Shown here: piece after piece, positions 1 to 64,000 of the stretch | Position numbering within the stretch: position 1 is the first letter of the stretch | Layout: the number at the start of each line of letters is the position of its first letter | NCBI GenBank assembly: GCA_963708025.1 | Contig: CAVPSB010000028.1 | Location: forward strand, 265-64,264 | DNA from: an uncultured Candidatus Rokubacteria bacterium | Lineage (GTDB): Bacteria > Methylomirabilota > Methylomirabilia > Rokubacteriales > DASRDR01 | Length of the DNA: 64,000 bases | Reading direction: 5' to 3' | Position numbers and translations under genes: made by a program | The notes under the pieces: generated by a model | Seen by the model: the letters and a program-made list of their open reading frames with translations, nothing else | Database searches by the model: none | What the model was told of the DNA's origin: nothing

Positions 1-174
1 GGGTGCCCTAAGTGGCCGGCATCGAGCAGTACGGGTCATGTCTTGCGCGATGCCGGGCGCCAGGCCCAGCTCGGCTTCGGCCCAGCGCTCGGCGGCACGA
101 AATCCGGACAGCGCGAACTGCCGCTCGGGGTAGAGCGTGTCGTCGAGATCGAACACCACGACATGGGCCGGCAT
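1..174 (-). CDS. HAD-family hydrolase, N-terminal part (runs off window start)
   Basis: Manual translation from ATG 174 gives MPAHVVVFDLDDTLYPERQF, containing HAD motif I (DxDxT). Not in the ORF track. Confidence 0.75.
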   Translation of the reverse strand, partial: MPAHVVVFDLDDTLYPERQFALSGFRAAERWAEAELGLAPGIAQDMTRTARCRPLRAP

Positions 175-198
175 GGGAAGCGACCTTTGAGGCCCAGC

Positions 199-1281
199 TC
201 AGCGAGGCCGCGCCACAGTGTGCAGATGCCAGACCGCGATGGCAAACACGGCCGCGGCGCCGGCCTGATGCAACAGGCCCAGCGACAACGGCACCTGCGC
301 CAGCAAGGTGGCGATGCCGAGCACGACCTGCAACAGCACGGCGCCCGCCAGAATAGCCGCGCTTCGGCGCATCCAAAGCGAGCCCGGTCCATTCTCGCGC
401 ATTGTCGCCCAAGCCTGCCAGAGCGCCGCAGCGGTCAGCAGATAGGCAGCGAGCCGGTGGTTGAACTGCACCGTCATCGCGTTCTCGAACAGGTTGGCGT
501 ACCAGGGCTCCATGATGAAGAGGCCGGCCGGCACGAGCTGCCCATCCATCAGCGGCCAGGTGTTATAGCCAAAGCCCGCCTTCATGCCGGCAACGAAGGC
601 GCCGAGCAGAATTTGCAGGAACGTCAGGCTCGAGAGCAGACCCGCGCCAAACCGCACCTTGCTGCTTGCTCTGTGCGCCGCGCGGTTCTCCTCGAGCGAG
701 AGCGCCGTCCAGATCAGCGCCCCGAGGATCAGGATGGCGAGCCCCAAATGGAGGGCGAGACGGTATTGGCTCACCGACACGCGCTCGGACAGGCCCGAGG
801 CCACCATGTACCAGCCGATCGCGCCCTGCAGGCCGCCGAGCAGGAACAGCCCCGCAAGCTTCGGCACCAACGAGCGCCGCACATAGCCCAGCGCCACGAA
901 CACCACGAACGGCACCAGGAAGGCCGCGCCCACCAGCCGGCCCAGAAAGCGGTGCCCCCACTCCCACCAGAAGATCGCCTTGAAGGCCTCGAGCGACATG
1001 CCGCGGTTGAGCTGGGTGTATTGCGGGATCTGCCGATACTTGGCGAACGCCTCCTGCCAATCGGCCTCGGTCAGCGGCGGGATAACGCCCATGATCGGCT
1101 TCCACTCGGTGATGGAAAGGCCCGAGCCCGTCAGCCGCGTCGCGCCCCCCACCGTGACCATCAGGAACACCAGCGCGGCCACGGCCAAGAGCCACACGCG
1201 CACGGCGCTGGTGCCGCGCTCGGGCGCGGACACGTCAGACCGGGTGAGGACGCCTTGGGTTGCCATGACGGCCCCAGTCAT
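199..1281 (-). CDS. ctaA: Heme A synthase (COX15/CtaA type 2)
   Basis: VGGATRLTGSGLSITEW, FWWEWGHRFLGR, YRLALHL, VQFNHR and LLHQ motifs, multiple TM helices. Start at 1281 or 1266. Confidence 0.95.
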   Translation of the reverse strand: MTGAVMATQGVLTRSDVSAPERGTSAVRVWLLAVAALVFLMVTVGGATRLTGSGLSITEWKPIMGVIPPLTEADWQEAFAKYRQIPQYTQLNRGMSLEAFKAIFWWEWGHRFLGRLVGAAFLVPFVVFVALGYVRRSLVPKLAGLFLLGGLQGAIGWYMVASGLSERVSVSQYRLALHLGLAILILGALIWTALSLEENRAAHRASSKVRFGAGLLSSLTFLQILLGAFVAGMKAGFGYNTWPLMDGQLVPAGLFIMEPWYANLFENAMTVQFNHRLAAYLLTAAALWQAWATMRENGPGSLWMRRSAAILAGAVLLQVVLGIATLLAQVPLSLGLLHQAGAAAVFAIAVWHLHTVARPR

Positions 1282-1730
1282 ACCCCCAAATCGCCCCCCG
1301 CCCATGCGACGCAAGCGCCGAGGTGCGGGTGCCCAGGGCCCGGCGGCAGCGAGCGAATGGGGGTCTAGCTGAGAGCAGAGGAATTTAGGCCGCGCACTCA
1401 TAGAGCAGCACGACGGTAGGTTTCGCGAATGTCCGCGGCTCACCTGAAACCCGATCAGCGCCAGAGCGACGCGGTACGACACGGATTGCCCCTCAGGCAT
1501 CATGCTGAGGCAGCAATTGTGAAACTCGTACGGGAGCTGAGCTTCTGGTATTTTGGGCGAATTCGCGTTCGACCGGCCACCCGCGCCGCCGCGGGTTGAT
1601 CAGAAGCTGTGTCGCGCTGGTAACAGCAACTGTCCGCTCGCAAGTTCGCCACCCGGCGTCGGCAGGGAGCGATTGCGAATTGGGATGGCCCTTGCTAACC
1701 ACTAGTCGGTATACTGCGTAGGAACCTTTC

Positions 1731-2294
1731 ATGTACCGTTTGCTTCTGCTGTTGGTATTGGCTGTGCTTGGAGGGTGTGCCAAACCGGGGCTTGAGGTCG
1801 CCAGCGTTACGGAGATACGGTCGAGCACGGGCAGCGGTGAAATCGACGTGTACGAGCCAAAGCGCCGGGCTGGCGACGCAGTGCCGGAGTTCGCGGGCGA
1901 GCAGCTCGTCGTGGTGGCGACCTACAAGAACACCGACGAGGGCGAGGTCGAGATGGCCGGGGCTACGTGCTCGCTGTCCGCAACAGGTTTCTCGGCAAGC
2001 ATGCGAAGCCCGGCGAAGGTGCGCGTGCCGCTCTATCGAGGGCAGTCGAGCACACTTGCGGTGACGTGCGAGATGCCCGGCTACAAGAAACGCATGGTGA
2101 CCGTGGCTCCTTACGACGCCACCCGTGAAAGGCGCCTGTCCAGCAGCGTCGGGGGCGGCGTCATTGGGGTACTAACGGTGGCGACAGTTGATGCGTTGGC
2201 TGACAACTCGAAAAACGAATGGCGCTACCCTCCCGCACGCGTTGTGCTTGAACCAAACGCTTCCGAGAAGGTGATAGACGGCAGGGGGCGCTAG
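1731..2294 (+). CDS. Hypothetical lipoprotein
   Basis: Signal peptide with lipobox LGGC; 187 aa. Confidence 0.75.
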   Translation: MYRLLLLLVLAVLGGCAKPGLEVASVTEIRSSTGSGEIDVYEPKRRAGDAVPEFAGEQLVVVATYKNTDEGEVEMAGATCSLSATGFSASMRSPAKVRVPLYRGQSSTLAVTCEMPGYKKRMVTVAPYDATRERRLSSSVGGGVIGVLTVATVDALADNSKNEWRYPPARVVLEPNASEKVIDGRGR

Positions 2295-2344
2295 CATTGT
2301 GCCTGAGCGATCGGCCTGCGGGAGCGGCGCAAGTGACCTGCGAC

Positions 2345-2620
2345 CTAATCCACCTTCAACCGCTGCCGCACCGCCTCGGCGACGTCGGCGGGGGAGGTCT
2401 GCATGAGCCGGTGCCAGTCGGCGGCGCGCTCGGCGACCCAGATGCTCACCGGATTGGAGGGGAGCGCTTGCGTCCAGCGCACGAGGCCGGCGGAGTTGAA
2501 CACGAGGAGCAGCAGGATGGCGTTGCAGGCGATGACGAGGAACGTCGAGGCGTGCGAGGCACGCAGGCCTTTCGCCAGGTCTTGCGTTCCGATCATCTCG
2601 TCTGGGCCGGGGCTCGCCAT
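2345..2620 (-). CDS. Small membrane-anchored hypothetical protein downstream of MBOAT
   Basis: GGAG RBS after the MBOAT stop; one hydrophobic helix. Confidence 0.6.
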   Translation of the reverse strand: MASPGPDEMIGTQDLAKGLRASHASTFLVIACNAILLLLVFNSAGLVRWTQALPSNPVSIWVAERAADWHRLMQTSPADVAEAVRQRLKVD

Positions 2621-2630
2621 GGGGGCTCCT

Positions 2631-2933
2631 TTAGAACTGGAAGTAGATGAAGGGCGCGCTGCCGTCGCCGCTGATGAACTCGATCACGATGAGCGCGATG
2701 CCGGCGAGCACGCCGATGACCCAGGTTGGCAGGCGGTGGTAGATGCGGTCGATCTCGCTCCAAGAGATCAGGCGGCGTGAGTTGGATGGCGAGCCCGAAC
2801 AGGATCAGGCTCGCGAGGAACGGCGATAGCAGCGCTGCGGGTTGGCGCCAATTGGCAAGGCCAGCGATCACGTCAAGCGCGCGGGCGAGGCTATCGGCGC
2901 GGAAGAAGATCCAGCACAAGCACACGAAGTGAA
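2631..2933 (-). pseudogene. MBOAT/AlgI-type O-acyltransferase, C-terminal fragment
   Basis: HFVCLCWIFFRA and terminal PFIYFQF* motifs. One frameshift near 2760; 5' part absent at a junction near 2935. Confidence 0.8.
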
Positions 2934-3000
2934 TTGTCCTGGCTCAGGTTGACGACCGTGCGCCGCATCGGGCCTCCTGTCTCGGCAAAGGGCGGAGGGG

Positions 3001-3987
3001 TCAGGACGGTGGGGAGTCCGGGAGGCCGGGCACCGCGGCCGGCCGGCCGAAGGTGGCTTCCACCAGCGACCGCGACCGGGCCGGGTCCACGCGGTTCGCC
3101 TGCTGGCAGGGCGCCATGTCGGCGAGGATCCGATCGGGGTCCTGCCACAGGCGATACTTCTTGAACCTGTCCTCGAACTCGATCCCGAGCGCTCGCGCGA
3201 ACACCGAGAGGTAGTGCTCGATGACGATCGGACGCTCGGCCTCGAAGCTGCAGAGGAGCCGCTGGCACCCGTGGTAGATCGTGGCAAGAGTGTCGGCGCC
3301 GGCGGCGAGGGCGCGATCGATCTCGTCCCGGACCAGGCCGTTCCAGACGTCGAGGCCGAGCCGCTCCTGTTCCGCGGGGCGGCAAATCCGCCCGAAGCGC
3401 TGGTCGGGCTCGATCGCGACGACCCGGAGTCCCGGCACCGCCGCCAGGAGCTGGCGCCCGGCCAGCCCCTCGCGGCGGCGGGAGGCGCTCTCGCAGTGGT
3501 AGTGGAGCGCGACGCGGGCCGGCACCTGACTGGAGAAGGTCAGCTCCGGCAGCCGGTTGACCAGGAACTCGGCGGGGAAGCGCGTCCGGAACGGCAGCTC
3601 GATCCCCTGGACCTCGTCGTAGAAGTAGATGCACGACGGACACCACATCAGCACCTCCTCGGGCTGGAAGCGCTGGAGCAGCTCGATGGTGCGGCGGCTC
3701 ATCCCGCCGGCGGCGGCGGTGTCGCCGTGCGAGTGGTGGACGATGCCGCAGCAGTACGTGGGGCCGCCGACCGCCACGTAGTCGAGCCCGAGCCGGTCGA
3801 AGATCGCCGTCACCGTCTGGATCATGTGCGAGGTGCGCAGGACGTTGCAGCCGAGGTAGAGCACGATCCGGTGAGGCTCGGGGTCGCGGCCAGGGGGTCC
3901 GATGCGCCACGTCCGCTCGCCCGGCAGGGTGGTGAGGTCGTGGGTCAGTGCGATCTCGCCGAAGAACTGCCCGTAGTCGTACGGCAT
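3001..3987 (-). CDS. CCG-domain (Fe-S)-binding protein (HdrB/GlpC-like)
   Basis: LYLGC, CCG, WCPSC and YHGC motifs; GGAGG RBS before ATG 3987. Confidence 0.8.
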   Translation of the reverse strand: MPYDYGQFFGEIALTHDLTTLPGERTWRIGPPGRDPEPHRIVLYLGCNVLRTSHMIQTVTAIFDRLGLDYVAVGGPTYCCGIVHHSHGDTAAAGGMSRRTIELLQRFQPEEVLMWCPSCIYFYDEVQGIELPFRTRFPAEFLVNRLPELTFSSQVPARVALHYHCESASRRREGLAGRQLLAAVPGLRVVAIEPDQRFGRICRPAEQERLGLDVWNGLVRDEIDRALAAGADTLATIYHGCQRLLCSFEAERPIVIEHYLSVFARALGIEFEDRFKKYRLWQDPDRILADMAPCQQANRVDPARSRSLVEATFGRPAAVPGLPDSPPS

Positions 3988-4027
3988 GGTCGGCCTCCGC
4001 GCCCGCGCGGGGACGGGCGTCACGCCG

Positions 4028-4056
4028 ATGGTAGGGCTCGCCGGCGACCCGGTCAA
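4028..4056 (-). promoter_or_regulatory. sigma70-type promoter of the Fe-S gene
   Basis: TTGACC-17 bp-TACCAT on the minus strand. Confidence 0.55.
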
Positions 4057-4094
4057 GGGACGATCCGCCTGGGGGCGGCCGATGCTTCGGCTCC

Positions 4095-5474
4095 TCAGTC
4101 GGAGGCAGCCACCGCGGCCGGAACTGGGGAAGCCCCAGCGGGCCGGGACGCGGGTGGATTCGCCGCGGGGTGCAGAACGTCGATCGCCCAGCCGAGGTCG
4201 AGCCGCTCGCCGAGCCAGCTCGGGCAGCCCGTCCGCGCGTGGATCGCCAGGCCGCGCGCTCGATTCGCCGTGACCAGCGCCCAGATCGGGTCGGCCGGCA
4301 CCGCCGGCGGCGCCGGGACCGCGGGGATCGGCCGGCCGCCCGGCGTGCGGAAGTGGAGCGTCCCGTCGGCGTCCCGCTCGACCTGGTAGCCCTCCTCGTG
4401 GACGGCGCCGTGATGCCGTCGACACAGCAGCGCGAGATTGTCCAGCCGCGTCGGGCCGCCGTTCGCCCAGTGGTGGAGGTGATGCCCCTGGGCGTGGCGC
4501 ACCCCGCAGCCGGGGAAGCGGCACCCCCGGTCCCGCGCCTGAAGCGCTCGGCGCAGCGCCGGCGGGATCGCCCGCGTCCGGCGCCCCACGTCGAGCACCT
4601 GCCCGTCTCCCGCGTGGCGCATGACCACCCGGGTCGCGTCACAGGCCAGGCGCCGCGACGTTTCTGCAGAAACGCGCACGCCGTCCTCGAGCGCCGACTG
4701 GCCCGGCTGGTCGGGGTCGGCCAGCACTGGAGCATCGACGTGGACCACGACCTGGTAGCGCTCACTCCCCGCGCCCGGATCGAGCCCCTGCGCGAGGGCC
4801 GTCTCCGCCACCAGCGCCAGGGCATCCGCCTGCTGCTGGCCGTGCGTCGGCAGGTCCCCGTCGGCCCCCGCCTCGGGTGTGGCCCGCGCCCGCGCGTACA
4901 GCGCCTCCCGCGCCGCCTCCAGCGCCCGCACGAGCACCGCCCCCACCTCCGGCTCCAGCCGTCCCCGCACCACCAGCATCCCGTCCTCGTCCGGGTACAC
5001 CTGGAGCGACCGGCCCCGGCGGCGCGCGGTCGCCTCCTGCGCCTCCACCTGCCGGTCCACCCGCCGCCACCCCCGCACGATCCGCTCCACGTGGGCCGCC
5101 GTCCCCGCCCGCCCCACCGCCAGGAGGCGCGCCTCGGTCTCCGGCGTGGCGACCCGCGTGAGGGCGCGAACCTTCGAGTACGACAGCTCCCCTCGCTCCA
5201 GGGCCGCCGCGAGCTGGGGCAGCGCGCCCAGCGCCCGCGCCACCCGCACCCGCTCCCGGGCCGCTCCCAGATCCAGCCCGACCCGCCAGCTCAACCATTC
5301 GGCGCACGAGCGGGCCCCGTTCGCCCAGCCGCCCCGCGCATCGAACCCGCGGAGCAGCGTCAGCAGCCGGGCGGTGGCGGCATCGAGGTGCGCGGAGAGC
5401 TCCGCGATCTCGTCGCCGAGCCGGTCGAGATCGGCCGCGGGGGACAATGGCGCGAGCGACGTCACAAGCTGCAT
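4095..5474 (-). CDS. DUF222 (13E12-like) protein with C-terminal HNH endonuclease
   Basis: RDRGCRFPGC...HHLHHWANGGPTRLDNLALLCRRHH; N-terminal helical DUF222-like region; GGAGG RBS. Confidence 0.9.
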   Translation of the reverse strand: MQLVTSLAPLSPAADLDRLGDEIAELSAHLDAATARLLTLLRGFDARGGWANGARSCAEWLSWRVGLDLGAARERVRVARALGALPQLAAALERGELSYSKVRALTRVATPETEARLLAVGRAGTAAHVERIVRGWRRVDRQVEAQEATARRRGRSLQVYPDEDGMLVVRGRLEPEVGAVLVRALEAAREALYARARATPEAGADGDLPTHGQQQADALALVAETALAQGLDPGAGSERYQVVVHVDAPVLADPDQPGQSALEDGVRVSAETSRRLACDATRVVMRHAGDGQVLDVGRRTRAIPPALRRALQARDRGCRFPGCGVRHAQGHHLHHWANGGPTRLDNLALLCRRHHGAVHEEGYQVERDADGTLHFRTPGGRPIPAVPAPPAVPADPIWALVTANRARGLAIHARTGCPSWLGERLDLGWAIDVLHPAANPPASRPAGASPVPAAVAASD

Positions 5475-5475
5475 G

Positions 5476-5576
5476 GCGAGCCTCCTGGCTCGCACTCTAT
5501 CACCCGAATTTCGGGCCCCCTGGGAGGCCGCCGAGCCGCAGGTTCCTTCCGGAGGAAGGATTTTTCATTCGGCGGC
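5476..5576 (-). promoter_or_regulatory. Structured leader/promoter region of the HNH gene
   Basis: RBS-sequestering inverted repeat 5476-5493, extended -10-like TGATAGAGT 5494-5502, palindrome CCCGAA-T-TTCGGG 5503-5515, nested hairpin 5527-5576. Confidence 0.5.
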
Positions 5577-5750
5577 GGTATCGCGCGCTGCCGAGGACCG
5601 GCACGGCCCGCTGGGGAGGAGTCACGGTCCAGGCCGCGACCCGCGGCGCGCGCTCGGCCGGAAACGTGTCAAGCAGAAAATGCGGCGGCGCCGGCTTCGC
5701 AAGCCGCTTGCGGCCCACTTCGCCTGGTCAGCGGCCGGAGCGCCCCGGCC

Positions 5751-6785
5751 TCACGCCGCGGCCCAGTGCTCCGAGAGCACCTCGGCCTGCTCCAGCACCG
5801 TCTGCGTCGCCTTCTCCTGCTTGTCGGGCGGATAGCCGTGCTTGCGCAGGATGCGCTTTACCAGGACGCGGAGCTGGGCCCGGACGTTCTCCCGCACCGC
5901 TCCTTGATCCCACCGATCAGTGCGGCCCGCAGGGTCTCCTCCACCGCGAAGTTCACCGCATGGAACTGGTGGTAGCCCGCCATCTTCTTCGCGAGCGCGC
6001 CGCCCAAGTCCTCGAACACGATGAAGTGCCGAACCAGGTTGAGGAACCGGCGCTTGTCGAACACGCCCTCGAGCACGACCTGCAGCTCTGCCAAACCGGG
6101 GTCCGCGTCCTCGCGCCCGGTGATCGTACGCCAGGGCTTGAACCACTCGCGCCCCGCCTCGAGCGCGCCGATCCGCGCCTGCAACCCGTCTGAGACCACG
6201 AGGGCCGCGTTGTAGGCAAAGAGTGACGGGATCTGCGCCTGGTAGGTCTGGAGCTGCTGGAAGGCCGTCCAGATCGTGGCGTCCTCGTCCGCCGCGTTCT
6301 TCAGCTCGATCACCGCCAGCGGCAGCCCGTTCACGAACAGCACGACGTCCGGGCGGCGCGTGTGCTGACCCTCGGAGACCGTGAGCTGGTTGACGGCCAG
6401 CCAGTCGTTGTTGTCCGGCACGGCGAAGTCGGGGACGCGAGCCTGGTCGCCGGTGATCGACCCATCCGGCTGGCGATACTCGACGTCCACGCCGTCGACG
6501 AGCATCCGGTGGACCCGCTCGGTTCCGGGTGACGAGGGTGGGCGCATCCATCCGGGTGAGCTTGCGGAACGCGTCGTCGAGCGCCTCCGGCGGCAAGCCC
6601 GGGTTGAGTCGGGCGAGCGCCTGCCGGAGGCGGCGCTCCAGCACCACGTCGCGGCACCGTGGGTCCGTCCGTTCCGCCCCGGGCTCGCCGGCGGCGATCG
6701 CCGGGCCGGCGAGGACGCGGTAGCCCAGGCCGTCCAGCCAGGCGAGCGCGGCCTCCTCGACGACGGATTCGGTGAACGCGGTCAT
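5751..6785 (-). pseudogene. hsdR: Type I restriction subunit R remnant (N-terminal nuclease joined to extreme C-terminus, helicase core deleted)
   Basis: [44 protein letters not shown], then directly [31 protein letters not shown]. Frameshift near 6525. Confidence 0.9.
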
Positions 6786-7982
6786 CCCGTCACCCAGTGC
6801 TCGGCCGGCCGGACGAGAAACTCCTCGATCCCGATGCCGTCGCCGCCCACGAGCAGGGTGCGCGCCCGTCCGTGCGCCGCGGCGAACGCCGCGAGCCCGG
6901 GCAGGGCGTCGCGGGCGCGTCCGCTCTTCACCTCGATGGCCGTGACCGCGCGGCCCGACACGCGTCACGAAGTCCACCTCGTGGTTGCCGTTCGCGCCAG
7001 TAGAAGAGCTCGCACGCGCCGGCCGCCGCGGCGTTCGCCAGATGCGCGCCCACCGCCGACTCGACCAGTCGACCCCAGAACATCCCGGTCGGCCGTCGCC
7101 TCCTCGAGCGTGAGCCCGGTCGGCGCCGTCATGAGCGCGGTGTTCAGCACCTGGAGCTTCGGACTCGAGCCGCGCTGTCGGACACGCCTCGCCGGCGTAC
7201 TTCTGCAGGCCCACCAGCATCCCCGCCGCGGCGAGCAGGTCCAGGTAGTGCGCCAGCGTCGTGGTGTTGCCGGCGTCGTGGAGCTGGCCGAGCATCTTGG
7301 TGTAGGACAGGATCTGCCCCGAGTAGCGACACCCCAGCTCGAACAGCCGGCGCAGGAGGGCGGGCTTGTCCACGCGCGAGAGCAGCAGGACGTCGCGCGA
7401 GATGGTGGTCTCGACCAGCGAGTCGAGAACGTAGCGCGCCCAGCGCGCCGGCTCGCCGATGAGCGGCGCCGCTCCCGGATAGCCGCCGTAGAAGAGGTAC
7501 TGCTCCAGCGAGAAGCCGAAGGCCTCCCGCATCTCGGCGCAGCGACCAGTGCGGCAGGTGCAGGACCTCGAAGCGCCCGGCCAGGCTCTCGGAGAGCCCG
7601 CGCTGGACGAGGAGCGGCGCGGAGCCGAGCAGGACCACCTTGAGCGGGCGCCGCGCGCGCGTGTCCTCGTCCCACAGGCGCTTCACGGACTCCGACCAGC
7701 GGGGATCTTCTGGATCTCGTCGAGGACCAGCACCGCCCCCGAGCGGCCGGAGTCCTGCGCTTCGAGCCGCGCCGCCTCCCACTGCTGGTCGAGCCACCCG
7801 GCGCCGCGCAGGGTGGGCTCGTCCGCGCTGGCGTACCGCGTGGGGAGGCCGGCGGCGTCAGTGACCCGCTGGACCAGGGTGGTCTTGCCCACCTGGCGCG
7901 GCCCGGCCACCACCTGGATGAAGCGGCGCGGCTCGGCGAGGCGCCGGGCGAGGATCGCGGCGTGGGGGCGTGAAAAGGCCAT
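6782..7982 (-). pseudogene. AAA_14/DUF4143 ATPase, several frameshifts (possibly sequencing error)
   Basis: GPRQVGKTT, LVLDEIQK, LLGSA, ESLAGRF, GGYPG, SSPK and EVDFV spread across frames. Stop overlaps the hsdR ATG (ATGA). Confidence 0.85.
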
Positions 7983-7992
7983 GCGCCAATTG

Positions 7993-8037
7993 CTCAGGAC
8001 GTTGAGTAATTTTACTCAATGCCCTGAGTACACGCAA
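7993..8037 (-). promoter_or_regulatory. Promoter with overlapping 36-bp palindrome (candidate operator) of the ATPase gene
   Basis: TTGCGT-17 bp-TAAAAT on the minus strand; CTCAGG-acg-TTGAGTAA-tt-TTACTCAA-tgc-CCTGAG. Confidence 0.65.
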
Positions 8038-8145
8038 TCTGGTGGTGCCGGGTCCCGGCGGCCCGAATCGCTCCTCTCGGCCGCAGACCCTCCGGCCGCG
8101 ATCGGCGGGCAAACAGCGCACATCACCGCGGTCAGGCGCGGCGAT

Positions 8146-8818
8146 TCAGGCGCTGACGCTGCCCGGCGCTGCCAGAAGAGACTCGATCGTCCGCCCCGTC
8201 ACGAGGGAGTAGAGCACCAGCGGGTCCCAGTCGGCGCCGTTCGGCCAGGTGATCGTTCCCAGCTCCGGGTTGACGCGCACACGGGCGAAGTAGGCCGGGT
8301 CACCGAGGGGAGCGAAGACGCCCTTGAAGTTGGCGCGATCGGCCGAGCTGCCGAGGCCGATGTCGCTGACGAGGTTGATGAGCTGGCCGAGCCGCTGCTT
8401 GTCGAGGCCGGGCCGCGCGTAGTCCTTGGGCAGCACGCCCTTGAGCGACGGATTGTCGCGCTCGATGGCGGCCATCGCGTCGTCCACGATCTTGCCGACG
8501 GTCGGCTGGGGCGCGCTGGCCTTGAGGTGAGACCAACGGGCCTCTTTCGGCACCCAGAAGATGCTCGACGCCCGGTACTCGTCGGGGTCCTCGGGGTCGG
8601 CGCCCTTGGCGCTCGGCGTCGAGCTGGGTGCGCCTGGCCTCGAACGCGTCGGAGATGTACTTGAGGAAGATCAGGCCCAGGACGACGTGCTTGTACTCCG
8701 CCGCGTCCATGTTGTTGCGGAGGGCGTCGGCGGCCTGCCAGAGCTTGGCCTCGAAGCCCAGGTTGGCGGCGGTGTCGGGCCTGGTCGAGCGGCGCGCGGC
8801 TCTCTTCCCTCCCGGCAT
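8146..8818 (-). pseudogene. hsdM: Type I R-M methyltransferase N-terminal fragment fused to a DUF2442-like C-terminal fragment
   Basis: [48 protein letters not shown]; from ~8331 [36 protein letters not shown]. Frameshift near 8610. Confidence 0.85.
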
Positions 8819-8900
8819 CGATCACCTCGGCCCAGGGCCACCCACTTGCCCGGCAGAATAGGTCACGGCGGGGGAAATCGCCAGCAACACACGCCCAGGA

Positions 8901-10949
8901 TCAGAACTCGAGCCGGTAGAGTCGGACCCACAGGTCCGGCTCCGTCCCTCCCGCCTTCTTGACGTTGATCCGATCATCAGCGTCCCCCCCGGGGACCGGG
9001 GTGGTGCGCCACAATGAGGGCTTCTGGGCAAGCTGCTCGCGGAACTCCTCCGTCGCCCAGATCTGCCCTGGCTCCACGTGAGGCTCGACACGTGCCGCGC
9101 AGAGCATGGCTTCCCCACCCGCGATGACGAGCGACCCATCACTCGCGCGTCGCCGCGTCTGCACCTCCCCGCAATGCAGGGCGATCCGCAGGCGAGGCTG
9201 GCCAGGTGCCCGATACACCTCATCCATGATGTGGCGGGCAATCTGCGCCAGCGTGACCGGATCATCGTGCACGATCCAAACCGCGTCTCCCGCGCGGGTC
9301 TCAGCCGCCACCGCCCCCTTGGCCCACTTCCTCACCGCCTCTTCCAGCGCTTGCCGAACGGGAGCGTCCACCCCGGCCCGCATCAAACCGCCGAACCCGT
9401 GGACGTCTCCGGTGAGGACACAGAGCGTGCATGCCGTGACCGTGGCATCGCCGCCCGGCGTCTCTCGCCACGCTCTGCCGTAGCCGACGACGTTGACGCG
9501 GTCGATACGCTGGAGGTAGGCGGGATTCAGTCGCCCGATGACGTCCGACAGCACCGGATGCAGCAGGTAGTGTGTCGCTCGGGGGAGCACCCCGTCGGGC
9601 TCGAGCGTGCCCTCTCCCGGCCGCAGGAACCGCTGGACCCACGTCCCGCGTACCCAGTCGTGATGAAGGTAGCCGAGGAGTCCGACTCGATACAGGGCGC
9701 AGAACACGTGCTTCTCGTCGATCCCGCCGGCCTCCGCATTGTAGGTCCGGAACAACTCTTCGACCTCGTCACGGGTCAGAATGTGCCCGGGGATTCGCCG
9801 GAAGAATCGCTCGAGATCGAGGTCGCCTATGTACGGAGCGATTTCGCTCAGGTACTCGTGAGCGATCTCGGTCGCCGCGAGATTCACCGACTCCTTCAAG
9901 CGGTATTCATCGCGCCGTTCCTCCGGCCGAAGCGCGGCCAGATGTTCGCCGATGGTCATGAGGTCGCGCGGCCGGAGCAACGTATGCCGGCACACATGGT
10001 CGAAGACGTCTTCGTACTCGCCGGTGTAGATGTGCAAGACCTTCGTTCGCCCGAGGAATGCTTCGATCGGATCGGCGCGCAGTCGCCCTGGCCGAACCAT
10101 CCGGTCTGGCCTCTCCAGGCGGATGTTGTTGACGAAGATCTCCCGGAGACCCTCGACGGGATAGACGATATCGATGGCACTGCCCCGATACTGCTGCGCC
10201 ATCACCGTCGTCTGGAGGCGCGCATACGCCTCCTTCCGGACTGCGGCGAAAACCTTCAGGTGATGATTGATACGGCGGAGTTGATAGGCGACCTCGACGA
10301 GGCCCAGCTGCGCGAAGTACCAGACGTTCGACGAGAGCTCGCCGGTGACGCTCGATTGGCCCGCTCGGCTCTCGATGTGCTTGCTGAAGTACTCGTCGAC
10401 GCCGTCGATGAAGATCGCGAGCGGGGAATTCACGGCGCGCAGCCGGGGCACGAGATGGCTGTCGGTGTCGGTGGCACAACGCTGGAGGTCGCTCGGTGAG
10501 AAATCGAGGAGCCGAACGAAATGATCGACGACGCCGCGCAGTCGCTCGTCGGCAACCAGGCTGGCGAGCTTGGAGTTGACCTTGAGGCCCGCGGTCTGGC
10601 CAAGGTGTTTGAGCGTCGCCATGGCGATCGCCGTCCGCCACGCTTTCGACCACGGGAGCGACGACGCGGCGAAGAACGCGAGAGCCTCCTTGCCGAAGAT
10701 CTTGTCGCCGATCGGCTTGTCGAGGAGGTGTCCGGTCGGAAGGCAGGTCGCTCGCCCCTCCCGCTGGTACAGGAGCCGCTTGGCCTTGAGCAGGAGCGTC
10801 TTGCCGAAGCCCTTCGTCCCGATGACGATGAACTTGTCGTCTCGATCCAGGTTCAGGAAGCCGTCGATCTCCGGCGTCCGGTGCAGCAGGGCCTCGTCGA
10901 AATCTTCGGCGACGTGGATGTCGTCGGCGTCCACGGTCCAGGCGCGCAT
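8901..10949 (-). CDS. P-loop NTPase fused to a C-terminal class III adenylate/guanylate cyclase-like domain
   Basis: Walker A GTKGFGKT, Walker B IFIDGVDE; C-terminal TGDVHGF, AGDA, LRIALHCGEV, AARVE, PGQIWATEEF. 682 aa, GGAG RBS. Confidence 0.8.
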   Translation of the reverse strand: MRAWTVDADDIHVAEDFDEALLHRTPEIDGFLNLDRDDKFIVIGTKGFGKTLLLKAKRLLYQREGRATCLPTGHLLDKPIGDKIFGKEALAFFAASSLPWSKAWRTAIAMATLKHLGQTAGLKVNSKLASLVADERLRGVVDHFVRLLDFSPSDLQRCATDTDSHLVPRLRAVNSPLAIFIDGVDEYFSKHIESRAGQSSVTGELSSNVWYFAQLGLVEVAYQLRRINHHLKVFAAVRKEAYARLQTTVMAQQYRGSAIDIVYPVEGLREIFVNNIRLERPDRMVRPGRLRADPIEAFLGRTKVLHIYTGEYEDVFDHVCRHTLLRPRDLMTIGEHLAALRPEERRDEYRLKESVNLAATEIAHEYLSEIAPYIGDLDLERFFRRIPGHILTRDEVEELFRTYNAEAGGIDEKHVFCALYRVGLLGYLHHDWVRGTWVQRFLRPGEGTLEPDGVLPRATHYLLHPVLSDVIGRLNPAYLQRIDRVNVVGYGRAWRETPGGDATVTACTLCVLTGDVHGFGGLMRAGVDAPVRQALEEAVRKWAKGAVAAETRAGDAVWIVHDDPVTLAQIARHIMDEVYRAPGQPRLRIALHCGEVQTRRRASDGSLVIAGGEAMLCAARVEPHVEPGQIWATEEFREQLAQKPSLWRTTPVPGGDADDRINVKKAGGTEPDLWVRLYRLEF

Positions 10950-11179
10950 ACGCTCTCCGCCCCCGAGTGCCTCCTCGGAAAGAGTCCGCACCGAGGATCT
11001 GCAGCGGGGCACCCCGACGATACCCCACCCGGAGACACGACGCCAGCGGTCGCGATGCCCTCGGCGGGTCGGGCGTCCGGCGTCGGAGCCTGGGCGCTCG
11101 AGGGCTTGCTTCGCCGGCGGCGGCCGCCTAGCATACGGCACACCGCGAAGGGGCGGGACAGCCGCTCGGGAGGGATCGG

Positions 11180-12049
11180 ATGATCCTGGTCGTCGGCGCC
11201 ACCGGGACCGTCGGCCGCGAGGTCGTGGCCCGGCTGTCGGAGCGCGGTCAGCCCGTGCGGGCGCTCGTCCGGAGCCCGGAGAAGGCCGCGGCCATCGGGG
11301 GCCCGGGCGTCGAGCCTGCGATCGGGGATCTGGCCCGGCCCCGCACCCTCGACGCCGCGCTGGACGGCGTCACGCGGGCGCTCCTGCTCTCGCCGCTCGA
11401 TCCGGAGCAGGCGGCGCTGCAGGGCAACTTCGTGGAGGCCGCGCGGCGGGCCGGCGGCGTGCACGTGGTCAAGCTCTCGGGCCTCGGAACCGCCCTCGAC
11501 TCACCCGTCCGCAGCGGGCGGCTGCACGCCCGGACCGAGCGCCAGATCGAGGAGTCCGGCCTGCCGTTCACCCACCTCCGCCCGCTCTTCTTCATGCAGA
11601 ACCTCCTGGCCTTCGCCCCGGAGGTGGCGGCGACCGGAACGCTGACCGCCCCGATGAGGGACGGCCGGATCGCGATGGTCGACGCCCGGGACGTCGCCGC
11701 CGTCGCCGTCGCGACGCTGACCGCGCCGGGGCACGCGGGGAAGATCTACACGCTGACCGGGCCCGACGCCCTGTCCTTCGAGGACGTCGCCGCCACGCTC
11801 TCCGTCGCGACGGGCCGGCCGGTCGCTTTCCAGGACCAGTCGCCGAAGGCTCGGCGAGGCCAGCTCGTGGCCACGGGCCTTCCCGCCTGGCACCTGGGGC
11901 TCCGGATGGAGTTCTGGGCCGTCCTGAGCGAGGGCGGCGCTTCCATGGTGACCGACACCGTGCGGTCCGTCACCGGCATGCCTCCCCGGACCTTCGCCCG
12001 CTTCGCGGAGGTGCACGGCGATCGCTTCCGGCGCTCCGGCCCGGCTTGA
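11180..12049 (+). CDS. NmrA-like/atypical SDR NAD(P)-binding oxidoreductase
   Basis: ILVVGATGTVG Rossmann motif, LRPLFFMQN, VDARDVA. Confidence 0.9.
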   Translation: MILVVGATGTVGREVVARLSERGQPVRALVRSPEKAAAIGGPGVEPAIGDLARPRTLDAALDGVTRALLLSPLDPEQAALQGNFVEAARRAGGVHVVKLSGLGTALDSPVRSGRLHARTERQIEESGLPFTHLRPLFFMQNLLAFAPEVAATGTLTAPMRDGRIAMVDARDVAAVAVATLTAPGHAGKIYTLTGPDALSFEDVAATLSVATGRPVAFQDQSPKARRGQLVATGLPAWHLGLRMEFWAVLSEGGASMVTDTVRSVTGMPPRTFARFAEVHGDRFRRSGPA

Positions 12050-12131
12050 CAGCCCCGCGGGCCGCGTGCTAACGACGGGGCATCGGCTCGGCATTCGGCT
12101 CACCCGGTCCCTCCCACACAAGGAGCGCGCG

Positions 12132-13201
12132 ATGACGCACCACGGCACGACGCGACGCACATTCCTGGCCGGGGCGGTGAGCGCGGCGGCGGCCGCCCCC
12201 TTCGTCTGGACCCGACGGGCCGGCGCGGCCGGCAAGCTCGTGATCCGCACCATCGGCGGCGCCTACGAGGAGGCGGTGGTCAAGGCGATCTTCGATCCCT
12301 TCACGAAGGCGACCGGGATCGAGATCGTCAAGGTGCCGGCCACGCTCGGCAAGCTCCTCGCCATGTTCGAGTCGGGGAACATCGAGCTGGACGTGGTGGA
12401 CGCCGGCGAGCTCGGCATGATCTCGCTCAGCCAGAAGGGCGCGCTGGAGCAGATCGACTACAAGGCCTGGAAGCTCACCAACCCCGAGGACATCGACGCC
12501 CCCGTCCGCAAGCCCGACATGGTGGCCGACCTCTACTTCTCCTCGGTCCTCGGCTACAACAGCCAGACCTTCCCGACCGGCAAGCACCCGCGCTCGTGGG
12601 CCGAGTTCTGGGACATCAAGCGTTTCCCGGGGCCGCGGATGCTCGCCGACATCGCTTCCGGCGCGGTGGACCTCGAGTTCGCGCTCCTGGCCGACGGCGT
12701 GCCGAAGGACAAGCTCTACCCGATCGACGTGGACCGGGCCTTCAAGGCGCTCGACCGGGTGCGGCCGGCCATCCGCAAGTTCTGGGACACCGGGGCGCTC
12801 TCGGCCCAGATGCTGAACGACAAGGAGGTCGTGGCGGGCAGCATCTGGAACGGCCGGCTCCAGGCGGTGGCCGACAAGGGCGCGCCGCTCGCCATCGAGT
12901 GGAACGAGGCCATGCTCCAGGTCCAGTACTGGGGCATCCTCAAGGGCGCCAAGAACGTGGCCGACGCCCAGCGCTTCATCGACTTCGCCTGCCAGCCGAA
13001 GATCCAGGCCGACTTCGCGATGGCGATCCCCTACGGCCCGCCGAACCGCGGCGCCTTCAAGTTCATCCCGGCCGCCCAGGCCGCGCGGCTCCCGTCGAGC
13101 CCGGAGTACAAGGCGAAGGCGTTCCTCCAGGATGGCAAGTGGTGGGCGGACAACCGCCCGAAGGTCGCCGAGCGCTGGTCCCAGTGGCTCCTGCAGAAGG
13201 G

Positions 13202-13205
<4 letters not shown>
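12132..13205 (+). CDS. ABC transporter substrate-binding protein (PotD/PotF-like), Tat signal
   Basis: TRRTFL twin-arginine motif; PRSWAEFWD, FALLADGV, IWNGR. Confidence 0.9.
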
Positions 13206-14307
<1,102 letters not shown>

Positions 14308-14311
<4 letters not shown>

Positions 14312-15156
14312 GCGTCGAGCGTCGCGAGCTCCGAGGCCACTTGCTGGCGCTCCTTCCTGCCCTGCTGGTGCTGCTGGCCCTGTTCGTCTACCCGCTCCTC
14401 GGCATCCTCACGCGGAGCGTCTGGAAGGGAGGGGCCTACACGCTCGACGCCTACCGCCAGGTCTTCCGCGTCCCCGTCTACCTGACGGTCATCGGCCTCA
14501 CCTTCCGCACGGCCGCCCTGGTGACGCTGCTCTGCCTCGCGCTCGCCTATCCCCTCGCCTACGTCCTGGTCCGGGTGCGCCCGCGGCTCGGCCGCCTGCT
14601 CCTCATCGTCGTCGTGCTGCCCTACTTCACGAGCATCATCGTTCGCACCTACGCCTGGATGGTCCTCCTCGGCCGGAACGGCGTGGTCAACCAGTGGCTG
14701 GTCGCCCTCGGCCTGGCCGAGCGGCCCCTGCCGCTCCTCTACAACCACGCGGGGGTGCTGATCGGGATGACCTACGTGCTGCTGCCGGTCATGGTGCTGA
14801 CGCTCTACAGCGTCATGCGCGGCATCGACCCGGCCCTGGTCCGGGCCGCCCACAGCCTCGGGGCCAGCCGCCTCGCGGCCTTCCTCCGGGTCTTCCTGCC
14901 GCTCAGCCTCCCCGGGGTCGCCGGCGGCGCCCTCCTGGTCTTCATCCTGAGCCTCGGCTTCTTCATCACGCCGGCGCTCATGGGCGGCCCCTCCGACATC
15001 ATGATCGCGATGCTGATCGAGCGCGAGGTCGAGATCACCCTCAACTGGTCGTTCGCCTCGGCGCTGGCCGTCATCCTGCTGGCCCTCACGCTCGCCGGCT
15101 TCGCCCTGGCGCACCGCGTGGTGCGGCTCGACCGGCTGTTCGGGAGCCACGCGTGA
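14308..15156 (+). CDS. ABC permease (PotB-like)
   Basis: VRTYAW, AAHSLGAS EAA loop, six TM helices. Confidence 0.9.
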
Positions 15157-15956
15157 TCGCCGACGAGGGCCAGCGATCGGGGCCGGGCACGGTCGCCCTC
15201 CTGGCGTGGGCGGGGGCGGTCCTCGTCTTCCTCCTGGCCCCGGTCCTCATCATCCTGGTCCTCTCCTTCAGCGCGGCGGACTACCTGAGCTTCCCGCCGC
15301 CAGGGCTGTCCCTCCGCTGGTACCGGCGCTTCCTCGGCGTGCCGACCTGGCGGCAGGCGATCGGGGTCAGCGTCCAGGTGGCGAGCCTCACCATGGTCTT
15401 CGCCACCGCGCTCGGGCTCGCCGCCGCCGTGGCCCTGGTCCGCGGCCGGTTCCGCGGAAAGGGCGCCGTCTACGCCTTCCTGCTCTCGCCGGCGATCGTG
15501 CCGACCGTCATCACCGCCATCGGCCTTTACTTCTTCTTCGTCCGCCTCAAGGCGACCGGCAGCATCCTGGCCATGGCCCTCGGCCACACGGTGCTCGCGC
15601 TCCCCATCGTGGTCATCATCATGGCGGCCACGCTCCAGGGCTTCGACGTGCGGCTGGAGCAGGCGGCGCTCAGCCTCGGGGCGAGCCGGCTGACCGCGCT
15701 CCGCCGGGTCACGTTGCCGCTCATCGCGCCGGGCGTGCTGTCGGCCGCGCTGTTCGCGTTCCTCACGTCGTTCGACGAGCTGCTGATCCCGCTGTTCCTG
15801 TCCGGGGTGGAGGTGCAGACCCTCACCGTGCGGATCTGGAACAGCCTGACGCTCGAGGTGGACCCGACGATCGCCGCGGTCAGCACGTTCCTGATCGGGG
15901 TCACGACCACGGTGCTGGGCGCCAGCGCCCTGCTCCGCCGCCGCGGCGAGACATGA
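15153..15956 (+). CDS. ABC permease (PotC-like)
   Basis: SLRWY, LEQAALSLGA, FLTSFDE; GTGA overlap with the upstream gene. Confidence 0.9.
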   Translation: MIADEGQRSGPGTVALLAWAGAVLVFLLAPVLIILVLSFSAADYLSFPPPGLSLRWYRRFLGVPTWRQAIGVSVQVASLTMVFATALGLAAAVALVRGRFRGKGAVYAFLLSPAIVPTVITAIGLYFFFVRLKATGSILAMALGHTVLALPIVVIIMAATLQGFDVRLEQAALSLGASRLTALRRVTLPLIAPGVLSAALFAFLTSFDELLIPLFLSGVEVQTLTVRIWNSLTLEVDPTIAAVSTFLIGVTTTVLGASALLRRRGET

Positions 15957-15968
15957 GCAGAGAGCGCG

Positions 15969-16046
15969 AGCAATCGGCTCCTCCGGCACCCCCCTCCCCC
16001 GGTGGGTGGGGGAGGGGGGCTGGGGGGGAGGGCGGGAGGTCCCAAA
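15969..16046 (+). repeat. G/C-run palindromic dispersed element, copy A
   Basis: AGCAATCGG..CCTCCGGC..CCCCCTCCCCC..GGGGGAGGGGGGCTGGGGGGG..GGGAGGTCCCAAA. Confidence 0.8.
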
Positions 16047-16578
16047 TGTCCCATGAAGCGGCCGAGCGCGGCGTGCGCCAGGCGATCGCGCGGCTCCACG
16101 CGGCCATGAACCAGGTGGTGGCCGGAGACCCGAGCGCGATCAAGGCGCTCTATTCCCACCGGGACGACGTGACCGGCTTCTACGGCTGGGGCGGCTACGA
16201 GAAGGGCTGGGAGCAGGTCAGCCGGCGCTGGGACTGGGCGGCCCGCGAGTTCAAGGGCGGCGGGCCGGTGACCTACGAGAACCTCACCACGATCGTCACC
16301 GCCGAGCTGGCCTGCACGACCGACATCGAGACCATCCGCGTCCGGCTCGACGCGATGGACCGGCCGACCGAGTGGTCGAACCGGGTCACCCACGTCTTCC
16401 GGCTCGAGGACGGCGAGTGGCGGCTGGTGCACCGCCACGGCAACCGGCTGGAGCCGCAGTACAAGCCGAGCACACGTTTGGATCCTCCCGCCCACCCCCC
16501 CAGCCCCCCTCCCCCACCGTCGGACGGCCCGGGGGGGAGGGGGGAGCCGGAGGTCTTCCTTCTCACGCTCGCAGCTGA
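16046..16578 (+). CDS. SnoaL/NTF2-like (DUF4440-type) protein; 3' end uncertain, runs into repeat copy B
   Basis: LYSHRDDVT...RVTHVFRLEDGEWRLVHRH. As written the frame stays open to 16942; a 1-nt homopolymer shift would end it at TGA 16578. Confidence 0.75.
16477..16555 (-). repeat. G/C-run palindromic dispersed element, copy B (inverted relative to A)
   Basis: Reverse complement reads GACCTCCGGCTCCCCCCTCCCCCCC..GGGGGAGGGGGCTGGGGGGGTGGGCGGGAGGATCCAAA. Confidence 0.8.
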
Positions 16579-16598
16579 ATCGAAAGGGGCTTCCATTC

Positions 16599-17827
16599 AT
16601 GGCGGACGTCAAGGCGCAGATCCAGGGACGCATCGATCCCGCCGAGGTCATCGACTTCGCGAAGCAGCTCGTCAAGATCCCGAGCTACACGACCGACGAG
16701 ACGCCGGTCGCCCAGTTCCTCCACCGCTTCCTGGAGAAGGAGGGCTTCGAGTCCCGCCTCCAGGAGGTGGACCCCGGCCGCTTCCAGACGATCGCCCGCC
16801 TGCCCGGCGCCGGCGGCGGGACGCAGCCTCATGTTCGACGGCCACATCGACATCGACCCGATCCCCGGCGGCTGGGAGCGCGACCCGTGGACGCCCACGA
16901 TCGAGGGCGACCGCTTCTACGGGGCCGGGATCTACAACATGAAGGGCGGCGACACCGCCATGATCATGGCGGCGGTGGCGGCCCGCCGGGCCGGGGTGCG
17001 GCTCCGCGGCGACCTCTGGCTCGCCTGCGTGGTGGGCGAGCTCCAGGGCGGCGTCGGCACCGTCTACATGCTGAAGAGCGGCGTCCGCGCGGACCTGGCC
17101 GTCGTCCCCGAGCCCTACAGCACGCAGAACATCATCACCAAGCACACCGGCGTCGTCGAGTTCCTGGTCCACGTCCTCGGCCGCACCGCCCACATCTCGC
17201 GCGCCGAGCACGGCATCAACGCGATCGGCCGGGCGGCGCGGCGCCGTCCAGGCACTCGAGGCGCTCCGCCTCCGCGGCGAGGTGGACCCCGACCTGCCCG
17301 GCCTGCCCCGGCTCCTGGTCGGCTCGATCATCGGCGGGCGCGGCCGGGAGTGGGAGCTGCGGGGCCCGAACATCGTGCCCGACGTGTGCTCGCTCTTCGT
17401 CGACGTCCGCTTCCCCGCCGGCATGACGCCCGAGTCCATCCTGGCCGACGTGCGGGGGGCGCTGGACGCGCTGGCGGCGAGCGACCGCGACTTCCGCTAC
17501 GAGATCGAGTGGCCGGCCCGGCCCGAGCGCCGGGTCATGCGCGAGGTGATGACGCCGCTCTCGGTGCCGCGCGACCACCCGCTGGTCCGGACGCTCGCCG
17601 CCAACGTCACGGCGGTCCGGGGCGTGGCGCCGACCATCGGCGCCGTCCCGCCCTACAGCTACGCGGGCAACGACACCTCGCACCTCTACCGGGCCGGCAT
17701 CCCTTGCTGCCTCTACGGGCCGGCCGGCGGCTACGACGAGGGGCGCGCGGACCGGTGGACGTCGGTCGAGCAGATCGTGACCTGCACGCGCGTGTTCGGC
17801 GGTCTCATCGCCGACATCTGTGCCTGA
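16599..17827 (+). CDS. M20/ArgE-DapE family deacylase, two frameshifts (~16825, ~17240)
   Basis: LVKIPS, FDGHID, GAGIYNMKGG, VVGE, GRTAH, NIVPD, YGP spread over three frames. Confidence 0.85.
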
Positions 17828-17844
17828 CCTCGGGAGGCGAGCCG

Positions 17845-18996
17845 ATGGCGCTCCACTTCAGCCGCCGCGAGCTGGCCGGGCGGCGCCGCCGCGCCTGCGC
17901 GCGGATGGCCGAGGCCGGGCTGGACGGGCTGCTGCTCTTCCGCCAGGAGAGCATGTACTACCTGACCGGCTACGACACCAGCGGCTACAGCATGTTCCAG
18001 GGGATGTACCTCGGCGCCGACGGCCGGCTCGCCCTCTGCACGCGCTCGGCGGACCTGCGCCAGGCCCGGCTGACCTCGGTCGTCGAGGACGTCCGCGTCT
18101 GGCGCGACCGCGAGGGCGCGAGCCCGGCCCTCGACCTGCGCGACATGCTCGCCGACCTCGGCTGCCGGGGGAAGCGCCTCGGCATCGAGTACCACGCCTA
18201 CGGGCTCACCGCCCAGCGCGGCCGGATGGTGGACGCCGCGCTGGAGGGCTTCTGCCGGACCGAGGACGCCTCCGACCTGGTCCGGCTGCTCCGCCTGGTG
18301 AAGAGCCCGGCCGAGCTCGCGTACGTCCGCCAGGCCGGCCGGCTCGCCAATCAGGCGCTGGCGGTCGCGAACCGCCTGACGGTGCCGGGGACGCCGGTCG
18401 GCGCGATCTACGCCGAGATGCAGAAGGTGATCCTGGCCGGCGACGGTGACCCGTCGGCCAGCCGGTGGCCGATGGGGAGCGGCGAGGAAGCCCTGCTGGT
18501 GCGGTACCACACCGGCCACGGCCGCGTGGCGGCCCGCGACCAGGTGACCTTCGAGTTCGCCGCCGCCTACCGCCACTACCATACGGCGCTCATGCACGTC
18601 GTGGTGATCGGGAAGGTGGACCGCCGGCACCGCGACATGTTCCGCGCCTGCCGGGACGCGCTCGACGCCTGCAACGAGGGGCTGCGCCCGGGCCGCACGG
18701 TCGGCGAGGTCTACGACACCCACGCCCGGGCGCTGACGAAGGCGGGCTACCGGGGCCGCTTCCTCAACGCCTGCGGCTACACGATGGGCGCCACCTACCC
18801 CCCGACCTGGATGGACTGGCCCATGGTCTTCACCGGCAACCCCCAGGTCCTCGCCCCCGGCATGGTCTTCTTCATCCACATGATCCTGCTCGACCCCCGC
18901 CGCGGGCTCACCATGTCCCTCGGCGAGACGTCGATCATCACCGCCCGCGGGCCCTCCCCCGTCACCCACGCCCCCGGGGAGCTCATCGCCAACTGA
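17845..18996 (+). CDS. M24 family hydrolase (Xaa-Pro peptidase/creatinase/ectoine hydrolase-like)
   Basis: GLDGLLLFRQESMYYLTGYD, LRLVKSPAE, GYTMG..YPPTW, GMVFF; GGAGG RBS. Confidence 0.85.
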   Translation: MALHFSRRELAGRRRRACARMAEAGLDGLLLFRQESMYYLTGYDTSGYSMFQGMYLGADGRLALCTRSADLRQARLTSVVEDVRVWRDREGASPALDLRDMLADLGCRGKRLGIEYHAYGLTAQRGRMVDAALEGFCRTEDASDLVRLLRLVKSPAELAYVRQAGRLANQALAVANRLTVPGTPVGAIYAEMQKVILAGDGDPSASRWPMGSGEEALLVRYHTGHGRVAARDQVTFEFAAAYRHYHTALMHVVVIGKVDRRHRDMFRACRDALDACNEGLRPGRTVGEVYDTHARALTKAGYRGRFLNACGYTMGATYPPTWMDWPMVFTGNPQVLAPGMVFFIHMILLDPRRGLTMSLGETSIITARGPSPVTHAPGELIAN

Positions 18997-18998
18997 AA

Positions 18999-19099
18999 AG
19001 CAATCGGGGACCTCCGGCTCCCCCCTCCCCCCAGCCAAAGGCCGAAGGCCGTCGGACAGTGGGGAGGGGGGCTGGGGGGGTGGGAGGGAGACCCCCAAA
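18999..19099 (+). repeat. G/C-run palindromic dispersed element, copy C
   Basis: AGCAATCGGGGACCTCCGGCTCCCCC..GCCAAAGGCCGAAGGCCGTC..GGGGAGGGGGGCTGGGGGGG..CCCCCAAA. Confidence 0.8.
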
Positions 19100-19109
19100 G
19101 GAGACTGCC

Positions 19110-19265
19110 ATGGCAGTACGGCTCATCGCGATCGGCCTCGCCCTCGTCGTGGTCCTGACGGCCGGGTGCGCCTACCTCGAGCAGACCGAGCAGCTGCCGT
19201 CGCCGGGCCCTGGCCCCGCCGGGCGGGCCGGACCCGAGATGGAGGAGCCGGGCTACATGGAGTGA
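19110..19265 (+). CDS. Small lipoprotein (51 aa)
   Basis: AAGGAG RBS; MAVRLIAIGLALVVVLTAGC lipobox. Confidence 0.65.
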   Translation: MAVRLIAIGLALVVVLTAGCAYLEQTEQLPSPGPGPAGRAGPEMEEPGYME

Positions 19266-19313
19266 GCCGTGCCGATCGCCGCTAACCCTTCATAGTCACC
19301 GAGCGGAGGAGCC

Positions 19314-20348
19314 ATGCGCTGGAAGCGAACCCTCACCGTCGTCGGGGTCCACGCCGAGGGCGAGGTCGGCAAGGTGGTGATCGGCGGGGTCGTCGACGTC
19401 CCCGGCGCGACCATGTTCGACAAGATGCGCCACCTGGCCAAGCACGAGGACGGGCTCCGCAAGTTCCTCCTCTTCGAGCCCCGGGGCGCGGCGACCCACA
19501 GCGCGAACCTCGTCCTGCCCTCGAGCCACCCGAAGGCGAAGCTCGGCTACGTGATCATGGAGTCGACCGAGTACGCTCCCATGTCGGGCTCCAACACGAT
19601 CTGCACCGTGACCGCCATCCTGGAGACCGGCCTCCTCCCCATGCGGGAGCCGGTGACCGAGCTGACCCTGGAGACTCCGGCCGGCCTGATCGACGTCACC
19701 TGCCGGTGCCGCGACGGCAAGGTCCTACAGGTCAAGTTCCGGAACGTCCCGGCCTTCGTCCAGCGCCTCGACGCCCCGGTCGAGGTGGCGGGCCTCGGCA
19801 CGATCCCGATCGACGTCGCCTACGGCGGCATGCACTACGCGCTCGTCGACGCGGCGGCGGTGGGCTTCCGCATCACCCGAGACGAGGCCCGGGACATCTG
19901 CGTGGTGGGCCAGAAGATCAAGCAGGCGGCCCGGGAGCAGCTCGAGATCGTGCACCCCGAGAACCCCGAGATCCGGGACGTCACCATCATCGAGTTCATG
20001 GGACCCGTTCGCCACAAGGGGAAGGGGCTCACCGCCCGCAACACCGTCGTCGTCTCCCCCGGGCGGCTCGACCGCTCGCCCTGCGGAACCGGGACGTCGG
20101 CCCGCCTGGCCGTGATGCACGCGCGGCGGCAGATCCGGAAGGGCCAGCCCTTCGATCACGAGTCCATCATCGGCACCCACTTCCTGAGCGAGGTGGTGGC
20201 CACCACCCGCGTCCGGGGGAAGCCGGCGGTCGTGACGACCGTCGCCGGCCGGGCGTGGATCACCAGCATCGGCCAGTACGGCTACGACCCCGACGATCCG
20301 TTCCCCGAGGGCTACACGCTCTCCGACACGTGGCTGCAAGCCCTCTAA
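19314..20348 (+). CDS. Proline racemase family protein (Ser/Cys catalytic pair)
   Basis: HAEGE, FEPRG, PMSGSN, AYGG, DRSPCGTGTSAR. Confidence 0.92.
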   Translation: MRWKRTLTVVGVHAEGEVGKVVIGGVVDVPGATMFDKMRHLAKHEDGLRKFLLFEPRGAATHSANLVLPSSHPKAKLGYVIMESTEYAPMSGSNTICTVTAILETGLLPMREPVTELTLETPAGLIDVTCRCRDGKVLQVKFRNVPAFVQRLDAPVEVAGLGTIPIDVAYGGMHYALVDAAAVGFRITRDEARDICVVGQKIKQAAREQLEIVHPENPEIRDVTIIEFMGPVRHKGKGLTARNTVVVSPGRLDRSPCGTGTSARLAVMHARRQIRKGQPFDHESIIGTHFLSEVVATTRVRGKPAVVTTVAGRAWITSIGQYGYDPDDPFPEGYTLSDTWLQAL

Positions 20349-20357
20349 CGGTAGGGT

Positions 20358-21530
20358 CTACCCCATGACGCCGGCGCCGGCGTAGGCGACCCGTAGCTCC
20401 TTCCCCTCGGCGAACCGCTCCACCCGGTAGGGCGTGATGTCGATCGTGTGCGCGCGCCCGTCGAGCACCTGCTCGGCCATCAGGATCCCGACCACCGGCG
20501 AGAGCTTGAAGCCGTGTCCGGAAAAGCCCGCCGCGTAGTGAAGACCCGCCGCCTCGGCGGCGCTGCCCATGATCGGGTTCCAGTCCGGGCTGACCTCGTA
20601 CATCCCGCACCAGCCGCCGGTGATGGCCGCGTCGGCGATGCCCGGGATCAGGCGCGCCAGCCGGGTCACGACCTCGGTGACGGCCGCGGGGTCGGGCCGG
20701 TCCTCGTAGTGGTCGGGGTCGCCGGGGACGATCTCGTCGCGGGTGTTGCCGACCAGAAGCAGGCCGCCGGTCTCCGGGCGCAGGTAGACCTCGTTGACGA
20801 GGTCGGCGGTGACCGGGTGGCGCGGGCTCCAGTCGAAGGTGGGACGCAGGGTGACGATCGACTCCCGGCTCGGCGTGACGGGCAGGTCCAGGCCGGCCAG
20901 CCGCCCCACCGGCCGGGCCCAGGGGCCCACCGCGATCACCACGTGGGCGGCGGCGATGTCCCCGGCCGACGTCCGCACCGACCGGAGGCGCCCGCCGTCC
21001 ACCTCGATGCCGGTGGCCGGCGTCCCCTGCCGGAGGTCCCCGCCGAGGTCCACGAAGCGCCGGGCGAAGCTCGACGCGACGTCGTGCGGGTTCGCGTAGC
21101 CGGAGTGGGGCTCCCACACCACCGCCGCGTCCTCCGGGAGCCGCAGGGCCGGCGCGAGCTCCCGGACGTCGGCGGCGCCGATCAGGCTGGCCTCGATCCC
21201 GAGCGACCGGTTCATCGCGAGCGTGCGCTCGACGGTCTCCCGGCGGCCGGCCGGCCCGATGAACAGCATCCCGGTCTTCACGAAGCCCGACTCCCCGCCC
21301 ACCTCGTCCGCCCAGCGCTCGAAGATGCGGCGCGCCGCCAGCGCCATGGCGGCCGTGGTCGGCGTCGTGTAGTGGGTGCGGACGATGGCCGAGGACTTGG
21401 CCGACGTGCCGGAGCAGACGGTGTTCTTCTCGAGGAGGACGACCCGCCCCGCTCGCCGCCGGGCCAGGTTGAAGGCGATGCTGGTCCCCATCACCCCGCC
21501 GCCGATGACGACGACCTCCGCTCTATCCAT
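20358..21530 (-). CDS. FAD-dependent oxidoreductase (sarcosine oxidase beta/DAO family)
   Basis: VIGGGVMG, SPDWNPIMG, GFSGHGFKLSP. Confidence 0.9.
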   Translation of the reverse strand: MDRAEVVVIGGGVMGTSIAFNLARRRAGRVVLLEKNTVCSGTSAKSSAIVRTHYTTPTTAAMALAARRIFERWADEVGGESGFVKTGMLFIGPAGRRETVERTLAMNRSLGIEASLIGAADVRELAPALRLPEDAAVVWEPHSGYANPHDVASSFARRFVDLGGDLRQGTPATGIEVDGGRLRSVRTSAGDIAAAHVVIAVGPWARPVGRLAGLDLPVTPSRESIVTLRPTFDWSPRHPVTADLVNEVYLRPETGGLLLVGNTRDEIVPGDPDHYEDRPDPAAVTEVVTRLARLIPGIADAAITGGWCGMYEVSPDWNPIMGSAAEAAGLHYAAGFSGHGFKLSPVVGILMAEQVLDGRAHTIDITPYRVERFAEGKELRVAYAGAGVMG

Positions 21531-21681
21531 CGCGTGCCTCTCCCGTCGGGCGAGTCTCCGAAACGGCAGGAATCAGGGGCGCCGACCCCGGGCGCCCACC
21601 GCGGCGGTCGTCCGGGGTCCACCCCTTCTCGCATGGCGGGGCGGGCCCGTCAAGGGGGCACCCACCTCCGGGAGCCGGCGG

Positions 21682-23622
21682 TTACTGGGTGGTGAAGCTG
21701 AACACCGCGCTGACCTCTCGCCTCCCGCAGGGGCTGTGGCCACGGATCTGCCAGTAGTAGGTGGTGCCCGGAGACAGGGCCACCTGCGGCTTCCAGTGCG
21801 TCGCGGTGATGCCGGACACGGTCTCCAGGATCCCGGCCGGGGGCGGCTGGGTCGCCAGCACGACGTCGTAGGTGAGCGCGTTGTACGACGGCTCCCACAC
21901 CAGGAGAGGCGCCAGGGCGACGCCGACCGCGGCGTCGGCCGGGTCGAGCGGCTCCGCCGGCAGCGGGGGGCCGCAGCTCCCCTGGCGCTCGACGGCGCCC
22001 CGGTCGCACGTGGCAACGCCGCTGCCGCCGTCGGCCGGCCGCTGATGGCCGCGCTGGTCGAGGACCTGGCACACCCCGCCGGAATCGACGGCCGGGCTCC
22101 CCGCCTGCGGCTTGATAGCCCGGGTGAGCCCCCCGTAGAAGTCCAGCGGCAGCAGCACCGGGTTGACCGGCGCCGCGTCGGTGCCGGTCAGATCGTTTGG
22201 CTGGGTGAATACCCCGCAGCCATCGGTGGTGCCGACCAGGTTGTAGTCGTCGGAGGAGACGGCCCCCTCGCAGTCGTTCGACGATCCTCCGGCGAGCGCT
22301 GGCGTCAGCGCGACGTTCCCGGCCAGGATCGTGTTGCGCAGTGTGAAGCTCGCCCCGAAGTCGTTGATCCCACCGCCGGTGCCCTCGGCGGCGTTCCAGG
22401 AGATCGTCGAGTGCTTGATGTCGAATTGGGCGCCAAGCAGTCCGTAGAGGCCGCCGCCGCGGCCGCCGCCGAGGAAGCCGAGTGTCGCCGTGTTGTTCGA
22501 GATGGTGACCGAGTTCAAGATGACCGGGCCCCCGCCGGAGGCGTAGAGCCCGCCGCCGAACACGGCGAAGTTGGCGATCAGGCTGCTGCCCTTCACCTCG
22601 ATCGATCCTCCGGTCAGGAGATTGGACGAGCTGATGGCGCCGCCGAGGCCGGCGGTGTTGGCGTCGAACTCGGTGCCGGTCACCTTCACCGCGCCGCTCG
22701 ACTCCACGTAGATGCCACCCCCGCCGTATATCGAGGGGTCGAAGCTGACAACGAAGATGGTCGCGTTGCGGGTGAAGACGCTGGTCGCGATGCGCACGTC
22801 CTGGCCGGCGGCGAGGACCGCGAGGCCCCCGCCGCTCCGGTCGGCGAAGTTGTCGCTGACCGTGCTGTTGGTGAGGTGCAGCTCGCCGGCAGTCCAGATC
22901 CCGCCCCCCCGGCCGGCGAAGTCGTTGGCCACGGTGGTGCCGTCGGCGGAGTTGCCCGTGATCAGACTGCCGTCGATGAACACGCGCGCCCCCGCCTCGA
23001 TGTAGATCGCGCCCCCGTGGAGGGCCGTGTTGCTGCTGAACTCGCTGGCGATGATCCGCACCACTGGACCACCGCCCGCAAGGTTCCCGACGACGTACAG
23101 GCCGCCGCCCAGCCCGTCCGTAAGCGGGCTGGCGATGTTGTTGCGGACGGTCACCCGCTCCAGCAGCAGGTCGCCGGTGGTGTAGATCGCGCCGCCCGCG
23201 TAGGAGTTGCCGACAAACTGCGTCGCCGCACAGTTCTCCATGACGCTGTCCCGCACCGTCAGGGCGGCCTCGTAGTTGTAGAGACAGCTCACCGCCACCG
23301 GCGAGCGGAGCGTGACGCCGCTCAACGTGACCGGGGTCGCCGTGTCCCGGAAGATGAAGGCGGCGAAGCCCATCCCCTCCACGATGGTCACGCCCGCCCC
23401 GGCCCCCGTGATGGTGAGATTCGAGACTCTCACGTCCACGTCCCCGGTGTACGTCCCCGCTCGGATGTCGATCAGGTCCCCGGGCGCCGCCGCGTCCACC
23501 GCGGCCTGGATGCTCGAGTAGGTGCATGCTGTGGCACAGACGTCGAGGGTCGCGGCCTGCCCGATCCCGGGCGCCAGCGCCCACGCCAGCCAGCCGAGCA
23601 CGATCAGTCGGAGGGTTCGCAT
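21682..23622 (-). CDS. Secreted parallel beta-helix protein (GGAI/FxxN repeats, choice-of-anchor Q-like motif, C-terminal Fn3-like domain)
   Basis: Signal peptide, YSSIQAAVDAAAPGD, repeated GGAIY/GGGLY/FxxN, SPAVDSG..DQRG..CDRGAVE, LSPGTTYYWQI. Confidence 0.85.
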   Translation of the reverse strand: MRTLRLIVLGWLAWALAPGIGQAATLDVCATACTYSSIQAAVDAAAPGDLIDIRAGTYTGDVDVRVSNLTITGAGAGVTIVEGMGFAAFIFRDTATPVTLSGVTLRSPVAVSCLYNYEAALTVRDSVMENCAATQFVGNSYAGGAIYTTGDLLLERVTVRNNIASPLTDGLGGGLYVVGNLAGGGPVVRIIASEFSSNTALHGGAIYIEAGARVFIDGSLITGNSADGTTVANDFAGRGGGIWTAGELHLTNSTVSDNFADRSGGGLAVLAAGQDVRIATSVFTRNATIFVVSFDPSIYGGGGIYVESSGAVKVTGTEFDANTAGLGGAISSSNLLTGGSIEVKGSSLIANFAVFGGGLYASGGGPVILNSVTISNNTATLGFLGGGRGGGLYGLLGAQFDIKHSTISWNAAEGTGGGINDFGASFTLRNTILAGNVALTPALAGGSSNDCEGAVSSDDYNLVGTTDGCGVFTQPNDLTGTDAAPVNPVLLPLDFYGGLTRAIKPQAGSPAVDSGGVCQVLDQRGHQRPADGGSGVATCDRGAVERQGSCGPPLPAEPLDPADAAVGVALAPLLVWEPSYNALTYDVVLATQPPPAGILETVSGITATHWKPQVALSPGTTYYWQIRGHSPCGRREVSAVFSFTTQ

Positions 23623-23760
23623 GTCGGACCTCCCAGCCTTCCTGTGCATCACCGTCATCGGGCCGGGCGTCGGGACACCGACCCCCACCATGCTCGCGCC
23701 CATCGCGGCATACGAAGCAGTGGAGGTGTGCGACGACAGTGCCAGGACCGCCTCTGTTGA

Positions 23761-24402
23761 ATGACGTGGACTTGCGCGGCGGTCTCGTGCCGGCAGGGTG
23801 CCGACAGGGGTGGAGGTGGTGGTGGATGCCGAAGAAGTCGGCAGGCCCCGGGAGCCGCGCTCTCAGACGGGCGCGGCCGGCGCGGCTCCCAGCTCTGCTG
23901 GCCGCGCAGCGCGGCCGGAGGGTGGGAGGGCGGCGACGGCAATCCCTCCTACCCGTGGCGTGCTGCGCTGATCGCCCTGGGTCTCCTGAGCACGCTGGGC
24001 GCGGTGGCGGTTGCGTCGAGGTCGGCAGCTCGACGAGGCATGGCGAACCCGGCCGCCGTGGCGCACATCAGCATGGCGCTTGCATGTTGGGCGCTTGGTT
24101 GGCGCGCCTATCCGTATTGGATCAACGGTATTCTCCGGGCCAGCGACCAAGCCGCTGGAGGGATGTTCGACCCCAAGGCGTTGCCACCCATGGCGTGGAT
24201 CAGCGAGGTGTGGCGCGTTCCCACACTCTTCCTTTATCCCGTTGCGTTTGTCGGTTCCATGGCTCTCATCATCGCAGGCGTGAGAGCCATTCGCCAGGGC
24301 TCCAGCAGGAGTTATTGGCCTTGGGTTGTCATCATCTCTTCCGCGGTTACGCTCAGTTCGCTAATCTACTGTCCCAACTATGGCGTGTGGCTGCTGGATT
24401 GA
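23761..24402 (+). CDS. Hypothetical membrane protein (true start probably downstream)
   Basis: About four hydrophobic segments in the C-terminal 150 aa; composition visibly less GC-rich than neighbours. Confidence 0.4.
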   Translation: MTWTCAAVSCRQGADRGGGGGGCRRSRQAPGAALSDGRGRRGSQLCWPRSAAGGWEGGDGNPSYPWRAALIALGLLSTLGAVAVASRSAARRGMANPAAVAHISMALACWALGWRAYPYWINGILRASDQAAGGMFDPKALPPMAWISEVWRVPTLFLYPVAFVGSMALIIAGVRAIRQGSSRSYWPWVVIISSAVTLSSLIYCPNYGVWLLD

Positions 24403-25377
24403 GAAATCCTGCCAGGCCAAGCTCGCGAGGGATCGGAGACATGAAACGGCCGGAAGGGCACCAGTGCGTCGCGGGGATCGTGGCCGGTCAAGAAAAGTCG
24501 CTCGTGAGACCGCTCGCGGCCCGCTGAAAGGTCTGAAGCTGCTCCAACAGACGAGCGCCCGAGAGAAGAAGCGGATGATGCGCACCACGCGCGCGGCTCG
24601 GCCCATCTTCGAGGCTTCCTGCCCGACCCAGGCGGTGAACTCCGCGACGACCGGGTTGTGGTCGCTCAGACCCGCCCAGCGGGACCCCCTGACCACCCGG
24701 CAGGACGTGAGACGGGCGCCCCAGGCCGAGGGCACGAAGATCCCGTCGCAGTGGTAGGGCGCGATCCGGTCGGCGGACCACCGGAGGGTCTGGGCCAGCG
24801 GCCGTCCCGGGTTGGCGGCCTGCCAGCAGCTGATGAGGTCGAACTCGGCGGACAGCCGATCCAGGATCTCCCGCTCGCCCCGGCTCACCGTGAGCCGTTC
24901 GTTCGGGTGGCGGTTCCCGACCACCACGTTGAAGTCGCCACCCAGGATGAGATCCGCGCCGCCCCGCAGCCGGGCGACCCGGTCCAGGATCGCGTGCAGG
25001 GTCCGCACGTAGCCCCGCTCGCCCACCGGGCAGTGAACGCTGAAGACCCGGAGCGGACGTCCCGGAGAGAGGCTCGGCCCCGCGAGCTCCGCGCCCGTCA
25101 CCCACCCCCCGAACCCCGAGACCTTCAGGGGTGTGCCCCGGAGCCCGCGGAGAAGGATCGCGCTGCCCCAGCGCCGCGCGGGGGCCGTCGCCCACAGGAG
25201 CGTGTCGTTCGGTCCGGGCTGGAACCTCTCGCCCGGAGACTCCTGCGGCGCCCGGCACTCCTGGGCGAGGACGATGTCGGGGGCCAGCCGCGCGCAGATC
25301 CGTGACCAGTGGCCGCACCGCGCCGGGCTCCCGCCGGTCAGGAAGTTGTAGGCCACGACCCGGAGCGAGCCCGCCAA
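24361..25377 (-). CDS. Endonuclease/exonuclease/phosphatase (EEP) family protein
   Basis: VVAYN, LAQE, GGDFN, DGIF, SDHNPV. The tail beyond ~24620 looks like read-through. Confidence 0.85.
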   Translation of the reverse strand: MAGSLRVVAYNFLTGGSPARCGHWSRICARLAPDIVLAQECRAPQESPGERFQPGPNDTLLWATAPARRWGSAILLRGLRGTPLKVSGFGGWVTGAELAGPSLSPGRPLRVFSVHCPVGERGYVRTLHAILDRVARLRGGADLILGGDFNVVVGNRHPNERLTVSRGEREILDRLSAEFDLISCWQAANPGRPLAQTLRWSADRIAPYHCDGIFVPSAWGARLTSCRVVRGSRWAGLSDHNPVVAEFTAWVGQEASKMGRAARVVRIIRFFSRALVCWSSFRPFSGPRAVSRATFLDRPRSPRRTGALPAVSCLRSLASLAWQDFSIQQPHAIVGTVD

Positions 25378-25389
25378 CGCGGTCGGCGC

Positions 25390-26565
25390 TCAGGAAGCCG
25401 GCGCGTCGGCGCCGCGGACGTGGGCGTCAACCCACCGCGCGAGCTCCCAGATCGGCTTCTCCAGGTGGCAGAGCCGGCCGGGCTCGGCCAGGCGCGAGGC
25501 CAGCCCCTGCTGGACCGCGCGGCAGATCGCGATGTCCTCGTCCCGGATCGCCAGGAACCCCTGGACGAGCTGCTCCATCCCCGCCTCGAACCCCGGATCC
25601 GCCCGGGCCGCCGGCGAGACACAGATCAGCTTGTCGAGGCGGATCCGGCCCGGCCCCTCGGGAAAGACCCGGTAGAACTCGACGTGGTCCACCAGCAGCG
25701 TGATCAGGCCGAGCGGGTAGACGTGAACGAGCGTCGCCCGGCCGCGCTCCTCCGCGGTCAGCCGCGGGTTGACCGGCAGCGTCGGCACGCCCCACCCGTC
25801 GCCCTCCACGGAGCCGTCACCCGGTCGATACCGCATGTGGACGACGCTGAACGGGCCGTCGGAGTCCGGGGCCACGGCGAGGCGCGCCGGCATGGTCGGC
25901 TCCAGCGACTTCCGGTGGGTGCCGATGTGATGGTAGGGCTCCATGAAGTTCTCGCACATCAGCTTCCAATTCCAGCCGCAGTCCATGTCGAACGGGACGC
26001 TCCGCACCGTCTGGAGGCCGGCCAGGTCGTAGTTCCGGACCAGGAACGCCAGGCCGGCGAGCGCCGGGGCGAGGGGCGCGGCCTCCGCGTCGAAGCTCAC
26101 GAAGACGAAGCCCTCCCAGATCTCCGTCCGCAGGCACGGCAGGCGGCAGCTCGCCGGGTCGAAGTGCGGGGTCCGGTCCATCTCCGGCGCGCCGAGGAGC
26201 CGCCCGTCCAGCGCGTAGGTCCAGGTGTGGTACGGGCAGACCAGGGTCCGCGCGCGCCCTGCCCCGCTGACCACTAGCATCCCGCGGTGGCGACAGACCC
26301 GCGACAGCACGCGCACCACGCCATCGGCGCCGCGGATCATGAGCAGCGGCTCGCCGAGGAGGTCCAGGCTCATGAAGTCCCCGGGCTGGCCGACCTCGTC
26401 CGCCCGCCCGATGCACAGCCACTCTTTCCGGAAGATCCGGTCAACCTCGAGGTCGTAGAAGTCCTCCGACACGTAGCAGGCCGGCGCCAGGCCGCGCGGC
26501 CCGTCGGCCCAGGCGCCGACGGGTGGGATTCCGAGGAGCGGCCGGCGGTCGAACGACGACGTCGT
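25390..26565 (-). CDS. Rieske ring-hydroxylating/choline monooxygenase-like oxygenase alpha subunit
   Basis: CRHRG..CPYHTW Rieske motif, NWKLMCENFMEPYHHIGTH, ED..IC..VQQG. Start uncertain (ACG 26565 or GTG 26472). Confidence 0.92.
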   Translation of the reverse strand, partial: TTSSFDRRPLLGIPPVGAWADGPRGLAPACYVSEDFYDLEVDRIFRKEWLCIGRADEVGQPGDFMSLDLLGEPLLMIRGADGVVRVLSRVCRHRGMLVVSGAGRARTLVCPYHTWTYALDGRLLGAPEMDRTPHFDPASCRLPCLRTEIWEGFVFVSFDAEAAPLAPALAGLAFLVRNYDLAGLQTVRSVPFDMDCGWNWKLMCENFMEPYHHIGTHRKSLEPTMPARLAVAPDSDGPFSVVHMRYRPGDGSVEGDGWGVPTLPVNPRLTAEERGRATLVHVYPLGLITLLVDHVEFYRVFPEGPGRIRLDKLICVSPAARADPGFEAGMEQLVQGFLAIRDEDIAICRAVQQGLASRLAEPGRLCHLEKPIWELARWVDAHVRGADAPAS

Positions 26566-26576
26566 GTCCTCCCCCC

Positions 26577-26645
26577 TTTCGGGACCTCCCCCCCCACCCC
26601 CTCCCCCACCCTCCGGGGGGGGGGGGTCGGATGGAGCCTGCTTCG
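26577..26645 (-). repeat. G/C-run palindromic dispersed element, copy D (degenerate)
   Basis: Reverse complement has a C-run, then GGTGGGGGAGGGGTGGGGGGGGAGGTCCCGAAA. Confidence 0.65.
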
Positions 26646-26661
26646 AGTCCGCGGGCCAAGG

Positions 26662-27444
26662 TCAGCCACGCCAGCGCCCGCCGCTCACGTTGAGGACGGT
26701 CCCGCTCACCCAGTCGCCGCTCCCCCGGGCCAGGTAGAGACACGCGTGGGCCACCGGCTCCGGGCCGCCCAGCCCGAGCGGGTGCTCCGCCTCGTACGCC
26801 GCGCGCTCCGCCGGCGTCATCGGCTGGCCGGTGCCGGTCGGTCCCGGCGCGATGGCGTTGACCCGGATCCCGTGACCCTCGAGCTGCACCGAGAGCCCGA
26901 TGGTCAGCCCGATCAGGCCGGCCTTGGCGGCATTGTACGCGACCGTGATCGTCGGCGACCCCCGCCGGGCCGACGTCGAGCTGATGAAGATGATGCGGCC
27001 GCTCCGCCGCGCGATCATGTGGGGGATCACCGCCCGCGCACACCACCAGGCCCCCGAGAGGTCCACGTCGATGATCCGCCGCCAGTGGTCCTCGTCCAGC
27101 TCCCAGGCCCGTCCGGGCGGGGCGTCGAGGCCGGCGTTGTTGACGAGCACGTCGACCGCGCCGAACCGGTGGATGGTCTCCTCGACCATCCGGCGGACCC
27201 GCTCGGGATCCGTGATGTCCACGGGCACCGCGGCCGCGTTCCGGCCCTCGGCGGCCAGCTGCCGGGCGACCTCGGCCACCGCGGCCGCCTGGACGTCGGC
27301 CAGCATCACCGCGGCGCCGTCGCGCGCCAGGAAGCCGGCGATGCAGCGGCCGATCCCCTGGGCGGCGCCGGTGACCAGCGCCACCGTGCCGGCCAGCAAC
27401 CCGGACGGGGCCGGGCCGCGCGCGTCGTCTGGACGAGATACCAT
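26662..27444 (-). CDS. Classical SDR oxidoreductase (FabG-like)
   Basis: TGAAQGIG, NNAG, YNAAK, VNAIAPG. Confidence 0.92.
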   Translation of the reverse strand: MVSRPDDARGPAPSGLLAGTVALVTGAAQGIGRCIAGFLARDGAAVMLADVQAAAVAEVARQLAAEGRNAAAVPVDITDPERVRRMVEETIHRFGAVDVLVNNAGLDAPPGRAWELDEDHWRRIIDVDLSGAWWCARAVIPHMIARRSGRIIFISSTSARRGSPTITVAYNAAKAGLIGLTIGLSVQLEGHGIRVNAIAPGPTGTGQPMTPAERAAYEAEHPLGLGGPEPVAHACLYLARGSGDWVSGTVLNVSGGRWRG

Positions 27445-27486
27445 CGCTCGATCTCCTGCTGCAGCGCCGTGGGGTCGGGGTACCGC
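27432..27486. repeat. 55-bp direct repeat, copy 1 (pairs with 28420-28474)
   Basis: GACGAGATACCATCGCTCGATCTCC(T/C)GCTGCAGCGCCGTGGGGTCGGGGTACCGC, one mismatch. Confidence 0.95.
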
Positions 27487-27547
27487 AGGAAGTGATGGTG
27501 GCCCGGACGCGGCGGGGCCGTCAAGCGACCCCGGAGCGACGTCGGTT

Positions 27548-28412
27548 GACCTCGAGTACCGCGAGTATCGGCATCATCGTCCCGCCGAGCATCACGATGA
27601 TCATCTATGGCTCCGTGGCCGGGGTCTCCGTGGGAGCGCTCTTCGTCGCCGGCATCATTCCGGGGATCCTGGTGGCCGTCGTCCAGGGGCTGACGGTCTA
27701 CGCCATCGCCCGATCGCGGGGGTGGGGCGGGGACGCCCGGTTCTCCTGGAGGGGTCTCGGCAGGGCCATCCGGGCCGCCTGGCTGGCCCTCATCATGCCG
27801 CTGATCATCATCGGTGGGATCGTGTTCGCGGTCTTCACGCCGACCGAGGCCGGCGCGGTGGCGGTCGTGTACGGCATCGTGGTCGGGTTCCTGTTTCGCG
27901 TCCTGAGTCTACGAACGCTCTACCGGGCGCTGGTCGATGCGGCGGTCCTCACCGCGATCGTCATGATCCTGGTCTCGACCTCGATCAGCCTCACCTGGGT
28001 GTTCTCCCACGAGCAGATCCCTCAGCTGCTCACGGCCTGGTTTCTCACGCTCACCCAGGACCCCACGGTCTTGCTCCTCATCATCACCGTGCTCCTGCTG
28101 ATCATCGGATTCCCCCTGCCTGGCGATCCGATCCTGCTGATCATCGTGCCCATCCTCCTACCCGCCGTCAAAGCCATGGGGATCGATCTCCTGCACTTCG
28201 GCGTGATCGTGGCCTTCACCATCGCCATCGGCAATCAGACCCCACCGGTGGGGAGCTCACTGTTCGTGGTCAGCGCACTGTCGGGCAAGGGCATCATGGA
28301 GATCACCGTGGCGAACATTCCCTTCATTCTGGCGATGACCGGGCTGATGTACCTGCTGCTCTTCCTCCCTCAGCTGGTCGTTGTGTTGCCGCGCCTGGCC
28401 GGCCTGGCCTGA
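27548..28412 (+). pseudogene. dctM: TRAP transporter large permease, 5'-truncated
   Basis: IGIIVPPSITMIIY, ALFVAGIIPG, FTPTEAG, LHFG, TPPVG. The N-terminal third and dctP/dctQ are absent. Confidence 0.85.
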
Positions 28413-28413
28413 C

Positions 28414-29313
28414 TCACTCGACGAGATACCATCGCTCGATCTCCCGCTGCAGCGCCGTGGGGTCGGGGTACCGCCGCTCCACGTCCTCGATGAAGCCGGT
28501 CGCCTCCTCGGGTGTCGGCACCAGGTCACGGGGGGCGACCGCGAAGTCGTAGACCGAGAGCGCGGCGGTGGGCAGCCGGACGTCGAGTGGCACGACCTCC
28601 ACGCGGCGATGCCGGAGCAGGCGCTCGTACACGCTCCGGTAGAGGTCGGGGTCGTAGGGCGGATCGGCCGCCGGGGCGGGCGGCGCCGCTGCGACCCCCA
28701 GGGCGACCGCGACGCCGGCGAGCTGGTGCCAGAGGTCCTGCAGCACCCATGGCGGCGCGTCCTCCCGCTCCCGCTCGTGGAGTGGCCGGGCGGCGCGCCG
28801 GGCCCGCTCCGCCTCCAGGTGGAGACGGATCTCCCGGGACGGGACCGGGATCACGAACGCCGTCCCGGGGGCGGTCAGGAGCGGCTCGGTCGCGTCGTCC
28901 CCGGGTCGCGCCAGCTCGACGAAGCGGTTGCCCACCAGCGGCGTCTCGCCGACGAGCAGGTGCCCGGGGTCGGGATGGCGCCGCTCCCAGTCGAGGAGCG
29001 CCCGGCGCACCCAGAGGCCGACCGCCTTGCGGATCACGCCCTGGGTCACGCCGTTGACCACCGGGTACCGCCGCCCGGCGGGGCTCGCCTCGAAGGCCGG
29101 CCGCGCGGTGTCCCACTGGAGGAGGTGGACGGAGCGGCCCGCCGCGTGTGCCAGGTGCGCGAGCTGGTTGGCCAGGAGGCTCTTCCCGGTCCCCGGCAGG
29201 CCGGCGAAGAACACCCACCGCCGGGCCCGCGCCAGCGCGTCGAGCTGCGCGTGGAGGGGCGATCCCGCCGGCACCACCACCCGGGACAGCGCGGAACCGG
29301 TCGTCACGAGCAT
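28414..29313 (-). CDS. Hypothetical P-loop-containing protein
   Basis: FFAGLPGTGKS Walker A motif; 299 aa with host-like codon usage. Confidence 0.7.
   Translation of the reverse strand: MLVTTGSALSRVVVPAGSPLHAQLDALARARRWVFFAGLPGTGKSLLANQLAHLAHAAGRSVHLLQWDTARPAFEASPAGRRYPVVNGVTQGVIRKAVGLWVRRALLDWERRHPDPGHLLVGETPLVGNRFVELARPGDDATEPLLTAPGTAFVIPVPSREIRLHLEAERARRAARPLHEREREDAPPWVLQDLWHQLAGVAVALGVAAAPPAPAADPPYDPDLYRSVYERLLRHRRVEVVPLDVRLPTAALSVYDFAVAPRDLVPTPEEATGFIEDVERRYPDPTALQREIERWYLVE
28420..28474. repeat. 55-bp direct repeat, copy 2
   Basis: Matches 27432-27486; encodes the C-terminus of the 28414-29313 gene. Confidence 0.95.
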
Positions 29314-29592
29314 CGAGTATCGGGGGATTCGCGGCGCGACTCAACCCGGGTCTTTCAGCCTGTCGCAACGCAGCAGTACCCGGAACACCCGGCGCGACCA
29401 AAACTTGCACCCTGAAGTTCCTTGAAGCCAGACGCTGTGGGGCGGGAGGACTCGGCTCCGGGCCCCTCGACCCCCCTCCGGGCCCCTGACCCCGGCGGTG
29501 TGACCCCGGCGGTTGACCCACTGGGCCGCCTCGCGTAGCATCCCGGCCATCGGGAGGTGGCTGCCAATGAAGCGGGTGGAGGAGGCGACTCG

Positions 29593-30150
29593 ATGACAGG
29601 GAAGACCGTCCGCCGTGGGTCCGTGCCGCTCCTGTACCTCCTGGCTTTGGTCCTGGTGCCCGCTGCGGATGCCGTGCCGGCGGGCTTCCAGAAGTTCTAC
29701 GGCGAATGGGTCGGTACGGCGGTCTCGGACACCGGCGGTGAGATCGCGCCGCGGGACATCCGGACCAAGATCGAGCCGCAGGGGCAGGGCTTTTCGATCA
29801 CCTGGGTCCTGGTGATCCACAAGGCGGCGGGCAAGGACAAGCGCAGCGAGTTCTCGGTCAGCTTCCAGCCGACCAAGCGCCCGAACATCTACAGTTCAGC
29901 CATGCGCATGGACACGTTCGGCAACGCGGCCCCCCTCGACCCGCTGCGGGGCGACCCGTACATGTGGGCTCGGATTGAAGGCTCGACGATCATGGTTTAC
30001 GCGCTGGTCATCACCCAGGCCGGCGGCTACGAGATGCATGCGTACGAGCGAACGCTCACGCCAGCCGGCGTGATGAACCTGAAATATTTCCGTGTCCACG
30101 ACGGCGAAGTGCTCCGCGCCGTCACCGGGACCCTCAAGCGCACGAAGTAA
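29593..30150 (+). CDS. Hypothetical exported beta-rich protein
   Basis: GGAGG RBS, signal peptide ending near AADA. Confidence 0.75.
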   Translation: MTGKTVRRGSVPLLYLLALVLVPAADAVPAGFQKFYGEWVGTAVSDTGGEIAPRDIRTKIEPQGQGFSITWVLVIHKAAGKDKRSEFSVSFQPTKRPNIYSSAMRMDTFGNAAPLDPLRGDPYMWARIEGSTIMVYALVITQAGGYEMHAYERTLTPAGVMNLKYFRVHDGEVLRAVTGTLKRTK

Positions 30151-30609
30151 CGGACGCGGTGGCAGCGACCGTGAAAGCGACCGGTGGGCAGGGCCTCGCT
30201 CGCCGGATCCGGAGCGCACCGCAGAACACCCCGACGACCGCGCCGATGTTGCGGAAACGGTCTGGGCGGAGAATCAGGCCTCCGGCTCTCCCCGCCGCCC
30301 GCTTGACCGTAGTCGCGTGCGTGTGGAGCGCACCCGGGCGTACACGGCGGCACGCTGGACCCGGGGCTCGGATGCTCAGCGTAGCCCGTCCAGGGGGCCG
30401 CGGAGCGCTAGTCGGCTGCGCCTCCGCCCCTCCTCCAAAAGCTTCGGGCTGACCCGACCCGGGTGATACGGTAGGGCTGCTCATCGCGACCTCCCTGAGA
30501 CCGCGACACCACGGCGCGATGGGCTGACCCCGGGCGACCTCAACCCCGCCCGGGGTCGTTCTCTCTCGTGCGCCGAGGGTCTGTCGACGGGGTGAGCGGT
30601 TTGGAGGCG

Positions 30610-31029
30610 ATGAGTCAAGACGGAGGCGCGCCCAAGTGGATCCTGATCGCCGACGATGACGCCCTCTGCCGCGAGCTCTGGGCGGAGGCCTTGACGAAAG
30701 CGGGCTTTCGGGTGATCGAAGCGGACTCCGGTCGCGAGGCCCTGGACACGCTGCGCGCGGTCGTGCCCGATCTCCTGCTGCTCGATCTTCACATGCCCGA
30801 ACTGAGCGGTGAGGATGTCCTGGTGCGCCTCCGGGCCACGGCGGCGCTTCAGTCGCTGCCGGTGCTCATCATCTCGGGCTTCCTCGAGGATGAGCATGAC
30901 GCGGGCCGCGGCCTGAACATCGTCGGGCGCCTGGCAAAGCCGCAGCCGCTCGCCTCCCTTGTCGCCGCCGTTCGGGAGGCGGTGCGGCGGTCGCGCCCCA
31001 TCAAGCCGGAAATCCACCTGACTCGGTAG
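30610..31029 (+). CDS. Single-domain response regulator (receiver)
   Basis: ILIADDD, DLLLLDLHMP, IISG, KP. Confidence 0.9.
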   Translation: MSQDGGAPKWILIADDDALCRELWAEALTKAGFRVIEADSGREALDTLRAVVPDLLLLDLHMPELSGEDVLVRLRATAALQSLPVLIISGFLEDEHDAGRGLNIVGRLAKPQPLASLVAAVREAVRRSRPIKPEIHLTR

Positions 31030-31044
31030 GCTTCCGGACCCTAG

Positions 31045-31755
31045 TCAGGTAGACATCGTCGTCGGCATGCACAGGATGGCTCCGGGCGGGACCAGCCAGG
31101 CCAGGCGGGCGCGCGCCTCGGCGCGCATCAGCGCGGCCCACTGCCGCTCGCTCTCGGGGATCGCGCTGGCCGCCGCCAGGCGGCGGGCGACGCTGAAGGC
31201 CATGCGTGGGTTGTCGCGATCGATCCACTCCTTGAAGGTGAGCCAGGCCTCGTAGGGCTGCAGCGTGCGCTGCGCCCGTGCCCAGACCGACAGCCCGGGC
31301 GGCGCCAGGAGATCCTCACGCACGTACCCCACCAGCGCTGACAGTGTCCGCACCATCGGCTGCAGCGCGGCGGCCGTCTCGGGATCCGCCAGGCCGAAGG
31401 CGTTGACCGCTACGACCAGCGTGGTCGGTAGGCTGGCCGGGATCGTCTCGCCGAGCAGAACCTCCGAGACGCGGGCGAAGGTGTGGGCCTCGCGCGCGAA
31501 CCACCCGGTCGTGTCGGAGCTCGGCGCCTGCGGCATCATGCCGCTGAGATCGAGACGACCGTGGGTCGGCCGGATGCCGTGGAGGCCGCAGAAGCTCGCC
31601 GGCACGCGCACCGACCCACCGGTGTCGGAGCCGAGCGCGGTGTCGCACAGCCCCTGGGCCACCGCCGAGGCCGAGCCCGACGAGGAGCCGCCGGGCACAC
31701 GCTCGGACGCCTTCGGGTTGAGCGGCGTGCCGTCGAACGGGTTCTCGCCGTGCGG
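31045..31755 (-). pseudogene. Amidase signature family fragment (both ends missing)
   Basis: GENPFDGTPLNP, PGGSSSGSA, GSDTGGSVRVPASFCG; ends at LCMPT. Confidence 0.85.
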
Positions 31756-31757
31756 AC

Positions 31758-32009
31758 CACGGTGATCGGCCTCACCCCCAAGCCCGTCCTGCCGCGCCGG
31801 CCGGGAGGCTCGGGCCCCGCTCCCGCCCCACTCGTCGCCCGGCGCCCGGTGGTCTTCCTCGGGACCGAGCACGACTGTCCGGTCTACGCGCGGGAGCCGC
31901 TGCCGGCCCGGCCATCGTGGAGGAAGCGGGCGCGACGACCGTGATCGGCCCCGGCTGGCGCGCCGGGCTCGACGAGTGCGGCAACCTGCGCCTCACCGCC
32001 ACCGGCTGA
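31758..32009 (+). pseudogene. Hydantoinase/oxoprolinase A extreme C-terminal fragment
   Basis: PKPVLP..CPVYARE.., then EEAGATTVIGPGWRAGLDECGNLRLT*. Confidence 0.6.
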
Positions 32010-32033
32010 CGGGGCGCCCCGGGAGGAGCCTGC
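31926..32033. repeat. Imperfect direct repeat left of vapBC (pairs with 32784-32858)
   Basis: GCGGGCGCGACGAC..ATCGG.CCCGGCTGGCGCGCCGGG and ACCGGCTGACGG.GCGCCCCG.GAGGAGCCTGC occur on both sides of the module. Confidence 0.85.
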
Positions 32034-32061
32034 GCTGTCCGGGTCGAAGCGGTGAGGCATC

Positions 32062-32089
32062 TTGACAGCATAGTCGGTGGTGCTATGAT
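32062..32089 (+). promoter_or_regulatory. vapBC promoter, probably leaderless, with inverted-repeat operator
   Basis: TTGACA-16 bp-TATGAT with extended TG, 6 nt before GTG; GGCATC..AGCA/TGCT..GATGCC symmetry. Confidence 0.7.
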
Positions 32090-32095
32090 GCCGGC

Positions 32096-32356
32096 GTGCG
32101 TACCACCGTGACTCTCGATGCCGATGTGGCCGCGAAGCTCAAGGCGCTTGCTCGGCGGCGGGGCATCTCCTTCAAGCAGGCGCTCAATCAGGCCGTCCGG
32201 GCCGGCCTCGGTCCATCGCACCGATCCGCTCGGCCCTTCACCCAGCAGACGCAGGCCATGTCCCTGCGCCCGGGGGTGAACCTCGACAAGGCTCTCCAGC
32301 TCGCGTCGGCCCTCGAGGACGAAGAGCTCGTGCGCAAGCTCGAGTTGCGCAAGTGA
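32096..32356 (+). CDS. vapB: VapB-type RHH antitoxin
   Basis: MRTTVTLDADV..; GTGA overlap with the PIN toxin gene. Confidence 0.88.
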   Translation: MRTTVTLDADVAAKLKALARRRGISFKQALNQAVRAGLGPSHRSARPFTQQTQAMSLRPGVNLDKALQLASALEDEELVRKLELRK

Positions 32357-32781
32357 AGCTCGTTGACGCGAATCTCCTGCTCTATGCGACCGACGAGCGA
32401 GCACCTCGGCACGACGCCGCGCGGTCGTGGCTCGAGGAGCGCCTGTCGGGGGACGAGACGGTGGCCTTCGCGTGGGCCGTTCTCCTGGCGTTCCTGCGTC
32501 TCAGCACGAGCCCCAGAGTCTTCCAGCACCCGTTGTCACCGGATCGGGCATTCGACGCGGTCCATAGCTGGTTGGCGCAACCGTGTGCGGCGGTCGTGCA
32601 TCCAGGTGACCGGCACGCCACCCTCGTCCGTCAACTGCTCGGACCGCTCGGGACGGCCGGCAACCTCGTGACCGACGCCCACCTGGCGGCCCTCGCCATC
32701 GAGCACGGAGCCGAGCTGAACTCCTGCGACACGGACTTCGCGCGATTCTCCGGTCTCCGCTGGAGCGATCCCCTCGCCTGA
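32353..32781 (+). CDS. vapC: VapC PIN-domain toxin
   Basis: LVDANLLLYA, GNLVTDAHLAALAIEHG, DTDFARF. Confidence 0.93.
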   Translation: MKLVDANLLLYATDERAPRHDAARSWLEERLSGDETVAFAWAVLLAFLRLSTSPRVFQHPLSPDRAFDAVHSWLAQPCAAVVHPGDRHATLVRQLLGPLGTAGNLVTDAHLAALAIEHGAELNSCDTDFARFSGLRWSDPLA

Positions 32782-32783
32782 GC

Positions 32784-32858
32784 GCGGGCGCGACGACGGG
32801 GATCGGACCCGGCTGGCGCGCCGGGACCGGCTGACGGAGCGCCCCGCGAGGAGCCTGC
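32784..32858. repeat. Imperfect direct repeat right of vapBC (33-bp internal deletion)
   Basis: Aligns to 31926-31967 plus 32001-32033. Confidence 0.85.
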
Positions 32859-32863
32859 CCACC

Positions 32864-33079
32864 ATGCGCAACCCGATCCGCGAGAAGCTCGGCCGGGGCG
32901 AGCTGGTCCTCGGCATGATGCACTTCACTGGCAGCCCGATGCTCGCCGTCGGCGAGAAGATCAGCACCGACTACGCGCGACAGATCACGGCCCGGGGCGT
33001 CCAGGTGATCAGCTTCAGCGCCGACGCCCTGGTCTTCCTCAAGGCATGCCGGGACATCGCCTCGCTGAAATCCCCGTGA
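32864..33079 (+). pseudogene. HpcH/HpaI-type aldolase remnant with in-frame internal deletion
   Basis: N-terminus MRNPIREKLGRGELVLG joined to C-terminus ARGVQVISFSADALVF; 71 aa only. Confidence 0.55.
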
Positions 33080-33963
33080 GCCACTCGATCGAGGTCCATC
33101 CCATCGCCGGGGCCCTCGGCGCCGAGATCTCGGGGGTCGACCTGTCGAAGGATCTCGCGGACGACGCCGTCGCGGCCATCCGCCGCGCCTGGCTCGAGCA
33201 CCTCGTGGTCTTCTTCCGCGACCAGGACCTCCCCCCCGCCCGGTTCCTGGCGTTCGCCCGCCGCTTCGGCGACGCGATCGAGTATCCCTTCGTGAAGGGC
33301 CTCGACGAGTTCCCGGAGATCATCCCCGTCGTGAAGCTCGAGCACGAGCGGGTCAACTTCGGCGGCATCTGGCACTCCGACACCGCCTACCTGGAGCGGC
33401 CGCCGATGGCCAGCATGCTGATCGCGCACGAGGTGCCGCCGGCCGGCGGCGACACGCTCTTCGCGAACATGTACCTGGCCTACGAGACGCTCTCGGCGGG
33501 GATGAAGCGGCTCCTGGACGGGCTCGCCGCCATCAACAGCTCGGCGGGCGCCGACGCGACGCGCACCCGCGAGGACCGGCTGAAGGACAGCGCGCGCCCC
33601 GACGCGAAGCAGGAGTACGTCGCCGCGCATCCGGTCGTGCGCGTCCATCCCGAGACCGGCCGCAAGGCGCTCTACGTCAACGTCGCGCACACGGTTGGCT
33701 TCGAGGACATGACCCGGGAGGAGAGCGCGCCGCTCCTCGACTCTCTCTTCCGCCACCAGGTCCGGCCCGAGTTCACCTGCCGCTTCCGGTGGCACCCGGG
33801 CTCGATCGCGTTCTGGGACAACCGCTGCGCCCAGCACAACGCGATCAACGACTACCAGGGCTACCGCCGGCTCATGCACCGCATCACCCTGGCCGGCGAC
33901 GAGCCCCGCGGCTGCCCTCCCCTGGACCGTGACCTGCGCCCGGGACGACCGGGCGGGGGTTAG
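33076..33963 (+). CDS. TauD/TfdA family Fe(II)/2-oxoglutarate dioxygenase
   Basis: LGAEISGVDL, WHSD, GGDTLF, HPVVRVHPETG, WDNRCAQH, R.MHR. Confidence 0.93.
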   Translation: MSHSIEVHPIAGALGAEISGVDLSKDLADDAVAAIRRAWLEHLVVFFRDQDLPPARFLAFARRFGDAIEYPFVKGLDEFPEIIPVVKLEHERVNFGGIWHSDTAYLERPPMASMLIAHEVPPAGGDTLFANMYLAYETLSAGMKRLLDGLAAINSSAGADATRTREDRLKDSARPDAKQEYVAAHPVVRVHPETGRKALYVNVAHTVGFEDMTREESAPLLDSLFRHQVRPEFTCRFRWHPGSIAFWDNRCAQHNAINDYQGYRRLMHRITLAGDEPRGCPPLDRDLRPGRPGGG

Positions 33964-34148
33964 CGCGGCACGGATCCCGTCGCGCCGGCGGCGAGACCAA
34001 CGGGCGGCGGGCCAGCGGCGGGCCGGCTCCCGGTGGTGCCCGCCGGCTGATCCCACCTCGGGCCGAAAAGTGTGGTGTGCTCTCTGCACGGTCGCCGTAG
34101 AATCGGGTCGGGCCTCATCGCGAATCGGTCGTGTGGCCGAGGAGTTCC

Positions 34149-34604
34149 ATGTCCAACCCCGGCGACGGGAAACAACGTAGACGACTCGTCTGGGCGACCC
34201 GCAGCCCCGGCAGGGTCGTCGCCCGGTACGCCGATGGACAGGCCCTGAAGGGCTACGCCAGCGACTTCGATCCCGATCAGCCACGATTTCATCTCGCTCC
34301 GGCACATGGATCACCGGAGGAGGCGATCGAGGTCTGGCTCAGGGACCTCAAGGCCCTCTTCTTCGTCCGCTCCTTCGAAGGCGACCCACGCTACGACGAG
34401 TCGAGAGATCCGTACCAGTCGAGGCCACCGGGCACACGGAAGATCAGGCTGGAGTTTCAGGACGGTGAGCTTCTCGTGGGGTACACGACCGCACGCGACG
34501 CTCGACGGTTCGGTCTCTTCGTCACGCCGCTCGATCCCAAGAGCAACAATCGCCGGGTGTTCGTACTCACCAGTTCGGTCGCCAGAATGGAGCGACTCCT
34601 GTGA
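34149..34604 (+). CDS. Conserved hypothetical protein (DUF6982-like, two-repeat)
   Basis: VVARYADG..LKG..DF, LKALFFVRSFEG, FQDGE.L.G, SNN.RVFV. Family name is from memory. Confidence 0.65.
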   Translation: MSNPGDGKQRRRLVWATRSPGRVVARYADGQALKGYASDFDPDQPRFHLAPAHGSPEEAIEVWLRDLKALFFVRSFEGDPRYDESRDPYQSRPPGTRKIRLEFQDGELLVGYTTARDARRFGLFVTPLDPKSNNRRVFVLTSSVARMERLL

Positions 34605-34654
34605 GGGGTGGTGGCGACGGGGTGCCAGTAGTCTCGCAGGACGGCATCGCTCAT
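34603..34654 (-). pseudogene. N-terminal stub of a second Rieske oxygenase gene
   Basis: MSDAVLRDYWHPVA directly after the 34663 stop, then lost. Confidence 0.5.
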
Positions 34655-34662
34655 GGCCGGGC

Positions 34663-35799
34663 TCAGCCGTCCAGCGCGCGGTCCAGCACCCAGTTCGCGA
34701 TGGTGTTGACCAGGATCTCGTGGGTTGACACGCGGCTGGTCCGGGAGTACGGGGAGGTCAGTCCCCGCTGCTGCTCCTCGCTGATGTGGTTGTCCTCCGG
34801 GATCGACTTGTCCCACCGGAAGTAGTACTTCTGGACCTCCTGCTCGAAGTCCGGCCGCGCGATCGTGCTCCTGGGGAAGCAGGAGCCGACGATCAGCTTG
34901 CTCCGGTTCGGGCCCTGGGGTCGGAGCTCGAGCCACCACATGCAGTCCTGGGCGCACCCCCACATGGTGCTGGGGTAGAGCAAGACGAAGTTCGTGCCCC
35001 CGTGGGCCAGGCCGGTCAGCCCCGGGACATGCGGGAACACCGCCTTCTCGCCGGGCAGGATCGCCACGCTCTTCTCCGAGGCCAGGTGGCCGGCCTCCCA
35101 CTGTCCCCGCGTCTCCACGTAGATGAGCTTCTGGTTGCCCACCGACGTCTTGTGGACGGTCGGCGTGTGGTAGTCCTCCATGGCGTTCTCGATGTACACC
35201 TTCCAGTTGCAGGCCAGGTCGTATTCCCTCCGGCGGACGCAGACCATCTCGGAGAAGCGGTAGGACCCGAGCTGCTCGGTGAGGTCCCCCAGGTACTCGG
35301 CCAGGCTCTGGCTCTTCTGGTCGAAATTGATGAAGAGGAACCCCTCCCACGTCTCGAGCCTGATCGGCGTCAACGGCCAGGGGCCGCGCTCGAAGTTCGG
35401 CGTCTGCTCCATGCCGGGCGTCGCCAGGAGGTCGCCCTCCAGCGCGAACACCCAGCTGTGATAGGGGCACTTGATCACCTTCCCGCAGTTCCCCTCGCCG
35501 GTGAGGAGCCGGGTGCCGCGGTGCGTGCAGGTGTTGGCGAAGGCCCGGAGCTGGTTCGCCTTGTCGCGCAGCACGATCAGGTCCACGCCGACGAACTCGA
35601 GGGTCAGGTAGTCGCCCGGCTTCTCGAGCTGGTCGGCCCGGCCGATGAAGTTCCACGCCTTCAGAAAGATGCGCTCGACCTCCCGGTCATACCACTCCGG
35701 GGAGCTGTAGCACCAGGCGGGCAGGTGCGAGGCCTCCAGCGCCGGCCGGCGGACGTGGACGTAGTGGATCGGGTCGAACAGACTGGCGGGCGTGGCCAT
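34663..35799 (-). CDS. Rieske oxygenase alpha subunit (choline monooxygenase-like)
   Basis: LPAWCY, CTHRG..CPYHSW, CNWKVYIENAMEDYHTPTVH, ED..ISEEQQRG. Confidence 0.93.
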   Translation of the reverse strand: MATPASLFDPIHYVHVRRPALEASHLPAWCYSSPEWYDREVERIFLKAWNFIGRADQLEKPGDYLTLEFVGVDLIVLRDKANQLRAFANTCTHRGTRLLTGEGNCGKVIKCPYHSWVFALEGDLLATPGMEQTPNFERGPWPLTPIRLETWEGFLFINFDQKSQSLAEYLGDLTEQLGSYRFSEMVCVRRREYDLACNWKVYIENAMEDYHTPTVHKTSVGNQKLIYVETRGQWEAGHLASEKSVAILPGEKAVFPHVPGLTGLAHGGTNFVLLYPSTMWGCAQDCMWWLELRPQGPNRSKLIVGSCFPRSTIARPDFEQEVQKYYFRWDKSIPEDNHISEEQQRGLTSPYSRTSRVSTHEILVNTIANWVLDRALDG

Positions 35800-35810
35800 C
35801 GGCCCCTCCT

Positions 35811-35969
35811 TCAGCGGGTCGCCGGCGCGCCGGCCCCGACCGCGCCGTGCACGGTGCGGGGAACACGCCCGAGGTAGTCGGGGACGTCCGCCCGCGGGCG
35901 GACGTCCCCGTACTTCATGTGGATGTCCGTCCGATCGCTCGATCCGATCACGTCGTCCCAGATGGGCAT
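35811..35969 (-). pseudogene. Isochorismatase-family remnant with internal deletion
   Basis: Strong AAGGAGG RBS; MPIWDDVI joined to DIHMKYGDV, resembling the termini of this family. Confidence 0.5.
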
Positions 35970-35989
35970 GTCGTCCTCCTTCCTGGGAC

Positions 35990-36170
35990 CCGATCGCCGG
36001 GGGCACGCTGTAGCGTCCGTCGCGTCGGGGACCAGGGCCCTGGGTGCGCACGCCGCGCCCCAGGCCTGCAAGATGGTCCGGTAGTCCTCGTCCGGGAGCG
36101 CCCGGAGCACGTCGTACACCGAGACGGGGCGCTCGGCCAGCAGCGCCTGGATCCGTCGCGCCAGGTGCAT
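35990..36170 (-). CDS. Small hypothetical protein or remnant
   Basis: Protein-like LARRIQALLAERPVSVYDVLRALPDEDYRTILQAWG; ends unclear. Confidence 0.3.
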
Positions 36171-36261
36171 TCTACGCGTCGGGAGCCGCTGCTGTCGCCG
36201 CATCACGCCGGCCGGCGACGAGCCCCGCGGGCCGTGGGCCCCGTCGCCGCGGGCGCCGCCC

Positions 36262-37383
36262 TCAGCGGGCGAGCCGCGCAAAGCGACGGACCGAGATGGC
36301 GAACAGGGCGATGCCGAGCACCAGGATGCCGGCGATGTCGGGCCAGACGTAGGCCAGGCCATTGCCCTTGAACAGCACCTGGTAGCCGAAGTTGACGTAG
36401 TGACGCACTGGCGAGATCAAGCTGGCGTACCGCATGATCGGCCCCATGCTCTCCGGCGGCGTGAACGCGCCCGAGAGTAGCATCATGGGATACAGGACGA
36501 GCAGCACCAGGAGCATCGCCTGCCCCAGGTTCCGGGCCACCACGGCGATGGCGAGCCCCAGGCTCGCCATGGCGAACACGTAGACGACGGAGACCGCGTA
36601 GAAGAGCGTCACGCTGCCGCGGATGGGTGTCGCGAAGACTCCGTGGACGATGGCGAACACCGATCCCAGGGCGGCCAGCGGCACCAGGGCCACGACGGGG
36701 ACGACCTTCGCGGCGAACAGCTCCGCCGGGCGGAGCGGGCTCACCAGCAGGTGTTCCACCGTCCCCTGCTCGCGCTCCCGGACCATCGCCGCGGCCGCCA
36801 GGAGCATGGCGATCATCGTCACCTGGTTCAGCACCTCCAGCAGGCTGGAGAACCAGGTCTCGACGAGGTTCGGGTTGTACTCCACGCGGACGCGCGCGTC
36901 CACCCGGGGCACGCCGCCCCGGCCGGCGGCGCCCAGCCGCCGCTCGAGTAGCTCCGCGCTGTAGCCGCCGGCGATCCCGGCGATGTGGGCCCCCGCGATG
37001 GTGGCCGAGGTGGACTGGCTGCCGTCCGAGATGACCTGAAAGCGCGCCCCCGACCGGTGGGCCCGGCGCTCGAAGTCCGGCGGAATCACGATGGCCAGGC
37101 TGGCCCGGCCGCCGTCGAGCAGGCTCACCACCTCGGCGTCGTCCCGCGCGTAGCCGACGACCTTGAAGTAGGGGGCTCGGAACCGGGACACCAGCTCCCG
37201 GCTCATCGCGCTGCGGGACAGGTCGAGCACGACGAGGGGGTAGTTGTGGATCTCGGTGGAGATGCCGTGGCCGCCCGTGTAGACGGCCCCCGTGAACGCC
37301 CAGACCACGAAGAGCAGGATCGGCCAGTCCCGGAAGAGCTGGCTCAGCTCCTTCCGGATCATGGCGATGAGCCGGCCGGCCAT
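36262..37383 (-). CDS. ABC-2 exporter permease (YbhR/YhhJ-like)
   Basis: KELSQLFRD, YNPNL, VREREQGTVEHLLVSP, LSGAFTPPESM. Confidence 0.9.
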   Translation of the reverse strand: MAGRLIAMIRKELSQLFRDWPILLFVVWAFTGAVYTGGHGISTEIHNYPLVVLDLSRSAMSRELVSRFRAPYFKVVGYARDDAEVVSLLDGGRASLAIVIPPDFERRAHRSGARFQVISDGSQSTSATIAGAHIAGIAGGYSAELLERRLGAAGRGGVPRVDARVRVEYNPNLVETWFSSLLEVLNQVTMIAMLLAAAAMVREREQGTVEHLLVSPLRPAELFAAKVVPVVALVPLAALGSVFAIVHGVFATPIRGSVTLFYAVSVVYVFAMASLGLAIAVVARNLGQAMLLVLLVLYPMMLLSGAFTPPESMGPIMRYASLISPVRHYVNFGYQVLFKGNGLAYVWPDIAGILVLGIALFAISVRRFARLAR

Positions 37384-38532
37384 CAGCCCACTCGCTTCCG
37401 CAGGGCGAGCCAGGCGCCGAGGTAGACGATGGCGGCGTAGAGCGCCAGGATCAGCAGGCTCCGCCCATACGGGGTGACGCCGCCCCCCTTGAGGAAGCTG
37501 CCACGCACGATCGCCATGAAGTACGTCGCCGGGATCAGGCGACTCACGACCCGTCCGACGGCGTCCTGGCTCGCGGCCGGCGTGAAGATGCCGGAGAACG
37601 TGAAGGCGGGGGCCACGGCACCCAGGAACGTGGCCAGCATCGCCGCCAGCTGGCTCCGGGTCAGCACCGAGATCAGGAGGCCGATGCCGACCGTGCACAC
37701 CGCGTAGAGCAGGGCGCCGGCAGACAGCACCCACACGCTCCCGACGAAGCGCACACGGAAGAGCCAGAGGCTCGCGGCGAGGATCACGAGGTAGTCGAAG
37801 AAGGAGACCGCCACGTAGGGGAGGGCCTTTCCGGCCACGATGTCCCATCGCCCGGCCGGAGAGCAGAAGAGGTTGAGGATGGTGCCGCTTTCGCGCTCGC
37901 GCACGATGAGCAACGCGCTGAGCAGCGGCGGGAAGATCATGAGGATGACGACCAGCATGCCGGGCACGATGAAATTCTTGCTCTCCAGCGTCGGGTTGTA
38001 CCAGACCGACAGCTCCATCTGCACCGGCCACACGGGCCCGCCTCCGCCGTCTCCCCGGCCCAGATGGCTCTCGAAGAGCTGCTGGTTGTAGAGTGTGTTG
38101 ATCGCTTCCACGTAGCCGGTGGCGATCTGTCCGCGGGTGGGGAACGAGCCGTCGACGGTCACGCCCACCGCGGCGCGCTCGCCGGCGCTGAGCCGTCGGC
38201 CGAAGTCGGGTGGGATGTCGATGACGACCCGGGCGCGGCCGGACCGGACCCACTCTCTGGCCTCGGTGGCGCTGTCGAGCAGTCCGACGAGCCGGAAGTA
38301 CTCGGAGTGGACGAACGCGTCGATGTACTGCCGGCTCCACGGGGAGCGGTCGTGGTCGACCACGGCCACCAGCAGTCCCTTGACGTCGAGCGCCAGCTGG
38401 TAGCCGAGCAGCAGGATGAGCAGCAACGGCACGACGATCGCCAGCCCGAGATAGGCGGGATCGCGGAGGAGCTGGCGAGCCTCCTTCCGGGCGATGGCCA
38501 GCATGCGATCCCCCCGACGGCCGCCGCGACGA

Positions 38533-38540
<8 letters not shown>
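37383..38540 (-). CDS. ABC-2 exporter permease (YbhS-like)
   Basis: KEARQLLRD, WYNPTL, IVPG, VRERESGT. Confidence 0.9.
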
Positions 38541-40520
<1,980 letters not shown>

Positions 40521-40524
<4 letters not shown>

Positions 40525-41852
40525 CTCCCGGTCGAGTCCCGGTCGCGTGGCCAGAGGCCGGGGCGCGACGCGGCGTCGGGGTTCACCCACGGGGCCGCGG
40601 GTTGCCAGCGGATCACGGCGTCGGCCGGCATCCCGGGCTTGAGGATCCCCCCCGGGTTCTCGGCGAGGGCGACCTCGACGGCGAAGACGAGCTCCACCCG
40701 CTCCTCGCGCGTCTCCACGTTCTTGGGGGTGAACTCCGCCTCCTGGGAGATCCGGCTCACGCGGGCCGGGAACGCCCGGCCCGGATAGGCGTCCACCGAC
40801 ACGCGTGCCTCCTGGCCCAGGGCCACCTTCCCGATGCTCGGCTCCGGCACGTAGATCTTGACGTAGAGGCGATCGAGATCCACCAGCGTGAACAGCGTCG
40901 TCCCGGCCTCGACGCGCTCGCCCCGCTCCACCGTGCGCGTCAAGACCCGCCCGGCGATGGGGCTCCTGATCGAGAAGTCCGCGACGTGGCTCTGCTGCTC
41001 GGCGAGCTGCGCCTGGGCCTGCCGCCGCTGTCGATCGAGCGCCTCGCGCTCGGCGCGCATGGTCTCGAGCTGCTCGCGCCCGAGGCCCGCCAGCTCGACC
41101 TGCTTCTCGCTGGTCGCCAGCGCCGCCTCCGCCTCGCGCACCGTGTGCTCCGCCACCTCGGCGGCAAGACGAGCGTGCTCGCTTTCCTGCGGAGCGACGA
41201 GATCCTTCGCCACCAGCATCGCGGCGCGCTGGGCGTCCCGCGTGGCTTGGGCGGCGCTGGCGCGCGCCCGGCGCAGGCGGGCCTCGGCCTCCCGGAGCGC
41301 CGCGCTCGCCTGCTCGATCTGCAACTTGACTTGCCGGTCGGTCATGGCGAGCTGGGAGTTCGCGGCGCGCAGCTTCTCGGCCAGCACGTTCAGCTGCTCC
41401 TGGGCCGAGCGCACCCGCTCCTGCTGAGCCCGGTCGTCCAGGGTGGCGAGCAGCTGGCCGGGCTCGACCGCTTGCCCCTCGTCCACGTGCAGCGCCGCGA
41501 CCCACGCGGAGGACTTGGGGGTGAGCGTGGTGATCCGGCCTTCGATCCGCCCGCTCGCGAAGAGAAGGCCCGCGGGCGCTTGCGGAGCGAGCCAGGAAAG
41601 CATCCTCGGGCCGACCAGCACCGCGCCGCCCGCCCCTGCGAGCAGGACGACCGTCCACGGAAGCCAACGGAGGCGCCGCCGCCTGGTGGCAGCGGGCGAC
41701 ACGGGTGCCCGGTCGGCCACGGGTAGGGTCTCGGTCAGGGGTCGGGGGGGATCCGACCTGACCGCAGGCCGACCGTCGATCGGCCGGGCGGGGCCCGACA
41801 CGCTGGCCGTCCCGTTCTTGGGCGGCGCCGATCCCTCCCGCTCGGTAGGCAT
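40521..41852 (-). CDS. HlyD-family membrane fusion protein (YbhG/YhiI-like)
   Basis: TM anchor, ASGRIEG, coiled coil, IRSPIAG, AEFTPKNVET, LKPGMPA. Confidence 0.9.
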
Positions 41853-42074
41853 CACCCCCTGATCCTTGGCAACCGATGTGCCACGCGAGAAGGCCGTAGA
41901 ATCAGGGGTTTCGCCGTCCTCGCCGAGCGTGTGGTGGGGCACGAGCGCCCCACCCCGCACCCCGTTGGGGCGCGCCCTCCACACTCGCGGGCAGACCGGG
42001 CCCGCTCTCGCCACTTGGGCCGCCTCCGGGTGACTCGGAGGTATCCTCGCCAGGCTTCGCGTGGTGACGGCCGG

Positions 42075-42590
42075 TCAGCGCCCTTCCAGCTCCGACGCCA
42101 GGGCGGCCGTGATGGACGCCAGCTCCACGATGCGGGCGGCGTCGTGGAGGACGCCCGCCGTTCGGACGGAGAGCATGTTCGACCACGCCTCCACCTGGGC
42201 GCGCCGGAACGACTCCAGCCGCTTCAAGAGCTCCGCGGCCGCCGGGGGGAGCGCTTCGACCCCGTCCCATCCGCCCAGAAGCTTGCGGCGCACCAGGAGC
42301 CGGCCGCGCCTCGGTTTCTTCAGGGTCGTCATGGCCGTCGTCAGCGGGCTCTTCCGGGAGCTGCCGGTGAAGAAGTCCACGACCACGTCGCGCCCGTCCT
42401 GGCGCCCGTACATCAGCCCGCCCGAGAGGTACCCGCCCCTCTCGTACCGCCCGTCCATCTCGGCCGCGGCACGCATCGCCGCCGCCACGCACCGTCGGCG
42501 CCAGAGCGCATGGATTCCCCAGAAGGGGGCGGCGACGAGTCCCATGGCGACCACGTCCGCCAGGGCGGTCCCGAGGCTTTCCAGCATCAC
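42075..42590 (-). CDS. Hypothetical membrane-anchored protein
   Basis: GGAGG RBS, N-terminal hydrophobic helix, 171 aa. Confidence 0.5.
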   Translation of the reverse strand: MMLESLGTALADVVAMGLVAAPFWGIHALWRRRCVAAAMRAAAEMDGRYERGGYLSGGLMYGRQDGRDVVVDFFTGSSRKSPLTTAMTTLKKPRRGRLLVRRKLLGGWDGVEALPPAAAELLKRLESFRRAQVEAWSNMLSVRTAGVLHDAARIVELASITAALASELEGR

Positions 42591-42705
42591 CCGGCCTCCC
42601 GGCCCGGGCCGAAGCCCGGAAGGCTGCCGGCGACGGTCGCGGCGCGCCGAACGGCCCGGAGGGCAGCGACGGATCGAAGGAGGGACGGAAGAGGGGCGCA
42701 GACGG

Positions 42706-43954
42706 TCACCCCACGAAGCGCCAGTCGTGGGGGGCGAGGGAGATCACCTCCGGCCCCCGCTCGGTGACGATCAGCTGCTCCTCGAGCTTGACGCTCTGCC
42801 GCCCGCCGGCCTCGCCGACCAGGGCCTCGACGCAGATCACCATGTGCTCCTGGAGCACGTCGGGGTCGTTGCCGAAACCGCTCCAGCTCACGTCCGGGAA
42901 GTAGATGGCCGGCCACTCGTCCGACATGCCGGCGCCGTGCGCGAGCACCACGTAGCGATTCGCTCGGTACTTCTCGGGATAGGCCGGGGCCTTCTCGCCG
43001 ATCTCCCGGAAGCTCGCCCCGGGGCGGAAGAGCGGGATCGACTCCTGGATGAAGCGGTACCCGACCTCGTAGAGCTCCCGCTGCTCGGCCGTCGGCTTCC
43101 GGTCGCCGCAGAGGAAGGTACGGGAGACGTCGGCGAAGTAGCCGAAGGGACCCGCCATGTCGGTGTCGAACGCCACCAGCTCCCCGTCGCGGACCAGCCG
43201 GTCCGACGCGGCCTGGTACCAGGGATTGGTGCGATCACCAGCGGCCAGCAGCCGGCCGTCGGTGTGCTCCCCGCCCAGCCGGATGTTGGTCGCGGTGAAG
43301 ACGGCCCACAGCTCGTTCTCGGTCACGCCCGGACGGATCGCGTCCCGGACCGCGCAGATGCCGATGTCGGCCACGGCGCAGGCCTGGCGGACCAGGGTCA
43401 GCTCGTCCGGCGTCTTGATCGCCCGCGCCCGCTCGACCGGCACCCGGGCGTCGGCCAGCCGGAGCTGCTGCGTCCGGAGCGCCTCGAAGCCGACGAAGTC
43501 CAGGCGATCGATCCCCAGGGGCTCGCGGGCCAGCCCGAGCTCACCCAGCGTCGCTCCGAGCTCGGCCGCCCAGCGCCGGGCAGCCTCGCCCACGTTCCGG
43601 CCACAGGGAAAGAAATCCCAGGTGCGACCCTCCCGGACGTCGATGGCGGCCTCCCCCGCCAGGGTGTCGTCGAGGCCGCCGAAGACGATCGGGCGGCCCT
43701 CGCGCGGGACGACGGCATACCGGTAGTAGGACCGGAGGGCGAAGCCGGTGGACGAGTCCCGCATCCCCGTCGCGTAGCGGATGTTGATCGGGTCGTAGAG
43801 GAGGACCGCCCCCAGCCCCGCCTTCCCGATCTCCGCCTGGAGCCGGGCCAGGCGCTCGCGCTTCAGGCGCGCGACGTTGAACGCGCGTCTCGTAGTCGAC
43901 GATCTGCTGGCCGACGAGCTCCCGCTGGTGGACGTGCTTGCCCTTGGTCGCCAC
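42706..43954 (-). CDS. M24 metallopeptidase-fold protein, DddP (DMSP lyase)-like; frameshift near 43885
   Basis: YDPINIRYAT, RLLAAGDRTNPW, AFDTD, ADVSRT, HGAGMSDEWP, CVEAL, VKLEEQ. Confidence 0.85.
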
Positions 43955-43971
43955 GGTTCTCCTCTCCCTTC

Positions 43972-44106
43972 GTTCGAGACCTCCCGCCCACCCCCCAACC
44001 CCCCTCGTTTGATCGGATCGCCGCGACGGCTCGGGCCTGCGGCCCTCGCGGCGTCCCGCCCTCCGGCGGCCACCGGGGGGAGGGGGGCCGGAAGAATCGA
44101 TCGCTT
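43972..44106 (-). repeat. G/C-run palindromic dispersed element, copy E (long loop)
   Basis: Reverse complement reads AGCGATCG..TTCCGGCCCCCCTCCCCCGG..~60 nt..GAGGGGGGTTGGGGGGTGGGCGGGAGGTCTCGAA. Confidence 0.7.
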
Positions 44107-44116
44107 CCAGGCACTC

Positions 44117-46207
44117 TCAGACCAGACGGCCGACGCGGGTTCCCTCGAGGAGGGCGTCGTACAGGCGACGCGGCGCCACCGCGTCGCCCACCCGGTGGAC
44201 CTCGAGCCGGGGCGCCGCCGCCCGCAGCCGGTCGTACAGCCCAGCGCGCGCCTCGCCGCCCAGGGCGAGCACGACGAGGTCGGCCTCGATCTCCCGCGTC
44301 TGGCCGGAATACACGTGCTCGACCCGGATCGTGCGATCCGCGACCTCCAGCACGGCGGTGAGCGGGGTCATGACCACCCCCTTGGTGAAGAGCCGCCGGT
44401 ACAGGGCCGGCCGGAGCGTCGGGTCGATGTCGAGCCCCACCATCGTCTCGCGCGTGACGATCTCGACCCGAGCGCCCGCGTCGAGGAGCGCCTCGGCGGC
44501 CCCGGGCCCGCGCATGTGGGCGTCGTCGTCGATCACGACGCACCGCTGACCCGGCCGCGCCGCGACCCGGCCCAGCAGCACCGCCTCCGCCGTCACCACG
44601 TGGGGGCGATCGGCGCCGGGCCACGCCGCCGCCCGCGGGGTGGCCCCGGTGGCGACGACGACGGCGTCCGGGCGGGCCGCAAGGAGCGCATCCACCGTGG
44701 CCTCCGTCCCGAGGCGCACCTCGAGCGCGAGCCGGCCGAGCTGGCGCGCCAGCCAGGCGATCGACCGGCCGTACTCCGCGCGGTGCGGCGCCAGGGCGGC
44801 GACGCGCACCTGGCCGCCGAGCGCGTCGCCCTGCTCGAGGAGGGTGACCCGGTGGCCCCGCTCGGCGGCGAGCCGGGCCGCCTCCATCCCGGCCGGACCG
44901 CCGCCGACGACCACGATCCGCCGGCTAACCCGCGCCGGCTCGACGGCGGTCAGCTCGGCCTCGTGGCCGATGAGCGGGTTCTGGACGCAGCGGATCGCGA
45001 GCCCCTGGTAGAGGCGCCCGATGCAGCCCTCGTTGGCCCCCGTGCAGAGCCGCACGTCCTCACGCTGGCCGGCGGCGGCCTTCGCCGGCAGGTCGGGGTC
45101 GGCGATCAGGGCCCGGGTCATGCCGACGAGGTCGGCCGCTCCCCGGCGGAGCACCTCCTCCGCCATGGCGGGGTCGATCACGCGCGCCGCCACCAGCACG
45201 GGGACGTCGACGACCTCCTTGATCGACGCCGCGTACTCGTTGAACAGGCCGAGGGGATGGTCCATCGACGGCACCGTCTTGGCCTGGAGCTCGGGCGTCT
45301 CGCCGGTGGAGCCCGAGATGCTGAGATAGTCCAGCTGGCGGAGCGCCGCCAGCCGCCCCGCGATCTCCTTCATGGCCCGGTGGTCGAGGCCGTCCTTCAG
45401 GAGCTGATCCGCGGTCATGCGGAAGCCCACGCAGAAGTCCGGCCCCACGCGGTCCCGGACGGCCTCGATCACCTCCCGCCCGAAGCGCAGCCGGTTCTCG
45501 AGCGAGCCGCCGTAGTCGTCGGTCCGGCGGTTGACGTGCGGCGACCAGAACTGCTCGATCAGGTGCCCGCCGTAGGAGGTGATCTCCACCCCGTCGTAGC
45601 CGGACCGCTTCACCCGCAGGGCGGCGGCGGCGAACGCCTCGACGAGCTCGCGGATCTCGTGGGCCTCCAGGACCTTGGGGCGCTCGCGGTGGACCGGCTC
45701 CGCCACCGCCGACGGCGCCAGCAGCGGCCGGGCGGAGGTGGCGGAGACCCCTCGCCGGCCCATGTGCGTGAGCTGGCAGAAGATCTTCGCCCCGTGGCGA
45801 TGCACCGCCTCGGCCATCGCGGCCAGGTCGGGGATGATCGAGTCGTCCCAGTTCGCGACGCCGCTCCACTCCGCCACCGACGACGACGGGTGCACCGAGC
45901 ACGAGCCGAAGGTGACGATGAGCCCGACACCGCCCCGCGCCTTGCGCTCGTAGTAGTCGCGATACCGCTCCTTCGGGTAGCCGCCGACCGCGTAGCCGGT
46001 CGCGTGCGCGGTGCTGACGATCCGGTTCCGCACGATCACCCGGTTGAGGGTGATCGGGCTGAACAGTAGGGGAAACGGCGTAGCGCTCGGACTCAGAGCG
46101 TGTGAGGGAGTCGGGGACTCCGGCTCCCCCCTCCCCCCCGCCAAAGGCCGAAGGCCGTCCATCGGTGGGGGAGGGGGGCTCGGGGGGTAGGAGGGAGGTC
46201 CCGACAA
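44117..46207 (-). CDS. NADH:flavin oxidoreductase (OYE TIM barrel + Fe-S + FAD domain; DgcA/StcD/TMADH-like)
   Basis: RNRIVSTAH, QLTHMGRR, HLIEQFWSP..NRRTDDYGGSLENR, CTGANEGC..CVQNP, VGGGPAGMEAA. Start uncertain. Confidence 0.92.
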   Translation of the reverse strand: MSGPPSYPPSPPPPPMDGLRPLAGGRGEPESPTPSHALSPSATPFPLLFSPITLNRVIVRNRIVSTAHATGYAVGGYPKERYRDYYERKARGGVGLIVTFGSCSVHPSSSVAEWSGVANWDDSIIPDLAAMAEAVHRHGAKIFCQLTHMGRRGVSATSARPLLAPSAVAEPVHRERPKVLEAHEIRELVEAFAAAALRVKRSGYDGVEITSYGGHLIEQFWSPHVNRRTDDYGGSLENRLRFGREVIEAVRDRVGPDFCVGFRMTADQLLKDGLDHRAMKEIAGRLAALRQLDYLSISGSTGETPELQAKTVPSMDHPLGLFNEYAASIKEVVDVPVLVAARVIDPAMAEEVLRRGAADLVGMTRALIADPDLPAKAAAGQREDVRLCTGANEGCIGRLYQGLAIRCVQNPLIGHEAELTAVEPARVSRRIVVVGGGPAGMEAARLAAERGHRVTLLEQGDALGGQVRVAALAPHRAEYGRSIAWLARQLGRLALEVRLGTEATVDALLAARPDAVVVATGATPRAAAWPGADRPHVVTAEAVLLGRVAARPGQRCVVIDDDAHMRGPGAAEALLDAGARVEIVTRETMVGLDIDPTLRPALYRRLFTKGVVMTPLTAVLEVADRTIRVEHVYSGQTREIEADLVVLALGGEARAGLYDRLRAAAPRLEVHRVGDAVAPRRLYDALLEGTRVGRLV
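46108..46206 (+). repeat. G/C-run palindromic dispersed element, copy F
   Basis: GGGGACTCCGGCTCCCCCC..GCCAAAGGCCGAAGGCCGTC..GGGGGAGGGGGGCTCGGGGGG..GGGAGGTCCC; loop shared with copy C. Confidence 0.8.
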
Positions 46208-46209
46208 TC

Positions 46210-47085
46210 TCAGATCGAGATCCGGAAGCCGGGGTCCGTGAACCGGGCCGAGCCGGACGCGTGCGGCCCGCCGCTCCGGGGCCAGACCCGGGGGAAGTAG
46301 TCGGAGTCCAGCCGATCGCCGGGATTCAGATCGTGGCCCTCGAAGAGCGGTCGCACCGGTCCCGGGCGCGCGGCGAACACGGTGTCGTCGCCGAGCCAGA
46401 TGACCGAGAGCGCGCGCCGGCGGCGCTCGCGCGACAGGTTACCCGGGGCCCCGTGGACCGTGAGGCCGTGGAACACGATGCAGTCGCCCGGCTCCATGTC
46501 GAAGGTGACGATGTCGTACGCTCCCCGGTCGGCCTCGATGTCCGGCATCCGCTCGTACGGGCTGTCTGGCGGATAGAGGTCCCGGCCGGTTCGCGTCAGC
46601 TCCGGCTGGAACCAGCGCCCCCAGCGGTGCGATCCCCGGACGAGCTCGAGGCAGGCGTCCTTCGCGACCCGATCGAGGGGCGTCCAGCACACGCTCATCT
46701 GACTGCCGTCGATCGGATAGTAGGGCTGGTCCTGGTGCCAGCGGGTCCGCTTGGGGGTTCCCTGCTCCTTCACCCAGATCGCGTCGTAGAAGAAGTTGGC
46801 CCGCCGGGAGCGCATGACGCGCGCCACGAGCTCGGCGGCGGGAGAGTCGAAGAGAAACTCCCGGAACTCGGGAATCCGCTGGGCCATGCAGAAGTCGGTG
46901 AGGAAGAAGCCCGGCTCGGCGGCGGTCTGCTGCAGCGTGTGGAAGGGGCCGGGCGTCCGGATGTCCTGCTCGACCCCTTCGGCCAGGAGCTCGATCCAGC
47001 GCGGGGCGAAGACCCGGCGCAGGCAGACCACGCCGTCCCGCTCGTAGGTCTCGACGTCGCGCTCGGTCACGTCGATCGCGGACAC
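46210..47085 (-). CDS. Phytanoyl-CoA dioxygenase (PhyH) family protein
   Basis: YERDGVV, WHQD, WTPLD, PGDCIVFH..TVHGA.GN..RRR. Confidence 0.9.
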   Translation of the reverse strand: MSAIDVTERDVETYERDGVVCLRRVFAPRWIELLAEGVEQDIRTPGPFHTLQQTAAEPGFFLTDFCMAQRIPEFREFLFDSPAAELVARVMRSRRANFFYDAIWVKEQGTPKRTRWHQDQPYYPIDGSQMSVCWTPLDRVAKDACLELVRGSHRWGRWFQPELTRTGRDLYPPDSPYERMPDIEADRGAYDIVTFDMEPGDCIVFHGLTVHGAPGNLSRERRRRALSVIWLGDDTVFAARPGPVRPLFEGHDLNPGDRLDSDYFPRVWPRSGGPHASGSARFTDPGFRISI

Positions 47086-47094
47086 CTCCGCCTC

Positions 47095-47712
47095 CTACCC
47101 CGGATCGGGCGACGCGCCGACGACCAGCTTGAGCGGCGTGATCCGACCCGCGTTGATCGGGCTCAAGTCCATCGGACAGGACGACACGGCGGCGACCACG
47201 TCCGTGAAGGCCCGCAGCACGATCCGGTCCCCGGCCTTCGAGGGCGCCGGGTGGAACTCGAACTCCCCGTCGGGACGCGGCGGGGTGCGCATGAAGACGT
47301 TGATGGGATCGGGAATCTGCCACTCCTCGATCCCGTACGGGGCGAGCGCCTCCAGCAGGTTCATCCGGCAGCTCCGATGGTCCGCCAGCCCGAAGCGCTG
47401 CCGGTAGAGGGCCGGGCTGCAGGCGCAGAAGAAGAGGTCGTGGACGCCGACGTCGTCCCGCGTGATCTCGAAGACGGGCTCCCGGTTGTTGTCCACCAGC
47501 CGGTCCCCCACCCTCAGGGTCCAGCGGCGGAGCGTCGAGCGCGTCTGGTGGGGCGAGAGGAACCTCCGGGGATCGTCCCGCTGGATGGCCACGAAGTCGG
47601 CGACCTGGGCGCCCTCCAGGTCGATGATCGACAGGTACTCGCCGGCGCGGACCTCGATCGCCCCGCCGCGGGCGGCCGGCACGACGACCTCCCGGGGCGC
47701 CCGTTCAACCAC
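47095..47712 (-). CDS. Urea carboxylase-associated family protein (DUF1989)
   Basis: IDLEGAQVADF, HDLFFCAC, SCRMNL, PINVFM, SSCPMD. Confidence 0.88.
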   Translation of the reverse strand: MVERAPREVVVPAARGGAIEVRAGEYLSIIDLEGAQVADFVAIQRDDPRRFLSPHQTRSTLRRWTLRVGDRLVDNNREPVFEITRDDVGVHDLFFCACSPALYRQRFGLADHRSCRMNLLEALAPYGIEEWQIPDPINVFMRTPPRPDGEFEFHPAPSKAGDRIVLRAFTDVVAAVSSCPMDLSPINAGRITPLKLVVGASPDPG

Positions 47713-47788
47713 GGGGGTGACCTCCCATTCCGGAAACGACTCTAGCGCGCCGCCCCCGGAGACTTCAACCCTCCCGCGGGGCCGCTCC

Positions 47789-49609
47789 TCACTCGACCGG
47801 CAGCAGGTCCGCCCCGGCCCACTCCGAGTAGATGATGAACTTGAACGGGTTGAGCTGCTGGTGCCGGGCCCGGAGGCCGTCCAGGGCCCTGGTCCGGAGC
47901 TCGCTCAGGGCCGGGCTCGACGGGTACGTCAGTCGGCCGAGCTCGGCGAGCCTGAGGGCGAGCGCGTGGTCACCCTGCGCAAGGAGAGCCCGAGCGCTCC
48001 GGACGAAGGCCTCTTCTCGGTGCCCGGCCAGGAGGTCGAGTGCCCCCGCCCACTCGGCCGGGGCCACCGTCTCGATCCCCTCCCCGTCCGGCTTCCAGTA
48101 GCCGGTCCGCTGGTGGTACAGGCGCTTGACGAAGTTGTCCCGCACGACGAGGTACGGGAACACCGCCTCCGGATGCTCGCGCAGCGTCGCCGGCAGGACG
48201 TTCTGGTGGAGAAGCTCGACGAGCGTGCGACTCCGCCCGATACCCTCGAGCGTGCGCGCGTAGAGCTCACGCAGGGCTGCCTCGAAGCCAGGGAGGGCTT
48301 CGATGGTAAAGAGCTCGGTGAGCGGCGGGTGGCCGTGGAGGAGCACGCGCGGGCGGAGCGAGCGGATGAGGGCGATGGTCTCGAACAGCCCCTCGGGCGA
48401 CCCCTCCGGCAGAAACGGTGCGCCGGTGTACGGCATGAACGCATCGCCCACGAATAGCACCCCTCGCTCCGGCAGGTGGATCAGCAATGCATCGTCGGTC
48501 TCACCGCCGCGAGCCGGGTAGAGCACCAGCTCGGTCCCGCTCACGGTCAGCGTCTCGCGGCTCGCCACCAGTCGGTCGGGGACCACGTGGTACTGGCGGG
48601 GGCCGTCGCCGCCGAAGAAGTAGCGAAACGGGACGCCGGTCGCGTTCACGATCCGCAGCTCGTCGGCGAACCGCGCCTGGGCGATGACCTGGGTGCCCGG
48701 CGCCCGGAGCGCCTCCAGGCCGCCGATGTGATCCCAGTGGGCGTGGGTGAGGATGGCGTGGCTGATGGGCAGCGCGGTGACCCCGCGGAGCGCCGCCAGC
48801 GCGGCCCGGGCGTTGGCCTCGGTCGTGCCGGCGTCGATGGCGACCACGCTCTCCCGCGTCACGATGAACCCGATGTCGGCGAAGTCGTAGCCCTGGGCGA
48901 CGTGGACGCCCGGCGCCGGCTCCACGAGCCGTGGCGGGCGGAAGCGGAAGCCCTCCTTCGCGGTCACCCAGTAGTCGGTGACGAACACCGGCAGGCCCGG
49001 GTCCAGCGACGGGTACCCGGAGCGCTCGAGGGCTGACCGCGCCTCGGCCTCGCGGCCGAGCGTCGTGTAGATGCGGGCCAGGCCGCGGTAGACGGGGCGG
49101 CGCAGGCCCACCGGGAACCGCTCCCTGTTCTGGAGAACCCAGTCGAGGTCGGCCAGGGCCGCCTCCGCCTTTCCAAACCGCGCGGGCAGCTCGGCCAGGA
49201 CGAGGCCCCGGAAGTACCGCGGCAGGCCCGGCTCCCGCGCGACGGCGCGATCCAGCTTGGCGACCGCATCGTTGACCCACGCCACGCGCCGGAAGAGCGA
49301 GACGTCGCCGGCCTGCCGGGCCTGGAAGAACCCCTCGAGGGCGAGGAAGAGCGACCGGTCCGGCTGACTCCGCGCCTGCTCCTGGAAGTACTCGTACCCT
49401 TCGTGGTCGCGCCGACTCGCGAGGAACCGGCCGGCGAGCCCGAGGATCGTCGGCACCGTCGCGTTCGGCCAGCGGACCGCCTCCTCGAGCGCTTCGAGCT
49501 CCAGATCACGCATGAGAGGTGCTCCGGCCAGGCCGGGGTCAACCGGTCCGAGGAAAAGCACGGGCGCCAGCGCGAGCCCGAGCGTCCATCGTCGTCGTGC
49601 GGTGGTCAT
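47789..49609 (-). CDS. TPR + metallo-beta-lactamase-fold hydrolase (alkylsulfatase-like)
   Basis: THAHWDHIGG, GGET.D, LFVGD, HGH; helical TPR-like N- and C-terminal regions; signal-like N-terminus. Confidence 0.85.
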   Translation of the reverse strand: MTTARRRWTLGLALAPVLFLGPVDPGLAGAPLMRDLELEALEEAVRWPNATVPTILGLAGRFLASRRDHEGYEYFQEQARSQPDRSLFLALEGFFQARQAGDVSLFRRVAWVNDAVAKLDRAVAREPGLPRYFRGLVLAELPARFGKAEAALADLDWVLQNRERFPVGLRRPVYRGLARIYTTLGREAEARSALERSGYPSLDPGLPVFVTDYWVTAKEGFRFRPPRLVEPAPGVHVAQGYDFADIGFIVTRESVVAIDAGTTEANARAALAALRGVTALPISHAILTHAHWDHIGGLEALRAPGTQVIAQARFADELRIVNATGVPFRYFFGGDGPRQYHVVPDRLVASRETLTVSGTELVLYPARGGETDDALLIHLPERGVLFVGDAFMPYTGAPFLPEGSPEGLFETIALIRSLRPRVLLHGHPPLTELFTIEALPGFEAALRELYARTLEGIGRSRTLVELLHQNVLPATLREHPEAVFPYLVVRDNFVKRLYHQRTGYWKPDGEGIETVAPAEWAGALDLLAGHREEAFVRSARALLAQGDHALALRLAELGRLTYPSSPALSELRTRALDGLRARHQQLNPFKFIIYSEWAGADLLPVE

Positions 49610-49695
49610 CGTCGCCTCCTGCTCGTCGGCCGATCCCGAGCCTGGACATACGGTCGCCAGGCTCGGTCGCTTTCTTCTCCGATCGGCCTTCTCTT

Positions 49696-49709
49696 GATGT
49701 GTACGCATC
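49696..49709. promoter_or_regulatory. Candidate MarR operator upstream of the MBL gene
   Basis: GATGTGTACGCATC near-palindrome, 13/14 identical to 50265-50278. Confidence 0.7.
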
Positions 49710-49751
49710 ATCATCGACGCACGTGGCGGCCGAGGGATTCCGTCACGGGCT

Positions 49752-50258
49752 TTAGCTCGAGGCCGCGCGGTGGCGGCGGACGCTCGGGGTGGAGCGTCCG
49801 GCGCCCGGCTCGATGGCTTGAATGGTGGGGACGATCTTCCCGAGCGCCCGGGCCAGGGCGGCCCAGGCGTTGCTGCCGAGGGCGCGCACCAGCCGCGCCT
49901 GCACCCGCTCCCAGATGGGGAGCGCCTGCTCCAGCAGCTCCTGACCCTTCGGGGTCAACGACGCCGTCCGTTCGCGCCGGGTCCGGCCAGGCAGGACCCG
50001 CAGGCAGCCGCGCCGCTCCAGCGGCTTCACCGCCCGATAGAGGGAGGTGCGGTCGAGCACGAGCGCCTGGGCGAGGCGGCTCAGGGGAACCGGGCCGCGG
50101 AGGTGGACGGCGATGAGGATCGTGAACTGGGTCGCGGTGAGCTTCAGCGGGGCGAAGGCCGCCTCGTACAGCCGCGAGGTGGCCCGCGATGCGCGGCGGA
50201 GGCTCCCGCAGGCGCACATGTCCGCGGCCAGCTCGCAGACCCGGGACAGCTCACTCAT
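49752..50258 (-). CDS. MarR family transcriptional regulator
   Basis: CACGSLRRASR, LTATQFTIL, LDRTSL.R..KPLE, LTPKG. Confidence 0.92.
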   Translation of the reverse strand: MSELSRVCELAADMCACGSLRRASRATSRLYEAAFAPLKLTATQFTILIAVHLRGPVPLSRLAQALVLDRTSLYRAVKPLERRGCLRVLPGRTRRERTASLTPKGQELLEQALPIWERVQARLVRALGSNAWAALARALGKIVPTIQAIEPGAGRSTPSVRRHRAASS

Positions 50259-50264
50259 GCTTAA

Positions 50265-50295
50265 GATGTATACGCATCGTTCTCGTGGCTGTCAA
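50265..50295 (-). promoter_or_regulatory. marR promoter with autoregulatory operator
   Basis: TTGACA-17 bp-TATACA on the minus strand, overlapped by GATGTATACGCATC; ATG follows within ~8 nt. Confidence 0.65.
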
Positions 50296-50309
50296 GCGCG
50301 ATCGGGCGG

Positions 50310-51257
50310 TCACGCCTCGGGATGCGTGGTGATGAAGCGCGCCGCCCGGGCGGGGTCCACCCGGGGGGCGCGGACCTCCACGCCCGCCGCCTCCTCCTGG
50401 AGCCGGAAGACCACGTTGTTGTCCTGGTCGGCCCAGCCGCGGTTGACGGCCTGGATGGCGATCTGCTCGGCCAGGTTGGTCAGCGGCATGGGGACCTGGT
50501 ACTCGCGCGCCAGCTCGGTGGCCAGGCCGATGTCCTTGCGGGCCAGGGCCAGGCTGAACGTCGCCGGGTACTCCCCGCGGAAGACCGTGCGGGGCAGCGC
50601 CTCGTGGAGATAGCTCATGCGGCCGAGGGCGCCGCGGCGGACGCACTCCCACAGGGCCTCGGCCTCGACGCCGGCCTTGACTCCCAGGGTGAGGCCCTCG
50701 GCGACGGCCTGGCGGACGCTGTGGCCGATCATGTTGTGGACGAGCTTGGCCACGCACCCGGCGCCGATCGCCCCCGCGTAGAAGACCTTGTCGCCGAAGG
50801 CGTCGAGGACGGGCCTGACGCGCTCGAAGACGGCGCGCTCTCCCCCGACCATGACGGCGAGGTTGCGGCTCTCGGCGCCGGTCTTGCCGCCGCTCACGGG
50901 AGCGTCCAGGACGTGCGCGCCCTTCGCGCGGAAGCGCGGCTCGAGCGACCGGATCAGCGTGGGCCGGCTGGTAGAAGTGTCGATCCAGACGCCGCCGGGG
51001 GCGATGCCCTCCAGGAGACCGCCGGCGCCGGTGGCGACGGCCTCCACCTCGGGCGGACCGGGCAGCGACGTGATGGTCACGTCCGACTGGCGCGCCACCT
51101 CGGCGGGCGACGACCCGACCCGGGCGCCGCCCTCGGCCAGGCGGCGGGCGGCATCGGCCCGCACGTCGTGGACGACGAGGGCGTAGCCGGCCTTCCGGAT
51201 GTTGCTCGCCATCGCCGCCCCCATGTTGCCGAGCCCGATGAACCCGACCGTCTTCAT
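50310..51257 (-). CDS. Beta-hydroxyacid dehydrogenase (3-hydroxyisobutyrate/tartronate semialdehyde reductase family)
   Basis: GFIGLGNMG, LDAPVSGG, AKLVHN, LARKD. Confidence 0.92.
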   Translation of the reverse strand: MKTVGFIGLGNMGAAMASNIRKAGYALVVHDVRADAARRLAEGGARVGSSPAEVARQSDVTITSLPGPPEVEAVATGAGGLLEGIAPGGVWIDTSTSRPTLIRSLEPRFRAKGAHVLDAPVSGGKTGAESRNLAVMVGGERAVFERVRPVLDAFGDKVFYAGAIGAGCVAKLVHNMIGHSVRQAVAEGLTLGVKAGVEAEALWECVRRGALGRMSYLHEALPRTVFRGEYPATFSLALARKDIGLATELAREYQVPMPLTNLAEQIAIQAVNRGWADQDNNVVFRLQEEAAGVEVRAPRVDPARAARFITTHPEA

Positions 51258-51477
51258 GATTCCCTCCGGGAGAATGGGTATCCGCGCGTGAGCCAACCCC
51301 GCGCGAGTATACGCCGTCCCCTGGAGCGTCCGACACTGTCGACGGCAGGGCCCGTACTCTCCGGGTCACCCTTCCGCGTCGCTCGTATCGGGACACCATC
51401 CCCATCCGAGGCGACACGCCTGTCCGGAACTATGGTATACGGGCCCTGACCCCGGTCTTTCCCAGGAGGAGGCGCGG

Positions 51478-52068
51478 ATGAGCCAGCAGGTGACGGTGCC
51501 GGCCCGGCAGGGCGCGGCGGTGCGGGTCCGGGCCGGCCAGAGCTTTCGCGTCATCGACGTCGAGGGTCGCCAGTGCGCGGACCTGTTCGCCTTCTGCGCC
51601 GACGACGTCACCGAGTACGCCAGCGCCGAGCACACGCGCCCCCACGTGAACCGGCTCTTCCCGCAGGTCGGGGAGCACTTCGTGACCAACCGACGGCGCC
51701 CGATCCTCTTCTTCGCGGCCGACCACTCACCCGGGGTCCACGACATGCTGGTCGCCGCCTGTGATCCCAGCCGCTACGTCGCGCTCGGCGTCGAGGGCTG
51801 GCACGCCTCCTGTCAGGAGAACCTGCTCGCGGTCATGCGCCGGCTCGGGTTCGACCGGGTCGAGGTGCCGCAGCCGATCAACCTGTTCACCAACATCCCC
51901 CTGGTCAACGGGAGGCTCGACTGGCGGCCGGCCCTGACCCGACCCGGGGACTCGGTGACGCTGCGCGCCGAGCTCGACTGCCACGTCGTCGTCTCGTCCT
52001 GTCCGAACGACGTCCTGGCCATCAACGACAAGCACATCACGCCGCTGGCGATCGAGCTCGTCGACTGA
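51478..52068 (+). CDS. Urea carboxylase-associated family protein (DUF1989)
   Basis: IDVEGRQCADL, HDMLVAAC, SCQENL, PINLF, SSCPND. Confidence 0.88.
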   Translation: MSQQVTVPARQGAAVRVRAGQSFRVIDVEGRQCADLFAFCADDVTEYASAEHTRPHVNRLFPQVGEHFVTNRRRPILFFAADHSPGVHDMLVAACDPSRYVALGVEGWHASCQENLLAVMRRLGFDRVEVPQPINLFTNIPLVNGRLDWRPALTRPGDSVTLRAELDCHVVVSSCPNDVLAINDKHITPLAIELVD

Positions 52069-52130
52069 GTGCTACTTCCACCGGAAGGACCACGCGGCCA
52101 GCCCGGCCGGGGGTGCCCGGGAGGAGTGAG

Positions 52131-53273
52131 ATGCGCTACACGAGGATCTCCGCCGACTCCCACATCGATCTGCCCTGGCTCCCGCCCGACCTCTTCACGT
52201 CGAACGCCTCGGCGGCACTGAAGGACCGCATGCCCTACGTCACCGAGGGGCCCGACGGTCCGCACTGGACCGCCCGGAACGGCCGGTCGTTCGGCCTCGT
52301 GTGCGGCGTGGGGCCGTCGGGCCAGAAGCAGGTGCCGGGCGCCAACTACCGGGTCAACGTCATGGCGTCCACCGGACTCTACGACGACGGCCGGAAGGGC
52401 ATCCGCCGGGTCACCGATCCGGCGCTACGGGTTCGCGACATGGACCGTGACGGCGTCCAGGCCGAGGTCATCTTCGGGATCCTCGGCGCGGCGACGCGGC
52501 TGGGCGATCACGAGGCCGCCACCGAGATGTTCCGGATCTACAACGACTGGCTCGCGGACTTCTGCCGCCACGCCCCCGACCGCTACATCGGCCTCGCCTG
52601 CCTGCCCTACGGGGACATCGACGCCGCCGTCCGGGAGATCCACCGCGTGGCCAAGCTCGGGCTGCGAGGCGTGGAGCTGTCCTGCTCCTGGGACATGGAG
52701 CCGATGTGGCACCCGGTGTGGGAGCCGCTCTGGAAGGCCGTGGACGAGGTCAACCGGCCGCTCCACTTCCACACCTTCCCGACCCTGCCGCCCGACAAGG
52801 TCACCCAGCAGACGGGACTCACGCGTCGGGCCGCGTTCTTCACCGTCGTCTCCGGCTTCCAGCTCAACCTCGCCAACATCATCGCCGCCGTCATCGGCGC
52901 CGGCGTGCTGGAGCGCTATCCCCGGATCCGGATCTCCTTCGGCGAGAGCGGCATCGGCTGGCTGCCCTACGTGCTCGACCGCATGGACTTCGAGTGGGAG
53001 GACCGCTTCCGCGATCTCGGCTTGACGATGAAGCCGAGCGACTACTGGCGCCGCCAGTGCAAGGCCACCTTCCAGTTCGACCGCATCGGCGCCAAGCTGA
53101 TCGACGACATCGGCGTCGAGACGCTCATGTGGGGCTCGGACTATCCGCACCCCGACGGCGTCTGGCCCGAGTCGTCGAAGTACATCGACGAGCAGTTCGC
53201 CCACCTGCCGCCCGAGATCGCCCGGCAGATCACCTGCGAGAACGCCGCCCGGTTCTACGGCCTGATCGGCTAG
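52131..53273 (+). CDS. Amidohydrolase_2 family protein
   Basis: ISADSH, DMDRDGV, YNDWL, HFH, ESGIGW, WGSDYPH. Confidence 0.92.
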   Translation: MRYTRISADSHIDLPWLPPDLFTSNASAALKDRMPYVTEGPDGPHWTARNGRSFGLVCGVGPSGQKQVPGANYRVNVMASTGLYDDGRKGIRRVTDPALRVRDMDRDGVQAEVIFGILGAATRLGDHEAATEMFRIYNDWLADFCRHAPDRYIGLACLPYGDIDAAVREIHRVAKLGLRGVELSCSWDMEPMWHPVWEPLWKAVDEVNRPLHFHTFPTLPPDKVTQQTGLTRRAAFFTVVSGFQLNLANIIAAVIGAGVLERYPRIRISFGESGIGWLPYVLDRMDFEWEDRFRDLGLTMKPSDYWRRQCKATFQFDRIGAKLIDDIGVETLMWGSDYPHPDGVWPESSKYIDEQFAHLPPEIARQITCENAARFYGLIG

Positions 53274-53482
53274 CCAGACCTCCGCGGGGTTGCTCGCGCC
53301 CTCTTCGGGGCCGGCGCCCTCGGGACAGCCCGGTGGCGATTGCGCCATCCCCATCGACCTGCTAGATTGTGACCGGTCACACCCCACGACATCCGGCGTG
53401 TGCCGAGGAGACCGAACCAGACCCAAGCGATGCGCGCGGGATGGCGTCCAGTCCTCAACCGCTCTCCGAGGGAGGAACCAGC

Positions 53483-54289
53483 ATGTTCAGAAGGCGCTCG
53501 AGCGTGCCCCTCCTCGCCCTGTCGGCGCTGCTCGCCATCATCGTTCACGCGCCACTAGGCGCCAGCGCGCAGACCGTCAACGAGATCATCAAGCGCGGCA
53601 AGGTGATCGTCGGCGTCAACACCACGACGCCCATCTTCGGACTCGCCGGCAAGGATGGCCAGCCAGAGGGATACGATCCCGACGTGGCGCGCCTGGTCGG
53701 CAAGTATCTCGGGGTGCCGGTCGAGTTCGTCCCGGTGACCGGAGCGAATCGCCTTCCCTATCTGCTGACCAACCGCGTGGACATGGTGATCGCGCTGTTC
53801 GGCATCACGCCGGAGCGGGCCCAGCAGATCTGGTTCTCGATCCCCTACGCCAGCGAGGCGGCCGTCCTGGTGGCGCCGGGGCGCCGGGCGATCAAGACCG
53901 TCGACGATCTCGCGGGCCTGCGGGTGGGAGTGCCGAAGGGCGCCATGCAGGATCTCATCCTGACGCCGCAGGCCGGGGCCAAGAACATCAACCTGATGCG
54001 GTTCGACGACGAGGCGACCGGCCTCCAGGCGTTGATCTCCGGCCAGATCGACGTCGTCGGCACCGGTCTCCTGGTGAATCGCACGCTGAACCGCAACGAT
54101 CCCGGGAAGAACTACGAGGTCAAGATCGTGCTGCGCGAGCTGCACTTCGGGATCGGCGTTCGGCGCGGCCAGGTCGAGCTGCTGCAGTGGCTCAACACCT
54201 TCATCTACACCATCAAGAACAACGGGGAGCTCGAGGCCATCAGCAAGAAGTGGCGCGAGCTGCCCCTGGGGACCCTCCCCGTCTTCTGA
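53483..54289 (+). CDS. Polar amino acid ABC substrate-binding protein
   Basis: Signal peptide, GYDPDVA, NRLPYL, ITPERA. Confidence 0.9.
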   Translation: MFRRRSSVPLLALSALLAIIVHAPLGASAQTVNEIIKRGKVIVGVNTTTPIFGLAGKDGQPEGYDPDVARLVGKYLGVPVEFVPVTGANRLPYLLTNRVDMVIALFGITPERAQQIWFSIPYASEAAVLVAPGRRAIKTVDDLAGLRVGVPKGAMQDLILTPQAGAKNINLMRFDDEATGLQALISGQIDVVGTGLLVNRTLNRNDPGKNYEVKIVLRELHFGIGVRRGQVELLQWLNTFIYTIKNNGELEAISKKWRELPLGTLPVF

Positions 54290-54305
54290 GCCGGCGGGAG
54301 ACACC

Positions 54306-55316
54306 GTGGAGTATCGCCGCCTCGGCCGCAGCGGGGTCGAGGTGTCGACGCTCTGTCTGGGTGCCATGCTGTTCGGTGACCGGACCGGCGAGCCGGAGGC
54401 CGCGCGCATCATCCGCCACGCCCGCGACGCCGGCGTCAACTTCATCGACACGGCGGACGCCTACGCCGGAGGCGAGTCGGAGCGGATCATCGGGCGAGCC
54501 CTCCTGGACGAGCGAGACCGGTGGGTCGTGGCCACCAAGGGGGGCACCGCCCTGCCGCCGGCCGGTCCCAACCGGCGCGGGAGCGGCCGGCTCTGGCTCC
54601 TGCGCGCGCTCGAGCAGAGCCTGACCCGGCTGCGGATGGACTACGTCAACATCTACTACCTGCACCTCGATGACCCGGCGACGACGCTGGAGGAGACCGT
54701 CGAGGTCATGGGCGACCTCATCCGGCAGGGGAAGATCCGATACTGGGGCTTCAGCAACTTCCGTGGCTGGCGCATCGCCGAGATGATCCGGCTCTGCGGC
54801 CTCCTCGGCGTGCCCCGCCCGGTGGTCGGCCAGCCCTACTACAACGCGATGAACCGCATGCCGGAGGTCGAGTACCTGCCCGCCTGCGCGCACTACGGCA
54901 TCGGCGTCGTGCCCTACAGCCCGCTGGCCCGCGGCGTGCTCACCGGGAAGTACTCGCCCGACGCGGCGCCGGATCCGACGACCCGGGCCGGGCGCAAGGA
55001 CAAGCGGATGATGGAGACCGAGTTCCGGCCGGAGTCGATGGGCATGGCCCAGACCATCAAGGCCCACGCCGAGGCGCGCGGCGGCACGGCCGTCGGGTTC
55101 GCGGTCAACTGGGTCCTGGCCAACCCGCTCGTGAGCTCGGTGATCGCCGGCCCGCGCACCGAGTCGCAGTGGGAGAGCTACGTCGCGGCCCTCGGGGAGC
55201 GATGGGATGCCGAGGACGAGAAACTGATCGACCGTCTCGTCCCGCCGGGCCATCCCTCGACCCCCGGCTACACCGATCCGCTCTACCCGGTCACGGGCCG
55301 ACCGGTGCCGAGGTGA
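54306..55316 (+). CDS. Aldo/keto reductase
   Basis: YRRLGRSG, FIDTADAY, VATK, YWGFSN, YSPLARG. Confidence 0.93.
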   Translation: MEYRRLGRSGVEVSTLCLGAMLFGDRTGEPEAARIIRHARDAGVNFIDTADAYAGGESERIIGRALLDERDRWVVATKGGTALPPAGPNRRGSGRLWLLRALEQSLTRLRMDYVNIYYLHLDDPATTLEETVEVMGDLIRQGKIRYWGFSNFRGWRIAEMIRLCGLLGVPRPVVGQPYYNAMNRMPEVEYLPACAHYGIGVVPYSPLARGVLTGKYSPDAAPDPTTRAGRKDKRMMETEFRPESMGMAQTIKAHAEARGGTAVGFAVNWVLANPLVSSVIAGPRTESQWESYVAALGERWDAEDEKLIDRLVPPGHPSTPGYTDPLYPVTGRPVPR

Positions 55317-55445
55317 CCGGGCGGCCGGCGCGCGTCGTGGCGCCGGAGACTCTCCTCGGGCGGCCGCGGCAGCCCTCCTGACGCGTCTCGTCAACGCCCC
55401 GCGTCGCCGTGACCGGCCCGGCGCGGGCACCGCAGGGGATGTGGC

Positions 55446-56114
55446 GTGGACTACGTCTTCCAGTTCGGCGTCGTGTGGCGGGACATCGACCGGCTCCTGC
55501 TCGGGGCGTGGCTCACCGTGCGCCTGTCGGCCGCCACGATGGTGCTGGGACTCCTGGTCGGGATCGCGGGCGCCCAGGCCAGGACCGCGCGCTCGAGGCT
55601 CCTGCGCGGAGCCGTGAAGGCCTACATCGAGGCGATCCGCAACACTCCCTTCCTGGTCCAGCTCCTCCTCGTCTACCTCGGCCTCCCCTCGCTGGGCATT
55701 CGCCTGACACCCGGCCAGGCCGCGCTCCTGGCGATGGTCGTCAATCTGGGCGCCTACGCGACGGAGATCGTCCGGGCCGGCATCGAGGCGGTGCCGCGCG
55801 GCCAGATCGAGGCCGGCCGGGCGCTGGGTCTCGGGCCCTGGCCCATCTTCCGCTTCGTCGTCCTGACCCCCGCCCTGAAGGCGGTGTTCCCGGCCTTGAG
55901 CAGCCAGTTCATCCTGGTCATGCTCGCGTCCAGCGTCGTCTCCGTGATCTCGGCGGAGGAGCTGACCGCGGTCGCCGACACGATCGTGACCCGCAACTTC
56001 CGGTCGTTCGAGGTCTATCTCGTCGTCACCGGTCTCTATCTCGCCCTGTCGCTCGGCTTCCAGGCGGTGTTCGCGCTCGTCCACCGCGCGCTGTTCGCTC
56101 GCTGGAGCGCCTGA
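55446..56114 (+). CDS. Amino acid ABC permease (HisM/GlnP-like)
   Basis: RNTPFLVQL, AYATEIVRAGI, GQIEAG. Confidence 0.92.
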   Translation: MDYVFQFGVVWRDIDRLLLGAWLTVRLSAATMVLGLLVGIAGAQARTARSRLLRGAVKAYIEAIRNTPFLVQLLLVYLGLPSLGIRLTPGQAALLAMVVNLGAYATEIVRAGIEAVPRGQIEAGRALGLGPWPIFRFVVLTPALKAVFPALSSQFILVMLASSVVSVISAEELTAVADTIVTRNFRSFEVYLVVTGLYLALSLGFQAVFALVHRALFARWSA

Positions 56115-56120
56115 ACTCCG

Positions 56121-56792
56121 ATGATCCGGGAGTTCACGGCCAGCGAGCTCTGGTTCCTCTTGCTGTCGGTGCGCTGGACCGCTCTCCTCGCGCTGATCGC
56201 CTTCATCGGCGGCGGCGCGGTCGGCTTCGGCATCGCCGTCACGAGGACGGCCAGGCCGCGCATCTTGCGAGCGGCGACCGCGATCTACATCCGGATCTTC
56301 CAGGGCACGCCGCTGCTCATGCAGCTCTACCTGGTCTACTTCGGCTCGAGCTTCTTCGGCATCCGGAGCGACGCGTGGACGGCGGCGGCCCTGGGGCTCG
56401 TCCTCTACTCGGGCGCGTTCCTGGGCGAGATCTGGCGCGGCTGCATCGAGGCCATCCCCCGGGGCCAGTGGGAGGGCTCGGCGGCGCTGGCGCTCAGCTA
56501 TCCGGCTCAGCTCCGCTTCGTCATCCTGCCTCAGGCCCTGCGGATCGCGATCCCGCCGACCGTGGGCTTCCTGGTCCAGATCCTGAAGGGCACGTCGCTC
56601 GCCTCGATCATCGGGTTCACCGAGCTGACGCGAGCGGCGCAGATCGTCAACAACGCGACGTTCCGGCCGTTCATCGTGTACGCCACCGTCGCCGCCCTCT
56701 ACTTCGCCCTGTGCTGGCCGCTGTCCGTGCTGAGCCACCGCCTCGAGCGGCGGCTCGGCCACGAGCTGCGTCCGGTCGCCGCCCAGGTCTGA
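56121..56792 (+). CDS. Amino acid ABC permease (HisM/GlnP-like)
   Basis: QGTPLLMQL, GEIWRG, GQWEG, KGTSLASIIG. Confidence 0.92.
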   Translation: MIREFTASELWFLLLSVRWTALLALIAFIGGGAVGFGIAVTRTARPRILRAATAIYIRIFQGTPLLMQLYLVYFGSSFFGIRSDAWTAAALGLVLYSGAFLGEIWRGCIEAIPRGQWEGSAALALSYPAQLRFVILPQALRIAIPPTVGFLVQILKGTSLASIIGFTELTRAAQIVNNATFRPFIVYATVAALYFALCWPLSVLSHRLERRLGHELRPVAAQV

Positions 56793-56824
56793 GTCGCGTT
56801 ATCCTTCCCCCGGAGGAAACCACC

Positions 56825-57670
56825 ATGCTGATCGTGGACGCACAGGTTCACGTCTGGGGGGCCGACACGCCCGATCGCCCGTGGCCACCCGGCCGGGCCC
56901 ATCAGGCGCAGAAGCCCTACCCCGTCACCCGGGAGATGGTCCTCGACGGGATGAAGGAGGCGGGAGTCGACCGCGCCGTCATCGTGCCGCCGTCGTGGGA
57001 GGGGGACCGCAACGACCTCGCCCTCGAGGCGGCCCGGCTGCACCCCGACCGGTTCGCGGTGATGGGACGGCTGGCCATCGAGAAGCCGGAGAGCCGGACG
57101 CGCGTCGAGGGGTGGAAGCGGTCGCCCGGCATGCTCGGCATGCGCTTCACCTTCCACACCGAGCTCCAGAAGCCGTGGCTCACCGACGGCACCGCCGACT
57201 GGCTCTGGCCGGCCGCCGAGCGGGCCGGCATCCCGGTGATGATCTTCCCCCCCGGCTCGATGCCCGCCGTCGATCGGATCGCCGAGCGTCATCCCGGGCT
57301 CCGGCTCGTCATCGATCACCTGGCCATCGGCACCACCCAGCGCGACGACGCGGCCTTCGCCGACCTTCCGGAGCTCTGCACGCTGGCGCGGCGGCCCAAC
57401 GTCGCGGTCAAGGCGTCGGCGCTGCCCTGCTATTCCACGGAGCCGTACCCGTTCCGCGGGCTCCACAAGCACATCCGCCGGGTCTACGACGCGTTCGGCC
57501 CGCGGCGGGTGTTCTGGGGCACCGACTGGACGCGGCTCCCCTGCCCGTGGCGCCAGGCGGTGACGCTGTTCACCGAGGAGCTGCCGTGGCTCTCGGCCCC
57601 GGACCAGGAGTGGATCATGGGCCGGGCCATTTGCGAGTGGCTGGGCTGGCCGCTGCCGGCTTCCCGGTGA
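56825..57670 (+). CDS. Amidohydrolase_2 family protein (lactonase-like)
   Basis: IVDAQVHVW, VIDHL, NVAVKAS, FWGTDW. Confidence 0.88.
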   Translation: MLIVDAQVHVWGADTPDRPWPPGRAHQAQKPYPVTREMVLDGMKEAGVDRAVIVPPSWEGDRNDLALEAARLHPDRFAVMGRLAIEKPESRTRVEGWKRSPGMLGMRFTFHTELQKPWLTDGTADWLWPAAERAGIPVMIFPPGSMPAVDRIAERHPGLRLVIDHLAIGTTQRDDAAFADLPELCTLARRPNVAVKASALPCYSTEPYPFRGLHKHIRRVYDAFGPRRVFWGTDWTRLPCPWRQAVTLFTEELPWLSAPDQEWIMGRAICEWLGWPLPASR

Positions 57671-57699
57671 CACGGCCCGCCTCGCGACGGAGGACGAGC

Positions 57700-58215
57700 T
57701 TGAAGCCCTGGATCGGCAGCGCGACAGTGAGGACGAGCATCGCGGCCGCGGCGGGCCTGTGCCTCCTGTTCGGGACGTCGGGCGAGGGGGCGAGGGCGCA
57801 GGCACGGAAGGTGTCCGGCAAGGGCGTGGGCGCCCAACGGGTGGCGCGGACCGAGCTGTTCCTGGCGAACATGGATACCGGTATCCTGGAAAGCCTCTCC
57901 CGCATGCTGACCAGTCAGGACCCGGACTGGAACGGCGCCCGGGTCTTCTCCGTCCGCTTCTCGGATCCGCATGCCCGCCGGGAGCGCCACGTGCAGGGAC
58001 ACATGGTGGTGCACTACCCGGGAGGGGACCAGACCTTCCTCACGTACGAGTTCAAGTGGAAGCCGGACGGCGCCGATGCCGACTTCGAGCTCGTCGCGCG
58101 CTTCGTCCGGGGCACCGGCAGGTTCAAGGGGATCAGCGGGTCCTGGCGGGAGCGCGGCCGCTCCACCGTCACCGAGGACACCAGCGAGTGGGAGGTCGAG
58201 TACGAGCTGCCCTGA
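57700..58215 (+). CDS. Hypothetical exported beta-barrel-like protein
   Basis: GGAGG RBS, signal-like N-terminus, RGTGRFKGISG motif typical of dirigent/AOC-like barrels. Confidence 0.6.
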   Translation: MKPWIGSATVRTSIAAAAGLCLLFGTSGEGARAQARKVSGKGVGAQRVARTELFLANMDTGILESLSRMLTSQDPDWNGARVFSVRFSDPHARRERHVQGHMVVHYPGGDQTFLTYEFKWKPDGADADFELVARFVRGTGRFKGISGSWRERGRSTVTEDTSEWEVEYELP

Positions 58216-58245
58216 AAACGGCGGCGGCGCCGCGAGCGGGCCGGC

Positions 58246-59120
58246 TCAGGTCGTGCCGAAGCGCGATGACGAGGCCGACCCCGGCCACCACGAGCACCGC
58301 CGCGACGGCGATCCGCCACGTCACGCGCTCGAGGTCGCGGAGGAAGAGCCACGCCAGCGCGACCGTGAAGATCGCGTGGCAGTTCACCAGGGGCGAGACG
58401 ACCGAGACCTGCGCCGAGCATGAGGGCGCGCCACATCGTCAGGTAGGCCACCCCCTCGGCCAGGCCGGACAGCGCCAGGAGCCGGAGGCCCGGCCGGCTC
58501 ACGCCGACGGTGCCGGTGCCCCGCACGGCGAGGACGACGAGCCACATGACGGCGACCGAGGCGGCGGTGGCCGCGGCCGCGGCCAGCAGCGGGTACGGGA
58601 AGGCGCCGAAGCCCCACCGGCTCAGGTTGTCGCGGAACGCGAACCCCAGCGCCCCGAGGATCGGAAAGACGAGGTCGCGCCGCCGCCAGGCCCGGTCGTC
58701 GCGGCCCCGGGAGGAGAGGAGCACGCCGCCCCCCACGATGGCCGCCGCGCCGGCCAGGAGGCCCCACGACGGCCGCTCCCCCAGGACGAGGACGGCCATG
58801 ATCACGGCGAAGAGCGGGGTGCACGAGGCCAGCGAGGAGGCGCGGGAGGCGCCGACCCGATGCACGCCCAGGTAGAGGCCCACACGGGCCAGGCCCGGCG
58901 CCGCCAGCCCGGCCACCAGGAACGGCCACACGCGCCCTGTGAAGAGCATCGAGAGCGGCTGCGTCGTCACCACCAGCAGCCACACGGTGGCCGCCGTGAA
59001 GTGGACGGAGATGAGGACGGCGGCCAGCGGCGTGGCGTGCTGGAGCCCCCGCTTGACGAGGACGGCCGCCACCGCGAAGGCGAAGGAGGCGACGAGCGCG
59101 AGGAGGGGCGGCCAGGTCAC
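58246..59120 (-). CDS. EamA/DMT family transporter (frameshifts near 58415 and 58265)
   Basis: Two EamA repeats (TPLFAVIMAVLVLGE; IFTVALAWLFLRDLERVT). Confidence 0.85.
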
Positions 59121-59188
59121 CGCGCCATTGTACGGGCACCGGGCGCCCGGGGGCAGGGCCCGTGCGCTATGCTAGCGGAGAGGAAGCC

Positions 59189-59995
59189 ATGGGAGCCGCC
59201 AATCGGGCCGTGACCTCGCGCGAGTACAAGCTCATGCTGAACGTGGACCGGTTCGCCGATCGCGAGCGGGGCACGCGCCAGCTCTGGGCCGTGGTCGAGT
59301 TCCTCGTCGACAAGGCGGGCGGCGTCGTCGCGGAGCAGCAGGACGAGGAGGAGACCCGGGAGACGTTCTACCTCGACACCCCGGGATCCGATCTCCGCCA
59401 GCGGGGACTGGCGCTCCGGGTCCGGCGCGAGAAGGACAAGAAGAAGCGCAAGGTCACGCTCAAGCTGCGCGAGGCCGATCGGTACCTGGCGGCGGCGTTC
59501 GACCTCCGCACGACCGCCGGGGAGCCCGAGTGGAAGTTCGAGCAGGACATCCTCCCGCCCTTCGCCGGCGCCTTCGCCCACTCGGTGTCGTTCGAGACGA
59601 AGCAGGACCCCGACCTCGCCACCGTCGCGGACCTGGTGGCCCTCTTCCCCGGGCTGCAGAGCCTCGCGCTCCCGGCGGCCACCGCGGTGGCCACCGTGAA
59701 CGGCTTCACCGCCCAGGAGGTCGCGCGGAAGCTGGGCAAGCTCCGCTTCGGCGACGCGCCGGTGGTCAAGGCCATGGCGAGCTTCTGGTACCTGGCCGGC
59801 GCCCCCGGCGACTACCCCCTCGTGGCCGAGTTCTCCTTCGACTACGACGCCCCCGGCCCGCCGGACGCGCTCGAGCAGTTCCCGCCCCTCGTCGTGCGCG
59901 GGGCCAACGACCTGTTCGCCAGCCTCCAGCGGCAGCCGGGGTGGCTCGACCTCTCCGGCACCACCAAGACCGCCGCCGCCTACGCCAGCTTCTGA
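59189..59995 (+). CDS. CYTH-like (triphosphate tunnel) domain protein
   Basis: REYK, FYLDT..DL...GLALRVR, VTLK, KFEQD, EFSF. Confidence 0.65.
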   Translation: MGAANRAVTSREYKLMLNVDRFADRERGTRQLWAVVEFLVDKAGGVVAEQQDEEETRETFYLDTPGSDLRQRGLALRVRREKDKKKRKVTLKLREADRYLAAAFDLRTTAGEPEWKFEQDILPPFAGAFAHSVSFETKQDPDLATVADLVALFPGLQSLALPAATAVATVNGFTAQEVARKLGKLRFGDAPVVKAMASFWYLAGAPGDYPLVAEFSFDYDAPGPPDALEQFPPLVVRGANDLFASLQRQPGWLDLSGTTKTAAAYASF

Positions 59996-60013
59996 CGGCC
60001 GAGCCCGACGCCC

Positions 60014-60865
60014 CTACGCGCGCAGGCGCGGGTCGAGGGCGTCGCGGACGGCGTCGCCCAGGAAGTTCAGGCCCAGCACCGTCACGAACAGGGCGGCGCC
60101 CGGCCCGAAGACGATCCAGGGGGCCTGCTGGAGGTAGCCGCGGCCGGCGTTGATCATGCTGCCCCAGGAGGCCTCCGGCGGCTGGATGCCCAGCCCCAGG
60201 AAGGAGAGCGAGGCCTCGGCCAGGATCGCGAACGCCACGCTCAGCGACGCCTGGACCACGATCGGCGTGGCGGCGTTCGGCAGCACGTGGCGCCAGGCGA
60301 TCCGCCAGCCCGGGGCGCCCAGCACCCGGGCCGCCTCGACGTACTCGCGCGCCCGGATCGTCAGCACCTGGCCGCGCATCAGGCGGGCGAAGGTCGGGGT
60401 GTAGACCACGCCCAGCGCGATCAGGACGCCGGTCAGGCCCGCCCCGAGCACGCCGCCGAGCGCCAGCGCCAGCACCAGCGGCGGGAAGGCGAGGACCGCG
60501 TCCATGAGCCGCATCAGCAGCCCGTCGGCGCGGCCGCCCCAGTAGCCGGCCAGGAGACCGAGCAGGCTGCCGGCGACCGCGGCGATGGCCACCGAGACGA
60601 AGCCGGCCACCAGCGAGATGCGCGTGCCCCACATCACGCGGGAGAGCACGTCCCGCCCGACGTTGTCGGTCCCCAGCGGGTGGGTCCGGCCGGGTCGCGC
60701 CAGCGAGTTGCCGATCTCCTGCTTGAGCGGGTCGTAGGGCGCCAGCCGCGGCGCCAGCAGCGCGACCGCCACCGCCGCCAGCACGACGGCCGCCCCCAGC
60801 GGCGCCAGCCGGGCGCCGACCGCCCGGCGGAGCCAGCGCCACCGCTCCCGGGCCGGCCGTCTCAC
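60014..60865 (-). CDS. Peptide/nickel ABC permease (DppC-like)
   Basis: HPLGTD..GRDVLSR, EYVEAA, HVLPN, EASLSFLGLG. Confidence 0.92.
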   Translation of the reverse strand: MRRPARERWRWLRRAVGARLAPLGAAVVLAAVAVALLAPRLAPYDPLKQEIGNSLARPGRTHPLGTDNVGRDVLSRVMWGTRISLVAGFVSVAIAAVAGSLLGLLAGYWGGRADGLLMRLMDAVLAFPPLVLALALGGVLGAGLTGVLIALGVVYTPTFARLMRGQVLTIRAREYVEAARVLGAPGWRIAWRHVLPNAATPIVVQASLSVAFAILAEASLSFLGLGIQPPEASWGSMINAGRGYLQQAPWIVFGPGAALFVTVLGLNFLGDAVRDALDPRLRA

Positions 60866-60893
60866 CAGCCCGGCCGGATGCGCGATCGACCGC

Positions 60894-61838
60894 TCAGCGA
60901 TACCGGATCCTCGGATCGAGCCAGCCGTAGACGACGTTGACCGCCAGGTTCGACAGGATGAAGCCCACGGCGATCAGCAGGACCACGCCCTGCACCAGCG
61001 GGTAGTCCCGGGCGAAGACCGCGTCGACCACCAGGCGGCCGACGCCGGGCAGCGCGAACACGTACTCCGTGATCACCGCGCCGCCGATCAGCGTCCCGAG
61101 CTGGAGCCCGAGCAGGGTGACGACCGGGATCAGGCTGTTCTTCAGGGCGTGACGGGTCAGCACCGCCGGCTCGGACAGCCCCTTCGCCCGCGCCGTGCGG
61201 ACGTAGTCCTCCGAGAGCGCCTCCAGCAGGCTGGAGCGCAGCGTTCGCGCGATCACCGCCGCCAGCGCCAGGCCCAGGGTGATGGCCGGCAGCGTCAGCG
61301 ACCGGAGGCCGCGCACCGGCTCCTCGAGCGGATCGGTGTAGCCGGAGATCGGCAGCCAGCGCAGCGTCACGCCGAAGAAGAAGATCAGCAGCAGGGCGAT
61401 GAGGAAGTTGGGCATGCAGATGCCGAACAGCGCGAACGTGGTGCCGGCGCCGTCGACGGCCGTGTTGTGACGGGCGGCCGAGAGGATCCCCACCGGGAAG
61501 GCCACCAGCAGGGCGATGATCGTCGCGAACAGGGCGAGCTCCAGGCTGGGCCGGAGGCGGCGGCCGACGTTCTCGATGACGGGCTCACGATTGCGGATCG
61601 ACCTCCCGAGGTCGCCCTGCAGCAGCCGGCCCATCCAGGCGAGGTACTGGACGTGGATGGGCTGGTCCAGCCCGAGCTCCCGCCGCAGGGTCGCCTTCAC
61701 GGTGGCGTTGACCGACTCCGCCATCATGGCGTCGATCGGATCGCCCGGCGTCAGGTGCACCAGCGAGAACACCCCGGCCGTGACGAACAGCAGGACCGGG
61801 ATGGCGGCGAGCAGGCGGTGGAGGACGAAGCGACCCAT
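60894..61838 (-). CDS. Peptide/nickel ABC permease (DppB-like)
   Basis: PGDP, GDLGRS, DYVRTARAKG, RDYPLVQG. Confidence 0.92.
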   Translation of the reverse strand: MGRFVLHRLLAAIPVLLFVTAGVFSLVHLTPGDPIDAMMAESVNATVKATLRRELGLDQPIHVQYLAWMGRLLQGDLGRSIRNREPVIENVGRRLRPSLELALFATIIALLVAFPVGILSAARHNTAVDGAGTTFALFGICMPNFLIALLLIFFFGVTLRWLPISGYTDPLEEPVRGLRSLTLPAITLGLALAAVIARTLRSSLLEALSEDYVRTARAKGLSEPAVLTRHALKNSLIPVVTLLGLQLGTLIGGAVITEYVFALPGVGRLVVDAVFARDYPLVQGVVLLIAVGFILSNLAVNVVYGWLDPRIRYR

Positions 61839-61882
61839 GGCGCGCCGCCGTCAGTTGACAGGGGCGTCGCGGGGCGTGCGGC

Positions 61883-63469
61883 CTACCTCAGCCACACATC
61901 CTTGAACCGCATCATCCCGTCGGGGATCGGCTCGTAGCCCTGGACCTTCGGGCTGAAGGCCTTCGGCTCGATCGGGTGGACGATGAACAGGATCGGCAGC
62001 TCCTCGTGGAGGATGCGCGTCAGCTCGCTGTAGAGCTTCTTCCGCTCGGCCCGGTCGGAGACCTCCCGGGTCTTGTCCAGCAGCGCGTCGATCCGCGGGT
62101 TGGAGATGCCGGACCAGTTCAGCGACACGCCCTGGGTGGTCTTGAAGAACTGGAAGATGTTGCCGTCGGGGTCCGGGCGGCCGCTCCACTGGTACTGGAT
62201 CAGCTCGAAGTTCTTGTTGTTCCCGTCCGTGAGGAGCGTGGCGGAGTTGACCAGCTTGATCTTCATCGTGATGCCGGCCTCGGCGAGCTGGGCCTGCATC
62301 ACCTCGGCCTCCTGGACGTTGATCGGGATGTTGTTCGTGGTCATGCTGAAGGTGAGCCCGCCGGGCTGGCCGCTCTCAGCCAGCTTGGCCTTGGACCGGG
62401 CGAGATCCCGCTTGATCGGGGGGATGGTGTTGTCGTAGGCCCAGCTGGTGGGCGGGATCGGGCCGTTCGACGGCACGCCGACGTTCAGCCAGACCCCCTT
62501 CACGATCTGCTCGAGGTCCAGGGCGGAGGCGACCGCCTGGCGCAGCGCCTTGTTGGCGAACGGCGGCTTCGTATGGTTGAACTGATACCCGAAGGAGGCC
62601 AGCGACGGGACGTCCACCACCACCAGGCTCTTGTCGGCCTTGGCCGCCGCCACGTCGCGCGGCTGGATGTAATCGATCACGTCGATCTCGCCGGTCTGCA
62701 GGCTCTGCAGCTTGACGGTGTCCTCCGGAATCGGCCGGTAGCGGATCTGGTCCAGGTAGGGGCCGCCCTGCTTGTTCCAGTAGCCGTCGTGGCGCTTGAG
62801 CAGGATGTGATCGTCCTTGACCCACTCGACGAACTCGAACGGCCCGGTGCCGGCCCCCTTGGCGTTGCGCTCGAGGTCGGGGCCGCGCTCCTGGACGACC
62901 TTGGGGGAGACCATCATGCCGGCGCGATCGGTCAGCGTCGCCAGCAGCGCCGCGTCCGGCCGCCGCAGGTTGAGCTTGATGGTGTAGGGGTCGACCACGT
63001 CCACCGACTCGATGCTGGCCACCTCGCCCTTGCGGACCGACCTCGGCTCGGTCTTCATCCGGTTGAAGTTGAAGCGGGCCGCCTCGGCGTTGAAGTCGGT
63101 CCCGTCGTGGAACTTCACCCCCCGGCGCAGCTTGAAGATGAGCGTCTTGGGATCCGGCTGCTGCCAGGATTCGGCCAGGCCGGGCTTGATCCCGAGCTTG
63201 ACGTCCAGGACCACCAGCGGCTCGTAGAGGTTGTGGTAGACTTGCCGGTCGATCTTGCTGCCGGACAAGTGGGGATCCATGGTGGCGGCCTCGATGTAGA
63301 AGCCGACCCGGAGGGTGCCGCCCTTCCGGGGAGCGGGCGCCTGCTGGGCGCGAGCGGCCGGCGCCCCCTGGAGCCCCCAGGCCAGCCCGCCGGACGTGAC
63401 GGCCGACAGCCAGAGGAAACGGCGGCGGGACAGCTCTCGCGCGTTCCGGTCCGGGTCGGTCGATGCCAT
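61883..63469 (-). CDS. Family 5 ABC substrate-binding protein (DppA-like), Tat signal
   Basis: SRRRFL, PGLAESW, LRRGVKFHDG, GTGPF. Confidence 0.93.
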   Translation of the reverse strand: MASTDPDRNARELSRRRFLWLSAVTSGGLAWGLQGAPAARAQQAPAPRKGGTLRVGFYIEAATMDPHLSGSKIDRQVYHNLYEPLVVLDVKLGIKPGLAESWQQPDPKTLIFKLRRGVKFHDGTDFNAEAARFNFNRMKTEPRSVRKGEVASIESVDVVDPYTIKLNLRRPDAALLATLTDRAGMMVSPKVVQERGPDLERNAKGAGTGPFEFVEWVKDDHILLKRHDGYWNKQGGPYLDQIRYRPIPEDTVKLQSLQTGEIDVIDYIQPRDVAAAKADKSLVVVDVPSLASFGYQFNHTKPPFANKALRQAVASALDLEQIVKGVWLNVGVPSNGPIPPTSWAYDNTIPPIKRDLARSKAKLAESGQPGGLTFSMTTNNIPINVQEAEVMQAQLAEAGITMKIKLVNSATLLTDGNNKNFELIQYQWSGRPDPDGNIFQFFKTTQGVSLNWSGISNPRIDALLDKTREVSDRAERKKLYSELTRILHEELPILFIVHPIEPKAFSPKVQGYEPIPDGMMRFKDVWLR

Positions 63470-63695
63470 CGTCGGATCCCCCTCTCAGTCGGTCCGTCCG
63501 GTCTCCGGCCGTGATGCGTGATCCGCAGACCGCCGGGCGGCGCGCCGCGCGACGTTCGCTTCCGTGGGCCGAGGGTAGCCCACCCCGTTCGCCGATACAA
63601 GCCAGCCATCCGCCCTCCGACCTCCCGAACTGTGCTATGGTGGCCGGCGACGCTCGATGCCCCGAACCACCCGCATACCCGAGGAGGCCTCGACC

Positions 63696-64000
63696 ATGTT
63701 CCACCGATGCGCTCCAGACGCGGCTCGCTGCCTGCGGGCCCTCGGTCTCGCCCTGGTGGTGCTCAGCCTGGCCGCCGGCGGGGCGGAGGCGGAGACCCGG
63801 CTCAAGTTCATCGTCTGGAACTACCAGGTGGACACCGTGAAGGAGTTCGTCACCCAGTTCGAGGCCGAGAACCCCGACGTGAAGGTGGACATGGAAGTGA
63901 TCCCGTCCGCCCAGTACGCGGCCAAGATCCGCCTGATGAAGAACGCCAACACCCCGTTCGACGCCCTCTACGTCTTCGACCACATCCTCTCCCAGTGGGC
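63696..64000 (+). CDS. Family 1 (sugar-type) ABC substrate-binding protein, N-terminal part (runs off window)
   Basis: GGAGG RBS; signal peptide ending AEA; FEAENPDVKV. Confidence 0.8.
   Translation, partial: MFHRCAPDAARCLRALGLALVVLSLAAGGAEAETRLKFIVWNYQVDTVKEFVTQFEAENPDVKVDMEVIPSAQYAAKIRLMKNANTPFDALYVFDHILSQW

Follow-up and report, generated by a model that had tools for sequence, protein, structure and literature searches.

A predicted class III nucleotidyl cyclase joined to an Sll1717-family P-loop ATPase in an uncultured Rokubacteria bacterium

We describe a gene from an uncultured Candidatus Rokubacteria bacterium that encodes a P-loop ATPase of the Sll1717 family followed by a class III nucleotidyl cyclase homology domain. 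The gene is located in a 64,000-nucleotide stretch of contig CAVPSB010000028.1, which is called the window below. It is nearly certain that the protein combines an ATPase module with a cyclase domain. The best overall explanation, which we rate just short of evenly probable, is that it functions as a self-contained, ATPase-switched cyclase of the immune sensor-effector type.

The gene (Table 1) is a single intact reading frame of 682 codons and a stop codon, as an earlier note on this DNA had claimed. The motifs quoted in that note are all present in the translation, namely GTKGFGKT (residues 44-51), IFIDGVDE (179-186), RPRDL (326-330), GDVHGF (514-519), ETRAGD (550-555) and MLCAARVE (615-622). 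Searches for homologues at E ≤ 1e-3 returned 1031 sequences in one case and 1306 representatives in another, and homologues at 100% coverage are 679-683 amino acids long. Among 80 related loci, nucleotide similarity is limited to the ORF, beginning at most 24 nucleotides before the ATG at 10949 and ending at most 9 nucleotides past the stop codon. The frame is uninterrupted in 72 of these loci, and the gene is clearly no chance ORF. Purifying selection acts on both halves of the protein (median dN/dS of 0.16 in the ATPase and 0.175 in the cyclase).

A longer frame that opens with GTG at 11141 was discarded, as the homologues and the nucleotide similarity both start at ATG 10949. Short forms of about 351 and 175 amino acids were also rejected as a separate architecture. 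They were taken as fragments or mis-called starts because one of them, P0139, begins at internal Met331 and because most matches are located on short contigs. Terminal repeats around the gene are short and at chance level, there are no promoter-like sites, and the one terminator-like site is inside the ORF and likewise at chance level.

Table 1. Features of the ATPase-cyclase gene and of its decayed neighbours (window coordinates)
Feature	Position	Strand	Basis
Sll1717-family ATPase + class III cyclase homology domain, complete gene	8901..10949	-	translation, homologue length
ATPase module, residues 1-485	9495..10949	-	NF047389 match, AF2 model
Walker A GTKGFGKT, residues 44-51	10797..10820	-	conservation, 64 homologues
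Walker B region IFIDGVDE, residues 179-186	10392..10415	-	conservation, 64 homologues
RHTLLRPRD motif in lid, residues 321-329	9963..9989	-	conservation, 64 homologues
Winged-helix domain, ~residues 390-470	9540..9782	-	model secondary structure
Class III cyclase homology domain, ~residues 503-682	8904..9443	-	PDB-sequence profile search, Foldseek
D515, first metal-binding Asp (GDVHGF)	9405..9407	-	invariant 64/64
D555, second metal-binding Asp (AGDA)	9285..9287	-	invariant 64/64
R588, Arg of 'RIGIH'-type strand	9186..9188	-	invariant; aligned with VRIGIHAG of Rv1900c
L616-R620 (LCAAR)	9090..9104	-	L616 = canonical Asn position; R620 = catalytic Arg, invariant
hsdM remnant (HsdM_N only, two frames) + DUF2442 fragment	8146..8818	-	Pfam
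Broken AAA_14/DUF4143 ATPase gene	7144..7982	-	Pfam
hsdR remnant, HSDR_N in two frames + extreme C-terminus	5751..6790	-	Pfam

The ATPase module and the cyclase domain

The NCBIfam model NF047389 ('P-loop ATPase, Sll1717 family') matches residues 7-467 with 78.7 bits, above its curated cut-off of 75 bits. The match covers profile positions 5-450 of 454, and hence the model from end to end. We found no literature that uses this family name. The AF2 model of the module (pLDDT 94.2, pTM 0.93) shows a P-loop core with a helical insert (approximately residues 87-171), together with a lid and a winged helix. This agrees with the order proposed in the earlier note, wherein a P-loop NTPase is followed by a helical middle region (here helical and winged-helix) and then by a class III cyclase, as is also evident from the profile matches and from Foldseek. 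The best structural matches of the module are weak and include Orc1/Cdc6, SSO1545, RdrA, PAB2304, ZAR1 and MalT. Foldseek places Orc1/Cdc6 (2qby) first with an E-value of 9.5e-5, and matches to ZAR1, NRC1 and MalT have E-values of 0.017-0.03. Among these weak matches, Orc1/Cdc6, RdrA, ZAR1 and MalT are ATPases with a winged helix that function in assembled or ring form.

Conservation was counted among 64 homologues with 25-96% identity. In Walker A, G47, G49 and K50 never vary, and 63 of the sequences have T51. The Walker B region includes invariant F180 and D182, along with D185 (63/64) and E186 (58/64). In the lid motif, R321 and R328 are invariant, and H322, R326, P327 and D329 are each retained in at least 62 homologues, which suggests a putative role for this motif as an arginine finger or sensor. 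The winged helix contains the sole variable stretch among 73 orthologues (residues 401-420) and also the nearly invariant columns Y461, H464 and P465.

The characteristic features of STAND proteins are a winged helix located after the NTPase, a conserved Arg after strand 4 and a conserved His in the winged helix. In our protein the candidate residues are R238, which is invariant, and H464, which is conserved in at least 90% of the 64 homologues, and a winged helix is predicted in the models. None of the Pfam STAND models (NACHT, NB-ARC, nSTAND, AP-ATPase) matches the protein, for which Pfam yields only a weak AAA_16 match (16.1 bits versus 32.6). A C-terminal repeat sensor made of TPR, WD40 or LRR units is absent, and the C-terminus is instead the cyclase domain. 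When longer forms were sought, a single protein turned up, which carries HAD domains.

The class III cyclase fold that the earlier note had assigned to the C-terminus was borne out by two kinds of search. A family profile compared with PDB sequences matches Rv1900c (E 1.7e-9), 3mr7 (6.1e-9) and Rv1264 (1.5e-8), and finds 25 cyclase entries in all at E < 0.03. Foldseek, given a model with a pLDDT of 91, aligns the domain with 1ybt/1ybu at TM 0.78-0.81 (1ybt_B, E 5.5e-9; 1ybu_A, TM 0.81). There are 183 Foldseek matches at E ≤ 1e-3, and class III cyclases are the top-ranked of those listed. Similarly, Guanylate_cyc clusters make up 28 of the 30 named matches in the ESM Atlas. The Pfam model PF00211 fails to match the protein even at E ≤ 10, and it matches one of 18 full-length relatives below threshold (17.6 bits versus 21.9). 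A phmmer search of PDB with the single sequence found nothing relevant. Searches with single sequences thus missed the cyclase, and both a family profile and a fold search were required.

The two metal-binding Asp residues and the catalytic Arg are kept, as had been noted earlier, and D515, D555 and R620 do not vary among the 64 homologues. D515 and D555 align with Asp residues of Rv1900c and Rv1264, the first of them with the Asp of FTDIVG in Rv1900c. K665 is conserved in at least 90% of the sequences. The replacement of the usual Asn and the loss of the adenine-specifying Lys were also confirmed. The canonical Asn position is occupied by L616, which aligns with N in 3mr7 and Rv1264 and with H in Rv1900c, and among the homologues this position is R in 38, L in 16 and N in one. 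T551, four residues before D555, takes the place of the Lys and aligns with the Lys of IKTIGD in Rv1264; here the residues among the 64 homologues include V (23), I (13), T (5) and L (5).

In class III cyclases the base is specified by a pair of residues, which is Lys/Asp for ATP and of the Glu/Cys type for GTP. Neither pair was recognised in this protein, wherein T551 is found at the Lys position and the second position falls within an indel-rich loop (residues 600-611). The product base is not predictable from the sequence, and the non-cAMP product or NTP depletion envisaged earlier is not readable from it either. Since the canonical Asn is replaced and PF00211 finds no match, catalysis is not assured. 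Nevertheless, the conserved residues lead us to predict that the domain is probably an active cyclase.

Sister proteins and genomic context

In 34 representatives the match is limited to residues 1 to about 500, and 17 of these representatives carry another Pfam domain. The domains found in place of the cyclase are TIR_2 (3), DUF4062 (3), methyltransferase (2), PIG-L, Pkinase, CHAT, SLFN_AlbA_2, NACHT and a second AAA domain, with weak matches to Nuc_deoxyrib_tr (2) and CN_hydrolase. PADLOC models for ThsB/TIR, CARF_nitrilase (6.9e-95), RT_UG5-nitrilase, bSEFIR, chat and TIR-NLR match the C-termini of sister proteins. These swapped C-terminal domains are all that PADLOC 2.0 recognises, since no model matches the ATPase part, and the 682-residue protein itself matches no family at E ≤ 10, Pycsar models included. 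Such effector swapping at the cyclase position is typical of conflict systems. DUF4062 is reported to be an NADase effector of phage defence, and another paper describes cNMP cyclase domains that replace caspase or other effectors in NTPase conflict systems (PMC7159879).

Kinase, methyltransferase and PIG-L domains are also found in ordinary signalling proteins. A validated bacterial SEFIR defence protein was considered as a possible relative sharing the ATPase and no link was made; the portion of the preprint at hand places SEFIR at the N-terminus and describes no such ATPase.

The family is rare, with 199 matching stretches in 185,579 species genomes. A tblastn search of 50,697 phage records found none, and a search of 72,556 plasmids found only two distant relatives. 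Orthologues retain 67-83% identity across phyla (Rokubacteria versus Proteobacteria) with a single variable stretch, and are unusually conserved for an immune gene. Synteny is kept inside sub-clades and sequences with the same phylum label group together on the tree, which gives these genes the look of stable chromosomal genes.

The Pfam scan of 80 loci covered the immediate neighbours of the orthologues, and second-nearest genes were clustered only. Nearly all of the 141 immediate neighbours are metabolic, transport or regulatory genes. About nine of the 141, a count made without formal background comparison, resemble mobile or defence genes. These are a DUF772 transposase, an AAA_14/DUF4143 ATPase, HTH_3 with HigB, SIR2 (3), a cyclase-STAND-TPR protein and a TPR protein, and the SIR2 matches are to the general PF02146 family. 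No gene within about 5 kb is conserved as a neighbour, every neighbour cluster is limited to at most nine of the 80 loci, and no cNMP_binding ORF is found among the 141 neighbours. A general 'defence island' setting, after the decayed island described in the earlier note, is not supported by these neighbours.

In the window itself, the gene is intact beside broken hsdM, ATPase and hsdR genes, as had been claimed, and the breaks are seen at the level of Pfam matches. The ATPase gene is split over three frames that extend into part of the 5751-7532 region, with AAA_14 profile positions 4-76 and 75-126 in two frames and a weak DUF4143 start in the third. A tblastn search of the window with the intact AAA_14/DUF4143 protein from one orthologue locus (L028) found nothing. 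Only the last 43 or so profile positions of the hsdR C-terminal domain are left, and no helicase core (ResIII/helicase domain) was found among the scanned ORFs. The window lacks tRNA genes. The absence of a visible cNMP-binding effector was also confirmed, as none of the 72 window ORFs scanned (37 + 35) carries a cNMP_binding domain.

The gene has a GC content of 65.2% and a GC3 of 0.83, and the genes on its other side have GC3 values of 0.93-0.94. This lower GC3 and the adjoining restriction-modification remnants were counted in favour of the immune-type explanation.

Proposed mechanism and alternative explanations

We propose that the N-terminal 470 residues would act as sensor and switch in the form of an AAA+/STAND-like P-loop ATPase, and that the C-terminal 180 residues would provide the output as a class III nucleotidyl cyclase. 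In the resting state the protein would be a nucleotide-bound monomer with an inactive cyclase domain, since the active sites of class III cyclases form at the interface of a head-to-tail dimer. The helical insert, the winged helix or both would then bind a trigger, either a protein or a nucleic acid of foreign origin, and this binding would lead to ATP-dependent oligomerisation. The cyclase domains would thereby be joined and could convert NTP to 3',5'-cNMP and pyrophosphate. Whether activation occurs by such induced proximity is, in our prediction, about an even call. A complex prediction with two copies of residues 495-682, run without controls, gave no answer either way (0.00 versus a mark of 0.42). 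Since no partner gene travels with the cyclase gene, the output would be either direct, wherein the NTP pool is drained or the cell is flooded with cNMP, or exerted via receptors encoded elsewhere.

Other members join the same ATPase scaffold to TIR, DUF4062-NADase, CHAT, Schlafen and nitrilase domains, and for this reason a role in abortive-infection-type conflict or immunity would be the most likely one. A defence role for this particular protein is possible, with a likelihood that we place somewhat below even. The defence idea of the earlier note survives insofar as these paralogues give it indirect support. Three findings argue against it, which are the lack of a conserved partner gene, the mostly metabolic surroundings and the high conservation (dN/dS of about 0.16). 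A broader proposal, which we consider rather unlikely, is that the Sll1717 ATPases constitute a family of immune sensors, so far overlooked, in which each protein acts singly and the C-terminal effector is exchangeable; the effector of the cyclase branch would halt the infected cell alone. In that case ATPase-driven assembly would cause the NTP pool to be converted, or a non-canonical cNMP would hit core machinery, and no dedicated receptor gene would be needed.

The same three findings fit ordinary physiological signalling, in which a cue-reading ATPase sets an adenylyl or guanylyl cyclase that feeds housekeeping cNMP receptors such as CRP-type regulators and has no immune function. We regard this as possible, with a probability below even. 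Preserved synteny in sub-clades, uniformly strong conservation, absence from phage records and near absence from plasmid records are consistent with it. Moreover, the nearest solved relatives are the mycobacterial signalling cyclases Rv1900c, Rv1264 and Ma1120, and cyclase-STAND-TPR proteins of the signalling type, such as that of locus L037, are encoded in the same genomes. However, defence models recognise domains that are joined to the ATPase scaffold in other members (TIR, DUF4062, CHAT, Schlafen, nitrilase and SEFIR), the family is rare, and the protein lacks the residues by which adenylyl and guanylyl cyclases canonically specify the base. In addition, the high identity between Rokubacteria and Proteobacteria, taken together with similarity that is confined to the ORF, points to transfer of the gene on its own.

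A further explanation is that the domain does not cyclise at all. It might serve regulation by binding nucleotides or by dimerising, or it might carry out other two-metal nucleotidyl chemistry, such as conversion of NTP to NMP and PPi or, as in the related GGDEF and Cas10 palm domains, production of linear or cyclic oligonucleotides. Loss of the ribose-orienting Asn, a hydrophobic residue or Thr at the Lys position and the failure of PF00211 are all compatible with this explanation. We nevertheless judge it improbable, because two metal-binding Asp and two Arg residues that are invariant down to 25% identity, along with conserved K665, are hard to account for without catalysis. Rv1900c likewise lacks the Asn, having His there, and is an active adenylyl cyclase. 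There is also no GGDEF-type motif in the translation, and GGDEF and Cas10 proteins do not feature among the top-ranked structural matches listed, which are cyclases. Some conflict proteins do contain catalytically inactive cNMP cyclase domains, according to PMC7159879. A non-canonical base pocket would also suit the cyclase half of a two-part system like Pycsar, making cCMP or cUMP for a cNMP-binding effector located elsewhere in the genome. Pycsar cyclases are indeed class III homologues whose specificity residues vary between clades, although Pycsar genes are adjacent (both points from PMC11224242) and no conserved neighbour is found here. The Pycsar link made in the earlier note was not sustained and is very improbable. 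PADLOC gave no match, no Pycsar cyclase is present among the 43 PDB sequences of the profile search or the top-ranked Foldseek matches listed, no cNMP_binding domain is found in the 72 window ORFs or the 141 neighbours, and the nearest solved relatives are adenylyl cyclases of the mycobacterial type.

If the preferred immune sensor-effector explanation is true, the cyclase would be a stand-alone immune output that is fused to its sensor ATPase and requires no receptor-effector partner. In CBASS, Pycsar and type III CRISPR systems alike, the cyclase is paired with a separate effector. The whole ATPase family (the 1306 representatives) would also be revealed as an immune scaffold, in which members carry TIR, NADase, protease and nitrilase outputs. 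If instead the protein serves ordinary signalling, it would represent a new form of class III cyclase regulation via an ORC/STAND-like ATPase in the abundant soil Rokubacteria and Burkholderiales. Under either explanation, the protein is a practical target for biochemistry because it is compact, highly conserved and confidently modelled.

Relation to known proteins and systems

Enzymes of the Rv1900c, Rv1264 and Ma1120 type are regulated by alpha/beta-hydrolase, pH-sensing or other domains. Our protein shares their fold (PDB 1ybt, 1y10, 4wp3; TM 0.7-0.8), the two metal-binding Asp residues, the RIGIH-type Arg and the catalytic Arg, and it lacks the canonical Asn and Lys as does Rv1900c in the alignment. 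In contrast to these enzymes, its regulatory module is an N-terminal AAA+/STAND-like ATPase. This part is the same as in the NF047389 family, and ESM Atlas look-alikes bear the same automatic name. Clusters of that name in the Atlas are about 480-630 amino acids long, which corresponds in size to the ATPase with little or nothing added, whereas our protein has a cyclase as well.

STAND/NLR-like sensors such as Avs and bacterial NACHT proteins also have a P-loop switch, a winged helix and a swappable effector, with an overlapping repertoire of TIR, DUF4062/NIR and CHAT domains and a NACHT fusion. The effector is N-terminal in Avs and C-terminal in our protein, which has no C-terminal repeat sensor, no Pfam STAND match, a weak ZAR1 match (E 1.7e-2) and a context that is not rich in defence genes. 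NTPase 'ternary' and two-gene conflict systems place a class III-type cyclase in the caspase/TIR effector slot (Kaur et al. 2020, PMC7159879). They are multi-gene, membrane-associated systems (vWA-MoxR/VMAP) found mostly in multicellular bacteria, whereas here a single gene, whose ATPase belongs to another family, stands without linked partners. We found no description of the ATPase-cyclase architecture in the literature, and the word 'cyclase' is absent from the main text of both the Evangelion preprint on DUF4062 and a 2026 STAND census preprint.

Pycsar resembles our protein in having a class III-type cyclase with a non-canonical base pocket and a proposed part in defence against phages. 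The differences are that here no Pycsar model matches, no cNMP-binding effector is adjacent and an ATPase module is added.

Cyclase-STAND-TPR(-LuxR) proteins, such as those of the mycobacterial Rv0386 type, also unite a class III cyclase and a P-loop NTPase in one chain. The domain order of our protein is reversed relative to them, as the earlier note had observed. Their NTPase is of the NB-ARC/nSTAND1 rather than the Sll1717 kind, and they carry TPR sensors and score well with PF00211, neither of which applies here. One example is encoded directly beside an orthologue (L037, 4733-7639) and comprises Guanylate_cyc, nSTAND1/NB-ARC and TPR domains.

Gene limits and the ATPase module

The real start codon of the ATPase-cyclase gene is the ATG at 10949, because a GGAG-rich stretch precedes it, most of the 120 closest homologues listed have 679-683 aa, with 100% query coverage in 118 of the 120, and the window's nucleotide similarity to 80 related loci begins at most 24 nt 5' of this codon. 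That similarity ends at most 9 nt past the stop codon. A longer GTG-initiated frame reaching to 11141 was rejected as a start. At 65.2% GC, the gene has a lower GC3 (0.83) than its upstream, divergent neighbours, which are an NmrA-like gene and ABC-transporter genes (GC3 0.93-0.94).

With the single sequence, Pfam gives AAA_16 alone as a weak match. The NCBIfam model NF047389 ('P-loop ATPase, Sll1717 family') covers residues 7-467 at 78.7 bits against a curated cut-off of 75, and the protein is thus a member scoring just over that cut-off. An AlphaFold2 model of the full-length protein, with 64 homologues as input, has a mean pLDDT of 91.2, and the ATPase part modelled separately has a pLDDT of 94.2 and a pTM of 0.93. 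There are two PDB structural matches of the ATPase at E<=1e-3, both archaeal Orc1/Cdc6 proteins, and the next are SSO1545, the RADAR ATPase RdrA, PAB2304, the ZAR1 resistosome, MalT and NRC1. Because these relatives are distant, the module is named AAA+/STAND-like and is not filed under STAND. The protein may be likened in its working to STAND/NLR sensor-effectors, and it falls outside STAND in those membership tests that were run.

Residues G47, G49, K50, D182, R238, E240, R321 and R328 of the ATPase are invariant in the alignment of 64 homologues. Among 73 orthologues, the only notably variable stretch is residues 401-420 of the winged helix (window 9690-9749, - strand), with a mean top-residue frequency of 0.49 vs 0.64-0.98 elsewhere, and this stretch is a candidate specificity surface. 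Residues 1-20 (window 10890-10949, - strand) are among the best-conserved parts of the protein in orthologues (0.95), and over the wide family W4, D7 and A8 reach 90% conservation or more.

Features of the ATPase-cyclase gene and of the genes that follow it
Feature	Location	Strand	Basis or remark
ATPase-cyclase gene	8901-10949	-	one open frame, 682 codons
P-loop core with helical insert, Walker A to Walker B	insert at ~residues 87-171	-	models
Helical lid bearing invariant R321 and R328	ATPase module	-	models
Winged helix	~residues 390-470	-	models
Decayed type I restriction-modification cluster	5751-8818	-	Pfam
HsdM_N fragments, two frames; HsdM_N only	8146-8818	-	Pfam
AAA_14/DUF4143 ATPase, split over three frames	7144-7982 and beyond	-	Pfam
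hsdR remnant: HSDR_N in two frames and extreme C-terminus only, without helicase core		-	Pfam
DUF222 and HNH endonuclease ORF, 466 aa, apparently intact	4095-5495	-	Pfam

The cyclase domain and its replacements

Four concurring lines of evidence identify the C-terminal domain as a class III cyclase homology domain. The family profile matches the PDB sequences of Rv1900c (E 1.7e-9), 3mr7 (6.1e-9), Rv1264 (1.5e-8), Ma1120 and some twenty more cyclases. The full model has 183 Foldseek matches at E<=1e-3, and the top-ranked among the matches listed are class III cyclases (TM <=0.81 on the target). The ESM Atlas look-alikes in named clusters fall into Guanylate_cyc clusters in 28 of 30 cases, and many homologues carry the JGI label 'class 3 adenylate cyclase'. 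The fold proposed in the earlier note is thus borne out, and every motif that it cited is found at the expected place in the translation of the gene.

Conservation was counted over 64 aligned full-length homologues of 25-96% identity. D515, D555, R588 and R620 are invariant, and K665 is at least 90% conserved. In HMMER alignments, D515 and D555 fall on both metal-binding Asp residues, R588 on the Arg of the 'RIGIH' strand and R620 on the catalytic Arg, so the earlier claim that the metal pair and the catalytic Arg are kept stands. The canonical Asn position, which is N in 3mr7 and Rv1264 and H in Rv1900c, is L616 here; of the 64 family members, 38 have R there, 16 have L and one has N. The position of the adenine-specifying Lys, the K of 'IKTIGD' in Rv1264, is T551, and V occurs there in 23 of the 64, I in 13, and T and L in five each. 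Replacement of the Asn and absence of the Lys had likewise been recognized correctly. Because the four residues are invariant and the Asn and Lys are absent, the phosphate- and metal-binding machinery is strictly constrained and the ribose and base contacts are non-canonical. Among Pycsar cyclases, too, specificity residues vary between clades (PMC11224242).

There are 1306 proteins at E<=1e-3 in an exhaustive search of 50%-identity representatives. By our own reading of the search table, ~59 of the best 150 align over the full length with the same architecture (28-51% identity), and ~36 of the best 150 align over residues 1-~500 only, though they are 600-1700 aa long. A Pfam scan of 34 of the latter finds another domain behind the ATPase in 17: TIR_2 (3), DUF4062 (3), methyltransferase (2, one weak), Nuc_deoxyrib_tr (2, weak), CN_hydrolase (1, weak), a second AAA domain (1), NACHT/nSTAND3 with pentapeptide repeats (1), and PIG-L, protein kinase, CHAT and Schlafen AlbA_2 (1 each). 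PADLOC models for ThsB/TIR, RT_UG5-nitrilase, bSEFIR, chat, TIR-NLR, mad8 and CARF_nitrilase (6.9e-95) match swapped C-termini, and none matches the ATPase part in any family member scanned. ATPase-sized forms of ~480-630 aa also occur. Longer forms were sought as well, and the one hit is a 1200-aa protein with HAD domains. Among the distant relatives is a protein of a Butyrivibrio plasmid whose annotation names a SEFIR domain.

Conflict systems are recognized by an NTPase that stays the same while domains of this kind are exchanged beside it. DUF4062 is, according to recent reports, a TIR-like NADase effector in phage defence, and in NTPase systems of other kinds cNMP cyclase domains have been described in the place of caspases or further effectors (PMC7159879).

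Distribution and genomic setting

Among 185,579 species, each represented by one genome, a scan finds 199 related stretches, the best 80 of which, at 67-83% identity, form the locus set. Their MAG labels are Rokubacteria/Methylomirabilota, Burkholderiales, Alphaproteobacteria, Vicinamibacterales, Dormibacterota, Chloroflexia and one 'Nitrosotalea'. This archaeal-labelled copy (L011, 5260-7305, 76% identical) is nested among Methylomirabilota in the tree, which points to a MAG binning error or a recent transfer. The window clusters with five Rokubacteria rows (support 98), and phylum labels require eight changes on the tree vs a minimum of five. The 50,697 phage records yield no match, and the 72,556 plasmids yield two distant ones. 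An uninterrupted frame of at least 660 codons is present in 72 of the 80 loci; five others are cut by contig ends and the rest are L019, L074 and L078. Measured against the window, residues 1-485 have a median dN/dS of 0.16 and residues 500-682 one of 0.175; dS is close to saturation.

In the window, the decayed genes follow the ATPase-cyclase gene on the same strand, and for this copy the earlier description of an intact gene bordering a decayed restriction island is right. The remainder of the window holds metabolic genes. There is no cNMP-binding domain in the 72 window ORFs scanned, which agrees with the earlier note. A DUF2442 fragment is fused in frame behind an HsdM_N piece, and the DUF222-HNH ORF, between the restriction-modification remnants and the CtaA side, lies within the most GC-rich stretch of the window (75%).

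A general island setting is not supported beyond the window copy: the 141 nearest neighbours elsewhere are metabolic, transport or regulatory in nearly all cases. The exceptions are a DUF772 transposase, an AAA_14/DUF4143 ATPase, an HTH_3 protein with HigB, three SIR2-family proteins, a TPR protein and a cyclase-STAND-TPR protein. When all ORFs within 5 kb of the orthologue are clustered, no cluster occurs in more than nine of the 80 loci, and recurring neighbours belong to generic families (periplasmic binding proteins, ABC components, amidohydrolases and SDRs). Neighbours are conserved within sub-clades; for example, in several of L001, L003-L006 and L013 the gene lies between FAA_hydrolase or luciferase and a 4HBT thioesterase.

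The cyclase-STAND-TPR protein (Guanylate_cyc - nSTAND1/NB-ARC - TPR; L037, 4733-7639, + strand) lies directly upstream of the ATPase-cyclase orthologue, and a tandem aspartyl-protease-domain protein lies directly downstream. The canonical domain order of the cyclase-STAND-TPR protein is opposite to that of the ATPase-cyclase protein, confirming the reversed order noted earlier. At L028 an intact AAA_14 and DUF4143 ATPase (210-1355, - strand) adjoins the orthologue. The broken ATPase gene in the window is of the same Pfam family; the L028 protein has no tblastn match in the window, and therefore the two are not close relatives. In three related loci from Caldimonas MAGs (L042, L058 and L062), the SIR2-family protein (PF02146) is immediately downstream.

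Proposed mechanism and role

It is firmly established that an Sll1717-family ATPase switch and a class III cyclase domain are fused in one gene that is intact and under selection, that the metal and phosphate residues of the fusion are strictly conserved and that no partner gene travels with it. Active sites of class III cyclases form only in a head-to-tail dimer, and ATPases of the ORC, RdrA and NLR structural type act as nucleotide-dependent assemblies. For these reasons induced proximity is the mechanism that we favour. Perhaps a trigger drives assembly of the ATPase module, which would pair the cyclase domains and so begin cNMP synthesis. Pycsar cyclases likewise need the head-to-tail dimer (PMC11224242).

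We lean, tentatively, towards an immune-type role. Effector swapping in the ATPase family, the lone gene as the unit of similarity, the high identity across distant phyla, rarity across species and the restriction-modification remnants of the window all count for it. Ordinary physiological signalling is only somewhat less probable, and several observations count for it and against immunity: gene contexts are mostly metabolic and locally stable, conservation is strong and uniform, phages lack the gene and plasmids nearly so, and the closest solved relatives are signalling cyclases.

That the cyclase-like domain does not cyclize is unlikely. By fold and catalytic core the protein belongs to the class III cyclase superfamily; it scores below the Pfam threshold and departs from the Asn and base-pair rules of these cyclases. 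A split system resembling Pycsar is highly improbable, and the Pycsar link drawn in the earlier note is not upheld, as no feature that could be tested marks the protein as a Pycsar cyclase and no PADLOC model matches it.

In the literature searched, which lacks many subscription journals, no paper names the Sll1717 family and none gives a description of this architecture; an earlier listing in a supplementary table is possible. We read the protein as a variant among single-gene systems that are switched by an NTPase and swap their effectors, here with a cyclase for the output. A window ORF at 59057-59995 (+ strand), seemingly unrelated to the ATPase-cyclase gene, has a weak match (E 5.7e-7) to CYTH, the fold that class IV cyclases and triphosphatases share.
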